This document shows positions 1 through 64,000 of a stretch of DNA of 64,000 nt, one piece after another. The notes beneath the pieces are model-generated. The model searched no databases. It was not told the DNA's origin and worked only from the letters and a program-made list of their open reading frames with translations. Position 1 is the first letter of the stretch; every line of letters begins with the position of its first letter. The stretch covers positions 1 through 64,000 of the forward strand of contig BROI01000036.1 of NCBI GenBank assembly GCA_027923505.1, written 5' to 3'. The translations under genes and the position numbers were made by a program. The DNA is from Mayamaea pseudoterrestris (Eukaryota).

Positions 1-2156
1 CGACTCAGACCTTAAAGCCATCGCTTGATCGTAATATGCTACTCTTTGGATTTTTATTCGATTTCGCTCGTTCCGTTTTGATGCAGAAATCGAGTGAAGT
101 TGCTATTGTTTCATGCATTTAGACGATGCGGCGGTGACTGCTCGGTGGCGACTTGACGACACGCACGTCTCGCTTACACGGCAATTGGTTCCATTTCCTG
201 CGCGTGTCACGACGCGGACGTTACTTCGACGGAAGCCTTGGTTGCTACTGCTGCGCATAATGTGATTCTTTGCATTTACTGGTTACTGGTGCGGCAATAG
301 CGGCTTGTCGACACTGCGAGAGCCGCCGACCGACGAACGACATGCTTTGCGTTGACTCATGGCACGCTAACGCATGGCGGCAGTGCTGGCAGCGGTTTGC
401 AACGATGAGCAAAACGATATCGAGCAGCATTCACATTTGGAACGAAGTTTGCTCGGCAATCCTTTCGTTGGCGATGCAAAGGAGCTGCATCTTTGTTGCG
501 GCAAAAGTGATTGACGACCGAGGCATTTTGACGCTTGAAATCCATGTCGCAAAGCATTTTGTATTGCTTGTCGACGAGATATCTCAACTCATGCGAATAT
601 CAAAGAGGCTGCTGTATTGGAAGCGTTGCTGGATCTGAATGAGTTGACGACAATGTCGATAAACGACGGCGACTGTCGGGATCGACTTGGCAGTATTCAG
701 CAATCAACTTTAGCGCGGTGATGCATACAAGGTGGCGCTGCCTTTGGCCGAGTTTGGCGATGCTTTCGATGAGCAAGTGGACGAATTGGCGTAGGACTTG
801 TTGTGTTGTTGACACGACCGTCGACCGGTGCAGTTGACGTTTGCCTGGTGTCGTCATTTAACTCGCTGGTCGTGTTACGGCATTGTAAACAAAGAATCAG
901 TTGTGTCACATGCGGCTAGTGGTAATGGAGGCATCAGCAAGGTGATTGATTTCAGCGCCAGCATTAGCTTGCATGCTTGTGCGTTGCACCATGACTTGCT
1001 TTCTTGTCGTCATGAATGGAGTGCAAACATGATGCAGTGGTCTTTTGGTGAACCGTTGGGCAGCACCTGCTGAGATCAGTGGCGTCCGGCGCCACTATTG
1101 AGAACATGAGTATTGCTTCATCGATGCGTCGCTTGCCAACTGAATTGCTTGTCGAAAGCTGGAAGCGCACGGTCGACACTGGCTACAGATGGTTCACGAG
1201 TGCTAACTCCTTCGCCTGCATCGTGTGCATTATATGTGAAGTAGAGGCAGCTCCGTACGAGACGTGGAAGGAGTATTTGGCAATGCACGCACTAGAGGCT
1301 GTCTTGTGACGGAGTCAACCCAGGCACGTTACTCTCGGCTCGATTTTTTGGGTGCTCCAGCGAGAGCTATTCAATTTCTGTGGAGCGAAGCATACGATTC
1401 ATGCGGGCAAACCGTCCCGAGCAAGTTGTGGTGACGAGTCAAGTCATACTGCAATGGCGTTGTAGAATGCCAGCAGATTGTCGCATGCATGTGCATTAGC
1501 TTTAATGTCATTGCGAGGGAGCGAAGCGAATCATGCGGCAAGTATTTTCGCTCCGAATAGTCAGCCTTATCATTTCCTGGTTACGTGGCATGACATCACC
1601 CTTTGACGTTACGATCATCATGAGGAGCAAATTGCTTGGCACATGATGCTGCGTTGATGAAATTTCATGGAGTAATTATCGCATTAGAAATTGACCTGCG
1701 ACGGGTCTTGACGCTGTGCGAAGCACATGGCAACAACGCCTAACCAGTCATCATAAGCGCTCGATTGTTCGGCTGTACGAGATAATCGGGCCACTGATGC
1801 AAGTAATTGAAGCGTTGCGTCATTGAATTATGAGACGTTGGTGGTAAAGGCGGCCGGCATGTCATCCAATCAAATCATGCGCCGACTAGAAGAATGCACT
1901 TGCACGAACAAAGCTTTTTTCGACGAGCGGTTCTTGAACCGGAATCGTTTCGCATGGCGTTGCAATCGTCTAGCGTTTGGAAGGCAGTGCAACTGCTGTA
2001 CATGCATTTGCGTTTTGCGCTGGCGAGGCGATGACTAATCGGAGTTCAGTTAAAAATCAAGATTAAATTTTACTTTTACCCTCTGTTACGCAAACTATAG
2101 AAGCAAATGGCACAAAACTGTTTCACAAATCTCAAAATCACCGTTCCATGTCGTCG

Positions 2157-3351
2157 CTAGCATGAGTGTTCATGCTCCATTTTTTGCTCGGGCGAGTGGA
2201 TGTTTCGCCAGCGTGATTCCTTCGACAACATTGCCAGCCGCCAGCGCCTAGCAAGCACTCATGGTGACGCAAAACGGCAGCTTCAAGCATTGCACGCTTC
2301 CAAACAAACACTGCATGCCGGCATATGTTGCGGTGCTAACAAAGGCGCCCGTGGCGAAGAGTGCTAGCGTCGCTGGTGAATGCGCGCACATCACGCCGAC
2401 TTCCAGACTTGTCAGCGCCGCGTTGTAGCTCCACAGCCCCGCGGCAACGTCTGCCAGCGACGCTTCGTACAAGAAGCCTCCAGTCAACGGTGGATCCCAG
2501 CAATGCATGTTCCGCCAGCATGGGTGAGTACAGTGCCACGGCGGATGCAACGCCAATGCCAGTCAAACTTGAATCGACGATGTAAATTTGCGACAAGCCC
2601 TTGAGCGGCGTCAATAGCACTTGCGTGGCAGTCGTGCTGGTTGCTGCAGCTGTTACTTCCGGAGATATCAAACTGTTGTCGCCTGTTGCAGCAGCAGCAG
2701 CTGCCATCAAGTCGGTAGCTGTTGGATTTGCAGCTACTTTACTGGCAGCAAGTGCAAGCGTTGTTGGCGCTGCAACAGACATTATCGACTGCTTTGCCAG
2801 TAGCATGGTCAGCGCCACCAGATTGAACGCCAACGTCCACTGCGGCATGCTCGCATTTCGGAGACGGAGCGTCGTCACGGTGGCTGCCGGCGCTCCGACC
2901 GTCGTCAAACAAAGTGCCGTCAAACTACTGCTGACAGTATGCAACGCATTGTAGGGCAGCAGCCGTGGCGCAAAGCATCCATTGTACGCCAAGAGACCAT
3001 TGGAAATGTCTTGAATGCTGTCGTGATTTTGCTTGTTTTCGTTGCTAACAGCTGCTGCTTTTGCCGTAGCCACCCACGGATCGCCCAGCGCCAAACTTGC
3101 CAGCAAAATGCCGCCGCATGTTGGTGAATGCAGAAGCAAGACTTGGGCCACGCCGGTGCATGCATACTGCGAATGTGTTGAAAGGTGCTGAATTTGCTGC
3201 TGGTTGCTACAACGTTTGTCGGCGGATTGTTTCGTTCATCTTCGTCTTGCTGATGGCTCGCAAAGCATCGAAACAGCTCGTCGTGTGAGGGGCGAACGCA
3301 GAAATTACCGGCGTGACGGCCTGCCGCCGCTCGCCAGAGTCGAACGGCCAT
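2157..3351 (-). pseudogene. Urea transporter (UT/SLC14 family) pseudogene
   Basis: UT motifs are spread over different frames: TGVAQVLLLHSPTCGGILLASLALGDPWVA, NGLLAYNGC, KGLSQIYIVDSSLTG, AGLWSYNAAL, CLKLPFC and a C-terminal HSPE. Frameshifts near 3160, 2487 and 2198; in-frame TAG at 2248-2250. Confidence 0.75.
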
Positions 3352-3879
3352 GGTGACACGAGTGCTGGTGGATGTGGAGGCGATTCGTTCTGTACTCTTT
3401 GGCGGTCGTGGTTTGCGCAATTGACGATTCAAAACTTACAGAAACGAACGCTTAAAAGTACATTCCTGTCGCACCATTACTCAGTCTGCGCTCGCCAATT
3501 CGCGTAATTTTGCAGTTCTTCTTGCGATCTCGTTTTAGCAATTTGTACACTACGACGTAGGTAGTCGCAGACGGCCCAGTCTATCGATTATTCTATGTAA
3601 AAGCAAGGGCAGCGGTTACCAGTATGATGAAGCGATCGATTGGTCAATAGAAATGCGATATCCAAATGGACAAGCTCTCCGTCGCGCTTTGAATCCCAAT
3701 TGTTCATCGCAATATCTTACAGTAATCGAGTTTATGGCAACTCATTGAGTTTATGGTAACTAGCAGCTAACAACTGGTCCATCCAGGTCCAAGACTTCTC
3801 TCGTGGTGGATACAGAATCGCATCAACGTCCGAAATCGCACCAAAAGTTTATCGCCCACGGCACTCACCACTGTACCCT

Positions 3880-5780
3880 TCAAGCATGCTCCGGCAACGT
3901 ACTCTTTAGTCGATTCCATTCCGTGGGTGTCCAATGGCGTCCCAACTTGCCATAAAACTTGGAAAGCGCGTTTTCGCTTGCAATTTCCCACCCACGTGTC
4001 AATGCAGTTTCACTTCCAGTGTCCGCTTGAATGATAAAGTTGTCGAATACGACGCGAGACATTGGACGAGGCAATGCTTCGCTTGATCCATCGTTCAACA
4101 AGAAACCGAGCGAATGAACAACCTTCTCCTTGTTGTAAAAGAGAACCAAAACGTCGTACGTTCCAAGCAATCGACCATTCGCAGCATACAAAATGACAAT
4201 GGTAGGACCATTTCCAACGCAAATACCACTCGTCAGCTCGCGCCAACTCTTGCAGTCGCTCACCGATACAATCCTTCGTCTTTTGAACAGACTCTTGACT
4301 AGCGTGCCGTCAAAGGAGTTCACTTGTACTTGAGGCATCGACACATAATACCACCAATGCTTAGGCAAAAAGTAATCGTCGGGACGATTGGCGGCGCATC
4401 GCAGCACCAGCATAAAGACAAACCCTGCAGCCCAGCTGTCCGATTCATTCGCGTGTGGAGAAAAGAACCTCTCAAGCAAAACTACCAGTTCGTCTGCCAC
4501 TGCTCGCTGCCAGCAATCGTCGGGAAGTTTGACATTGGCCAAAACATACTCCATATGGAGCGGAATCCAATGCAATTCAAAATCCGACCATTTGTGTCGA
4601 TTGTAAGGTTCCAACAAGCAGTGCAGTGATTTAAGTGCGAATCTTTCTTCGCCAGTAATGAATGATTCGAGTAGGTTGCTGAACGCCGCCGTCGGGTTGG
4701 CCGACGACTGAGCATTGTAAGCATTCATAAGAACCTCCCTCCATTCTGCCTGCTCCATTGCACCGCCTCGGCGTTGTTCATACATGAGGGCAGGTATAAA
4801 ACCGCAACGTGCCGCTTCCCAGACAGTGTTGAGTGACGGATTTACCCGTTGCGCCAACGAAAGGTTGTACACATGGGGCATTTCTTGTAAAATCACCTCA
4901 TAATTTAAAGTGGTTATCACTTCCGAAGTAAACACTAGGCTTCGATTCCTTTGCGAGACAAAATTGTATCGGAGAAACCATCCAAAAGGTGTCGACGAAG
5001 AGATCGTTTCATATTCTTTCAAGGCAAGGCATTGATCCAATCCATCGAGAAGCAAAATGGCAGGGTGACTTCCTAGCCAAGCTTGAACCTGTGCCGGGTT
5101 AAAAGTATATTGTTCTTGTAAAAACGATTCAAATGTCTCGGCTTTGCGTTCACTCTTGGCTGGATCGATGGTGGCTTCAAATATAATTCGCAAACAAAGT
5201 GCTTGTAGCGGATCCGCTTGCTCCTCAAGTCGGAGCATCGAGTAGCTACTGAAAGAGATGTATAGGACAGCCACTTCTTGGCCCAAAAATCGACGAAGTG
5301 TATGCGCAAGTTCGACCAAACAGCGCGTCTTACCGCGACGACTACATCCGACCAACGCCACTGGAGCCACCCGACGCTCGCCGTCGTCGTACAGGTGAAA
5401 CTGCTTGGCAATCGTTTGGGTAGCTTGTTCAATCCATCCAGCTTCGCAGATAAACTCTGGGCTGCGGTGCATCGATGGAAGAGGAACATCATGTGGTTGC
5501 GGCAGGGTTGAAATTTCAAATTGCTTGTTTGCCAAAGTTGCAGCCTCCCATGCGATGTCCTCTGATTCGCACAACTCCGTCGTTGCCTTTTTGATAATCA
5601 TGTACGTCGCGTCAGTCCGCAAATTTTCAAAGTCATAAACCTCTCGACCAGCTTCATCCTTCACGCAAATGGCCTTATTGCGATTCAAAAAGAGATTGTA
5701 GCCCTCATTGCCGTGCAAGCGAGTGCGACAGAGGTCTTCGTCTGCTTCGCGTCGATATTTTATAGTCTTGGGTTGTGGTT

Positions 5781-5814
<34 letters not shown>

Positions 5815-5838
5815 AGCAAGAGTGTCGTCCATCTCCAT
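3880..5838 (-). CDS. Crinkler-like P-loop NTPase with degenerate C-terminal restriction-endonuclease-like domain
   Basis: 652-aa intronless ORF. Walker A GCSRRGKT, Walker B-like ILLLDGLD, short N-terminal header (VKDEAGREVYDFENL..Y), C-terminal YDVLV...GFLLNDG. Confidence 0.65.
5784..5813. repeat. (CTG/CAG)n microsatellite encoding polyQ
   Basis: Run of tgc triplets encoding Q10 in the minus-strand ORF. Similar tracts near 6920, 50690 and 56080. Confidence 0.9.
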
Positions 5839-6604
5839 CTTTTGCTTTCAGTTCGCCGAGGCGGCGGTCTGTGAAACCCAAATTTTCGGTCAACGACTCT
5901 CGCCAGATACTCTGAACGAAAAATCACTCGCACTATCAATTGAGAGGAGTCAAATAAGTTGGCTGACAGAGCCCGCCAATACAGAGTCGCTTTCGAATAG
6001 TTCAGTCAGCGAGCCACTGCTGGTTCTCGGCTGCTTGTTTGTGTCGCCACGATGCCAACCACGGAAGGAAAAAGACAGCCGTAGTGCGCTTTGTGTCTCG
6101 TCTGCAGCAAACGCAACCGTCGCCCAGCAAAAACCAACTTGGGACGAGGCTCACTCGTCGTTTTTGCATCATGGTGGTCGCGTCTTTCAAGTTTTGTTGC
6201 AGCGCATCCTGCTCTCGGTCACCGTGCGACATTTATCTTGCGGGCAAAGCGTAAACGCAAGGATAGTTTATTGTTTTGGAATTTATATGCATAACATGTT
6301 GTACCTTGTATATAGTGAGTCGACCTGCATTTTTATTAGCTGCGTCGGTTATTAGTCGAGGCCAAGGCGCACTTTAACGTAAAGTTCTTCGCAGCCGAGA
6401 AAAACAACGAGCGACAAATGCACAAAAGCCAATGTCCTTCCTTCCTTGCTAATTTGGCTGCTCCAGCGAGAAAGCTGTTGCTGGTGCTGATTGCTTTAGT
6501 TGATTGTCAAGTCGGTTCCGAAACCCTACATTATCAGGACCCTTCACTCCATCCAGCACGCTCAGGCCTCACGCAAACGCTGCCTGCCCATGCAAACATC
6601 ATCA

Positions 6605-7750
6605 TCATCCGCAGTTATCATCCGTAACGTGCGGTCGCTTCTTGACGCGCAATACTTCACGCACGTTGCCCAAACCCGTGTTGACGACATGCACCGTTTC
6701 CACCTGCAAACCATACTTGGAAGCGCACTCGCCAAAAACGTCCGTACCGCCTCCGACACCAAAGTAGTAGCGCTTGGTGCTCACGTAGGCGGTTCCATCT
6801 GCGGACAAGTGTTGATCGAGTAGATAGGCTGTTTCACGCGCCGCCTGTGGCGTGTAGAGTGTTTCGGCGGCCAATATCATGTCGAACTGACCGTCGACTG
6901 GTAGTTTGCTGTTGTTGCTGCAGCAGCTGCTGCTGCTGCTGCTGCTGTTACCATTTGACGCTTCCTCTTCATTGTCAATTGTAGCTAACTGTTTTTCGTG
7001 CAGTTGCAGCAGCTGCTCACTCATTTGCATCCAGTCGCCAGCGCCCAAAACAACGTTATCCAAGACGGATTCCGAGTCGAAACCGCAAAAATTGACCACC
7101 AAGTTACTAATGGTGACATCCTTGAGCACGTCTTCGTTATAATCGACCAGCAAGACGACTTGCGGCTGGCATAACTGCATGACGTACACACTGGGCAAGG
7201 CGTGGCCGCAGCCAAGCTCCAAGACGCTGCGCACCCCCGCAATCATTTCCATGTTTTGTTGCAAGTACTCGATCAAATCGTAGCTGCCCTCCCAGACGGT
7301 GGCGCCGCCCTCGTAGACGCCCGGAAGCAAGTCGCTCGGATGGTGAGTGCGGAGTTTGAGTGTACGTGATGATGATGTAGTCGTCGAAGTCAGTGACTCG
7401 CCAACATGATCACGTTCATCATTATTGTTATCGACGTAGGAGGTTTGGTCCACGTCGACGCGACGAACCACTGTTTCGCCGTAGACGAGTTCCTCGTGAA
7501 CAATTTCCTCCCTGGCGCGCTCCGTCAGCAAGCGTTGCAGCAAGGTCGTTTCAAAAAAATAAAAGGGTTTGCGAGTGTCAGAGGAGTCGGCATTAGTGTT
7601 GCTGCTTCTGCTGCTACATGCTGGTAGTATCGTCGTTTGATCACTAGCTGCAGCATTAGCAATAATATCAGACTCTAGTTCCTCATCGAATGGCGCCTTG
7701 GAGGTTTCCTCGTCCTCCAAGACAAAGCCAAAGGTAAAGGCTGCCGCCAT
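6605..7750 (-). CDS. METTL18: Histidine protein methyltransferase 1 homolog (METTL18/HPM1)
   Basis: SDLLPGVYEGGATVWEGS, VLELGCGHALP, DYN, ILAAETLY, KRYYFGVGGG. Likely start MAAAFTFGF at 7750. Confidence 0.85.
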   Translation of the reverse strand: MAAAFTFGFVLEDEETSKAPFDEELESDIIANAAASDQTTILPACSSRSSNTNADSSDTRKPFYFFETTLLQRLLTERAREEIVHEELVYGETVVRRVDVDQTSYVDNNNDERDHVGESLTSTTTSSSRTLKLRTHHPSDLLPGVYEGGATVWEGSYDLIEYLQQNMEMIAGVRSVLELGCGHALPSVYVMQLCQPQVVLLVDYNEDVLKDVTISNLVVNFCGFDSESVLDNVVLGAGDWMQMSEQLLQLHEKQLATIDNEEEASNGNSSSSSSSCCSNNSKLPVDGQFDMILAAETLYTPQAARETAYLLDQHLSADGTAYVSTKRYYFGVGGGTDVFGECASKYGLQVETVHVVNTGLGNVREVLRVKKRPHVTDDNCG

Positions 7751-8153
7751 GGTGCGAGATGAAAAACAATGGAACGAGTGGTGGTTTGAACATGAGGGCA
7801 TATGTAATTATGACGCCATATTGACGTCAACTATAAACTAAAGTGTAGAGAACGCTAAATTCAAACAAAAATCGCAGCGGTTTTGACTTTTTCGTTCGAA
7901 AGCCCTCCAAGCCATCGGCCATGACAAGCTGCCAATGAACCGACATTATTTCACTCGCCTGAGCTTTTAATTCATTGAAAAGCTTGTTTATAGAGGAGGA
8001 ATAAAAGCTTGAATTGATTTTACTTCAGTTTAACTTTTCATTCGCAAAATACGCGCCGCAGAGCAATTCTAAGTCGTTCCGTTACGCGCTGCAATCCATC
8101 ATCAAATACATATAAAACAACTAATCTACTTTACTCACACAAACAATACAACA

Positions 8154-9020
8154 ATGATCATACTAAATGCCGCCGCCATTCAGCACTTTGTCTTTGGCTA
8201 CGGCTCGCTGCTGTGCCAGCAGTCGCGGGCCGTCACGGCTTCTTCCCTGTCGGAAACGCCCGTGCTTCCAGTGGTGTGCCAAGGATTGCAGCGCGTCTGG
8301 GCCAAGCGATCCAAACGCGGCATGACGTCGCTCGGAGTGCGAGTGGTAGAAGATGATAATATGTCAAAATTACCATCTTGCGTGGGAGCCGTCGTTCCAG
8401 TCTGGGGCAGCGACGCCTTGAACAAGCTCGACGAGCGCGAGAAAGGTTACGAGCGAGTGCCACTCACGCTCGCGCAGATATGCATGGTTCCCTATCTTGA
8501 TAAAGCGCAATACTATACGTTCAATGACGAAAATAGCCAGTCGGCAAGTAACAGGATGAAGAAGAATGTAAACGACGAAAGCAGCATCGCTAGCGAAGAT
8601 TGGTTGGAGCAGTGGCTCGCGCAAACGACTCGCTCTAAGCAAACCTCCAAGTACGAAGCCACGCTCAAGCCGCGCGTGTGGACCTATCGTCCTTTGCAAG
8701 AAGAATGGCCCGATGATGAGTTTCCCATTGCGCAAACGTACGTGGATACGATACTGCGTGGATGCTTAGACTACGCGCCGGAAATGGCGCACGATTTCAT
8801 CACGTCGACCGTGGGATGGGATGGTAGCAATAGTAGTGAAGGTGAGATTGCCACAGCTACTACAGCTGCTGCTGCACACTGGTATAACGATCGCCACGAT
8901 CCCATTTACCCGCGGGGCGATCCAGAGTGGTCGCGCCAGCATGCCACGTCGTTGGATGACTTGCTCATGCAGCACTTGCCCGAGCAAATGGATCGGCGCG
9001 TCGTACGACCGAAACAATAG
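8154..9020 (+). CDS. Gamma-glutamylcyclotransferase-like protein
   Basis: VFGYGSL, LDEREKGY and PIAQTYVDTILRGC motifs; 288-aa ORF. Confidence 0.7.
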   Translation: MIILNAAAIQHFVFGYGSLLCQQSRAVTASSLSETPVLPVVCQGLQRVWAKRSKRGMTSLGVRVVEDDNMSKLPSCVGAVVPVWGSDALNKLDEREKGYERVPLTLAQICMVPYLDKAQYYTFNDENSQSASNRMKKNVNDESSIASEDWLEQWLAQTTRSKQTSKYEATLKPRVWTYRPLQEEWPDDEFPIAQTYVDTILRGCLDYAPEMAHDFITSTVGWDGSNSSEGEIATATTAAAAHWYNDRHDPIYPRGDPEWSRQHATSLDDLLMQHLPEQMDRRVVRPKQ

Positions 9021-9324
9021 AAATGACAAATAATCGGAACAATCTACGTAGTGGGGCTAGATCTGTTTGGTGGTGCGGTTGATGGGAGATGGCGACTGAT
9101 AACTTTGAAGCAAGTTGTTTCACTCGGTTCGATAGTAGTAAGCACTCCACAATTAACAATTATAGATGAATGCGCGGTTAGCTACAAACGCAATTTTTGT
9201 GCGTCGATTTCCTTCCTTCATTCGAGCCATGTGAGAGTCATGGCACGAATCAGGCGTTGCGCACCACTTAGCGCAAACAAAATAACGGCAAGCGTACCTT
9301 TATCTCATTACATGCAGAACCGTC

Positions 9325-10644
9325 ATGGCGGCAATTCATGCGCGTGGAGGAGATTCATTCTCGAGATTTCAGTGGTTAAAGATGGCATGGATTGCATCGA
9401 CAACAACGTGCTTGTCGCCTCCCATTCCGTCTCCATTCAGTCGAACATGCTTGAGGACGCAACTCATATTTGTTATCGTAACAGTCGCCATCGTACTGTT
9501 CAACTATGACTTTTTTAAAAGCCAGCTGCCGTTTGCAACCAAAAGAGAATCTCCTTTGAGCAAGCAACATTCTACCGGCGCGTGTTTCACGGCTCGATTT
9601 TCAGTGGAAAGCATCTCACAAACTCGCGACTTGCCGTACAAGTGGGCGAAGGACTCGAATGGAACCATGCGATACGTTGGCGATGCGCAAATGTTTGATC
9701 GAGGCGCTGATTCGTTTGAAAAGCGCTATCGAACCTACACTGGTTATCAGCAATGTCTGGGAAACAAGCATATTGTTCTCATTGGAGACTCACGCGTCCG
9801 ATATCAGTACATGGGTCTCGCGAATTATCTAACGACTGGTGAATGGCTTCAGTGCAGAGATTATGAAAATGGTACCAATACAACCAACGCGACAACATTA
9901 TTTAGCAGCAGTTCCAATTGCTTTCTTATTGACCACGAGTATGGCAACAGTACCGTGTCATGGAAGAAGTGGTATGCAAGGTCGTCCGAGTCGCTGCAGG
10001 ATCAATGTGACTGCAGTCGACCGACGCCGTTTCGGGTAAATACTACCTTTGAGAACCGATTCTTTGAAGTAGCCACGCAAAGCGGCCCGATTCGATTGAC
10101 TTACCTACAGACCTTTTTGGATTCTGTAAAGTTTCACCCCGATTTTCCGCCGCTGACGCCGTGGACGAGCGACATGGATGAAGGCATAACTGATACAAGG
10201 GCATTTTCCTCTCGCTGTCAACCTGGATTGTGTTCGGACGCTCCTGTATTAACGCTGAGTACGAGAGAAGCTTTGCTTGAAATGATCCCAAAGCTACACC
10301 CAACCCACGTCTTTGCCAACACGGGGTGGAAGCACAACGAAGGCGAGACACCGCAACAGCTTGGCTGCGCACTGCAAAGATTTAGCATTGAGAATCCTTC
10401 CGTTCAAGCGTATGTCATTTCTCACACGTGGGTGCAAGGATCGATGGACATTGCTGTGCCTACGCATGGCTGCAACGCAAAAGTGTTTGATCGCTTGACG
10501 CCAACCATTGGCGTGCCACAATCTTGGTATTGGGACAATCTGCACTCCTTATTGATTGTAAACCAGGAACTGAACCATTTGCTGCTGGACATGGTGTGTG
10601 GACCAATGTCTGCAGATAATGCTAGTGCATGCGGCGATGATTAG
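9325..10644 (+). CDS. SGNH/PC-esterase-like membrane-anchored protein
   Basis: Hydrophobic anchor LIFVIVTVAIVLF, IGDSRVRY (GDS block), FANTG and WDNLH (DxxH). Start codon uncertain. Confidence 0.55.
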   Translation: MAAIHARGGDSFSRFQWLKMAWIASTTTCLSPPIPSPFSRTCLRTQLIFVIVTVAIVLFNYDFFKSQLPFATKRESPLSKQHSTGACFTARFSVESISQTRDLPYKWAKDSNGTMRYVGDAQMFDRGADSFEKRYRTYTGYQQCLGNKHIVLIGDSRVRYQYMGLANYLTTGEWLQCRDYENGTNTTNATTLFSSSSNCFLIDHEYGNSTVSWKKWYARSSESLQDQCDCSRPTPFRVNTTFENRFFEVATQSGPIRLTYLQTFLDSVKFHPDFPPLTPWTSDMDEGITDTRAFSSRCQPGLCSDAPVLTLSTREALLEMIPKLHPTHVFANTGWKHNEGETPQQLGCALQRFSIENPSVQAYVISHTWVQGSMDIAVPTHGCNAKVFDRLTPTIGVPQSWYWDNLHSLLIVNQELNHLLLDMVCGPMSADNASACGDD

Positions 10645-11027
10645 TTGCTACATTTCTCGGTAGAGACCAGATCGTGGTGACAGTGCATAGAGAGACATCT
10701 ATCATTACAAGACGTAATCTTAATTGCTACAGTTGTAACAATGAAAGGGTTCACAAGACCTTATGCAGTGAATATAGCTAAAATCCATGGAACTCGCCCT
10801 TAATGACTATAGCATATCTTTTACAAGCTTTTAACATCTTAAAACTTTTCTATTTTACTGTTTAGTGGAGGTTGACCTGTGATTTGATCTACAAGATACC
10901 GTTGACCATGGCTATGGCGGAGCATAATGCGAACCTGTCGAATCCGAACCGATCCTTCGTCGCAACGAGAACCTGCCGAAACAGTGACGGCGTTCACACA
11001 TTCCATCCAAGACCATCCTCAATCACC

Positions 11028-12515
11028 ATGATCCGCATCATTCCCTTCTTCCTCTTGATTGCGGCTATATTAGCGCAGCAGCAGCAACAAGACAGCGCCC
11101 GATACGGCGTCGACTGCTCCTTTCCCATTCATCACTCAGACTTTCCGAGCAAGGCATGCCAGCACACATTCGCCGAAGACCGCGTACAAATCTACGAAGA
11201 CTATATGCAAGGTTGTCGCGACTACTATGGACGTAAGGGAAACGCTTGCGATGAGACAGAGCATGACAGACGTGAGTAAAACCTTATACCTCAAGAATTG
11301 ACAATTGGTAATGATAGTAGACGCTCGTTCCTACTCGGACCATCACATATTCTTTAACTCTGCCTTTCGACCTTTCGCATAGTATTTATGAGTCTACAGC
11401 AGCCGCAAAGCATGGTCAACTTTACATCAACTGGTTTCAAAAAGAATCGCGCACCAAAGGCGGTCATGGATCTGCTCTACGCTCATTGGGAGGCGAACAA
11501 GGATGCCAAGGAGAAAGAGCTTTGGACGACTGGTAACATCTGTAAGTACAAGTTGCGACGATCGCAAAGAACTCGTTTTTACAATAAATTCTCATCTCTT
11601 GCGCTATATCCTTTAGACGTCAACCACTGGGCTGCACCAACCTACATGATATCGGTTGAAAACTCGCGTTTGCGCGGTGGAGGTTTCGGATTAAAGCAGC
11701 AAATCTGGGACGCCGTCCAAAATGTCATTCAAGAGTGGACGGGAATGGAGCAGCGGCCAATTTCCCAATATGGTATCCGCATGTACACGCAAGGCGCCGT
11801 CTTGTCGCCACACGTGGATCGCCTTCCACTTGTTTCGTCCTGCATTATCAACGTTGCGCAAGACTTGGATGAACCATGGCCACTGGCTGTCATTGATCGG
11901 CAAGGAAACGAAGTCAATGTGACGATGGAGCCAGGCGACATGGTGTTGTACGAGTCGGGCAGTCTCATTCACGCACGTCCCTTTCCACTCAAGGGTCGCT
12001 ACATGGCAAACATTTTCATCCACTTTGAACCGACGGGCCGACCACTCATTGACACGACGAACGCGTACTTGGACACACTCGACGACTTCTTGCCTCCCTA
12101 CTTGCAGCCAGACACGCCGTGGACAAAGAAGTGGGCGACGGAGAACCAGCACGGCTGGAAAAAGCCTGCTCCATCCGGTCCCAAGCTTCATTCCAACGCG
12201 AGAGAGTCGCACGTGGCAGCCGCACTTGGAGATGTTGACACGTTGCAACAACTGGCCAAATCGCGTCGCTCGTTACTCACCAAAAAGGATGAGAACGGCT
12301 GGATGCCAATTCACGAGGCTGCCCGCAGTGGTCACGAAAATGTCATCAAGCTGTTGGTGGAGAAGCATGGCGCCGACAAGAATGCGCGAACGGGCCACGT
12401 TGGCGAGGGTGGGTCCGTGTTGAACGTGGCGCGCGAATATTGGCCGGACGATGCAAGCATTGTGCAGTATTTGCTGAAACTGGACGCGCAGGACATTTCG
12501 TACGGTGAACTATAA
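11028..12515 (+). CDS. Signal-peptide-bearing 2OG-Fe(II) oxygenase-like protein with C-terminal ankyrin repeats (3 exons)
   Basis: Signal peptide MIRIIPFFLLIAAILA. Introns 11272-11382 and 11542-11616 (GT-AG). PHVD...IHARPFPL...IFIHF facial-triad motif, ankyrin DENGWMPIHEAARSGH, C-terminal YGEL (possible ER retention signal). Confidence 0.8.
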
Positions 12516-12980
12516 GACGCGCATGGGACCGAGATGGTGCTGGATTATAAACATACGTTATGATCAATACTTGTTCACGGTACTTTAGTAGAGAAGACTA
12601 CAAGTCTGCCTATGTAGCAATGCCGTTTGACAGGCGGGGTAGCTGAAGAGTCAAAATGAATCAGGCCAAGCTTATTCAGCCATACCGGTTCAGCAAGACT
12701 TCATAACATGGACCAGGCGTTGCTTTTGCTATAGCTATCGTTGTACAATAAGTTATATCCCGCCTGTCGCCTCGAAAATATGAGTACCGGTACGAGCTGC
12801 ATCAGTACTGGTGCGACGTCCGTTTCGGATCGACCAACAACATGAACACATCCATCCATCGCTTCTCCATCAAATATCATGAAGGACAGATGAATCACAA
12901 AATACTTCCATTCTGCTAGTTTTCTCGTCCATCTCTTGTTTTCTGTTGAATGAGTTGTTAGTGAAAGAATCGAGCAGAGC

Positions 12981-14018
12981 ATGCTTCTTCTACCGATTGG
13001 ATCGACGGCTCCTTTGCTCTTTCTTTTCGTACAATTCTTTACACTACAAAATCAACAACGGTTTGCATCATTGTCATGGAGCATGTCAGAAGCAGCAGAA
13101 GCAGAATTATCGCAAAGTAATTTTTCTCGTCAGCCGCAGCAGCTGCAAAGCCGCCTGCACTCAGTGGACAACATGGACTACCAGGAGGTCACGCTCAATT
13201 TGCCACTGATTGGCAATGTCACCATTCTTGAGGCAACGTTGGAGACGCAAAACAAACTCATCGACATGGCATTGGAAGAAGCTAATGATGATGTTGCGGA
13301 AGAAAATGAGGATGAGGCGGCGAGTAGGGACCCTGCTGCTGCTGGTGCAGCTGCTGCTGCTCCAACGACAACAGTCGTTGACGACGTGTACGGCGCCGTC
13401 CTATGGCCAGCCGCCTTGACGATTGCCTCGTACTTGCTGGAGCGACGCGAACGTTTGCTACACAATCAAACAGTGTTGGAGGTTGGCACTGGAACGGGCT
13501 TGGTGGCGCTGGCGGCTGCCATGGGCGGAGCCAAGCAAGTTTTGGCGACTGACTATGAACAAGTGCCATTGTCCATATTAAAGGCTGCTGCAACAATCAA
13601 TGGCATCAACAATATCAGCAACAATCATCAGTTGGATACCATGCTCTTCGACATTTGCAATGTATCTCAACCACTACCAAGCTGCAGCGTCTTTGTCGCC
13701 GCCGACGTTTTATACGCCCCCAAGACTGGTGTCGCCTTGGCCCGACGCGCAGTGCAAGCCTTGCAACGTGGCGCGCACGTAGTCATTGGCGACAGTCCCG
13801 GCCGCCCCGGCCGGCCCGCCTTTTTGAAAGAACTGCAGGAGCTTGGATTGAAGGACGCTAGCTTTCAAGACGTGACGGGCTGGACCGTGACGGGTGCGCG
13901 GCACGAGCTAATATGCGGTCGCACGAGTACAACAAGGTCGGAACGTGAGCGGGAGCTGGTCGTTGCCGTCATGCATTTGGATCCAAAGGATTATGTTTCG
14001 TCGTCGAAGCAGCAGTAG
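12981..14018 (+). CDS. Seven-beta-strand lysine methyltransferase (Methyltransf_16/METTL21-like)
   Basis: YGAVLWPAA, VLEVGTGTGLV, ATD, VAADVLY, DSPGRPGR; hydrophobic N-terminus. Confidence 0.8.
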   Translation: MLLLPIGSTAPLLFLFVQFFTLQNQQRFASLSWSMSEAAEAELSQSNFSRQPQQLQSRLHSVDNMDYQEVTLNLPLIGNVTILEATLETQNKLIDMALEEANDDVAEENEDEAASRDPAAAGAAAAAPTTTVVDDVYGAVLWPAALTIASYLLERRERLLHNQTVLEVGTGTGLVALAAAMGGAKQVLATDYEQVPLSILKAAATINGINNISNNHQLDTMLFDICNVSQPLPSCSVFVAADVLYAPKTGVALARRAVQALQRGAHVVIGDSPGRPGRPAFLKELQELGLKDASFQDVTGWTVTGARHELICGRTSTTRSERERELVVAVMHLDPKDYVSSSKQQ

Positions 14019-14378
14019 AATGAAGCAATAAAGTGACAACAACATTGTGCTGCCTGCGCATGCTTCTGGCCAATGTTGCGACACTGTCGAAATAACTTCC
14101 TATTATTCTGACTGATTAGATGTAACTTTTTTCTTTTGTATGTCTTGCGAAACACTGGAGTATTTGCATTCATGCTACGGTAGCTACCAGTAGAGCTAAA
14201 AGCGAAGCAGCAAAGAATAATGAGAAAATGTCGCATCGTCACACATTTGCTGCGCATAGGTACTCGCCGATTCTGTCACAGAACATCACTGGTCACGCTT
14301 TTTTCCATCAGAGCACCTTCCAACCTTGCTACTTCTAGCCATTCGAACAACAACTACATTAGTATTAATACGCAAAAT

Positions 14379-15140
14379 ATGAGAAATCGAATCATCGAGT
14401 CATCGCCGGTCCAAAATGACGAGGAGCAAGGAACAGCCGCCTTGACAAGCAAGCATCGAATGCACCGCAAACTATCTGCCTCTACTCGACGCACCTTTTT
14501 GCGTAAAGCAAACATTTGCATGCTCATGGCGATTATTATGTTTGGAATTATTTGGTGTATTGTTGGTAGATTACGGATACATCAGCAGAAAGTTGCTGCT
14601 GCTCCAATACTGCCTCTTCCACTCAAGCTTCTTTCGACGCCGTTGACAGCAACCGCATCAACGTCGGTGCGCGGCAACTTGGGCCCACCGTCCGTCGTTC
14701 TTTCCAATTCCACGGCAGACTGGCTGAAGGATCGCTGGCAGGCAGCGTCCGACATGCATGGCAAAGCCATTTACGGAGCGCACTGGGTGCAGCTCGATTT
14801 TGCACGTCGCGTCAGTGTGCAGGTTATCGTGTTGGACTGGGAGGCGGCGTACTCGGATGACTACAGTATCCTTGGAACGTTGCGAATGCGAAACGGCCAG
14901 AATGTGACTACTACTCTGTTTGATACAGCAGCAGCATTGTCTGCAAACGTTTCCACGAGACAATGGGGCCAGAGCCCCGGAGTTGCGTTCACATGTCCAA
15001 TGCACGTGGAGCATTCCATTTCACTGTTCCAAGCCTCTCCAGTTGACTCGCTACGACTAGTGATTCGTAAACCGGCAAAGTATGGATGGGGTGTCTCGCT
15101 ATGGCGATTCCAAGTGTTTGGATATGATGTACTGGAATAG
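14379..15140 (+). CDS. Type II membrane protein with F5/8 type C (discoidin)-like domain
   Basis: One TM segment (ICMLMAIIMFGIIWCIV), HWVQLDF, LDWEAAYSDDY, WGVSLWRFQVFG. Confidence 0.7.
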   Translation: MRNRIIESSPVQNDEEQGTAALTSKHRMHRKLSASTRRTFLRKANICMLMAIIMFGIIWCIVGRLRIHQQKVAAAPILPLPLKLLSTPLTATASTSVRGNLGPPSVVLSNSTADWLKDRWQAASDMHGKAIYGAHWVQLDFARRVSVQVIVLDWEAAYSDDYSILGTLRMRNGQNVTTTLFDTAAALSANVSTRQWGQSPGVAFTCPMHVEHSISLFQASPVDSLRLVIRKPAKYGWGVSLWRFQVFGYDVLE

Positions 15141-15409
15141 AAGCAGGTTGTAAAACATCTAGTGCATTTGAGACTTGCTTCTTGGCATGCCTGCTCACCA
15201 CAGCCGGCTCCACACCGAAGACTCACGCGGCATCTTAGTTTTGTTTGACAAAGCTCATGGCCTTCAAGATGCTGTTTTATGCCAGCGAATAGTCTGGATG
15301 ACTCGGCACAAGGAAGGGGGCGCTCCAAGATGCGTCACGGACTACAGGTACCATGCAGAGGATAACAACACGAAAAGTATTAACTTCACATCTTATGTCC
15401 TTGAAACGC

Positions 15410-17524
15410 CTATGCCAGTCTATGTTTGACGTACTGAATTTGATAGCGCCTCACATTGGCCTCGTACAAATCCTTCCAAATGGCGGAGCGTTCCTTTGCA
15501 ACGGCACCACCTTCGCCACTCGTCGCTTCTCCATCAACAATGAGCGGCCTCCGATGATTGACTCCGGCACTATAGTCCCACATGCATTTTTTCAAAAAGC
15601 CTTCCACTCGCGTGCGGTCTTCGCTTGGACACAACGTTTCGCCCGACAGTCGCAGCAAGTCGGCGCAAACACCAAACAAACGATCATTCGCAAGCAAATG
15701 GTCCAAAATGGGTGAGCAGTGAAAGTCGACACCTTCCACGCAAACGTCTGGCAGTCGTAGTTTGGGAGTTGCACCAGGAGCGACAAAATCTGACACTTTT
15801 TGCACGCTCAAGTTGATTATGTTCGACGGATGCACTGCTCGTGGAACGTTTGTCCACGTCAATGGCGCCGTGGACTCTGCATCTACTTTTATTTGCAGCT
15901 CGCCAGACAGTGCCGTCCGACTCGCGAATCGATTCGCCCATACGTTTGCATATTGATGCAGCATTTGAACGTCGCAAAGCATGCCTCCGTACTCGGCGCG
16001 CGCCAGAATGGACCAGACCAATGTTTGATCAGTGCTAGACAGTGAATTGTTCCAATCAGTTGTATTTAGTCCATCTAGAGAAACATGATCAAGTCGCGAT
16101 GTTGCTACAGCTAAATTCGTTTCACTCGTGGTCGTATTGTTTGAGTTTGCACCAGCTGTAGCATTTTCTCCATCGCTCCCAACAATATCCTTGAACGAAC
16201 AACACGCCACCTGATAAATGATTCGCAACACTCGTTCCATCAACGCTTTCGTCACCACAAAGCCTTTCGATTCTGCCATGACGAGCCACACCAGCAATCC
16301 AAAGTCTGGATGCAGCGTCGCATCTTCCAAAACGATTATGGGCAATCGTCGGAGCAACTCACCCATGGCCTTGTCGGCTAGTTCCATGGCAATCTTGACG
16401 GCCGCCAGTGGTCGTTGTTTCCGCACAGCCTTTTGCAGCATAGATTTTAGTACGGAAACGGATAGTGACGAGTGCTTCTGGACGAGTCGACCTATGCTCC
16501 TGGTGTCGCCGCAGCAGAAACTGGCAAGCTCCAAGTTGATGGGCCGTTTATGTTGCGTCTTGAAACTATTGTTGCGCAGCAGGACCTGGGCCGACCAATA
16601 AGGCTGCTGCTGGTCAGTGTCATGTGATGCACTCGTCGCCAGAGAGACTGTTCCATCTTGGTGCAGGTAAAAGTGTTGCTGGATGGGTTGGAGCGACGGT
16701 GCACCCCTCTTGCCGCCAAAGACCTTTTTGGAACGTTGCATCATTTGCGTAAATACATTACTTTGCGGCTTTGTCAATGTATCTGAAACTGATGGTTGCG
16801 TAGCATCCTCCTCGGATGCAGATACTGTCTGCGTATCAATAGTTTGCGAACACTCTTGCGTCAATGATGCTGCATTCGAAGGCAGCGCCTGCGTCGGCAA
16901 ACCACGCTCCGCGCCATCAAGACTGACGCGGGGCAGCGGTTGCGTGGCGAGCGACGTTTGGGTGCTTGCCGTCAGAAATGATGGTGCTGGCGAAGGCTCG
17001 TCGTGCGATAACATGGCGTCATCATCATCACTGTCGCAGCATCGATCGCAATCCATGGTCATTTTTGAAGGCGAAAATGCGACTGAATCGCTCGCTGGTG
17101 ATCCGCCAGTCGTCACGGGGCTTGTCATTGTTGAATTTCCGATCGATGCGGAACTTGTCGTTGTCGCTGCATGCTCTACTTCTTGCATCTTGTCGTCAGG
17201 AGATGGCAGAGCAGAGTCACTACATTGACTGTTGCAGCAGCCTTGCGTCTGACTGTCATGAACAGTTACTGTCACAGCCTGGTCGTTCAAAATAGCAGCA
17301 GCTGCACGACTCCGTTTCATGCATATATCAAGATGCGCATTAATTGTTTCGGCCAAAACGTGCTTGCCGCAGCCGGCGGGGCAGGCGACGAAGCGAGATT
17401 CACTTGACAGTTTCCTGTTACTATTGGTAGAATGCTTCCCGCGCTTGGCGCTCGTCATGAGATACGAAAAGGCATTGTTATCATTGCTACTTCTCTTGCT
17501 GTGATTCGATTCATTCTTTGACAT
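15410..17524 (-). CDS. UBZ4-type zinc finger protein with C-terminal MgsA/WRNIP1 lid-like helical domain
   Basis: CPAGCGKHV...INAHLDIC; LKSMLQKAVRK...LLRRLPIIVLED; GGMLCD; GVDFHCS. Long disordered linker between the two parts. Confidence 0.6.
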   Translation of the reverse strand: MSKNESNHSKRSSNDNNAFSYLMTSAKRGKHSTNSNRKLSSESRFVACPAGCGKHVLAETINAHLDICMKRSRAAAAILNDQAVTVTVHDSQTQGCCNSQCSDSALPSPDDKMQEVEHAATTTSSASIGNSTMTSPVTTGGSPASDSVAFSPSKMTMDCDRCCDSDDDDAMLSHDEPSPAPSFLTASTQTSLATQPLPRVSLDGAERGLPTQALPSNAASLTQECSQTIDTQTVSASEEDATQPSVSDTLTKPQSNVFTQMMQRSKKVFGGKRGAPSLQPIQQHFYLHQDGTVSLATSASHDTDQQQPYWSAQVLLRNNSFKTQHKRPINLELASFCCGDTRSIGRLVQKHSSLSVSVLKSMLQKAVRKQRPLAAVKIAMELADKAMGELLRRLPIIVLEDATLHPDFGLLVWLVMAESKGFVVTKALMERVLRIIYQVACCSFKDIVGSDGENATAGANSNNTTTSETNLAVATSRLDHVSLDGLNTTDWNNSLSSTDQTLVWSILARAEYGGMLCDVQMLHQYANVWANRFASRTALSGELQIKVDAESTAPLTWTNVPRAVHPSNIINLSVQKVSDFVAPGATPKLRLPDVCVEGVDFHCSPILDHLLANDRLFGVCADLLRLSGETLCPSEDRTRVEGFLKKCMWDYSAGVNHRRPLIVDGEATSGEGGAVAKERSAIWKDLYEANVRRYQIQYVKHRLA

Positions 17525-17803
17525 GGTGTGATGAGCCAGCAAGGAATGGAACGTTTGTTACGTTTTGTGCGGTCGCTTGGTTGATCGATCGGCGGAAGCG
17601 ATGAATGTGTCCGTTGGAGTACCGATACGATAAGTTACTCTGCGACATAAGTTTTCACTCCAAAAAATAAACCCGCGACTACACCGGTTATATCTATCAT
17701 ACGATTAGCTGCTAGACTGCGGGAACATATTTATTAAATTGTTAAGGCCTCTCTTACATAGCCTACTCTTTAATGTTTACCTTACTACACTTAAGAACGA
17801 CGT

Positions 17804-19468
17804 CTAAAAGGGAACGAATGGCTTGTCAATGATTGGCTTGTGCTTGCCCATTGTGCCGTGACTAACCATGGACCCCAACGCGTCCACCACAATCCGAAGG
17901 GCCATGAGCGAAGTGATATCCGCATGATCGTACTGTTGGCAAGTGGAAAGAAGAAGTAAGGGCGCGAGTCAGATTAATTAATGTGAGCAGCCTGCTATAC
18001 AGTAAGCGCAAGCCACAGTCATCCTCCATCCCATCCAAAAACAACACAGCGATATATACACATACCGGCGGCGACACTTCCACCACTTCCATGCCGCACA
18101 AGCCTTCCGCCGCAATGAGTCCCACCAGTTTCAGTGCCTCCCTTGGCAGTAAACCACCCGGTTCCGGCCATCCCGTCCCCGGCACAAAGGCCGCTTCAAT
18201 GCTGTCAATGTCGTAGGACATGTACACGGCGTCGCATCCATCCCACGCTCGATCCAGCGCCATTTCCGCAATCTTGTCAATGCCGTAATCTTCAATGTCT
18301 TCCATGGTGAAAATGTTGGTTTCGCGCTCCACCATGTTGGGCACTGCGGGACGAGGCACCTGCCAACCGCCAATGCCAATCTGCACCAAGTTCTTGGCGT
18401 TAATGTTTGGCAAGTTGGTGGCGTGAAAGTATGGCGTTGTGTGCTGCAATGTGAACAAAATGAAGAAGTCAATGGATGAGACAATGCATGAAACGAGGTA
18501 CTAGTCGATGAAACAAGACGTTTGTTTGCAGCAGTAACCACAATATACACGCACTTACCATTCGTTCGTCCATATCAAACTCCTGAATATCGGCATGTCG
18601 ATCAACATGAATAATGCCAATGTTTTTGCTCGTCACACTAGCAATCCCTCGTATCGTCGGAAACCCAATACTATGATCACCTCCCAGTATAATCGGCATA
18701 CTTCCCGTCGACGCCACAAACGCCACGGCGTTACTAATCTGATCAAACGACTTTTCCAAATTCGCCGGAATGGTGAAAACATCACCCGCATCGCACAGAC
18801 TCATTTGCTCGCGCAAGTCAATCCCGCGCTCGTAGTTGTAGGGCGTGTAGAGGGCGCTGATGCGGCGAATCCCCTGCGGACCAAACCGCGTGCCGGCGCG
18901 GTACGTGCAGCCGCCGTCAAAGGGGACTCCCAAAACAGTCGCGTCGAAGTTGCAAACGTCGCGCACGTTTTCGACAAACGGCGCCTTCATGAATGTCTGC
19001 GTTTAGTGTTGTGGAAGAGGAGAGGAGTTGTGACGTGTAATGGTGAAGGAGCATGGTGAGTTGAAGTGATGACAGCATGGCGAGCAAACGAAATCTGTCG
19101 CTCTTTTCTTGCATGACTCTCCTTCTCAATCCCTTTTACAATATACAACTATCTACCATATACATTTTACTCACATTAATTCCCGCAAAATGCGGCAGCT
19201 CGCCGCGCGAAAAGGTTGGAATGGACTTGTCATTAATGCTGCTGGCGCCCTGCAGCCCCATTTTCAGCACTCTCTCGGCTTCTTTTTCGGCATTCGTGGT
19301 GGGAATGGTGGCTTCCTTTAACGCGGCCTTCCAGCCCTTTGTGAGTTTGGGGTTCATGGGATCGGGGTGGTGGTGGCGGCGGAGATTGTTGTTGGAGGAG
19401 GAGGAGGCAGGAGCAATGGTGCTGCCGCGGTTCGCCAAGCGCCTGGAGAGAGGAACCAAGACGCGCAT
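17804..19468 (-). CDS. gdmH: Guanidine hydrolase (GdmH-type, arginase/agmatinase superfamily) with putative mitochondrial presequence (4 exons)
   Basis: Exons 19468-19175, 18996-18559, 18443-18066 and 17932-17804, all with GT-AG introns. SIPTFSRGELPHFAGINTFMKAP, TYRAGTRFGPQGIRRISALY, GGDHS, DRHAD, ERMHTTP, GIGGWQVPR, DID and GTGWPEPGGLLPRE closely match cyanobacterial Sll1077/GdmH as recalled. Confidence 0.85.
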
Positions 19469-19559
19469 TGTGAAATGAGGAAAATTGAAAAATGGAGTAA
19501 AACTGTGAGCTTGCGCGAATGAAAGATTGCCGTCAAGGTGCAGCAAAAAAAGAGGGACG

Positions 19560-19716
19560 GATGTATGTTGATCTTGTGAGGATGTCACAAACGAAAGGCG
19601 CGTCGCGGTCCTCGGAAGTTTCAATCGAGTATTGTGACGTCATACAAAATGTCAATGGCGTCATCAAGGTCAATTAGTGACGTGGCAGTGCGTCACGCGA
19701 GCGCGCTTCCTCGACC
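19560..19716. promoter_or_regulatory. Bidirectional promoter with CRE/aureo-box-like TGACGT sites
   Basis: About 250-bp gap between head-to-head genes. TGACGTCA at 19635-19642, TGACGTGG at 19678-19685, plus further TGAC half-sites. Confidence 0.45.
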
Positions 19717-21933
19717 ATGAGGATTCATCCAAATTTTCCGCTCGTCTCGAACTCCGCACCTTACATAGCAACTATTTACATGCAATCACATTTAATAATG
19801 AATCATGAGACACTATTAGCATTGACAGAGTCTGATGTTTCCGTTCCAACGACTGTCATTGTCATGGACAGCAACCATGAGTGTCTGCCGCCACGCTTTT
19901 CAACAAAGCACGCGCAAATCGTCCTGACGCCGCAGGAGGACGAGCTGTTTGACTTGCTGACACGAGTCATGAATGACTATAATAACAGTAACGGAAACAA
20001 TGGAATGAATGGCGAACATATGCAAGATGATGAAACAGCGCATCAATGTTCCTCGTCGTCGCAATCATCTACTCCACCCTCTCAACAAAACAATTTACTC
20101 CAAGTCCGCGTCGCTGGCGGCTGGGTCCGCGACAAGTTACTGGGAAGAATGACGCAGGATATTGACGTGACGGTCAACTGCATCTCCGGCGTAGACTTTG
20201 CGCGAAGAGTGGTGGACTGCGTGTCCAAGGAGCGGGAGCAGCATGAAAACGAGCAAGTGACACGTAAACTTCCTCACGTGGCAGTCATTTCCGCCAACCC
20301 CGATCAAAGCAAGCACTTGGAGACGGCCACCTTTTCGTTGCGCGGCATGGACATTGACGTTTGCGCGCTGCGGTCGCACACCGAAGTCTACCAAGATTCG
20401 CGCATTCCGGCCAGCAGCACCGGCACGCCGCTGTCCGACGCCATGCGCCGCGACTTTACCATGAATGCGCTCTTTTACAATTTACAAACGAAACGTGTGG
20501 AGGATTGGACGAGGCGGGGTATTTTTGATTTGATGAAGGGAGTGATTGTCACGCCGCCCGTCATGCTCATGGATGATGATCATAGTGGGAGTGTAACAAC
20601 AGCTGCAACGCCTGATGGTACTATTGCTCCGCCGCTACACGCCGATGAAGACTTGTTGCTGGAGCAATCCGCCTACTCGACCTTTCACGACGACCCGCTC
20701 CGCGTGCTGCGCGCCGTGCGCTTTGGCGTGCGATACAATTACCAGTTGCATTCATCCATTATCAAGGCGGCGCAGACATTGGACATCCACGTTGCGCTCC
20801 ACCAAAAAGTGTCGCGCGAGCGGGTCGGCAAGGAATTGGTCGGCATGATGAAGAGTTGCGACATGGCGGTGCGAGCGTTGCGCATGATGTGGGAATTGAA
20901 ACTGGCGGGGTCAGTGTTTATACTTCCAACAACTAGTGAATGCGGCAATGACGATAATGGTGTCGTGACGCTGGTGCATGGAAGAATTGCTGGAAACGAG
21001 TATCCCACCAAGGGCAGCCATGGCGTTTTGGAGGCGGCGCAAGCTCACGTGCGCGAGCTTGGTTGGGTCGAGTCAATGCGACTGCTTGGTTTACTGCCGC
21101 AAGTGATGCAAGCATACCATGAGACGAAAAGTGTGACAGCAAACAATGTGACTCCTCTTGATGAGTTTTTGCTACCTTTGGCAACCTTTTTGCTGCCGTT
21201 TCGAAAACTTTTATACGAGCAAGGCAAGACCATGGCGACATTGAAGCAGTACTCGGTGGTGCGCTACATGGTACGCGATTCCATCAAGTTTCCGAACAAG
21301 CACATTCACGCCATCGGTTTGCTGATGGATCACGTGGATGCCATGTCGGCGCTGCTACAGGACTGGGGTGCATTTGCATTTAACATGCACGCCACTGCAT
21401 CGGGGCGGGCGACGATGAGCGAGAGTGCGGTTGACAAACAGACGGCTCAATTTCGGCTGCAAGCTGGTTTGCTGTTACGGGCAACGAAGGATTTATGGGT
21501 CACTTGTCTACTGCTGGCATCGATTATACTACCAGGTGATGATCCCGCATTGCAAAGGACTCACGCAACAATGGCAATCTATCAGCTCGTATTGTCACTT
21601 GGTCTTGACGAGTGCTGGAAGACGAAACCAATTTTGGATGGCAAGGCGATCATGACGACCTTGGCGCTACCAAAGGGCCCTCAAGTTGGAGGATTTATGG
21701 AGGAGCAAGTGCGATGGATGCTCATGCATCCGCACGGAAACGAGGCAGACCTTGTGCAACATCTACGTCTATTTCAGGAACGGTTGCAGCAGGAGCAAGG
21801 ATCGAATGACAGTGTTGATGGCAACCTAAAGAATCAGCCTACTGTGGATGGAGGAGGAACGAGACCAGCGGAATTAATGAACACATCTTTGGACAGTGCT
21901 CAGCATGTTTCGAAGCGCATGCATGTCGAATGA
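19717..21933 (+). CDS. CCA1: CCA tRNA nucleotidyltransferase (class II)
   Basis: RVAGGWVRDKLLG, DIDV, NPDQSKHLETA, DAMRRDFTMNALFYN, FHDDPLRVLRAVRF, VSRERVGKE. Start may instead be 19780 or 19798. Confidence 0.85.
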   Translation: MRIHPNFPLVSNSAPYIATIYMQSHLIMNHETLLALTESDVSVPTTVIVMDSNHECLPPRFSTKHAQIVLTPQEDELFDLLTRVMNDYNNSNGNNGMNGEHMQDDETAHQCSSSSQSSTPPSQQNNLLQVRVAGGWVRDKLLGRMTQDIDVTVNCISGVDFARRVVDCVSKEREQHENEQVTRKLPHVAVISANPDQSKHLETATFSLRGMDIDVCALRSHTEVYQDSRIPASSTGTPLSDAMRRDFTMNALFYNLQTKRVEDWTRRGIFDLMKGVIVTPPVMLMDDDHSGSVTTAATPDGTIAPPLHADEDLLLEQSAYSTFHDDPLRVLRAVRFGVRYNYQLHSSIIKAAQTLDIHVALHQKVSRERVGKELVGMMKSCDMAVRALRMMWELKLAGSVFILPTTSECGNDDNGVVTLVHGRIAGNEYPTKGSHGVLEAAQAHVRELGWVESMRLLGLLPQVMQAYHETKSVTANNVTPLDEFLLPLATFLLPFRKLLYEQGKTMATLKQYSVVRYMVRDSIKFPNKHIHAIGLLMDHVDAMSALLQDWGAFAFNMHATASGRATMSESAVDKQTAQFRLQAGLLLRATKDLWVTCLLLASIILPGDDPALQRTHATMAIYQLVLSLGLDECWKTKPILDGKAIMTTLALPKGPQVGGFMEEQVRWMLMHPHGNEADLVQHLRLFQERLQQEQGSNDSVDGNLKNQPTVDGGGTRPAELMNTSLDSAQHVSKRMHVE

Positions 21934-22279
21934 ACTAGCGACGACGATTTCTGCGTCACAATGATGGTGGATGCTAGCTCCGGTAAAAGTACAGTTTTGT
22001 ATCTATGAAATGATGCTCATAAAGCCAGCAGAAGACGAATGTGAAAGCGACGACTGGATGTTTATAGTGGCCATCGCGTACGCTCAAAAGCGTAAGCACC
22101 GGCAATTTAGACGCATTACGTTCCTTGCTATTACTATATACTCTCATAAACATCAAGTAGTTTAAAAACAAAAGAGTAGGCACAAAAGTATGGGCGAAGC
22201 TGTTGCAGCGCAAAAATGAAAACTGTTCCCCATCGAAAAATGGGCGCCCAGGTTTCCCCTAGCAAATCTTGTCAAGCAG

Positions 22280-24879
22280 CTATGCATTGTGCACGCGACC
22301 ATCGTCAAAATTTTCTGCATTCAATTCATCATCATTGCCATGATATGACGAATCGCCCATGACAGTGGCAGCCGGCGTGTCTCCGCCAACATGACGACGT
22401 CGCAGACGATCTTCTTCTCGCCTCTGTTTAAATGCTGAAATAAATTCGGGATTCACCTCATCTTCACCACCCAGAAGAAACAGCCCACCATGGTAGCTGG
22501 TATCCAGACCAACAATTTCTTCCAGTGGGTCACTTCGAAACCAGCCTCTACAGAGGAATGAAAAAATTTGTCAGCAAGATGTTTTGGCGAGCAAAAATAA
22601 TATCAGCAAAAATGTTAGGCCAAACATGCTAATTACCTCCAATCTAGCCACACGAAAAAGGGAAACATGATTACAGTGACCCAGCTGCAAATGAACAAAA
22701 TTCCAACCAGCTGACATGCCAGTAAGTTTCCGTCTCGGCCATTGAACACCCAACCAGCATGGTCGGCATTGCCATACGCTTCCTTTACCCAACGAGGCGA
22801 TGCAAACAAGCCACAGGCGATGACACCCTTTAATCGCAAATAAAGTTGATGAGTCAAGTTCACATGCGGCGGTAAATGACGTTCAAACGCTAATTGGAAT
22901 GACGCGACACACTTACCCACATGCCGCCCAACATGTGAACAGGAATGGCTGAAGGAAGAAACAAAATCGTTGTAAGCATCTATCATTGAAAATGGCAGCG
23001 CTGCTGCAGCGCCTTATTACCTACCATCAACAGCGTCATCAAGTCGCAAGCGAACCAAGCCTTTCGATCCTGCCAAGTAGACAGTACCGGCAACAATGCC
23101 CGTAATCACCGCTCCCCAAGGCTCCATTACTCCACATCCACTCGTCACTGCGACCAAGCCTGCCAAGGAACCGTTCATGGCCATTTTCAGGTCGAAATAG
23201 GATTCACCCGTCATGCGTTCGAGTATGCAGAGATTCAGAAACAATGCCGTAATGCCGGCGGCACCCGCCGAAAGGGTAGTATTAACGCCAGCCAGTGCGG
23301 CAATGACATGTGCGTTGGGACCAGAGTTTGGTAATGCTGCGGGTCAAGCGAAGGATCATCGGTGAGTGTGTTAATTTAAATCGTATCAAACGCCAACCCG
23401 AAACATCATGAAGCAGAACGATGGGACTGGAGTGGTCAATGATTTGTCAACGCAATTGTAAGCGACTTACCGCTCCCACAGTTAAAACCGTACCTGCAGG
23501 AAGTTGTAAGAAAGGAGACGAATTAGAATCTGTTACACGGACAGATTGAGCATCGCGCTTAGCACTTAATGAGCCTGCTTACCATCCGAACCACAGAATG
23601 AGCCTAGTCGATACAAGAACCATGCAAAACTTGTGAGTTGAGAAAAGAAACAACTTAAAAAGCACTCTTCGAAACCGTACGTACGTTCCAAGCATTTGCA
23701 GCGACATGGACGATCCAGGAAACTCCTTTGGCTTTTCTAGTCTCCGTCCAGTCTCATCGTGAAACCGTCCTCGTCGAGGCCCAAGAATAACAGTCGCAAA
23801 GAGCGCCGTGGTGCCACCCGTAATATGCACAACGCCACTTCCCGCAAAGTCAATCATGCCAATGCCCCACAGTGGATCAATCGAGTAGGCGCTCAAGAAA
23901 CCTTGCGGATTCCAAATGGCGTGCACAACGATTGGATAGACCCATCCCACCATGACGAGTGAATACGACAAGTAAGCGGCCATTTGACATCGCTCCGCCA
24001 ATGTACCAGCAATAATAGTGACAGACGCCGCTGAAAAGGCATACTGAAACATCCAAAAGGCCAAGTCTTCCACGTTCATGAGGAAAAAGTCAGTGACACC
24101 AATGAACGTTTTGTTTGGCGAATACGGATCGGATCCGCCAAAGGCAAAGGCGTAGCCAATGGTATACCAAGCCAGTGAAGCGCCGCAGGCATCCAGTAAA
24201 TTCTTGAGCAAGGTGTTTTGAATATTCTTCTTTCGAACAGCGCCGGCGCAAACCTGTTGACGATGCGTATATGCAAGCGAGTGAGCGAGATTTAGCACAT
24301 GTACGTCAGGCATCGTTTCACAGTCACTGCAGATTGTAGCTTAAAACCACTATACTTGTTTTTATCGTACGCACCATGGCAAAGCCAGCCTGCATAAAGA
24401 AAATGAGACTGGCGGCAAACACGAGCAGGACGGATCGGGCATACTCGTGCGTGCCAACCTCCTTTTGCATGGTGCGAGCAATGCTGCGTACGGAAAATAA
24501 AAGTGAGAAATGAGATATAGTACAGACGTGTTTCAATTTCGCCAGTAAAAGTTTTTTCACGTCGCGATGCAAGGTGCAATGGAACGAAAAGCCTTTACAT
24601 CGTTGACGTTGTTGGAAAGCTCCTCATCGCTCATGAGTTCAGCAAAACAATTTGGTTCTCCATTGACAAGACATGGTAAATTGTCGACTCCTCATTATCA
24701 ATATCAAAACGATCAAATTCCTTCTTGACAAGCGAGTAGAGAATCCATTTCCCGTTACCACTTTCACATTCGTACCATTCAATGAGCACCGTCACATTGG
24801 CATTCTCTAGGTTCGTTTCATTGCTCAGCTGCAGGCAGTAGCCCACCAAGTCGGAGCCGGGCGTTGCCTTGGAGCCCAT
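22280..24879 (-). CDS. AMT1: Ammonium transporter AMT1-type (9 exons)
   Basis: Exons about 24879-24775, 24483-24375, 24253-23685, 23603-23583, 23493-23471, 23336-23025, 22948-22917, 22827-22637 and 22547-22280. Motifs FFMQAGFAM, FQYAF, GTLAER, DFAGSGVVH, LWFGWYGFN, NGSLAGLVAVT, DDAVDAIPVH, EEIVGLD. Confidence 0.92.
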
Positions 24880-25584
24880 GGTAGTGTCGTTTTGGTCGTG
24901 CAGATTGTGTTTCGATGGCAGCGACGGGTCGGAATGTCGCACCTCTGTTGGACCGGAGGTGCGAAGGAAAGGAAGGTTGAAAAGTGCTGCTTCATGGCGT
25001 TCGATAGACGGCACCATGGATGTTATCCGTCACACTTCGCTGACGCCAATGAGGTATACATGAGGAAACACGATCACGCTTTCATGAAATTTTACCAGAA
25101 TGACCTACAGGCAATCTTAATTAACAATGAAATCACATTTGGTATTATAGCCTCATAATGACTTTGACATACTTTGAACTCACTTTCTTTCCGTTGAGTT
25201 TTTCTATAGTACACTAAACACTTTACAAAACTAAACGTCACTGGCGCGGCAGGCGCTGATGACCCACTTTGCGCAACCTGCAACGACTTGCTTGCTCGCG
25301 GAATTTTTACCACTCTCCGCCTCGATTGGTCAACTTTTTGTCGAGGTTTTTCTCGTCATGTTGCGGTAGCTCGCTCCTTTTCCTTTGCGAAGAAGTCCAT
25401 GGCGCGAGGCGAAAGCACTATACGTGAGCTTTTCATAGATTCCCTTCACTCGAACGTTTCGCGGTCGTGTAGAACGAAAGGACTTTTTGCGCCAACACTG
25501 CCGCCACAATACACTGCATCCGTTCCATTGCTCATCATTCAACCGAAGCAGCGCACCTCTTAATAAAGAAGAAACATTTATACC

Positions 25585-27261
25585 ATGATTAATCGACATG
25601 CAAAACGCCTCATCTGTGGCTTTATGACGTTGCTGTTACTACCATTAGAATGCTCCTCCTTGGACTTTGGCAAGCACCTTCGACGAAGCATTGCTTCTGC
25701 AATCAATGACGAGAGTGTCGAGACTTTCGCGTCAACGACACCACTACAAGAACAAGCAGCAGCAGTAACACTCCATCCACTCAAGGATCCCACGCGCAAG
25801 CATCGAATACTGCAGCAGGAGCAGTCGACAGACGTTGACCAGTCGCGCCGCACCGAGCTTTCGCGCGACCGCGAGTCGCTCATTCACATACTCATGAGCG
25901 CGGGTGTCACCTACCTGAGCCTGCAGGAGATTGGTTCGCTGCCAACGTGGACGCAAGTGTCGAGCTTGTACGGATCCGAGCCGTTGATATATGGACTGGA
26001 AACGTGTCAAGCGTATCGAGACACGCTGCAACGACACAATGCGACGGCGGCAAGTGCAGCAAGTGGTGCAGCAGTGGTGGAACCAAAGCCGCGCGTCGCC
26101 GGCTTGTTCAACACTGGCACAAATGCACTAGCGCAAAGCATGTTTGATAATTTCCAGCCATTGCCGGATGTCAAGGTATGTTGCTGTATCGCATGGGGGT
26201 ATATGTGACTGAGTGAAGGAACATATGATTGCTGCGCATCATCCTAAAGTCGCCATGCTTTGCTATGCATGACTCGTTACTTTCGTTCTCACTGGTCTCT
26301 CTCATCACATTTTTTTACAGGATTACAACTTGAAATGGGGCAAGCATGTTCCTCCGCGCGATCGGTGGACGGAAACGTACAAATTGGAGACTATTGAAAC
26401 GGAGCTTCCCATTGTCATGGTTCGAGATCCAATGTATTGGATGCAAAGGTACGACATTCGCATGTTGTGTGAATGGAGTAGGCGTCATAGTTGTTGGTCA
26501 TTTGATTAGCGTGTCTCATTCAAATCATTTTCTACTCGCAATGCAGCATGTGCAAGGCCGAGTACAATGCCGTTTGGGACAAGGGTCTTGGGCAACGATG
26601 CCCAAACCTGATTCCGACCGCGGAGGAACGAGAAGCATTGGACCTTGGAAACGCTACAACCTTTCCCGTTGATGTGATTGTACGAACGCACTATCGAGAC
26701 CACTACGAATCGCTAGCGGGACTTTGGTCCGAGTGGAACCGTCTTTGGCTAGATTACTCGAGGCCGAGACTGGTGAGAGCATCCCTGTCTATTACCTTTC
26801 GCGTTGTATTGGCAAATAATAAATGCTCACCGACTCACAATAACGTTTCTTGTATCCCATCTTCCGACAGATGATTCGCTTTGAGGATTTCCTGTTCCAT
26901 GGCGAATACATTATGCAAACCATTAGCGAATGCACCGGTATTTCCATGCACCAAGATTTCCGCTATCAGCTTGAGGCTAGCAAACCGGTACGTTGAACCA
27001 AGTCGAGACAGTGCATCAATTGATGTTGCTGATGCTATATTGTACTCATCCTGCTTTCTATTTGTATTATTTCGTTTTCATCAGCACGGCCAGTCGTCCG
27101 ACTTGTACGGCGCCCTTGTCAAGTACGGCAGCGGCCGCCATCGCATCGCCAACTACACGGTTGCGGAGCATGACTATCTCACGACGGCCCTCGACCCAGA
27201 ACTCATGCGGCTGTTTCAATACCAACCGCTGGACGTGGCGGAAACGTATGCCGGCATGTAG
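25585..27261 (+). CDS. Diatom sulfotransferase-like P-loop protein (multi-exon)
   Basis: Spliced pieces: LPTWTQVSSLYG, AGLFNTGTNAL, WGKH, VMVRDPMYWMQSMC, CPNL, WSEWN, PRLMIRFEDFLFH, ELMRLFQY, with GT-AG introns between them. Confidence 0.65.
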
Positions 27262-27419
27262 TTGTTGCTGTTGTCTTCGTCGTCGTCAACGTGCTTCGTC
27301 CTGTCACGCATTATCTGTAAGAACTGTACTATCATTATCATAACTTTAAATTGAGACTATTATATATAAATCTGTAAGTACATTCATTTGACAAGATAGT
27401 TGCGATAGGACGTTCGTTT

Positions 27420-28655
27420 CTACATGCTCGCTCGACGAAACGGTCGAAAGGAGAATCCCTTTGGCTGCCACGACGCGTCAATATTGGTTTCGTTCACTTG
27501 CTGCTGCAAAGCTGTCTCTTCCTTGCGCATTGCTGCGGATGCGTGTTGCAGCAGCAGCTCGCGACTTGGCGGCGGCGGCGGCGGCGGCGGCGCAAAGGCA
27601 GACACGTTAATGCTGGCTTGGTAATGTTGTTGCTGTTGCTGCGGCGGTTGAACATCATTTTTTGGTTGCTGCTGCTTGACTTTGGTGCGAACAATCATGC
27701 GCTCCATGGTTGCGCGGTGATTGCTGCTGCCGCTTTCTCGAGTGTTCGCTGCCATGAGCATGCCACTGCTCGTCGACTGACTCTTGAAACTGTCCTCCCG
27801 CTCCAAACGACTCTTGCGAATGGACGATTGCGTCGTGTTGCGCATCAAGTAGGGCGGCGTGGCAATCGTCATGGTGGGACTCGTCGAAGCGCTGGTGCTG
27901 GTGCTGGTATTATTGTTGTTGGTGCGCTGCGGCGACTGGTAGTGACTCGAGGTTGCCGTGGTAGTCGTCGCCATGGACTGCGCGTCCCAGTCACGCGTCG
28001 AGTAGGATGCCAGCGATCGCACCGAGTCGCTGTTGGTAATGCTTCGACGTGATGACGAATGATGATGGCTGCTGCCTCCTCGCATGGGAGGAGGCGGTCG
28101 TCGGCCGGAAATGGTCGTGGCAATGGAGTGACTGGCGAAGGACATGTCGTCGAGCTCGTCGTCCCACGTGGAGTAGTGCGACGTGTAGGAAACAATCGAC
28201 TCGTTGCCAACCAAGTAGGTAAAGTCGGGAGATGCGTTTGTCGTGTTCGTTGCTGGAATTGTAGTAGGAGCAGCAGCAGCAGCAGCTGCAGCAGTCATTT
28301 CTGGCTTGACAAGCGACGGTTGCGGCCGCACGTGAATGCTTGGTTCATCGTCGCCATCATCGACGCGCCGACTTGGCGGTCGAGCTGATCCTTGCAACTG
28401 CGATAAGAGAGCGAGCGGCTTGACGGGACTTGTCAATTGCTGAATGGTAAAGGATCGGACGGACGCAATTGTAGATGTCCCGGACACTACGGAAGCATCG
28501 TCATCGATATTGTTGTTGCTGTGACTGTTATTGGAACGGTCTCGCGAGAAACGTGAATGACGCGAGGAATTTGGAGCCTTGAGCAGAGACGAGTAGTAAC
28601 TCTTGCGGCTGTTGATGCTTTGTGGACTGCTGGAGGGATTCATGGTCGACTGCAT
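27420..28655 (-). CDS. Ser/Thr-rich low-complexity hypothetical protein
   Basis: Long ORF of about 410 aa from MQSTMNP with disordered composition; no recognisable domain. Confidence 0.6.
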   Translation of the reverse strand: MQSTMNPSSSPQSINSRKSYYSSLLKAPNSSRHSRFSRDRSNNSHSNNNIDDDASVVSGTSTIASVRSFTIQQLTSPVKPLALLSQLQGSARPPSRRVDDGDDEPSIHVRPQPSLVKPEMTAAAAAAAAPTTIPATNTTNASPDFTYLVGNESIVSYTSHYSTWDDELDDMSFASHSIATTISGRRPPPPMRGGSSHHHSSSRRSITNSDSVRSLASYSTRDWDAQSMATTTTATSSHYQSPQRTNNNNTSTSTSASTSPTMTIATPPYLMRNTTQSSIRKSRLEREDSFKSQSTSSGMLMAANTRESGSSNHRATMERMIVRTKVKQQQPKNDVQPPQQQQQHYQASINVSAFAPPPPPPPPSRELLLQHASAAMRKEETALQQQVNETNIDASWQPKGFSFRPFRRASM

Positions 28656-29454
28656 GTTGCTAGTCGTTTTGTTTGAGATTGTGAAGGTTCTGTTCGTCCT
28701 TTCCGAGCAAGTGTGAATGAAACTTGTCTCGCTTCGTCGCTTGATCGTGAAATCGCGCTCGACGAACAAGAGCGAACATTCGAGTTCGGTCATATGACCT
28801 GTCAGTCGTGTTAAAAAAGTTACGGCGTACTCTAACTCCGGAGCAGTACGAGTATGCATGCATATACATACCGATAGCACCATTATCACTCTACTACTTG
28901 TACATAACAGTGTTCCTATATGATTGAGTACGGTTCCAAGCTCTAAAGGGCTGGTAATCGTTGGAGAAAATCTGATACCTAGGTTTGAAAGGCAACTCTT
29001 GTGGTTGGGATCGGCATGTCAGCGCATCCGCGCCATGCAGATGTTTGGTCCAAATGTAACCAAAGAGTGCTTTGTTATGCATGATGTATCCGTCGTTGAT
29101 GAATGGAGGCCTATCCATGTTCAGCGACAGCAGGCACTGGCTGCGAAAGCCACGGCGCTTGTGCTGACTGCCTTTGCAATATAATGAATGAACGCCACGA
29201 AAAATATCTGCCCTTTATATTTATCGCTGCACTGAAAGAGTGAATAAGTAGTTTGACATCGCTATAGTGGCTAACCTCATCAAAATACTCCTGCTGCTTG
29301 CGTTCCCTCAATCGTGCACGAATTCGCAAGCGCGAATGAATTGTGAACGCCGAGCGCGCGCGCATCGCCGACGTGAAACGACTAATGCGGTGGATCCGTT
29401 TCGTCGGCATGGACGACTGCTTCGTTTCTTCCTCACATTTTTCGTCAAGCCACC

Positions 29455-30402
29455 ATGAACCGTCCAGCTCCCATTCCGCTCAACCCTGATGGTGTATCGG
29501 CGCTTTTAACGTGCGCCATTTGCTTGGACTTTCCGCTGCAGCCGGTCACTGGCGGAAACTGTGAGCACATGTTTTGTCGCGACTGTCTACTTCACGACAA
29601 GAATGACGGACTCGACGTTTGTCCCTGCTGCCGTGATTCCTCTACAAAACTCAAACCTTTGCAAGTTGGTGCCTTGTTGTATCGCATCTGGAGCGAAGTT
29701 CCCGTAAAGTGCGGCCGTTACGGCCACGGCTGCGCCTGGACGGGATGCGCCGTGGATGCTGGCGATCACGCACGAGAGTGTTCAGTCGTGACAAGCCCTA
29801 CAAAGCAGGAAGGGAAGCTTGGGCAGGTCACGAGTAACGACAAGAAGTCCAATGGAGTGTTTCATTGTCGCAAAGTACCATGCGATCGATTGGTTCACCA
29901 GTTGGAGGCGGCAAAGCTTGAAATTGATGCCAAGACCAAGGAAAATCAAGCACTCTGCGCAAAGAATGATGATTTGACCGAACAGGTAGCCACCTTGCGA
30001 GCTTGTTTGGATTTCAAGCTTGTCAACAACATCTTTCAAGAGATTCGCATCAAGAACGACGCCGCATGGCGCGCCAAATTGAATGGCGGGGCGGCGCATG
30101 TTATTCCCAGCGACTGGAACCGCCCTTCGATTGTCACGCTGACCAAGCTCATTGCTCAATATGCCACTTGCAAGCCAGATATCATTGACGCCAACGAGGT
30201 GTTTGACTGTGTGGGCGCTTTCAACGACGCCCTCGATGATGAAAAGTCTGCTGGGCTAACTGTTATCCATCGCATCAACACGCGTATGCTTTTTCTCACT
30301 TGCTTGTCAAGTAAGTGGTTCACAGCATTTCAGATGGAACAGATTATCTCGTGGATGGTCAAGCAGGGATGGGCCTCGCTTTCTTCCGTGGCTTTGCATT
30401 AG
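29455..30402 (+). CDS. RING finger/TRAF-type zinc finger protein with coiled coil
   Basis: CAICLD...CEHMFCRDC...CPCCR (C3HC4) and VKCGRYGHGCAWTG...HAREC. Confidence 0.8.
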   Translation: MNRPAPIPLNPDGVSALLTCAICLDFPLQPVTGGNCEHMFCRDCLLHDKNDGLDVCPCCRDSSTKLKPLQVGALLYRIWSEVPVKCGRYGHGCAWTGCAVDAGDHARECSVVTSPTKQEGKLGQVTSNDKKSNGVFHCRKVPCDRLVHQLEAAKLEIDAKTKENQALCAKNDDLTEQVATLRACLDFKLVNNIFQEIRIKNDAAWRAKLNGGAAHVIPSDWNRPSIVTLTKLIAQYATCKPDIIDANEVFDCVGAFNDALDDEKSAGLTVIHRINTRMLFLTCLSSKWFTAFQMEQIISWMVKQGWASLSSVALH

Positions 30403-31280
30403 TGTGGTTGAGTTTCCCCTTGTTGTATGGCTGATGTCATGCTGTTTACGGAGGGAAGATACACGGCGCGATGCGTCTGTAAGTGTTTCAATAGTTTAAA
30501 AAGTAATAATCGAAATTAACCGTACTTTGTTTGTCAAGCACGACGGATTGGCTGGATCGCCAAAACAAACGGCCCACTCGTTGTATGTCCCCCCTCACGA
30601 GTAGAACTGGCGCAAATACCAGCGTTGCACATTTAACCTTTCACTACACAAAGCTCTATTGCGCCCAGAGACTTGTCATGCGTGAAACGCATTGTACTCG
30701 TATCGTTCCAATATTGATGAGACTCACAGCATTGGTCCACAAACGGCGTACTGACCCGCAGCTATCATCATCTACGGTAGTCCAACGCTCATCTCGAACT
30801 CGGGCATTCATCTAAGCAAACTGCGAAAATCAACCATCTTTATTGACATGAGCTCCTCGCAGTCCAACTTGAGCCTTTCCATCCCAGATTGGCAAGCTTC
30901 ACTCCTGCACTTGCCGCCGCCGCGCTCTGGGATGCGGATGATTTGCGCCAAGGTTGAGAAAGTCGCCAAGCCAACGGACGTCACGATGAGTAATTTTCAG
31001 TGCCGCTTTAGGCTTTTATCAGTGTGACAACGGTGCGACATTCGTTTGACGCAACATTCCGTGACATGGCGAACGAAGCTGCAGCAGCGATTCCATCAAC
31101 TTCGCCCCTCTCGTCCTTCTCACTCCATGAACAATAGCTTCCTGCTTTGTTGTATATAATAATAAGATCGTTGCTGCATAGAAGCGAGGCGAAATTATAA
31201 ATTACAGGCTCCTTGCGATACCATTGTGCTCATTGACACGCACCTGTCAGCCAAAAAATCTGGAACAATTATTCCTACAA

Positions 31281-33923
31281 ATGAAACTCCTCGACTACCT
31301 TTCATCGTCATCAGCGACTGCACCTGGAAGCGCTCCAACGAATGCGACTCCTGCTGCTGCAGAATCGCTGGAAGCAGTCGCGCCGGAAGACTTGCCGCAG
31401 CAGCAGCAGCAGCATGACGCTAGCGACAGCGACAATAATAATCCAAATGAAGACGAACCAAGCGAACGTTTCACCAGCTCCCAAAATCTACAAGGCGCAC
31501 CATCCGATGACAGCAACGTTCAGCACTCCGGTCGAGCACTGGTCCGCGGCAAGATTCGCAACGTGTGGCGGCCCCGCTACCTGCAAGTCTTGCATAACGG
31601 ACTCGTCGACTACTACGAAGTCACGTTGGACCGTCGTCACAGTATCTACAAATACACGCTGGAGATTTGCGACGCGCGCGTGCTGAACAACAATTCGAAT
31701 TGGCACAAGGATTTATCAATGGAACTGCAATTGCCGCGCGGCATGGTGGGCTTTTGCTTGCAGGGACGTCGGGTTGCTGCGTCTACTGACAATGCAGCCT
31801 CTGCAACATATGAAGGAGACCATGAGCAGCAACAAGCAATGTCACTGCTTTTGAACGACTGGAACGTTCCGGCCGACGCTTCGTCGCCGCACGAGTGGAG
31901 GGACATTTACTGTGCGGTGGACCGCATGGAGGAGGCGCAGGCGTGGGTGACGGCGCTGCAGTGGGCGGCGCGTGTGCGAACGACGTCAACAACAAGCGTG
32001 GAGCACGTAGCGACAGCAACTTCAACAGTAACAGCAAAAGACGCAACAAACACCAAGACGGAGGACTGGACCAAGGTGGTGACGCGCGACAAGAATATGA
32101 AAACGGATAGGAAAAAAATCAAGTCGGCGCCGTCAGCGGCGAGCAAGATTGTCGTGGCCAAGATTGTGCAGTATCAAATCGTGTGCGTCGGCTCGCTGCT
32201 GCAGTACGAGATTGCCTACGAAATTCACTGCTTGCTGCTGAAGCAAGACAAGGCTGAAACATGGTTTATGCTAAAGACGGCTCATGATTTGGAAGTACTC
32301 GTCAGTGATTTGGTGCAAGCACAAATGCTGGATGTTGCGCAGCTTGAATGTGTTCGTAGTTTACCGAGAATAGCATCCAAACCACATTTTGCTGACGTTC
32401 AAGCATCCGTTGCGACTGCCGATGCCATACTGCGGAGTTTGATTATGGATGCGACCATGGTCAATTCCAAGTTTGTAAAAGCATTCCTGGGACTAGCGCC
32501 ATTGACGAGCGTTCCAACAAAGCATGCTCCTGCTGTTGGCTTGGCACGGTGCTGGTCCATGATGCCCACCATGTTTCAGCGGCATGATTCAACGTTGTAT
32601 TCAAATCGCACGACGCATACTGTCAGCATTCCAACGGACCAGTACGTCCGGCAGTGGTTTGCGTCACACGTTGCCAAAAAGCAGCCTTCCATGCCTACCA
32701 TTTACATGACACGCTTGTTGCAGCAACCGTTGGTGATACTGGGAGGCGTCAGCGTTGGTGTCGCCGCGTTTCAGTCGCTGGGACTGCTGTGGGAGCGCAT
32801 GACTGCGCCAACAGTATCGGTGCGGTTGGATGTCTTGGTCTTGTCGTGGATATCGGCGGCGTACATTGGGCATTGCGTGCCGCTGCAGCGGTGGCCCGTG
32901 TGGAACGCAAATGATGTTCCACTGGCGATTGATACAAGAGGAGAGCAAAAGTTAATGCCTAGAGCTATACCTATCGTGGAACATGGAACTACCATTGAAC
33001 AAGTTCTTATCAAGCCAACTGGCGGCGGAGCCAGTGCTACAACCTTGGACGATGGAGTGCTTGTGGAGGGTGATGCTGATGAGTTTTTATCGTCCACCGA
33101 TTCGGAGCAATCGGAAGATGGCGAGGAGCTGCTTGAAGGAGCCAGCGTCGACACGAGGAATGAAGGGCGGCTGTCGTCGCCACTCCCAAAATATCCCGAA
33201 AACGAAGGCATGTCATGCTGGAGTCCGGCGGAAGATTCTTTGTTTAATGTTCGAGGAGAGTCGTACTTTGTCGATCGAATCAAGCGACCGTCGGACCCAT
33301 CTCCACTCACTTGTCGCGGCGTTGACATTTTTCTCACCGACTCGCCTCAGCGACATATTTCCAGACATCCTGCCATGTTGGGAGGCAAGTTGAACGAGCA
33401 AGACACGTTTCTCGTCAATTTTCTCTTGCCGTTTGGGAACTTTGTCGCCTACTTTGCCATTCCTCCACTGGACGAGTTTCCGTCAAAGCTACAGACTGTG
33501 TGGTCCAACTTTTTAAAGGGCGATCAAGAGTACCGCGACGCTCGTCTCAAGCTACTGCCCGTTGTTGTCGAAGGACCATGGATCGTCAAGACGGCGGTTG
33601 GCCCTGGCAACGCTCCGGCACTGTTGGGCAAGGTGATTCCGCTGCAATACTTTTTCCGCGACGCAACAACTAGCACCAAGGCTGCCTACGAGGTGGATGT
33701 CATTATAACGGCATCCGCACTAGCCAAGGGCGTCTTGAGCGTCGTCAAGGGTTCCGCGTCGAGTGTTTCCATTGCCTTTGCCTTTATCATTGAGGCTGCC
33801 GCCCAAGACGAGCTACCCGAAACGGTCTTGTGCAGCTTTCAGATTCATTCCATTTGCTTGGATGACTGTCCCATTTTGGCGCCCTTTGACGACTCGGAGG
33901 AGGAGGATGTACACTCCATGTAA
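31281..33923 (+). CDS. PH-domain protein with C-terminal EDR2-like (DUF1336) domain
   Basis: PH motifs (WRPRYLQV, EEAQAWVTALQWA), two hydrophobic segments, and WS...FNVRGESYFVDRIKRPS, RLKLLPVVVEGPWIV, PALLG, EVDV, ELPETVL. Confidence 0.75.
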   Translation: MKLLDYLSSSSATAPGSAPTNATPAAAESLEAVAPEDLPQQQQQHDASDSDNNNPNEDEPSERFTSSQNLQGAPSDDSNVQHSGRALVRGKIRNVWRPRYLQVLHNGLVDYYEVTLDRRHSIYKYTLEICDARVLNNNSNWHKDLSMELQLPRGMVGFCLQGRRVAASTDNAASATYEGDHEQQQAMSLLLNDWNVPADASSPHEWRDIYCAVDRMEEAQAWVTALQWAARVRTTSTTSVEHVATATSTVTAKDATNTKTEDWTKVVTRDKNMKTDRKKIKSAPSAASKIVVAKIVQYQIVCVGSLLQYEIAYEIHCLLLKQDKAETWFMLKTAHDLEVLVSDLVQAQMLDVAQLECVRSLPRIASKPHFADVQASVATADAILRSLIMDATMVNSKFVKAFLGLAPLTSVPTKHAPAVGLARCWSMMPTMFQRHDSTLYSNRTTHTVSIPTDQYVRQWFASHVAKKQPSMPTIYMTRLLQQPLVILGGVSVGVAAFQSLGLLWERMTAPTVSVRLDVLVLSWISAAYIGHCVPLQRWPVWNANDVPLAIDTRGEQKLMPRAIPIVEHGTTIEQVLIKPTGGGASATTLDDGVLVEGDADEFLSSTDSEQSEDGEELLEGASVDTRNEGRLSSPLPKYPENEGMSCWSPAEDSLFNVRGESYFVDRIKRPSDPSPLTCRGVDIFLTDSPQRHISRHPAMLGGKLNEQDTFLVNFLLPFGNFVAYFAIPPLDEFPSKLQTVWSNFLKGDQEYRDARLKLLPVVVEGPWIVKTAVGPGNAPALLGKVIPLQYFFRDATTSTKAAYEVDVIITASALAKGVLSVVKGSASSVSIAFAFIIEAAAQDELPETVLCSFQIHSICLDDCPILAPFDDSEEEDVHSM

Positions 33924-34549
33924 GATAATAGTTGATCTCTTGTTTTACCATAGCTACGGTAGAATGTGTTTCAACTCCTGCTCAACATAGTCTATTCTTA
34001 TATCCTGTCCATCGTGTGGATATGATACTCCGTTTAGGCATGGACGACGATCTATAGGCCTAGGCCCGACAAACCAGCGAAATTGGACCATTGCTGTTCC
34101 TATTGACAAAAGCTTTTGCATACTTTGACGCGTTGACAAAAGCTTTTCCCTTTTTCGTTGGACGTTATAGTGCGCTCGTCATCAAGCAGGAATGAAAATG
34201 ACTCAGTTGACATTGGGCCCAGCACGCGCAGGTGTGACACATGCAACCTTGCAGGCGCGCAAGTCACACAAAAATACGGGAAGCCTTGTCCGTTGCTCGC
34301 CCGCGCCGAAATTGTCGGTCATGGTCATTCTCGACCGAATAAAGCCCTCAAGTCATGAACGACTGAAGACTTGCGCGCGAATGAACAACCCTTCATCCAT
34401 TCAGCAGGAGGGACAAGCAGTCCTACAATTTTTATGCTTGTTCTTTCAAGTCGCTCCCGACTGCTTGTTGTTGCTGTTTGTTGATTCATCGAGGCTTTAG
34501 ACTGTATAGAATGATGAGCTGTCTATGCATGAGTCAAGTGCGACGACGA

Positions 34550-36691
34550 ATGAAGCTGTTGTGCTTCATTTGCATCGTTTTGTCGTCATGCATGCCGATC
34601 CATTCTGCAGAGGCACAAGATGACTTGCCATTTTCGTCCCATCATATCAAGCGAGAAGACTACATTCATGCATCATCATTACTACTACAACGAATAAAGG
34701 GACCATCAAGTCAAGCCAAAAGTGCTCGCCATCTACAAACTGCTACAGCAAACACGCCATCAGTATTTTCCGTCAAGTGCCGCATGACCGTCGTCGACTT
34801 TTTGTACGCCAACCTTGACGCGGAGCTTTCCCAGCGCGTCGAGCAGGTGGGCTGCATTCCCCTCGACTACGAGTCGCACGCGGAGCTCGACTTGGTGTTG
34901 GTGATGGAGATTCCCGAAGCAGTCTATCGATTGTATCGACACGGCATTAACAGTGGAACGATTCAACTATTATTTGACCATGTCATGCTTTCCGACAACG
35001 AAGAGACTCTGATACTGCTGGATGACGTCGTGACGGAGATTGACGACACCAACGGACGTAGCTTGCTCGTCGCTCCGCCACCAACCAAGGGTACCATGTC
35101 GGTCTTTTTGGTCCGCATTTCCACGTCGGACGCGGCGCCCAATAGAACATTGGCCGAGATTGAGTCGCGCCTATTCAATAGCACGCTTCCCAACTTTGCG
35201 TCGCAGTACAAGCAGTGCAGCATGGAGCAGCTGCAGTGGACACTGGCGGGTGGCATGGACATTCTCGTGGATGTGCCCATTGCCAACTTTTCCACCGGCA
35301 TGAGCATTGTCACGCTCGCCGAAAGCTACCTGCGACTATACACCGGAGTAACCAGTGTTTCGGAACTTGCCACCCGCGTCATGTACTGCGTGGCGCCCGG
35401 CACCAGCGTGGGATGGATCGCGAGCGCGTCGGTGAACCACTGGCGGGCCATTTTCAACGACGAGTGGTGTGTTTCGCTGTCGGGGACCATGCACGAGCTG
35501 GGGCATACGCTGGGGTTGCTGCATTCGGGGGAGGATGACAACAAGTATGGGGATCAGACGGGGTATATGGTGAGTGCTGATAATTGTATGAGTATATGAG
35601 ACGACGCCACGGCTTTGGCGCTTGAATGATTTCGACTCATCACACATGTCCCTTCCAACCCTTCTCTACTTTATATACAGGGCTACGGTTCCATGAGCGA
35701 CACGACGCCTCAAAAGTGTTTCAACGGCTTTCAAAGCTGGCAAATGGGTTGGTACGCCAACCGCGAAAAGTACTTGGACGTGTTTAGCGAGTTTGGCGTG
35801 TACAACTTGGTTGGCTTTGTCGAGTATCCACTCGTTGTGGATGGCGAGTACGTGTTGATGATTATTGACGACACGTACTTTTTGCAGTACAATTTGGCGG
35901 AAGGCTTCAACGTTGACACGACGGAGAAGCAAAATGAAGTCACCATTACCATGCCGGAGGGTGCAGGAACGGGCATTGCTGGATCACTGGCAGTGGGAGC
36001 CAACTTTACCGTTCCAAACTACAAGGAGTCGGGGCTGGACTTGATTGTGGAGGCATGCTCCGTTCGAAACGCCAGTACCACTGGCTTGGCGAACGCCATG
36101 GTCATTGCCGTTGGCCTTGGTCGATCCTACTGCAGCGAATCGCAGACAGTGGCGCCCCAGGTGACGGCTGCCACTCCTCCGGTATGCATGGAGTCCCAGA
36201 GTCCCTGCTTTGAAGACGCCAACTGCTGCGAAACACTCATTTGTCGAGGAGTCGACGACTTGCAAAAGTCTTGCACCAGCTGTCGACCACTCTATAGCTT
36301 ATGTCAAGATACACCCGACTGCTGCGACGGATTGTCATGCTCACTTGGCGTTTGTCGCGAAGCAGTGGTGCAGACGCCGCTCGCCGCCAATACCACGAGC
36401 AGCCAAGTGACGACGGTGACATCGAGCGTCCAAGCCGACAAGGTTACATCATGCATTGATCGCAAACTGGGTTGCACCGACAATGTCGACTGCTGCGGCG
36501 ACTTGCGATGCATCAAGGTGGTGCAAAGTAAATGCCGCATCTGCCGACGCGCCAACATGCAATGCTTTGAGAGTGACGACTGCTGCGACGGTTTGCACTG
36601 CAACGAAAAGCGAAAGTGTCAGCAGACACCAGTCGCAAACACGAATCCAACTGTTTCACAGCCGGAATCATTGTTTGGGGGACGACGATGA
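34550..36691 (+). CDS. Secreted peptidase M11 (gametolysin-like) with four C-terminal Cys-rich repeats (2 exons)
   Basis: Signal peptide, HELGHTLGLLHSG zinc motif, YGDQTGYMG Met-turn across intron 35570-35680, KCFNGFQSWQMGWY. Confidence 0.85.
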
Positions 36692-37087
36692 TGACTGCGA
36701 AGGAGGCAGCCGACGAAGCATTGGATCGATTGATAACAGTACGCGAATCATAATGGCTTGAAATCAATCAAGCCACTGCAATGAGATTCATCTCCTTTGC
36801 GCTTTTTAGCTACTAATTATCATACAACTTGCATGCTTTGTAATGGTTTTGGCCGTTAGGCATACATCGACAGGGGGCAATCGTTTCAGAAGAAGCCTGC
36901 GTTACGACAGATAGCTAGATTCAAACACCACTGCGACACAAAGATTGATCCGAACGCGTCGAGCAGATCAACCCGAAGCGGCACGCCACAGAATCCTTCC
37001 GTCACACTACTTGTCATAGACAGACTCTTTACTCATCAATACAAACAACGATACATTCTCTTATATTACAATATTGATAAACTGACA

Positions 37088-39689
37088 ATGACATTACTGA
37101 CTCGGCAGATGCTGCGGCAGTCTCGAGCCGGATTTATGAAGACGCGAAATCCTCGTTTCGCTGCGGCAATTCTGCCATGTTCCAATTTATCGTTACATTA
37201 TTCCTTATTCTCGACAAGTACACTGGACCAATGGACGCAAACAGCCCAAAAGGAACTGAAAGCGTCCAAACTGTCCGTGGAGGAACTGCAAACGACCCGC
37301 GTCACGCCGGAGAATGTGACGCTGCAGCCCGTCTACTACGACTTGTCGAGTGACAATCCAGACTTGCCGGGCGTCTTTCCCTACACGCGAGGACCGTATG
37401 CGACCATGTAGTGAGTCATTAAATAGTACTGTATATAACATGCAGTTGAAGAGAATGAATGGAGCTGAATGAAAATGAAAAAGAGCTTACGTTTGTTCAC
37501 GACGCTTGACTGTGCTTCATTCTCACTGAGACTCACACTCACAAATCATTCATAACATCTACTATATGCAGCACGGCCCGTCCTTGGACCATTCGTCAGT
37601 ACGCCGGTTTCAGCACCGCCAAGGAATCCAATGCATTTTACAAGAAGAACCTAAAAGCGGGTCAGCAAGGTTTGAGCGTGGCCTTTGACTTGCCGACGCA
37701 CCGGGGCTACGACTCGGACCATGCGCGCGTGTTGGGAGACGTTGGCATGGCGGGTGTTCCGATTGATACGCTCAACGATATGCAGGCGCTGTTTGCAAAC
37801 ATTGACTTGACGCAAGTGTCGGTGAGCATGACCATGAATGGAGCGGTACTACCAGTGCTGGCGTTTTACATACAAGCGGCGCTGGAAGCGAATTATGACA
37901 CGCCGAAAACGCCCGCACAAGTCTTGAGCAACTTGAAAGGCACAATTCAAAACGACATTCTCAAGGAGTTCATGGTCCGCAACACGTTTATATACCCGCC
38001 GCAGCCAAGCATTCAGCGCGTCATTGCCGACATTATGGGTTATGCGGCCAAGCATTTGCCCAAGTTCAACACGATTAGCATTAGCGGCTACCACATGCAG
38101 GAGGCGGGAGCGGATGCGGCACTGGAAGTGGCCTTTACCATTGCGGATGGACTGGAGTATATGCGCACGGCGGTGAATCATGCGGGGTTGAGTGTGGATG
38201 ACGTTGCGCCGCGACTCAGTTTCTTTTGGGGAATCGGCATGAACTGGTATACAGGTATGTTTGCGATGGAAAGGAAAGCAGGGCTTGTTGTAACAATTGA
38301 AACGACTCATCTCTACATTTTGCCGCATCAGAAATTGCCAAGATGCGAGCCGCTCGTCGAATTTGGGCGGAGCTGGTCAAGAAGGAATTTGCTCCAAAGA
38401 ACGACAAGAGCCTCTTGCTTCGAACTCATTGTCAAACATCAGGATACTCGCTCACAGAGGCACAACCCATGAACAATATTGTACGGACAACGATTGAAGC
38501 CATGGCTGCCATTATGGGTGGAACGCAATCGCTTCACACCAATTCGTATGACGAAGCAGTCGGCCTGCCAACGGTGCAGACGGCTCGGGTCGCCCGCAAC
38601 ACGCAGCTGATTCTGCAGGAGGAGACTGGCATTTGCGACGTGGCGGATCCCTGGGGTGGATCGCACATGATGGAAGCTTTGACGGATGAGTTGCACGAGA
38701 AGGTAATGGATATTATTCGAGAAGTGGAAGGCACCGGAGGCATGACCAAGTACATTGCCAGTGGTTTGGCCAAGCTGCGCATTGAGGAGAGTGCCACGCG
38801 AAAGCAGGGTCGCATTGATAGTGGGCAGGAAATTGTGGTTGGCATAAACAAGTATCGGCTGACAAAGGAAGAGGAGGACGCTGAACGCATTGACGTTTTG
38901 AAAATTGATAATACGGCAGTGCGGCGAGAGCAGATTGAACGCATGCAGCAGGTACGAGCGGAGCGAAACGAAGCGGCTGCGCAGGAAGCACTGGCTAAAC
39001 TGGAAGCAAGCGCGAGATTGGACCGCAGTACAGCGAATGGTGATGATCCAAACAATCTACTGAAGCTTTGCATTGGTTGTGCAGCTGCGCGCTGTACTCT
39101 CGGCGAGATGTCCTTGGCGATGGAGAATGCTTGGGGGCGCCACGTTCCAACCGGTTCTGTCGTCCAAGGTGCCTACGCGTCTTCGTTTAATCACAGCGGT
39201 TCCGGAAACAAGAACGAGGAGTATGAACGCGTCTTGAACCGAGTGAAGGCTTTTGAGTCTCGCGAGGGCCGACGGCCTCGCATTCTAGTGGCCAAGATGG
39301 GACAGGATGGGCACGATAGAGGGGCCAAAGTTATTGCTAGTGGCTTTTCTGACCTTGGCTTTGATGTCGACATTGGGCCGCTCTTTCAAACGCCTGAAGA
39401 GGTTGCGTTGCAGGCGATTGACTCTGATGTGCATGTTATTGGAATTTCATCTCAAGCTGCTGGGCATCGAACACTGTTGCCGGCATTGAAGGAGGAGCTT
39501 GAGGAAAAGGGAGCTGGGCATTTAATTGTTGTTGCCGGTGGCGTCATTCCACCACAAGACTACGACTTCTTGCTGAATGAAAGCAAGAGCTGTAGTGCCA
39601 TTTTTGGCCCTGGAACGCGAGTAATAGCTTGCGTGGAAAATGTCCTGGATCTGATAGAAAAGGAAAGCGCAAACCAACAGGCTGCGTAA
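37088..39689 (+). CDS. MUT: Methylmalonyl-CoA mutase, mitochondrial (3 exons)
   Basis: [73 protein letters not shown]12-binding motif. Introns 37411-37571 and 38255-38331; Arg-rich presequence. Confidence 0.95.
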
Positions 39690-39804
39690 TATGTTTAAGA
39701 AACCGGTACATAATTGCTGCTATCATGGGCAAATACATTTGAAATAGATCATTTATATATAAGGTAGTTTACCCTCAAGTACGCGAGTAAGAGTCGCTTG
39801 CTGT

Positions 39805-42039
39805 TCAACGAATCGTTTCCACGCCTTCATTGAGCGCAATCGTCGTCACACTCACTGGTGAACTGCATTGCGTTGCGACGCTGTCCAACCCGCTCGATCC
39901 GCTCTTGACCGTGCTAGTGCCGCCGCTTCGAGTTGCACGCGGTGGGCTTGTCGGAGGTGGCATTTCATCGTCGTCCCACAAGTCGTCAAAGGTAAAACGA
40001 GTATTGGTACTATCGTTCAAGCCAGTGTCAATGACCAAGTTGCCACTTGCCTGCGTGGCTTGACTGTCAATGTCACTGGCCGTGGCACTATCCAATTCAT
40101 CACAGTCGCTCATGAGAAAGCTCGAATCGTTCGTCTCTCGACGCGTTACTCCGTCTTTGACTGCTGGCAGGGCTGCCACTGCCTCATCCGTATGAGCCAC
40201 ACAGTCCTTGGCTTGGGCGTCATTGCATGTATTCGCCTGCTGATTGAAATGGCGCTCAAAGTCATGGCGACGCCCGAGAAGGTTTGAAACCGGCAAGGTC
40301 GTGCTTGAACAATTCCACTGCAACTGCATTGTCATGGCTGGACCGGTAGCTTGAGCGTTCTTCTTGATACTTTTGCAAAGCGCATCATTACTCTTGTTCT
40401 TCCAAGACGCCCCCATGCCCAGCGCCATGCTACTCGAGTAACCCATGGCAGGAGTACCACTGCAAGTGCGTCGACTACTTGCATATTGCTGCTGATTGCC
40501 AGCAGCAGCACCACTTTTGGAAACTACGGATTGCTGCACCTTGACCATGACTTCCAACGAATCGGATGACACGGCCCGCAGGGGCAATGGCTCCAAGAGT
40601 GAACGCGCATCGTCCAGCTGCTTGACGGGGGGATGCAGGCGCGATGCAGCCGTCGCCGAAGTCGTTGTAGTCGTTGTCGTCGTTGTCGTCGTATTTGGCC
40701 AAAAGCTCTTTGGCCGACTCGCCATGGAATGGTGCGAATGCGAGCCACCAGAGTCAGAGTAAGGAGTAGTTGCTGTTGCATGATCGATTCGTCGAGGCGG
40801 CGCTTGAAGCGCATGTGACGACGAAGAGTCCACAAGGCGCTGGCGATGCGTCTGATAGTTTGCCAATGGCTTGTCTTGGTCGAGTTGCAACAATGCTCGA
40901 GCCGCCTCGTCGTCGTCAGTTTCCGGCGTATCCTTGCGCTGCTGGCAAACAATTTCACTCGACGCAGATGTTGTAATGGTTGACATTGTATTGAGCGTAT
41001 CGGGCGACTTGTTGTTGTCGGACGAGCTTGGTGACGCGGTCCATTCCAATTCATTCGTGATTGTGGTTCCAATGGAAGGAGTTGGCTGCAAATCGTCATG
41101 GCTAATCTTCTTCTTGGCTTCCTTGGTTCGCTCCTCAATCTCCTTGTAATCCATGAGAATGTAGTGACGCGTGCACTGATTGCCGCTTCCTTGATCGCGA
41201 GCATTGTTGCTGCTACTGCAGACGCAGTAGGGCTGAAAGCACAATATTTGCTCCATGGAAAGCTGCGCGTACAAGCCCAGTGCGTAGGAGCGAGCCAGCG
41301 CGCACAGCAAGGCCCGACTGGAGATTACCACGCCTCCCAAGCAAACGGAGTCGTTGCTTGCATGAATGCGATGCAACTGATTGTTATTGTTGCAATCGCT
41401 CATTGACATTGACTGTTTATAGTGACGCCGCGTCGTGCGTCTTGAGTGGGCGCAGACGCCAACGCGGCCATGCTTCTTTTCGTGCTCGTAGAGCGCCAAA
41501 AACATGAGCGGATGAAGGCGCAGCATGACTTGGGCGTAGGAAGCGTCGCGCAGCGTCACTGGAGGAGATGCGTCATGAAAGAGTCGTGGCGTTGACTCTG
41601 GCGCAAACGTATATTCCGTTGATTTCGTAGTTCCGTCCATCGACTTGAATCCAGTCACGACTTGCCGGCGATTCGTTTCTGGATTGGTTCGTTTGAGAAT
41701 GGGAGCTGGACCAAGAGGAAATGGATGATTGAAGGCATTTGCATTGACTGCCTCCTTGAGCTTTTCATGGAACTTCTCGTGGCGGTCGCGACGCGTTCGC
41801 CCATGCTGCTGCTGCTTCTTGTCACTCGCTCGCTTCATCTGACGCTCCATTCGCTCACATTCTTGCCGCTCCAAATGTTCCGCCAATTCGCGTTTCGACA
41901 GTGACGCCACGTGTCCCCAGGGAGCGTCCGTGGCGGCCAGTATATCCAAAAGGCTGGCTCGATGCAAGCGAATCTCGCGCGTCTTGACGTCGAACCGCTG
42001 CCACTCGGTGAGTTGAAAATGAGAGTAGTCTTGCTTCAT
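39805..42039 (-). CDS. Hypothetical protein, largely low-complexity
   Basis: 744-aa intronless ORF; no recognised domain. Confidence 0.6.
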   Translation of the reverse strand: MKQDYSHFQLTEWQRFDVKTREIRLHRASLLDILAATDAPWGHVASLSKRELAEHLERQECERMERQMKRASDKKQQQHGRTRRDRHEKFHEKLKEAVNANAFNHPFPLGPAPILKRTNPETNRRQVVTGFKSMDGTTKSTEYTFAPESTPRLFHDASPPVTLRDASYAQVMLRLHPLMFLALYEHEKKHGRVGVCAHSRRTTRRHYKQSMSMSDCNNNNQLHRIHASNDSVCLGGVVISSRALLCALARSYALGLYAQLSMEQILCFQPYCVCSSSNNARDQGSGNQCTRHYILMDYKEIEERTKEAKKKISHDDLQPTPSIGTTITNELEWTASPSSSDNNKSPDTLNTMSTITTSASSEIVCQQRKDTPETDDDEAARALLQLDQDKPLANYQTHRQRLVDSSSSHALQAPPRRIDHATATTPYSDSGGSHSHHSMASRPKSFWPNTTTTTTTTTTTSATAASRLHPPVKQLDDARSLLEPLPLRAVSSDSLEVMVKVQQSVVSKSGAAAGNQQQYASSRRTCSGTPAMGYSSSMALGMGASWKNKSNDALCKSIKKNAQATGPAMTMQLQWNCSSTTLPVSNLLGRRHDFERHFNQQANTCNDAQAKDCVAHTDEAVAALPAVKDGVTRRETNDSSFLMSDCDELDSATASDIDSQATQASGNLVIDTGLNDSTNTRFTFDDLWDDDEMPPPTSPPRATRSGGTSTVKSGSSGLDSVATQCSSPVSVTTIALNEGVETIR

Positions 42040-42491
42040 TCTTTGCTTGCTTTTCTACTGCAGTCTATATATAGTACTAGAATTCTGCAAACAGCTTGTA
42101 TAAGTCAATGCAAGCTTGCAAGGGACGACGAGAGGACGAGCAATCCAATTGTTCTTTGGCGGAGCGGCGCGCCATGGCGAAGGGTGACAATATTCGTGAC
42201 TCGCATCAATCATGACTCTCTCATCATTTTAGCTAATGCGCGAGTGACAAGAAACAACAAGACCCACGAGAGATGGACCGAGTGGCACGAACGAATAGAG
42301 TTCACTTGTACTTTGCCGATGTATATAAACAACATATTGATTAGAATAGCTTTTTTAATAAGTTACTGGCTGCAGTTATAGAGGCGTCCGGGCAACAACG
42401 TTGAGCGGATCGGCTCTGGTTCATTTATCAAAACAAGCTTCTACTATATGCACCAGCTACTATCATAAAATCCTAAAACACTTGTATGTTG

Positions 42492-43235
42492 CTACAGCGC
42501 CGCTCCATTCGCAGACGCCTCCTGCCGCAGCTCATCGTCATCGCACGGCTCATCCACAAACCTTCGCGCCAGTGCGCCATCCAAATCGAGTCGACATTCC
42601 TCCGCGTGGCCCCACAAATAGCGATTGTTCGAAACCACTTGGTAGGCGGCGTTGCGCAGAAACGTTGGCACCAAATGCAATGACGTTTTGGAAACGAATC
42701 GCAACACGCCCGGCAACCCAGGCAGCTCCTTGGCGATGCGCAGTATGGCATCCGACTCAAAGTAGGCTTGAGTGGCCGAGTCGACCAATACAATGCTACT
42801 CAAATCATCCGGTCGCTTGCCATGCTGCATCAATAACGATTGTCCCACCTTGGACTGCAGCGACGCGAAGCGAAAGGTTTCGCGTTGGTCGAGCTGCAGA
42901 CACAAATCCACGCCAGCGTTGCAAAACAAGCAAACGCCGTCAAAGAGAATAATGGGACGTGCATCTGATGCGAAACAATTTTGGACAACGGCTTGCCAAT
43001 TCCAAGTGACGGGAGATGATGAAGTAATTGTTGTTGCGTCGCCATTGACAGCTGCTGAAGCGCAAATGCTTTCCGAGGCTGTCGGCATGTCATTTGCGCT
43101 GCTGCTTCCATCATCCCCTCGTACCGAAATTGAAAAGAGTCGCGACGTTGATGCAGTCCGTCTCGATGATACTGTAGACCATGCATGACAATTATGATTC
43201 AATGAGAGTGAAAGGAGGACGAGCAGGAGCGACAT
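42492..43235 (-). CDS. DCC1-like thiol-disulfide oxidoreductase (DUF393), putative plastid-targeted
   Basis: IILFDGVCLFC, RFASLQS, ESDAILRI, RNAAYQVVSNNRY. Signal peptide ending CHA-W followed by a Ser/Arg-rich transit peptide. Confidence 0.85.
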   Translation of the reverse strand: MSLLLVLLSLSLNHNCHAWSTVSSRRTASTSRLFSISVRGDDGSSSANDMPTASESICASAAVNGDATTITSSSPVTWNWQAVVQNCFASDARPIILFDGVCLFCNAGVDLCLQLDQRETFRFASLQSKVGQSLLMQHGKRPDDLSSIVLVDSATQAYFESDAILRIAKELPGLPGVLRFVSKTSLHLVPTFLRNAAYQVVSNNRYLWGHAEECRLDLDGALARRFVDEPCDDDELRQEASANGAAL

Positions 43236-43646
43236 TTGATATTGTCTTCGCACTTGCAGTGCTGGCATTCGATCCTTGCAGTCAGAAATCATCATTCTGT
43301 CTCGCACTGTTAAACATGAACTAGAGAGAAAGACGACGACGAGCAAGACTTTGTTGCTGCTAGCCTTGTTCTAAGGAGGCTGCTGCTTGCTAATCTCTCG
43401 TCTCGCTTCGCTTGATGTTCCGGCACGACAAAAACGGCGGCGCTTCTGACGTCACTCAATCTGTCGGTCCGGCACAGCAATGCTACCTTGCGAATGCCAA
43501 TTCATCATCTCGTAGCTGCTCCCAGTCTGATGATTGACCAAATTCAGGGTCGGTGCAAGTAGAGCGATCGACAGAAAAGCCAATACACCCTATATATACG
43601 AAACAACCAATCAGATTAATTTAGAGTTGCTTGCGCTACTATTTAT

Positions 43647-44617
43647 TTAATACTGCTCAACTCCCATGCTGTTTGGATCAACCTGCATCTCCTGCTCCAT
43701 TGGCACTTGCTGCTGCTGCTGCATGGCAGCATTGGCCGCCGCCTGACGCGCCATCATGGCTTGCTGCGCCGCCAACATGGCAGCCGGACTAAGCTCCTCC
43801 TTTGGCTCCAAAATAGTGACAACATCATCCAGTGGAATCTTGGGCCCAATCTGTCCCTTGGGGTCCTGCGGCAACATGATGGAAACCTTGATACCAATCA
43901 CACCCTGTCGCATCAACACGTGACGCACCGCCGTATCCGTGTAGACTTGTCCGGCATGACCCGTCTTGATCATGTATCCGTCACCAAACTTCATGGCCTT
44001 GGCACGCTGTCCACGCAGTTTCCCAGTAACAATCACCTCGCAACCCTTGGCGGACGCCTCCATAACAAAGCGCACCACGCCGTAACACGCGCGTCTTACC
44101 GCCAAACCCGCCAGTAGCTTGAACTTGAGACTCTCCGCCTGCGCCTGCGCGCAGAGGCCGCGGTTTTGGACGCGCTCCGCATAGAGCTCCACGGCGCCGT
44201 CGGCAAAGTCAAAGCGCTTTTGGACGACCGAGGTGAGCTCGCGAATGCGGCGATTGTTTTCGCCCAACACGTTCTGCGTGCGCGTCGCGCGAATGATGAG
44301 CTCCGTGCGGTGCGGCGTGGTGCGGATCTCGACGCCGGCGTAGCCGTCCTGTTTTGTGGAGCGGAGGTAGTAGTCAAGAAAGTGAGATACGAATTGATAC
44401 AACAGCAATCGATTTTAATTGATTAAATTCAGCGTCATGGAGACTCTCATGACTTTAAATCGTCAAAAAGAGACTCTCTAGACTTCTTTACTTCTCATCA
44501 TCTCTACCGTACCTCGGCCAGCTCGCGAATGAGCAACTCGTTCACCTCCGAGTAAAAGACTCCGTCGGCGACAAACTTGCGCTTGACGCTCAATCGCTTG
44601 TTTCCGCGGTAAGACAT
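43647..44617 (-). CDS. RPS3: 40S ribosomal protein S3 (2 exons)
   Basis: [52 protein letters not shown]. Intron 44349-44512; Q-rich C-terminal extension. Confidence 0.97.
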
Positions 44618-45189
44618 GTTGATATGCTAATGAGAGATGCTAAAGAAAGTAGTAATATCGAGTGATTGCTATTGCTGCCGCTGAAAGTCGATGTTGCAGA
44701 AGCGACGAAAGCAAAAGCGGCGAGTTAGTAACGCGGTAAGGTTTCGTCATTTCAAAACCGCTTGATGTCGCAGCTTATTGCGGCGCTAGCTAGCCACGCT
44801 TCACCAGCCAGCCGGCTGGCTTGCACTGTAGCCGTTCGCCATGGTAACAGAAGTGACGAAAAAACTATGTTACGCTTGTTCATTTTATGGTATGATCATT
44901 TGCGAGATGCTTATGTCAGAGATCAAAGAATACGACAAGATCGGTGTCTCCAATTTGTCAACCTATTATACCACCTACCGAAGTCAGCCAGTCTTTCATC
45001 GCAACAATTACAAGTAAAAAGATGCTACTCAAACTTGTTTGCTAGTGTTTGTAATGTTGTTGTTAACTAATTGCATGTTCCTTCTCCAGTACCCGTATGA
45101 AATCAAAAAAGAAGGTAGTTTTCGATCGTCTCTCTCAAATTAACCAAGACACGAGACGTTTTTCGTACACATATAGTAATATCATCATC

Positions 45190-46464
45190 TTACTCGGCAT
45201 CCGCCAAGGCTGCCAACTCTTCCTCCTCCTGCTGCTTGGTGACCGTGGCCGCATACTGGTCACTGACCTTGCACTGCACGCCGACAAAGTTGGTGACATT
45301 GCCATTGGCGTCGCGCAAGGCCGCAATGAAGAACTGGTTCCAAAAGGTGGTTCCATCGACGCGGTAGTTGAGCAAGCACACCGACATGTCATTACCCTGC
45401 TCAATGGCCTTGCGAATGCGCTCCACCGCCTTGGGGTCAGTCTCGGGGCCTTGCAGAAAGCGACAGTTGCGGCCCAGAATCTGGTCGAGACTGTAGCCAG
45501 TCAAGTTGAGGAAACCCTGACTCGCGTAGACAATGGGGTTATCCGGAAGACTTGGATCAGTCACGACAAAGTTTTGCTGCGCCGTCTGGAGCGCCTTGAT
45601 GAAGGAAAAGTCAGGATCATCTAACACCTTGTTGGCAATGCCCTGCGAGGACGCCAAGAGACCATCGACATCCGACTGACTCTCCTTCTTGCTGAGGAGC
45701 TCGTCCGCCTTTGATTCGCCCAAGTGCTGGCGAATGGCCTGCTTCAACTTTTCGTTCTCCTCCTTGAGCAGCGTGACCGACTGCTGGAGCGACTCGAGAA
45801 GAAACTTTTTGCGAATGCGCGAGCGCTTGGCGTGCTCGCGGTTGCGCTCACTGTGTGAATGGGAATTGAAAATAGGCAGGAGAAAAGAGGATGAAAAGGA
45901 TGAGACAGATTCATAAGTAAGTGTCACTGAATCTAGCAAGTACGACTAGAAGCCACATCGTTCCAATCTTGTGACTCACCGCCGCTCGGACTTTTGCTGC
46001 TCACTCATCTTGCGATCGCCGCGACTGCTGCTCTTCTTTTTCTTGGGCGCCGCGTACTGCAAGTGATGCGCCGCCTGCGGCGCATGCTTGAAGGGCACCA
46101 ACTCGGTGGCTTGTCCAGCATCTTCGGCGCGCCCCATGGTGAGCGCCGCCTTGGAGTTGTCGTACAGATTCGTCGTGTAGAGACCACCGCCCTGCTGGAC
46201 GGGAACGAACTGTCCATCACTGGACGGCTTGGACGCCATGGTGGCAAAGGTGGGACCTTCGCCCGAGTTCAAGAGACCGTCCTCGTCGTCGTCATCCTTT
46301 TGCTCGCTGAGAAAGACCGTGTCACCGTCCGGCGTGAAGACCACGTCTCCGAAAATGTCGTCCAAGTTGAGTTGGGCAGTCGTTGACTTGCTGCCCATCA
46401 TGGATGACTTGGGGGCGGCGTCGGAGCCGTGCGAGGCGGAAAAGAGGGGAGGAGGGACGCTCAT
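45190..46464 (-). CDS. AUREO1a: Aureochrome 1a (bZIP-LOV blue-light transcription factor), 2 exons
   Basis: LNLDDIFGDV N-terminus, ERR|ERNREHAKRSRIRKK bZIP, LOV GRNCRFLQG. Intron 45851-45979. Confidence 0.93.
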
Positions 46465-47086
46465 GGTGTAATAATGGTGGTTCTCGAGCAAGCGCGTTAT
46501 AGAGTCCTTTCGGCTTGATGGAATTGTGTCCGTGACCGCACGGAGATGGATGATACGCGCCTACTCACGAGCGTTTGACGCGTGCATAATTCTGTATGAT
46601 CGTTTAATGGATCTTTTGCTTGACAAACGCCACTGAGCAAATGACTCGATATCTTTGGGGTTGTCACCCTTCAAGGAATTTGGAATCTTCGGAAAAAAGA
46701 TTTCAGACGAGCTCGTGGTTTAGAAAGTGACCGCCAATGACACTTTCCGCATGACTCTTGATATTTCGTCAAACGTTCCTCATGACGAAGTTACTCGTGA
46801 ATGTGGCCATTGTGCCATTCACATGGCGGCTTCCTTGGATTACCTTGGTTTGTCTCACTGGGTAGTTTTGAGGGCTGTTGCCATTCTTGCGTCCGGAGCT
46901 AGACGAGTAGGATAGAGCGATGAGGCGATGAACTTAGTCAAGCAAGATGGATGTACAGTACCTAGGAAACGATATAAGATGTATTTGTACGATTGTTTTA
47001 TAGCTTGAATCGTTACACCTATGTATAGCTTGTGTGTCTGTGCAGAGTGTCGTCTGTTCCAGTATAGTAGCCTATGCTAAATACAA

Positions 47087-48142
47087 TCAAGCACTCGCTG
47101 GAACGCTCATTAGCGTCAAAATTTCGGACAGTTCATTCTCGTCGAGCGAAAAGTCGCTTTCGCTGGAATCGTCCTGCTCGCAAACGTCTGGATAAACATG
47201 GTTGTCATTGTTATAGTCGTCATTGTCTTCCTTGCGCTCGTAGCGCAAGCACACTGCTTCCTGCGGCTCCATGATGCGAGCTGCCACCATGGCGGCGACT
47301 TGGGGCGTGAGCGCGTGGATTGGATCGAGTATGGGAGACGCGTTGGGTGGCATGCGCAGCAGCAAGCTGCGTTCAATCTTGTTGCCACTTGATGGCCACA
47401 CGTCATTCGCGACGCGCACCAAGAAATCCATCCACTCGCGTCGCAGCTCGCGCTTGACCAGCGCCAATGGCAGCATGTGGTTGGCGTCAGTCAAGAAGCA
47501 TTGCTGGGCGTCATGTTTGAGCAGTGTTTCCACGAGCAAAAAGTTTGGTGTCACGCTGGCGCACGCTTCATGGAGCGGCGTGCGACCGGAAGCGTTGCAA
47601 ACTTGCAGGCGGCAGCCATGCTGCAGCAGCACTTGCAGCAAGTCGTGGCGGCCCTGCCGGCAGACCCAGTGGAGGAACGAGTCGTTGTGTTGCGCAGAGA
47701 CTGGATTTGGACTGAGACCGGCTTGCAGCATTTCATGTAGTTGGGATGCATTCACTTGCTGCAGCGCCACGTGGTAGGATGCTTGCTGCAGACTGGTGGG
47801 GGCAGTGTTGTTGTAGGCAGTGTTGAGACTGGCAATCGTCTCGGTGGAGCAGTGGCGCGAGGAGACGAGCGAATTGAGCCGCGCCTGCAGTGTGACGGTT
47901 CTCGTCGTTCGCTTCTTGTGAATGCTGGGCGAGTCGTCGAGCGAAACAACGGAATCAGTGGTGGAAAAGTCGCCATTCGACGAAGAGTCTGGATACGTTT
48001 CGTTGGACGTTCGTCGCGACAAGCCCTTTGGCAACAACAGTTGCGGCTTGCTCACTTTTTGTGGCTCGAGGGATTCCGTCGCAGCCTTGCTGCCACTCTT
48101 CGTCTTCTTTCCCCATGCGCGAAACAAACTTGGAGCCGTCAT
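47087..48142 (-). CDS. Ankyrin-repeat protein (diatom family)
   Basis: GLSPNP...SFLHWVCRQG, SGRTPLHEAC, PL..V...W..FL. Confidence 0.75.
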   Translation of the reverse strand: MTAPSLFRAWGKKTKSGSKAATESLEPQKVSKPQLLLPKGLSRRTSNETYPDSSSNGDFSTTDSVVSLDDSPSIHKKRTTRTVTLQARLNSLVSSRHCSTETIASLNTAYNNTAPTSLQQASYHVALQQVNASQLHEMLQAGLSPNPVSAQHNDSFLHWVCRQGRHDLLQVLLQHGCRLQVCNASGRTPLHEACASVTPNFLLVETLLKHDAQQCFLTDANHMLPLALVKRELRREWMDFLVRVANDVWPSSGNKIERSLLLRMPPNASPILDPIHALTPQVAAMVAARIMEPQEAVCLRYERKEDNDDYNNDNHVYPDVCEQDDSSESDFSLDENELSEILTLMSVPASA

Positions 48143-48750
48143 GTTGTTAATGATCAATGAGTGTTTTGTGCGAGTAAAGAAAGTTGATTTTGATGGTCAG
48201 AGAAAAAAAATATGGATCAAGATCGTTACGTTGAACGTGGTGCAAAAGGGGATTGAGGAATTGGCAGCATTGGGGCCATTGGGCTTGACACTTTTGCACT
48301 TCAATATGCTCCGCGGTCGACGTGGTGGCCAAACCGCAAGTGAGGCAATAGCCATGAAAGATGGCATAAGATTTCTGCATTGGGAAAGGAAGTGACGACG
48401 TCATTACTTCAAATAAGCCAGATAGAATGTCCGCTATTGGCGTAACAATTCGCAAGTGAGGCTTATCGACAAACATGTTTCCAGCGAAAATCATAATAGC
48501 CGCACGACCCAAAGGAACGCCTGACGAACGGCCATAAAGTCATTTTGGGTCATTTTCGATTCTCGCTTGCACCTCATTCTCGCATCGGACCGGTTCTCGT
48601 TGTAGGTGAATGTGCTGCCAAGCCGAACGTTTCCTCCACGTTGAAATCCGTCCATCCATCAAGGCAACTCTCGCGTCGTTGATGGATCTTGCTTTTGTTG
48701 TCTTGCCTCTCGAAATAATCACCTAGCCTCCTGCAATATACTATATTACA

Positions 48751-49925
48751 ATGAGATTTTGTAGAAACGTTCAATGCCTGTCAGCGCTCCTGTTTTGCAC
48801 TTCAGCAATTGTCGTTGTGGCTCAAAATTATGATCAAGACTATGGCAGCTACGAGGACTACGCGCAGGCGCCCGACGACTCCCTCTACGCCGACTTTGCC
48901 GCAAGGCAGCCGGATCGACAAGTGTGAGTTAAATGTTTTTATAGAATTTGATTTATGGGGGAATTTGGAGTTGGAAGAAGGAAGGGATGAAGCAGCACTC
49001 GAGCGAGCGACGCAGAGGGATTGTTGATGGTTCGCTGTTTACCATTTTCGAAAGAAACAACATGGAGAACAATTGATAACAATGCTAGCCGTGATATTAT
49101 GGATTGCGTGAGACTTGCGCTGTTTGGATCAGATGCTCGTCTCCACAGTCTTCGCTGGATGTGCGCGTTGCTCGTCGTTACGGCTGCAAAATGTTGTTTT
49201 TAGACTTTTTCACCATGAACCAAGAGGATTACTAATCCTCTTTACATTTTCTCATTATTCTCACAGCGCCGCCGCTGGCGGCATTGGCATGGGAAAACTT
49301 TTGTTTAGTTCCGCCGCTAGTTGGTTCATGGGCGGCTACGTTCACTCGCGCCGCGCATCACAAAAGCTCAAAACCAAGCACCAAAAGGAGCAAAAGGCAC
49401 TCTATCAGCAATACTACAATGATGTTTACAAGCTATCCGAGCAAAATACGGAACTAGAAAGGTTGGTGGAGAAACTCAAGGATGCCTTGCGGGAAACGGA
49501 AGCCAAGCATGAGTTGGAGGCATTGACAAGAGACTATGACGAATTCAAGCAACCGGATATTGATGGAGATGATCGAATTAGCAGGGCTGAATTTAACATG
49601 TATGTCAAGAATTACTTGTCCAACTATCCTGGGTTGACGGAGTCGGATTATCCGCGGTTTGAAGGTATGTCTTTGTGGAGTAGAGTGCCTTGCATCGTTA
49701 CCATTTCTCACATTTATCACCTAACATGCAACAGACTTTGATCACGATGGCGATGGCTACGTTAGCTTCCAGGAATATGCTCAGCAAATGGCACTCCAGG
49801 CGCAAAAGGCGGAGCAGGCGCAACTGTATGGCGACAAGAAGAGCACGCAAAAGAATCAGGCGCTGCAAGACTTGTACAAGGATGCTGCCAAGGGCTCGTC
49901 GCAGTATAAGAACATTTATGCGTAG
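48751..49925 (+). CDS. Signal-peptide-bearing coiled-coil and EF-hand protein (3 exons)
   Basis: Exons 48751-48923, 49267-49664 and 49735-49925. EF-hand loops DIDGDDRISRAEF and DHDGDGYVSFQEY; Tyr/Asp-rich N-terminus. Confidence 0.75.
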
Positions 49926-50221
49926 ACAACAAAATGTAATGTTTAATAATAAAAGTAAAGCGCCCAGCTATTTGTAGAGTCAGTGTCGTCGAAACTTCTT
50001 CACTTCATGAATGTTATGGACGGACTTGCAAGAGGATGGATGTGGCATAGTCGAGCCTTCCATTTCTTCACATACGAACGAGATGTACGGAGCTTCCAGC
50101 AAGTGATGACAAAACTTTCATACGGCTAAATATCAACATTCAAAATCTCTTTATTGTATTATGAAGAGCTCGTTTGCCGGAACGCTAGTTTCGCGTCCAG
50201 TCATACGTCCGCTCCCATCCA

Positions 50222-51991
50222 CTAAATTTGATCCAGCAGCTTTGGTTCCGCCAAATCCAGCGCAATCAAATTTTCACTCAAATCACTCATAATCGACTCG
50301 GCCATGCTCGGGTAGGTATCATCTCCATTCGACAAGACGGACTCCGTACTGGCGCCCGGTAAACCGCCTCGACCGTTGCGATATAGCCGATCACGCTCCA
50401 TGTACGCATCGTCCTCGCGTCCATCCGCCGCCGCAGCCGCCAGCAACTGTTCGTTCAGCGTGTGACCACTGCCATTGCCCGTCCAGCTCATCGAGTCGCT
50501 TCGCTGCGCGCGCTCGCCACTACCACCAGGTATTCCAGCACCCGGTCCAGACGTTGCAGCAGACGATCCCAAACCACTACTGCCGCCCAAGTTACTACCA
50601 CTGTTACTGACCAAGCCTGCCCGCACCAGCATGAAGCGCGAGTAGTCGGATGGAGCGGCAGCCGCTGCTTGCTGCGCCGCCATTAATTGTTGCTGCTGCT
50701 GCTGCTGCTGCTGTTGTGGTTGCATCTGCATCTGCGTCGCAGCCCATTGGTTGCGCAGGTGCTGCAACTGGTTGGCTCGCACCATGGGGTTCAAGGCATC
50801 GAATGCAGCTTGTTGTTGTTGCTGCTGCTGCATTAGTTGCGCCGACTGCTGCTGCTGCGCTCGCGCCAAGCTGGCCAACTGCTGATCCGAAACGCCGCCA
50901 CTCGACAGCGACATGCCCGAAAGTAAGGTTGGATTGGACAAGCCGGAAATAAGAGATGACCCATCATGGTTGCTTCCAACAAGTACATTATTGCCGCCCG
51001 CAAAGACACTTGCCGGATGAAACTGTCTTCCAAACGCTTCGTTTTGCAGAAACGCATGTTGCTGCTGCTGCGCATACAAGAGTTCCTGCTCGGTGGCATT
51101 TTCGCGAATGGCAGCCGCCGCGGCGCCACTAAAGCGAGGAAGTGCAACGTTGGGTTGAAAGCTAGCACTCTGCGCCGCTCCAAATCCAAACGCGCCAACT
51201 GCTGCCGCCGCATCAACGGCACCCCCCGGCACCATACTAAACTCGTTTAAATATTGCTGCTGCTGCGCCGCCAGTAGTGGACTCTTTTTTAACGCCTTGC
51301 TGGGTGGTTGTGCCGCCGAGTCGTCATCGTCCTCGCCATCCTCGCGAAAGTCGGGTGCATCCTCGCGCAAGGCCTGGCCCACCTTTTTGATCGCCTTGGC
51401 GTCGCCTGCGTAATTAAGAAGGAGAAAGTTTAGTCGAGGATTGAATTGCAAGCATTCCAATTTGCCCAATCATTACTATACTATACATACAACATACATA
51501 CCAATATCATACCACATGCCACTAGAGTCTTCCTTGAGAAACCTCCCCGCCGGCTCTAGACTCCGTATCGTCTGCACAATGTTGGCCGCAATGTGCGCCT
51601 TTTGCAGCTTGCGCGTCTCCTTGGCCAAGTACGTCTTTTTGCGCGAGTGCACTAATGTGCGAAACCGAACGTTGCCCTCGTGCGAGTTGATGCGGCCGCC
51701 GCGGCCGCATAGTACGTCATTCTCGTGCGGATCCGTAATTGGGCCAATGCCGCGGGGTGGAATTTTCAACGTGGGTCGGGGCTGCGCCGAGGAGGGTTTG
51801 GAGGGTGATGCGGGTGTATTATTGTGATGATGGTTGTTGTTGTGAGACGGTGAGTCTGGAGCATGATAGTATTGCTCGTTGTTATTGTAGCTGCTGCTGC
51901 CGTTGAAATCTCCTAACTGCTGCTGCTGCTCCTGTCGCTGTGAATCGACTGCTGCTGCTCCGTTTGCGCTACTATTGGAAGCGTTCGCCAT
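50222..51991 (-). CDS. DUF6824-domain protein (diatom putative transcriptional regulator) with Q-rich tail (2 exons)
   Basis: DVLCGRGGRINSHEGNVRFR...GRFLK...WYDI|GDAKAIKKVGQALRE; intron 51406-51501. Confidence 0.8.
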
Positions 51992-52841
51992 GGCCGCTGC
52001 TCGCTTGGCCGTCGGACTTGCCGCAACGTTTCCGCCAGGCAGCAGCGTGCTGATCAATGCTCCAGCCGTCCGACGCTTTTGGCGGTTGCGCTTGTCCTGC
52101 GAGTGATTAATAATAATAGTCAGTGAGAGAGTGAGAGATAATTTATTGATACAATGCCGTGAATCGATATGTTTTTGGTTCGTGCATATTAAAAACGACC
52201 CATGCGAGCGAATCTATTGGTGCAGCCGAACGACCCGAGACTCATTGGCACGATCAAATCGTCAGGATGGGAAATTCACTCACCATATTTTGATTACAGC
52301 ACTATATTATTATCAGTCTCTTGTCTCTTGCTCCACCTAATAGTAGCGAAAAGATAGACTTGAAGAATCAATTCCTATCAGCCTTGGTCTTATTGCAACG
52401 ACGACGACGCATGGAGATCGAATGGAAACACACGAGCACGCAGCCAACCGACGCTCTTACGGTATTGAATTGACACGTCAGACAAGTCGTGGTTTTGCAA
52501 CGTGTCGCAGCGTTTTACAAAATCCAATGACAGAAACTATCGGTATATACGCAGCTAACACGTTTAAAGCAACTGATATCACGCTGAAGCGACTAGAGAG
52601 TAAGTAACCAGCATATAGCATGCATTCTAGTTACTAACCATGCGCTTTGCAGCATCAAGCGTCTGCTAGCTCTTAGAAGCGCTGCAGAAGAGTCGTGACT
52701 ATCAGCAACGATTGGCAACGTTGCAGAGTAGCCATCTCAACATCAAGATGATGCACGTTTCGCAGTTTCCTTCATTAAAAAAAGGAACTCGCCTTTTCTG
52801 CTGCTGCTGCTGTTATTGCTGCCGCATGTTGCACTCTTTCG

Positions 52842-53672
52842 CTACTCCAACACATCCCACCCCAAACTGTTCCGTATCCGCTCCAGTCGCTCCCGGTTCG
52901 AATCCTTGTCCGATACTGGTTGCGTGAGGGGATACAAAAAGACGGATGTGCGCGACACGCTCCGCACTAGCACGACGTGATCCGTTGGTCGCAGCAAGAA
53001 TTCCAAATCGTCCAACGAAACGTCCACTCCGGGGACTGCGGCTATCGACGGCGCCGTTGCGTAAATGTAGGTACTCGTCGCTTTTTGTATGGATGCGCCT
53101 CCCACGGTTTCAATGGCTTTCTGCAGCGACTTCCAGGCAGTTTCGTCGTTGGACGTTTGCACCAAGTAGGTCCACGGCGGCACGTAGCGACTGGGTGTCT
53201 TGATGGCGGAACTACTGACACCATTCTCCGTGGCGGCCACTCCCGACAGTCGCAGATTGACGGTGCTGGTGGTTTCGTCCGTCACATTCAACAGCTTGCC
53301 GCGACACGTGACAATGGTGCGAGCGGGATCCGACTGCGTGACGCAGCCTTGGCGGCCTGCCGATGTGGCAAACTCTTGTCTGGGAGGAGGTGATGTAGTA
53401 CCATCTGCTAGTGCAGTTGCAGGCAATGTCGAAATGGAGACGAATGAAATTAGGGAAAATATTCGACTGGTTGACTTTGATAAGAGTGCTTGACGTGTAA
53501 AGGCTGGTTGTTTGGAGAAGAGTTTGCCATCATTGTGATGCCGTCGAATGACGTGTTGTTGTTGCTGCTGCAAGCCAGTTGTTTCATGCATCAGCAGCGC
53601 GAAAATAAAGCTCATGATCAAAATCAACCAGCATAATGGCTTTCTCAAGTCTGATATAAGTCTTCTTGCCAT
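52842..53672 (-). CDS. DUF1499-family protein, putative plastid/thylakoid targeted
   Basis: ENGVSSS, YVPPW, DDLEFLL, VLVRSVSR, SDKDSNRERLERIR; long N-terminal targeting region ending ALA. Confidence 0.7.
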   Translation of the reverse strand: MARRLISDLRKPLCWLILIMSFIFALLMHETTGLQQQQQHVIRRHHNDGKLFSKQPAFTRQALLSKSTSRIFSLISFVSISTLPATALADGTTSPPPRQEFATSAGRQGCVTQSDPARTIVTCRGKLLNVTDETTSTVNLRLSGVAATENGVSSSAIKTPSRYVPPWTYLVQTSNDETAWKSLQKAIETVGGASIQKATSTYIYATAPSIAAVPGVDVSLDDLEFLLRPTDHVVLVRSVSRTSVFLYPLTQPVSDKDSNRERLERIRNSLGWDVLE

Positions 53673-54094
53673 GCTTAATTGTGCCAAAAGAGTAAAGCAG
53701 GGTGTGATGGATCGGCCGATGGCGGTCGTCGAAGAAAAAATGAACGACGTCGTTTCGGCACCAAAAGGAGCTTACGGTACGACTATAGTAGTACGAGGTA
53801 GCTATAACTGACGGTACGACTACCGGTAGCTATCACTGACGAGCTAAATATAAGTAAATGCCCGCATTAATGCAATCAGTTTCCTCCAGTACATTGCTTG
53901 AATCTATCTTTGAACAGTAATAGTTAGACATTTTCCATCGTTCTACTAACAAGTTCTCTGGCCGGAGTGAGCACGAGAAATCTGCTGGTAATTCAGTTTA
54001 ATTTACCGCGCTATGTGTACATCGACTTCTATGATATTATTATTTTTTAGAACAAGAACGTTGCGACATCGTTCTTGTCAAGACAAAGCTATTG

Positions 54095-55084
54095 CTATGG
54101 TTGTTGCTGCGGGCTTTGCTGCTGCGCGGACCGGAGCAATTGCAGTAGCAGCATGTTTTGGCGGTCCTGCTCGGAAGCTCCCGGCCACGGACTACTGTTT
54201 CCTGCTGTAGCTGCTCCTCCAAGGGCATTTTGATGCAATCCAATCGCGGCTAGTAACTGCTGCTGCGATGGCACACTTGATATTGACGCTGTTGGCATTG
54301 GCGCTGTTGATGAGGGCGCAAGAAAGCTAGCTGGAAGCTGCTGCTGCTGGCCAGCGCCACCAAAGTTGCCTTGTTGTAAGTCAAACTGCTTGTGCTGCTG
54401 ATAGTGTTGCTGTTGCTGTTGCTGCTGCATGCTTGACAGGGATGTTGTATACGCGGCTGTCGCTGCAGTGTGTGACTGTGACCCGGTGCTTCCCATCGTG
54501 TCGTCGGAGAAACCTTGGCTCTGCTGATGAAGCGGACGGTGTGTTGTATCGTAGAGAGACTGCTGGTCCTTATTGCTTGTCGAAGTATCTTCCGAGCTTG
54601 ACACGGACGCGGGAGCTACGAGATGAGCTGCCGTTCGAAGCATTGGCATTAAACCTAGGCGCACCAAACTCTCGGGACTGACAGAGCTTGGGTCCAGTAT
54701 GCACTGACGCAGCAAGAGATTCTCTTCCTCCAGCGAGTTGACCTTGTTGCTCAGATCCTTTTTGGCTTGCTCGAGAGTCTTGTTGCGAGCCATGTGCATT
54801 GCTACTTGCTCCGATAAGCCTTCCACCATGTCCTTGGTACGCTGCCGTGCTCTCGCCGCAATCTTGCGGTCTGATAGTAGCAAAGAAGGAACATGAAGAT
54901 AAAAATTAGTTTCTCCGAAAATAAAACAACTCGGTTACATGTCCGGAAGTAAATTACACTTACTGTAGGCCCGCTTGGTCTCCAAATTCTTCTCGTCCTC
55001 GTTCAAGCCGTCCAGCCGCCCAAGATCCTCATCTTGGAGCTGAACGCAACTGCGCTTGTTGTTGCCGCTTCCCTTGCTGCTCAT
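54095..55084 (-). CDS. bZIP transcription factor with Q-rich C-terminus (2 exons)
   Basis: KRAYNRKIAARARQRTK (N-x7-R) after removing intron 54871-54963, followed by a leucine heptad repeat. Confidence 0.75.
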
Positions 55085-55732
55085 ATTTTCGTGAGAGACT
55101 GTTTGTTGTTTGGGTTTCGTTGTGCGCAAGCTGCTCGAGTTGCATCAAGTGATTGAGAAGTGTTTTTGGGCGCCCCCGTGACATCCGATGGCGCGTCAGC
55201 GAAACACCGAGCGGTTCGAGTTTTGCACCGGCTTCTCGTTGGGATGGTGCAAATCCGAATCGTCAATGCAGCTTTCCACTATTGCCATGGTCGTCACAAA
55301 TGGCTTTACTCCAGCCCAATGAGTCATAAATGACTTCACTGGGACGAAAGTGCGTCGATAGGGGTCGTGTGTGCTTGATGCCGATGCCGACTCCGTCGTC
55401 CGTCGGCGAAATTGTGCACCCGATAAGAACCCATCGGAGTTGTTTGACAGCTGCCCACGTGCCTGCCGCGTCGAACTTACATTAACCGCGGGTTAACCGA
55501 TGGATCCCAATGGTCGTCACATACAGGTATGCATAGCTAGCCTAGCATTCCGGTGGAACGACCTAGAGTAGAAAGAAGCTTTTATCTTCCCCTTTAGGAG
55601 TACTCATCTAAAGATAAAACCTTTGCGTCCATTATTATTACCGGTAATATGTGAAGTAACAAGAATCATCATTACAGCCTTCCCGGACAGCATGTCTCGG
55701 CATTAAGGATACATCAACCCCAGGTAAACTCT

Positions 55733-56638
55733 TTACACTTGATCTTGAGGCTGTTGTTGCTGCTGCGAATGTGCGTTCTGCGGATTTACGTTTTGTTGCT
55801 GCTGCTGCTGCTGCATCTTTTCGAGAAGACTTGAAATCAAGGCAGCTTGCTGCAAATCCTGCTGCTGCATCGGTTTTGTGACTAGCTGCTGCGGCGGATT
55901 ACCGAGCAGCTGTGACGCATAAAGGTGAGCCGCAAAATTATTTGGCATTAAACTTGCTAATTGTTGTTGGGAATAGCTAGCGTTTGAATTCGTAGGAGCC
56001 TGCTCGTCCTGTTGCTGTTGCTGAAGCAAGTGGAGCAAGGTTGCTAGATTTTCTGATCCGCCAGATACATTCTGTCGAGATTGTTGTTGTTGTTGTTGTT
56101 GTTGCTGCTGCTGATTATATTGCTTCTGCAGTTGTTCCATTTGCTGCTGTGCCAGCTGCGACTCCGGTCCTCGCTGCATGGTGAGAAGACTTTCAATGGT
56201 TTGCGTCGGAGTGTGAGTTTCGCTCTTTGCTTGCAGGAGCGGCGGCGAAGAAATCTTGTCAATAGACCCTCCATTCATGTTGGCATGTTTCAGGTGACCC
56301 TGTACACTGTCGTTCCCAATAATGTTTCGAAGCAACTGATTCTCGCCTTCCAAAAAAGAGACTCGTGTTTGAAGCTCCGCATTTCGCTTCTGAAGCTCCT
56401 GCTGACTGTTGACTTGCGCCTGCAATTGGCGAGTCAAATCAGACACCAGATCCTTGGAGCGCTTGCGAGCTCGGGCCGATATCATGCGATTGTAGGCTCG
56501 CTTGGACTCAATCAAGCGAGCGGCCCGCTCCTCGCTGGTTTCGCCATCGTATTGCTGCTGGTCGGAGCTGCTGCCACTTTCGTCAGCAATCAGCTCACGC
56601 TTGGAGATTGACGGCTCGGAATCCTCGCTCACATTCAT
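55733..56638 (-). CDS. bZIP transcription factor with Q-rich C-terminus (intronless paralog)
   Basis: KRAYNRMISARARKRSK plus heptads ending LEGENQLLR; polyQ tail. Confidence 0.75.
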   Translation of the reverse strand: MNVSEDSEPSISKRELIADESGSSSDQQQYDGETSEERAARLIESKRAYNRMISARARKRSKDLVSDLTRQLQAQVNSQQELQKRNAELQTRVSFLEGENQLLRNIIGNDSVQGHLKHANMNGGSIDKISSPPLLQAKSETHTPTQTIESLLTMQRGPESQLAQQQMEQLQKQYNQQQQQQQQQQQSRQNVSGGSENLATLLHLLQQQQQDEQAPTNSNASYSQQQLASLMPNNFAAHLYASQLLGNPPQQLVTKPMQQQDLQQAALISSLLEKMQQQQQQQNVNPQNAHSQQQQQPQDQV

Positions 56639-57447
56639 TATGCTAGTGTAAATGCTAATGGATGACGAGTCAATGCTTTGCAGGGATGAGACAGAGCGAT
56701 CTACCATGTGAGCAAGCTGGCAGTAAGCAAGATTCATGCCAACGTCGAAAGGACTCACAGGTTCCGCGAACGACGGGCAGCAGGCTCGTTGTCTGCTCAT
56801 GCTTCAAGTTCGGCGGATCACGGATCAAGTAGAGAAACGTCAATAGGCGTCATGAGTACACACAAGCTTATAGTAGGATTCCATCCTTGAAGTTTGTAGC
56901 TTTCCATTGACGTTTTGGTGTCATTCAACGGAGAGGAGATGAGTGACACCTTCGTCGAATAGCTCGAAAGGGTCTCGCAGCGCGTCATTTTTGCACGTGC
57001 TTCAAGTTAGGCTACACTCATCAAAAAATAAATCAGCAGAGGCCAGCAATGATTGACCATTCTGGTTAGAATGCCTTAGGTCAGCAAATGCAAACACAAT
57101 GGTAGCAGTCGCAGCAGAGGATACAATGGTCCCCTCTTTAGCTCGTGAGATTTGAGATTGTCAGCGCTAATGCCACGCTGCAGCTCCTCAAGCAATCACC
57201 TACCAGATAAACTAGCTCATCGTCATTGAGGCATTGTATCTGCATGGCGCTCCTTCTGCAGTGCCAGAAGATTCTGCGAGAGCAAAAGGCAGGCGCATTG
57301 GTGTTGTCGTTCATTCGTCCACTCAGTACCGCTGCGAGTAAACGTTAAAAGTTCGATCGATGGATCTTGCATGACGCTTCACTTCGCTTTACCTCTAGCA
57401 TTGCATGCACTTCCGCTCACAGTATCATATAATCCTACGATACGACA

Positions 57448-59388
57448 ATGGCAGAAGTGGACGGCCAGCAGCTACCAGTGAATTATTCTCCTGGCGATTT
57501 TGTTGAGCTGACCCGCGGAGAGTATAAAGGGCGCCGCGGCTACATCCTTGAACCCCGACAATGGTGGACCTCGGATCACAATGGCCTTCTCATAGTGATT
57601 GACAATTATTATCCGTATCACATGCTGCTAGAGGACTTGTTCCATTCTCTAGTCGAAGTTCAGGAAAGCGATGTGAAGCTACTACAAAAGGAAGACGAAG
57701 AGATTTTCGTGCCAGTTTATGACCTTTATTCGACTCGCTTCCCGCTCTACGGATATGGATGGGCGCGGTCGTTTCCTGACGATCTGCATTGGATTCAGAC
57801 ATCTCCTGCATATGCGTCTCTACAGCGGCCCTCGATTGAAGAGCTGCCTGAACTTCATACAATTGACTCTATATTTAAAAGCGAGGAAACTGAGCGACTC
57901 TACCTTAACATGTTCAAAGGAATTAATTTAGTATTGTCTTGGAAATATGAGTTTCAACGGGCCGATCATGATCCATTTTCCTTTCCGCACCGTGACAATG
58001 ATAATCATTTGGACGAATGCGATCCTACACTGGTGGTGAAAGCATATGAACTTGACCAAGATAGACGTGCTGCTATGCTGATAACCATTAGTCTCATTCC
58101 TGTATCATATATAGATGCGGATGGCAGGAGGCAACGCAAAATTGGATTTACGAGTAGTTGGATAGATGAGCGACTGGGAAAATGCCAACTCATGCCGAAT
58201 CAACATCAGATCCTGATCTACCGCATGTTGCACATGTTGCTTCGGTTGGCGGCGTGCGACCTCGGCAACAGCATCGTTTCGAATATTGCCACTACGTTGA
58301 CCAACGAATATAAAGATCGAAATTGGTGGAAGGAAGCACTCGATGTCGCCCACATTGTCTGCGATTTAAAGTTAATCTCCCAGCACAGGGATGACTTGTT
58401 CTTTGAACTGTACACCGTCGCTACGTGCCTCGAGACGTGCGGTAGGTTGCGCGATGCTGGGGACCTCTACGGCTCAACCATCGAAGCTTATGCCAAAAAC
58501 CCTGTCCAGAACGCTCAGTTTTTGCCCATTGAAGCTGAAGATTCCCGACTTCTACCCCATGTTTTGTGTGAGCTACGATTGCGTCTTCGTCGGGGACGGG
58601 CCTACGTTATTGGCAAGGAATGGGAAAACGCGGAGGTATCTTTGCTAGACATGATGAGATTCCTGTTTAATAATGCTAGTGGAGACCAGGGTTTTCATGA
58701 GCCCATGTTTGAGTTAGCGTGGGCTGAGTTGGATGGGACGTATTATACTTGGGTGGCGTCTAAGGGCAGTTCTGCTACAAGAATTGCAGATCCAAGGATT
58801 GAAGTTGCCGTGATATTAAAAGCTGCTATTCTATCCACACGCGTTACTTTCGAAATTATAGAAGAACCATCACATTGTATTGCGGAGCGGTTGCTGAGAA
58901 GTCCGCGTGCTGCCAAGAAGGCGCTCAGGAAAGCATTTTTGTTGGAATCCGTCGAATCTTTTCGTGCGACTGTGCGCTCTTGGAAAAGGGCAGGCGCAAG
59001 CACAGATGTTTCTTTTAACCAAGAGCTTATGATGCGTCAATACAAGGACCGGCGAGCGACCGCAAAGGAGGAAGCTCGGACCTTTCATCTACAAAGATGT
59101 TTTAAGCTACCTACTACATGCAATTGCAGTCATCCAACATGTGAGCGTTACGGCGACACCTCAACTATGTTTAAATGCGCGCAATGCAAGTCCGTTAATT
59201 ACTGGTACGTTTCGACAATGCATGTGGTACAAGGACAGTCACCTTGCATAATGCGTCACATCCTAACCCTTCGCCACATTGACTCTCGCAGCTCAAAGGA
59301 ATGTCAAGTTTCGGATTGGAAAGCACACCGGAGTGACTGCAAACGCATTGCTGCAGAACTAGCAAAGCGCTCGTTGAAGCAACACTAA
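57448..59388 (+). CDS. MYND zinc-finger protein (2 exons)
   Basis: CSHPTC...KCAQCKSVNYC|SKECQVSDWKAHRSDC after removing intron 59205-59291; KOW-like N-terminus. Confidence 0.75.
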   Translation: MAEVDGQQLPVNYSPGDFVELTRGEYKGRRGYILEPRQWWTSDHNGLLIVIDNYYPYHMLLEDLFHSLVEVQESDVKLLQKEDEEIFVPVYDLYSTRFPLYGYGWARSFPDDLHWIQTSPAYASLQRPSIEELPELHTIDSIFKSEETERLYLNMFKGINLVLSWKYEFQRADHDPFSFPHRDNDNHLDECDPTLVVKAYELDQDRRAAMLITISLIPVSYIDADGRRQRKIGFTSSWIDERLGKCQLMPNQHQILIYRMLHMLLRLAACDLGNSIVSNIATTLTNEYKDRNWWKEALDVAHIVCDLKLISQHRDDLFFELYTVATCLETCGRLRDAGDLYGSTIEAYAKNPVQNAQFLPIEAEDSRLLPHVLCELRLRLRRGRAYVIGKEWENAEVSLLDMMRFLFNNASGDQGFHEPMFELAWAELDGTYYTWVASKGSSATRIADPRIEVAVILKAAILSTRVTFEIIEEPSHCIAERLLRSPRAAKKALRKAFLLESVESFRATVRSWKRAGASTDVSFNQELMMRQYKDRRATAKEEARTFHLQRCFKLPTTCNCSHPTCERYGDTSTMFKCAQCKSVNYWYVSTMHVVQGQSPCIMRHILTLRHIDSRSSKECQVSDWKAHRSDCKRIAAELAKRSLKQH

Positions 59389-59793
59389 GCAACCTAGGAG
59401 CTTAATTGAGTCATCCACTCAAGATTGATTTATAGTTTGTGTTGGAATGAACTTGTTGCTCTGATGGATATCGTAGTCGACAAATCTGCTTAGCTATCAG
59501 TAGCTACCGTTGGGGAAGCACATAGGCCGATATATCAGTACCGGTACGATGCAATCGCCGACACGCGCGCCATTTTGGCGATCCATCGCCAGCGCGAGGT
59601 GCGACCACCACGGAACAAACAAACCATCGATCCTTCCTCGAGCACCTTCATGCCAAAGACGAGGACGCGGCACGGAGTGATTGACAGAGCGTGTGCTTGA
59701 TACATATATACTTGGTTTCGTGGATTAACGCGGGAGTCTTGCGTGTGAAACGAGCCAGTGTGGCCCGCTTTCACTACAGAAGCCTCCGAGCAA

Positions 59794-62700
59794 ATGCGGC
59801 CTACGCCTTGGACTAGCAGCGGGTTTGGTCGATCGAATCGTCATCGAGAACGAAGAGATAGTACTAGTACTGGAGTTACGGAGTCAGCAGCAGTGCTATC
59901 CGTATCGCCGAGGCACAGTAATCAACACTCTTCATCAAGTGGAAGCAGCAGTAATCGACAGAAACCTTTCGCTCGGCACAGCATGTCGCCTCGCAAGCAG
60001 CGACCGCCGACAGTCACCAACAGTCATGCAAGCAGCAACCAGTCAATATCATCCGACAAGATCATGATGCGTCGGGGTCGATTTTTGGAGTCATCGGCGA
60101 ATCATGACGACGAGGAAAAGCATTCTGGTGGAGGCTGCGACAGTACGAGCGCAAGCAGCAACAAGTGGCGCATGCATCCAGCTACCACGTCCATCATGAC
60201 TGCGACTGGTGGACTGCAAGCCGAGTCTGGCTCGTACAGTGGCAGCAAGGAGCAAGGTGCATTTGGAAGCAGTAGCAGCAAGGATTTTGGCGTTTCCAAC
60301 AATACTTTCAAATATGCAACAAATCACTCGGCCAACGTTGAAAATGACGATGATTGGGGCCAGCGTATGGGTGCCTGGGACGAGGACCATCTTTCGCCGC
60401 ATCCGTGGAGCGACACTGGCTTTGCCGGCGAGCACGTTGACGATGATATGGACGCCATTCGCTTTGTCGACTCGTCGCCTCGGGCCGACTATCAATTTAC
60501 TAAAAATGAAGATAACGATGTCGACTTGGTTTCGCATGAGCAAGGAACATTGGAGCGACCCATTGCCGTTGAAGAACTTGACTTGGATGCTCGTGAGAAG
60601 GAAATCAAGGAGCGTCAGTCGATGCAAATGAAACATCGAGTCGCTTCTTTAACACAGGATGAATCGGAGCAGCAACTGGAGGAACTTGTCGTGGCCCCTA
60701 GTGCAAGCAGTCATCATGGGAGCAAAAGCTTGGGAAAGGGTATTTTGAGGTTCTTTGGTGTAAGTTCACGACTATATCAGATGATGATGATGTCTATTAG
60801 CTACTGCATTTGACCCTGACACCCATGCTTTCTTTTTTGTCGCAGGGACGTGGTCGAACGAGCAAGTCCAAGGGCAACAGCAGCGGATCCATCAAGCAGA
60901 GTTTGCTACCTGGAGTGTTGCATGCGTCAAGCTCAATGAACAGCACCGACAATGTCAGCGTTTCGCTCGCACCGACTGGCATTGTAACGCCACGAAGTAA
61001 TTATGCTTTGACGGGCAGCAGAAAGTTTGCGGCGCGATTACCATCCTACCAACAACGGCACACCTCGTCGACGCCAAGTGGCCAGGTAACGACGGTGGCC
61101 GCCATGAATGAGTCTACCGCAATAGATGCACAAACCTCGGGCGACACGTCAGTGTCGGAAGTGACGAATCCAACTGTCTTTACACATGTGCAACCTCAGC
61201 AGCAGGCCATTGATCCGTTCTCTGACTCGTACTTTTTCGCAGAAGACAGTCAACCGAAGGATGGCGGGAGCGATAGCACCATGAATGAGAGCGGCTCGTC
61301 AGTGCATCCGCCAAACGACCAAGAGCGCGACGAGGAGGAATATCGATTGGCTCCTGTCGCCAGCGATGAGTTTAGTGACCCTTTCTTTCCGTCCTCCTCG
61401 CCACGACAGCAGAAGGACTCATCTGGATTATCTCAGCAAACTGATCGAGCAGCGGTCATGGCGAGTAAGAGCGCGACCAGTAAAAATTTGGCAGCGCTGA
61501 GCAACATCACAGTTGCTATGGAAAGATCCGCTGGACCGGATTCGGTTCAATGTTCATTCAGTGAAAATGAGGAAAAGAAGGAGCAAGACCATTTGCCCCT
61601 GCCTACTAAGCGTATCATGTCCCGTGCTTCACTACTGGGCAGTAGTAGGAGCTTTCGCGGCTTGGCCAAGAGTCCACGGCAGTCAGTGTCATCATATATG
61701 CCTAGCGTTCATTCCAAGCAGAGTGTGACCACGACGGAAGCAGTCAAGTCGCCAATAAAGGCATCGTCTCATGGAAAGTCAGGACTGTACAGTCAGCCGC
61801 ATCGTCTCATATTTTCCGCGGCGCCGTCTCCTCGCTGGACTGGGAGGGAGTTGACGGCTGAACTATCATCGCCCACTACTTCAAGTGAAGATTCAACGAG
61901 AGAGGTTGTACACAAACCAAGCTTTACGACGCATGGCGCCATTGTTGGAACCAAGTCGGCGGAAACTGTGAGCAGAATGCGACCTAGGACAGTCCGAGCA
62001 TTTCGCAGCTACTCGCCTTCCATTCCTGCAGTAGAGAAGACTCATGGACCACCTTTGCAAGGAGCTGTCGGAAGCAAGAATGCATATCATGGCCGAGTAA
62101 CTCCTGGAATGACAGATAAGCTCCGAAAGCGCCAGCAACGAAAGCATGAGGAGCAGACTTTGTCGCCAGATGTTACAGGGAAACCGAGCTTGCCTCGAGT
62201 GGCTACACTATCACAACCACGAACGTTGGCCGCGAACAAGGACTCCCCGGGCAAGGTTCTTCCAAGTTCGCCTCGCATTCCACCCAATCTAAGTATGACG
62301 GGTCGTGGGCCGGGTTCAAAGACTATTTCAGCCGTAAGTCGGATTCATCCTCCATCTCCCACTTCGTCTGCAACGAAGCGATCAGATGCGGCAAATTTTC
62401 AAGGACGACTCCAGCGTTTGCGTAGTTTCAGTCCTACCGTAATTGGAGAGCAAAGCAACGCAGTGAAATCATCTCCTGCTGTTATTACAACACGTCCGGA
62501 TCCTCCAATAATACATGGGTTAAAAATGAAACCAAAAGCGGATGCACCTGCTCACAGCTATACGTTGCCAACCGTTGCCAGTCGCAAGAAAACTAGAGAT
62601 GCCGCTTTATCGACGACATCTCGGTCCCCAAGGTCGAACAAAATACTTCCAGGAGTAAGCAATTCACCAACTAACAAAGATGACATCGTCAGGAATAACG

Positions 62701-64000
62701 CTTTCTCAATGACGGGATCGACGGCGTCTGGGTTGTCTCGGCGACCTTACAATTTAGCGACAAGCACCGGCGCAGTTGTAAATCGCCTGCAGAGCTCGAG
62801 TTCATGTTCGACCGATGAAGGATCGACAACGCTGTCGCTGGCGTCGATGGGAACTGATATCAACAAGCTGAGGACAATCATCCGAAAGTCGCGGTCAAAA
62901 CCCATTCCGGAACGAGCGTTAATGCTTGACGAGTCTACCTCATTTTACTCATCATGCGACGAATCAAACATTAAAGACCCTGTCCACAGAGCTGGTCTGC
63001 GCTTTCTGTCCAAAGCCATCGTTCCTATTCAGTCAGCAGTACGGCGACACCTTGCACTGAGGGAGGCATTGACGCGGATGTGGGCCATTGTTATCATTCA
63101 AGCTCTCGCCAGACGCGTCTTGGCTCAAAAACAATACTTCCACACGGTTGTCACGACCATTATGATCCAAGCTTGGTGGAGGGGTTGTCAAGTACGCGAC
63201 CGACTGTTACTAAAGCAATGCTGTGCCATTGAGATCCAGCGTTTTGTCCGTGGGTATTTGGCGACCATGAGCGTCTACGAAGACATTTTTCGAGTTACCA
63301 TCGTGCAAAGTGTAGCTCGGCGGAAGGTTGCAATCGAGCGAGCTACCGATCGAATGATTTTCATCATCCATAGTCAATCTCTTGCTCGTGGGTTCCTTCA
63401 GCGACTTCGGATGAAGAGGATGATTTCAGCTGCAACCGTACTTCAGACAAAATGGCGAGCATTCTTCTGTCAATTCAACTATCAGCTAGACGTTCTCGAT
63501 ATAATCATCGTTCAAAGTGCTTGGCGGAGAAGGTCCGCCACCGTCAAGGTCCGAGACTTGCAACGCGTGCGGCGAGTCAATGCAGCGATCAAGATACAGT
63601 CAAAGGTCAGGGCCGGTGTTTGTAGATCCAACTTTGTCATTCTTCGAGCAATTGTCAAGATCCAGTCGACATGGCGAATGTGGGCCTGTTTCAATACTTA
63701 CCAAGACTACAGAGCTGCTGTAAAAATTCAATCAGTTTGGCGAGGTTTTGTTTGTGCTCGAACCTATTTGGAATATATCGCTGCTGTTGTCATTCAAGCA
63801 AAGGTACGGATGTTCCTAAGCACAAAACGTTATACTGCATACATCGCGGCAAGACTTATACAAAGCAACATACGGGCAAGATTGTGCCGTGTTACATTTG
63901 TCGAGTATTTAAGTGCCCGCAAGATCCAGGCTCGCATTCGGTGCTACTCTGCCTCCTCGTGGTATATTGGATACATAAATGCAAGGCGTATCCAAACGCA
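59794..64000 (+). CDS. Large IQ-motif-repeat protein (ASPM-like), 3' end outside window
   Basis: Intron 60760-60845, then a reading frame that appears open to the window end. Many IQxxxRGxxxR repeats from about 63020 (IQSAVRR, IQAWWRG, IQRFVRG, IQSVWRG). Confidence 0.8.

What the first reader, a model, noticed from the sequence alone, without database searches (positions are those of the whole stretch)
17804..19468. Nuclear-encoded, intron-containing GdmH-type guanidine hydrolase with a mitochondrial-type presequence
Seen in sequence: the spliced protein is not a generic agmatinase. It has DRHAD in place of DAHxD, GTGWPEPGG in place of GTGTP, plus ERMHT, GIGGWQVPR and the long N-terminal arm (GLQGASSINDKSIPTFSRGELPHFAG). 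Established: these features characterise the Ni-dependent guanidine hydrolase Sll1077/GdmH (guanidine to urea + ammonia), and GdmH-like sequences have, as I recall, been noted in heterokont algae. Seen: three spliceosomal introns and an Arg/Ser-rich, acid-free N-terminal extension (MRVLVPLSRRLANRGSTIAPASSSS...). Inference: a fully domesticated, mitochondrial guanidine-scavenging enzyme feeding the diatom urea/urease and ammonium assimilation network. No HypA/HypB-like nickel chaperone gene is in the window, so metal loading may rely on urease accessory proteins.
Basis: partly seen in the sequence, partly recalled or inferred. Interest (0 to 1): 0.82.

Follow-up and report, generated by a model that had tools for sequence, protein, structure and literature searches.

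The report
Diatom guanidine hydrolase mislabelled agmatinase
This is a real, spliced nuclear gene of a diatom whose product is filed as an agmatinase but has every sequence hallmark of the nickel enzyme that splits free guanidine into urea and ammonia, an enzyme described so far only in bacteria.

Summary
A minus-strand gene of four exons (19468..17804; three phase-0 GT..AG introns of 178, 115 and 133 nt) encodes 412 aa. It is letter for letter the deposited 'putative agmatinase 2' of Mayamaea pseudoterrestris. Intron-less contigs in three runs show all three splices.

The protein scores 516 and 507 bits against the two characterised guanidinases (Synechocystis Sll1077, Nitrospira inopinata). 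The next solved enzyme, guanidinobutyrase, scores 165. It keeps all six metal ligands and the published specificity residues (T129, H245, W336, E366). It falls below NCBI's curated agmatinase cut-offs.

In my trees the stramenopile and haptophyte homologues form one clade. That clade is sister to SAR324-type marine bacteria, inside a proteobacterial clade, so bacterial gene transfer is the likeliest origin. Cyanobacterial sequences could not be placed in the tree.

The first 32 residues have no acidic residue, six Arg and no signal-peptide core, which fits a mitochondrial presequence. This is composition only. The conserved Arg at -2 that I took for a cleavage motif also occurs in the bacterial homologues.

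No nickel chaperone, riboswitch or transporter partner lies nearby. No paper I could search describes a eukaryotic guanidinase, but Funck 2022 was not readable. Verdict: a new eukaryotic member of a known enzyme kind.

The parts
17804..19468 (-). Whole coding region (ATG at 19468, TAG at 17806..17804) of the 412-aa GdmH-type ureohydrolase gene
   Evidence: The spliced translation is identical to P0008.
19175..19468 (-). Exon 1, residues 1-98: variable N-terminal extension plus the conserved N-terminal arm
   Evidence: Residues 44-98 align to Sll1077 (chain 7esr) 14-68; residues 48-98 align to N. inopinata (9fek) 26-76.
19373..19468 (-). Residues 1-32 (MRVLVPLSRRLANRGSTIAPASSSSNNNLRRH): candidate mitochondrial presequence. 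It has 6 Arg and 0 Asp/Glu, and the first acidic residue is D36.
   Evidence: This is composition only; no predictor was run.
18997..19174 (-). Intron 1, 178 nt, GTGAGT..CAG, phase 0
   Evidence: Removal is shown by the loose end at 19175 and by pieces ending at 18996 in runs X2-X4.
18559..18996 (-). Exon 2, residues 99-244. Contains T129 (18904-18906), metal ligand H206 (18673-18675) and DRHAD 230-234 (18589-18603; ligands D230, H232, D234).
18444..18558 (-). Intron 2, 115 nt, GTAAGT..CAG, phase 0. It splits the ERM|HT motif.
   Evidence: Joint 18443->18559 in contigs of X2, X3 and X4.
18066..18443 (-). Exon 3, residues 245-370. Contains H245 (18441-18443), ligands D322 and D324 (18204-18212), GTGWPEPGG (18153-18179) with W336 (18168-18170), and E366 (18078-18080).
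17933..18065 (-). Intron 3, 133 nt, GTATGT..CAG, phase 0
   Evidence: Joint 17932->18066 in contigs of X2, X3 and X4.
17804..17932 (-). Exon 4, residues 371-412 plus the stop codon. This is the C-terminal helix and a tail (..GKHKPIIDKPFVPF) shared with the SAR324-type and proteobacterial homologues.

Best explanation
The gene encodes a eukaryotic member of the GdmH/guanidinase clade of the arginase (ureohydrolase) superfamily.

Inferred mechanism, by homology to Sll1077 and the Nitrospira inopinata enzyme:
- It is a homo-oligomeric enzyme with a two-metal centre (nickel, or nickel plus manganese), held by H206, D230, H232, D234, D322 and D324.
- The centre activates water to hydrolyse free guanidine to urea plus ammonium.
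- T129 and W336 narrow the pocket so that larger guanidino compounds such as agmatine are excluded.

The gene is transcribed and spliced from the diatom nucleus; this step is shown.

The N-terminal 30 or so residues most likely act as a mitochondrial import signal. This is inferred, at about 0.55. Urea and ammonium would then be released where diatoms run their urea-cycle chemistry.

The lineage of the gene is most simply explained by transfer from a proteobacterial or SAR324-like marine bacterium into an ancestor of ochrophytes. Copies also occur in haptophytes and a chromerid. On transfer it lost the bacterial partners: the ABC importer, the small His-rich protein and the riboswitch.

The confidence given (0.72) is for the enzyme assignment (guanidine hydrolase of the GdmH clade); the mitochondrial location taken alone is about 0.55.
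For: Gene model and expression.

Family:
- Pfam PF00491 on exons 2 and 3.
- Full-length phmmer against the PDB: 7esr/7oi1 (Sll1077) 516.2 bits over residues 44-400; 9fek (N. inopinata guanidinase) 507.3 bits; next best is guanidinobutyrase 3nio at 165.2 bits, and agmatinases score 126 or less.
- Exon 2 is identical to Sll1077 at 102 of 146 positions (my count of the match line).

Published criteria (PMC11410670, passages read):
- Thr at PF00491 position 15, His at position 134, Trp at position 223, plus Glu.
- Ligands H182, D207, H209, D211, D299 and D301 in N. inopinata numbering.
- Through the alignments these map to T129, H245, W336, E366 and to H206, D230, H232, D234, D322, D324. All are kept.

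Distribution of the signature in my 87-row alignment:
- Trp is present in 60 of 60 complete GdmH-like rows; the 61st is truncated.
- Trp is present in 0 of 26 other ureohydrolase rows, including E. coli SpeB.

Not agmatinase by NCBI's curated cut-offs: TIGR01230 scores 148.9 against 174.3 needed; NF002564 scores 200.4 against 302.

Careful IQ-TREE of 59 rows (supports are ultrafast bootstrap / SH-aLRT):
- Eukaryotes, 19 rows: 95/90.
- Eukaryotes plus SAR324-type group, 25 rows: 100/99.
- Plus Pseudomonadota, 42 rows: 100/98.

The prokaryotic relatives sit in guanidine-type contexts:
- NitT/TauT-like ABC importer upstream: substrate-binding protein in 68 of 80 loci, ATPase in 72 of 80.
- Urease genes beside the Rubrobacter copy.

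Presequence:
- 0 acidic residues in 32 (p about 0.013 from the mature protein's composition).
- 6 Arg (p about 0.003).
- 11-residue hydrophobic moment 0.72 at residues 1-11, against a 95th percentile of 0.60 in the mature part.
- 63 of 92 (68%) eukaryote-like homologues have no acidic residue before R-x-HHP, against 7% of 76 prokaryotic ones.
- No hydrophobic core of signal-peptide strength.
Against: - No enzyme assay exists for any eukaryotic member.
- The two characterised enzymes could not be put into my trees because no stored sequence was available. Clade membership with them rests on PDB scores and signature residues.
- N. inopinata guanidinase has a Km of 13.6 mM and a very minor activity on agmatine, so physiological substrate and flux are open.
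- No nickel-loading partner was found. There is no HypA/HypB in the scanned window ORFs. The bacterial His-rich partner has no window match and no hit flagged as eukaryotic among its 11 hits.
- Presequence: the invariant Arg at -2 before HHP (92 of 92 eukaryote-like sequences) is also present in 76 of 80 prokaryotic loci, so it is inherited and is no evidence of a processing site.
- Bacterial N-termini are basic too: median R+K is 5 in both groups.
- No targeting predictor was available.
Confidence: 0.72

Rival explanations
1. It is what the databases call it: an agmatinase (SpeB-like). It would convert agmatine to putrescine and urea in the polyamine and ornithine-urea-cycle network, as drawn in diatom metabolic models.
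For: - All named homologues are labelled agmatinase, or are unnamed.
- Diatom papers list an 'agmatinase' among urea-cycle genes (PMC5156380 and PMC7542463, passages read).
- N. inopinata guanidinase shows a very minor agmatine activity.
Against: - It scores below both curated NCBIfam agmatinase cut-offs.
- Solved agmatinases score 111-126 bits, against 507-516 for the guanidinases.
- The position that is Trp here is Thr in E. coli SpeB, in the PGAP-named Paracoccus SpeB and in most other outgroup rows.
- Sll1077 was shown to degrade guanidine rather than agmatine (PMC8390497, passage read).
Confidence: 0.07
2. It is a GdmH-clade enzyme whose physiological substrate in algae is not free guanidine but another very small guanidino or amidino compound, or which works with Mn rather than Ni.
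For: - The characterised enzymes have millimolar Km for guanidine, and the N. inopinata enzyme crystallised with one Ni and one Mn.
- No nickel chaperone was found here.
- Near relatives without the Trp (P0129, P0134) show that the wider clade has diversified.
Against: - All four specificity residues and all ligands are identical to the characterised enzymes.
- Both characterised enzymes rejected methylguanidine, arginine, creatine, guanidinobutyrate and guanidinopropionate.
- Overall similarity is high, about 70% identity in exon 2.
Confidence: 0.13
3. The enzyme type is right, but the protein is cytosolic or located elsewhere. On this reading the N-terminal region is just the divergent, naturally basic N-terminus that the bacterial homologues also carry.
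For: - Prokaryotic homologues also have basic leaders of roughly 8-25 aa and the same R-x-HHP motif.
- No predictor or experiment supports import.
- The AlphaFold model was too poor to say anything: mean pLDDT 64.4, with low confidence in conserved parts as well.
Against: - Acidic residues are absent from this region in 68% of 92 eukaryote-like sequences, against 7% of 76 prokaryotic ones.
- The region varies in length (11-105 aa) and in sequence among eukaryotes, while the mature part is 75-90% identical.
- Residues 1-11 form the most amphipathic 11-mer of the N-terminal region.
Confidence: 0.3
4. The gene is bacterial contamination or a recent, unexpressed insertion rather than a working diatom gene.
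For: The closest prokaryotic relatives are 66-76% identical. MAG bins contain look-alike contigs (L005).
Against: - It has three spliceosomal introns that are removed in contigs of three runs.
- It is flanked by eukaryotic genes on a 64-kb window.
- Orthologues occur in many diatom genomes and transcriptomes.
- The variants of a second allele fall at intervals that are multiples of three.
Confidence: 0.01

Closest known systems
GdmH / Sll1077 of Synechocystis sp. PCC 6803 (PDB 7OI1, 7ESR), the Ni2+-dependent guanidine hydrolase
   Same: - Same fold family (PF00491).
- The alignment runs over residues 44-400 at 516 bits.
- Shares the N-terminal arm, DRHxD, ERMHT, GIGGWQVPR and GTGWPEPGG.
- All six metal ligands and Thr/His/Trp/Glu are kept.
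   Different: - The diatom gene is nuclear, has three introns and is monocistronic.
- It has no guanidine-I riboswitch (no Rfam match in the window).
- No ghaA/ghaB (HypA/HypB-like) or gimABC transporter genes lie beside it.
- It carries an extra, acid-free N-terminal extension and the HHPDP..TKGWKAA segment that Sll1077 lacks.
- Its C-terminal tail differs.
Guanidinase of Nitrospira inopinata (PDB 9FEK; Palatinszky et al. 2024, PMC11410670)
   Same: - 507 bits over residues 48-402, with the same signature residues.
- Like the diatom gene, it has no nickel chaperone nearby, and none is found in the genome according to the paper.
   Different: - It is bacterial, riboswitch-controlled and paired with an APC permease.
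- It has no N-terminal extension.
Proteobacterial and SAR324-type gdmH-like genes (e.g. loci L001, L012, L095, L097)
   Same: - These are the nearest relatives, at 66-76% identity over residues about 30-408.
- They share the R-x-HHPD..GW N-terminal segment and the C-terminal ..IIDK.F.PF tail.
- They are sister or paraphyletic to the eukaryotic clade in both trees.
   Different: - They sit in operons: an ABC importer upstream, and a small His-rich ORF immediately downstream in 76 of 80 loci.
- Their N-termini contain acidic residues.
- They have no introns.
SpeB agmatinase (E. coli b2937; PDB 7LOL/7LBA)
   Same: Same superfamily and the same six metal ligands.
   Different: - About 31% identity over residues 116-376; 111 bits in the PDB search.
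- DAHxD instead of DRHxD, and Thr instead of Trp336.
- It lacks the 60-residue N-terminal arm.
- The diatom protein fails the SpeB equivalog cut-offs.

Membership tests
GdmH / guanidinase clade of the ureohydrolase superfamily | Arginase-family fold (PF00491) | tested here: met
   Exon 2 scores 1.3e-34 and exon 3 scores 4e-30, together covering profile positions 2-258 of 280.
GdmH / guanidinase clade of the ureohydrolase superfamily | Six metal-binding residues (N. inopinata H182, D207, H209, D211, D299, D301; PMC11410670) | tested here: met
   H206, D230, H232, D234, D322 and D324, mapped through the alignments and checked.
GdmH / guanidinase clade of the ureohydrolase superfamily | Thr at PF00491 position 15 (Synechocystis T97 / N. 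inopinata T105) | tested here: met
   T129. Thr here is not exclusive to guanidinases: many outgroup rows also have it.
GdmH / guanidinase clade of the ureohydrolase superfamily | His at PF00491 position 134 (N. inopinata H222) | tested here: met
   H245, the first codon of exon 3. It is also present in many outgroup rows.
GdmH / guanidinase clade of the ureohydrolase superfamily | Trp at PF00491 position 223 (Synechocystis W305 / N. inopinata W313), the discriminating residue | tested here: met
   W336. Trp is present in 60 of 60 complete clade rows and in 0 of 26 other rows.
GdmH / guanidinase clade of the ureohydrolase superfamily | Groups in a tree with the experimentally characterised guanidinases | tested here: inconclusive
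Indirect evidence: they are the best PDB hits by about 340 bits, and the clade that holds the window protein is separated from SpeB-like rows with support 100/99.
GdmH / guanidinase clade of the ureohydrolase superfamily | Hydrolyses free guanidine and depends on Ni2+ | not testable with these tools
   Needs enzymology and metal analysis.
GdmH / guanidinase clade of the ureohydrolase superfamily | Companion genes of the bacterial systems (guanidine-I riboswitch, GhaA/GhaB or the His-rich partner, ABC or APC importer) | tested here: not met
   - No Rfam family in the window.
- No HypA/HypB/CobW or urease-accessory domain in 183 of 298 ORFs scanned.
- No match to the His-rich partner.
- These are not strictly defining: comammox Nitrospira lack chaperones, and 2 of 3 proteobacterial genomes with the gene have no HypA.
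SpeB agmatinase | Reaches the curated NCBIfam agmatinase cut-offs (TIGR01230 equivalog, NF002564) | tested here: not met
   148.9 bits against 174.3 needed, and 200.4 against 302.
Mitochondrial matrix protein with a cleavable presequence | N-terminal extension that is positively charged, free of acidic residues, able to form an amphipathic helix, and lacks a signal-peptide core | tested here: met
   32 residues with 6 Arg and 0 Asp/Glu; moment 0.72 at residues 1-11; the maximum 9-residue Kyte-Doolittle mean for the eukaryote-like group has a median of 0.84. These are simple measures of my own, not a validated predictor.
Mitochondrial matrix protein with a cleavable presequence | A processing-peptidase motif (Arg at -2 or -3) that is specific to the imported form | tested here: inconclusive
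   R-x-HHP occurs in 92 of 92 eukaryote-like sequences but also in 76 of 80 prokaryotic loci. The motif is inherited and proves nothing.
Mitochondrial matrix protein with a cleavable presequence | Observed localisation or import | not testable with these tools
   Needs a GFP fusion or organelle proteomics.

The most novel reading that the evidence does not exclude
Diatoms, brown algae and their relatives, haptophytes and at least one chromerid carry a bacterial-derived, nickel-dependent guanidinase that works inside the mitochondrion. On this reading:
- The 'agmatinase' drawn in diatom ornithine-urea-cycle models is really a guanidine-to-urea step.
- Free guanidine is an overlooked nitrogen source, or an internal waste product that is recycled, for major eukaryotic phytoplankton.
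- This enzyme is a second nickel-requiring step in their nitrogen metabolism besides urease, and it is loaded without any known chaperone.
Probability: 0.45. Interest if true: 0.75.

Novelty: new member of a known kind. Interest (0 to 1): 0.6.

Why it matters
Guanidine breakdown by GdmH is presented in the literature I could read as a bacterial trait: PMC12186494, PMC12704784, PMC11410670 and PMC11018352 (passages read).

If the diatom enzyme does the same chemistry, three things follow:
1. A gene used in diatom urea-cycle models under the name agmatinase needs re-annotation.
2. Eukaryotic phytoplankton join cyanobacteria and nitrifiers as consumers of guanidine, which bears on marine and freshwater nitrogen budgets.
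3. Nickel demand in these algae would have a further component.

It is also a clean case of a bacterial operon gene that was stripped of its importer, metal helper and riboswitch, then given introns and a targeting extension. All of this is directly testable with a recombinant enzyme and growth assays.

Tried and rejected
1. Arg at -2 as evidence of a mitochondrial processing site. It is invariant in 92 of 92 eukaryote-like sequences, but the same R-x-HHP motif is in 76 of 80 prokaryotic loci. Dropped as evidence.

2. AlphaFold2 model on the 27-row alignment A1: mean pLDDT 64.4, with low confidence also in conserved segments 71-105 and 124-179. Not used, and no fold search was made.

3. Placing Sll1077, N. 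inopinata and cyanobacteria in the tree:
   - The representatives P0129 and P0134 turned out not to be those enzymes; they lack the Trp.
   - The plasmid collection held no cyanobacterial hit among the 40 of 51 records listed.
   - The genome-contig scan kept only the best 80 of 570 relatives, none cyanobacterial.

4. Own genome: none is held. So HypA/HypB, urease, urease accessory genes and a second agmatinase could not be sought in the diatom.

5. A eukaryotic homologue of the bacterial His-rich partner:
   - tblastn on the window gave only weak hits (best E = 0.007; the others 1.9-7.0).
   - A database search with the SAR324 form gave 11 hits of 119-131 aa, none from a eukaryote-labelled source. 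This is a word-indexed search, so the negative is weak.

6. RNA holders: the look-up of sequencing runs listed no holder on record as RNA. The spliced contigs of X2-X4 were found only by laying them.

7. Whether Phatr3_J40880, the Phaeodactylum 'agmatinase' of PMC5156380, is the orthologue. No Phaeodactylum or Thalassiosira pseudonana name appears among the 120 listed hits. Left open.

8. Literature:
   - Searches found no paper on a eukaryotic or diatom guanidine hydrolase.
   - Search 88 and one search found nothing on this gene in the organism's transcriptome paper.
   - Funck et al. 2022 (Nature) is not held and may mention eukaryotic homologues.
   - Supplementary tables and the full tree of PMC11410670 were not opened.
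Full report
**The observation**

The region 17804..19468 holds a minus-strand gene. I located the splice sites and checked them.
- Exon 1 is 19468..19175 (98 codons).
- Intron 1 is 19174..18997 (178 nt, GTGAGT..CAG).
- Exon 2 is 18996..18559 (146 codons).
- Intron 2 is 18558..18444 (115 nt, GTAAGT..CAG).
- Exon 3 is 18443..18066 (126 codons).
- Intron 3 is 18065..17933 (133 nt, GTATGT..CAG).
- Exon 4 is 17932..17804 (42 codons plus TAG).

All introns are in phase 0. The ATG at 19468 is the first in-frame ATG after an upstream stop.

The translation spliced from the window is identical to a 412-aa database protein, P0008, which NCBI names 'putative agmatinase 2 [Mayamaea pseudoterrestris]'.

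The gene is expressed and spliced as modelled. Four coded runs of one study hold the stretch (library kind not on record). When laid on the window:
- Run X1 covers all 30 bins.
- Runs X2, X3 and X4 have no depth in the intron bins or outside about 17671-19516.
- Contigs of X2, X3 and X4 join 17932 to 18066 and 18443 to 18559, exactly my introns 3 and 2.
- Their loose end at 19175 continues with the letters of 18986-18996, which is intron 1.

**What the protein is**

Pfam finds only the arginase family, PF00491, on exons 2 and 3. Against all solved structures:
- 7esr/7oi1 (Synechocystis Sll1077): 516.2 bits, residues 44-400.
- 9fek: 507.3 bits, residues 48-402.
- Next best, guanidinobutyrase 3nio: 165.2 bits.
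- Agmatinases: 111-126 bits.

The single exons give the same picture. In exon 2, 102 of 146 positions are identical to Sll1077 (my count of the match line).

Palatinszky et al. 2024 (PMC11410670; passages read) identify 9FEK as the characterised guanidinase of Nitrospira inopinata. They also state the criteria they used to call a guanidinase:
- Thr at PF00491 position 15 (Synechocystis T97, N. inopinata T105).
- His at position 134 (H222).
- Trp at position 223 (W305/W313).
- In addition E344 and the ligands H182, D207, H209, D211, D299 and D301.

The PDB chains are offset by +2 from native numbering; this is consistent for Trp, His and Glu. With that offset these residues map to T129, H245, W336, E366 and to H206, D230, H232, D234, D322, D324 in the diatom protein. 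All are kept.

In an 87-row alignment:
- The Trp is present in all 60 complete GdmH-like rows (a 61st row is truncated).
- It is present in none of 26 other ureohydrolase rows, which include E. coli SpeB, a PGAP-named Paracoccus SpeB, seven paralogues from three proteobacterial genomes and 17 cluster representatives.
- Thr and His alone do not discriminate, because many outgroup rows have them too.
- The Arg of DRHxD is also present in two Trp-less near relatives, P0129 and P0134.

The protein stays below both curated NCBIfam agmatinase cut-offs: TIGR01230 scores 148.9 against 174.3, and NF002564 scores 200.4 against 302.

**Relatives and origin**

Homologues of 70-90% identity occur in many diatoms and also in other algae (the best 120 of 4268 and of 4758 hits were listed).
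- Diatoms include Amphora, Fistulifera, Seminavis, Fragilaria, Cylindrotheca, Chaetoceros, Skeletonema, Cyclotella and Thalassiosira exigua.
- Other lineages: brown algae (Ectocarpus, Sphacelaria), Phaeothamnion, the haptophyte Diacronema and the chromerid Vitrella.
- Where they carry a name, it is 'agmatinase'.

A scan of one genome per prokaryotic species found 570 relatives.
- The best 80 were kept, at 64-76% identity over residues about 30-408.
- They are nearly all Alphaproteobacteria (Rhodobacterales, Rhodospirillales, Hyphomicrobiales, Kordiimonadales), a few Gammaproteobacteria or Burkholderiales, and single MAG contigs labelled SAR324, Anaerolineae and Bacteroidota.
- None is cyanobacterial.
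- The SAR324 contig (L001) is genuinely bacterial: it has dense ORFs, an ABC ATPase upstream and a small ORF downstream.
- The 1556-nt 'Bacteroidota' contig L005 has a stop-containing insertion and looks like eukaryotic DNA in a bin. I left it out.

I built two trees.

Quick tree (87 rows):
- 21 eukaryote rows chosen from the 120 listed.
- 7 SAR324-type proteins.
- 33 of 85 gdmH-like loci.
- 7 of 14 paralogue loci.
- 2 SpeB.
- 17 of 150 cluster representatives.

Careful tree (59 of those 87 rows):
- The 28 rows dropped were long or degenerate representatives, near-duplicate loci and the truncated Hapterophycus row.
- Method: IQ-TREE with LG+G4, ultrafast bootstrap and SH-aLRT.
- Eukaryotes form one clade (19 rows, 95/90).
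- Their sister is the SAR324-type group (25 rows together, 100/99).
- Both lie inside a Pseudomonadota clade (42 rows, 100/98).
- The wider GdmH-like clade is separated from all SpeB-like rows (46 rows, 100/99).

The simplest reading is one transfer from a proteobacterial or SAR324-like bacterium into an ancestor of ochrophytes, with later spread to or from haptophytes and chromerids.

The limit of this analysis is that Sll1077, the Nitrospira enzyme and cyanobacterial homologues could not be added, because I had no stored copies. That they are more distant than the proteobacterial ones rests on two things: they are absent from the best 80 of 570 loci, and exon 2 is about 70% identical to Sll1077 against 80-84% for the SAR324-type group.

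**Context in bacteria and in the diatom**

In the prokaryotic loci the gene sits in a guanidine-type operon.
- A NitT/TauT-like ABC importer lies upstream: the substrate-binding protein in 68 loci, the permease in 69 and the ATPase in 72 of 80. Several of the misses have short upstream flanks.
- A small ORF with His-rich tails and no Pfam or NCBIfam family lies directly downstream in 76 of 80 loci.
- The Rubrobacter plasmid copy lies beside a solute symporter, formamidase and urease genes.
- Two of the three proteobacterial genomes searched have no HypA at all.
- Comammox Nitrospira have no nickel chaperones according to PMC11410670.

GhaA/GhaB-type helpers are therefore not universal for this enzyme.

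In the diatom window none of these partners is present.
- No Rfam family, and so no guanidine riboswitch.
- No HypA, HypB/CobW or urease-accessory domain in the 183 of 298 ORFs of 75 aa or more that I scanned. That set is all 150 small ORFs up to 42.8 kb and 33 long ORFs across the window.
- No match to the His-rich partner.

The flanking genes are eukaryotic and unrelated: a divergently oriented PolyA_pol-head (CCA-adding type) gene at 19681-21933 and an unannotated 715-aa ORF at 15410-17557. The window also holds a urea-transporter gene (about 2251-3435, minus) and an ammonium-transporter gene (about 23020-24340, minus). This could be chance.

**The N-terminal extension**

The alignment with Sll1077 starts at residue 44. 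The proteobacterial relatives align from about residue 30.

The first 32 residues of the diatom protein have these properties:
- 6 Arg (p about 0.003 from the mature protein's composition).
- No Asp or Glu (p about 0.013); the first acidic residue is D36.
- 7 Ser/Thr.
- The 11-mer at residues 1-11 has a helical hydrophobic moment of 0.72, above the 95th percentile (0.60) of the mature part.

Among 92 eukaryote-like full-length homologues, the stretch before HHP has these properties:
- It is variable in sequence and length (13-107 aa, median 28).
- It has a median of 6 Arg+Lys and 0 acidic residues.
- No acidic residue at all occurs before R-x-HHP in 68% of the sequences.
- There is no hydrophobic core of signal-peptide strength, which argues against the plastid route that diatoms use.

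I first took the invariant Arg two residues before HHP (92 of 92) as a processing-peptidase motif. The same R-x-HHP is in 76 of 80 prokaryotic loci, so it is inherited and says nothing about cleavage. Prokaryotic N-termini are also basic, with the same median of 5 Arg+Lys. They mostly contain acidic residues, though: only 7% of 76 have none. My choice of the bacterial start codons is rough.

A mitochondrial presequence is therefore the best reading, but it rests on simple composition measures. I put it at about 0.55.

**Mechanism proposed**

Shown:
- A spliced nuclear transcript.
- A product with an intact two-metal ureohydrolase site and the guanidinase-specific Thr/Trp pocket.

Inferred from the characterised relatives (PMC8390497, PMC11410670, PMC12704784 and PMC11271267, passages read):
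- Import into mitochondria, followed by use of the urea by urease.
- The source of guanidine (uptake or internal production) and the way nickel is inserted are unknown.

**Comparison with the literature**

The reviews and primary papers that I could read treat GdmH as bacterial and do not mention eukaryotic homologues: PMC12186494, PMC12623156, PMC12704784, PMC11410670, PMC11018352 and PMC9772407.

Diatom papers list an 'agmatinase' among urea-cycle genes (PMC5156380, PMC7542463 and PMC8777261). Whether that Phaeodactylum gene is the orthologue was not tested.

Nine full-text searches found no paper on a diatom or eukaryotic guanidine hydrolase. Funck et al. 2022 is not held and may say something on this. 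The supplementary tree of PMC11410670 was not opened.

Earlier notes of this scan describe bacterial gdmH operons and the His-rich partner on other genomes. None describes a eukaryotic copy.

**Verdict**

The mitochondrial location is plausible but untested, and the activity itself is untested.

It is a new (eukaryotic, intron-bearing, partner-less) member of a known enzyme kind. It is already in the databases under a probably wrong name.

Interest is moderate to high. If confirmed it would correct a node of diatom nitrogen-metabolism models and extend guanidine use to major eukaryotic phytoplankton.

Noticed in passing
L001-L080 (e.g. L012:7200-7655, L095:10172-10621, L097:10169-10684, L001:2546-2911): A small ORF (about 120-170 aa) lies directly downstream of the gdmH-like gene in 76 of 80 prokaryotic loci. 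It has His-rich tails and no Pfam or NCBIfam family. It is a candidate nickel helper replacing GhaA/GhaB. Earlier notes of this scan report the same on other genomes. No counterpart was found in the window, or flagged as eukaryotic among 11 database hits.
   Followed up: partly
window 2251-3435 (-) and 23020-24340 (-): A urea-transporter gene (PF03253, two ORF pieces) and an ammonium-transporter gene (PF00909, two ORF pieces) lie about 14.4 kb and about 3.6 kb from the guanidinase gene. That puts three nitrogen-scavenging genes within about 22 kb; this may be chance.
   Followed up: no
window 18135-18210, 19387-19426, 19472-19566: Half-depth variants at 18135, 18150, 18153, 18171, 18186 and 18210 are spaced in multiples of three. 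Small indels and variant letters occur upstream of the ATG in some contigs. This points to a second allele or haplotype that differs mostly at the same codon position.
   Followed up: no
L005 (contig JANNWD010000271.1, 1556 nt, labelled Bacteroidota MAG): A near full-length homologue (73% identity, residues 2-412) has a stop-containing insertion in the tblastn alignment and a eukaryote-type N-terminus (..SRHHHPSPFDPKSTRGW). It is probably algal DNA binned into a bacterial MAG.
   Followed up: partly
window 45190-45945 (-): An ORF with bZIP_1 plus PAS_9 domains, the domain pair of stramenopile aureochrome-type light-sensing transcription factors.
   Followed up: no
window 37510-39689 (+): Methylmalonyl-CoA mutase with a B12-binding domain, read in two overlapping ORFs (profile positions 43-259 and 259-512). 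This implies an intron or a frame change at about 38300-38470.
   Followed up: no
window 19469-19680: The guanidinase gene and a divergently oriented PolyA_pol-head (CCA-adding or poly(A) polymerase type) ORF at 19681-21933 are separated by only about 210 nt. Transcript contigs of the guanidinase gene reach at least to 19492.
   Followed up: no
P0129, P0134 (cluster representatives): These are near relatives of the guanidinase clade that keep DRHxD and all metal ligands but have Thr instead of the pocket Trp. P0129 also has a His-rich insertion. They are probably ureohydrolases of another, unknown specificity.
   Followed up: partly
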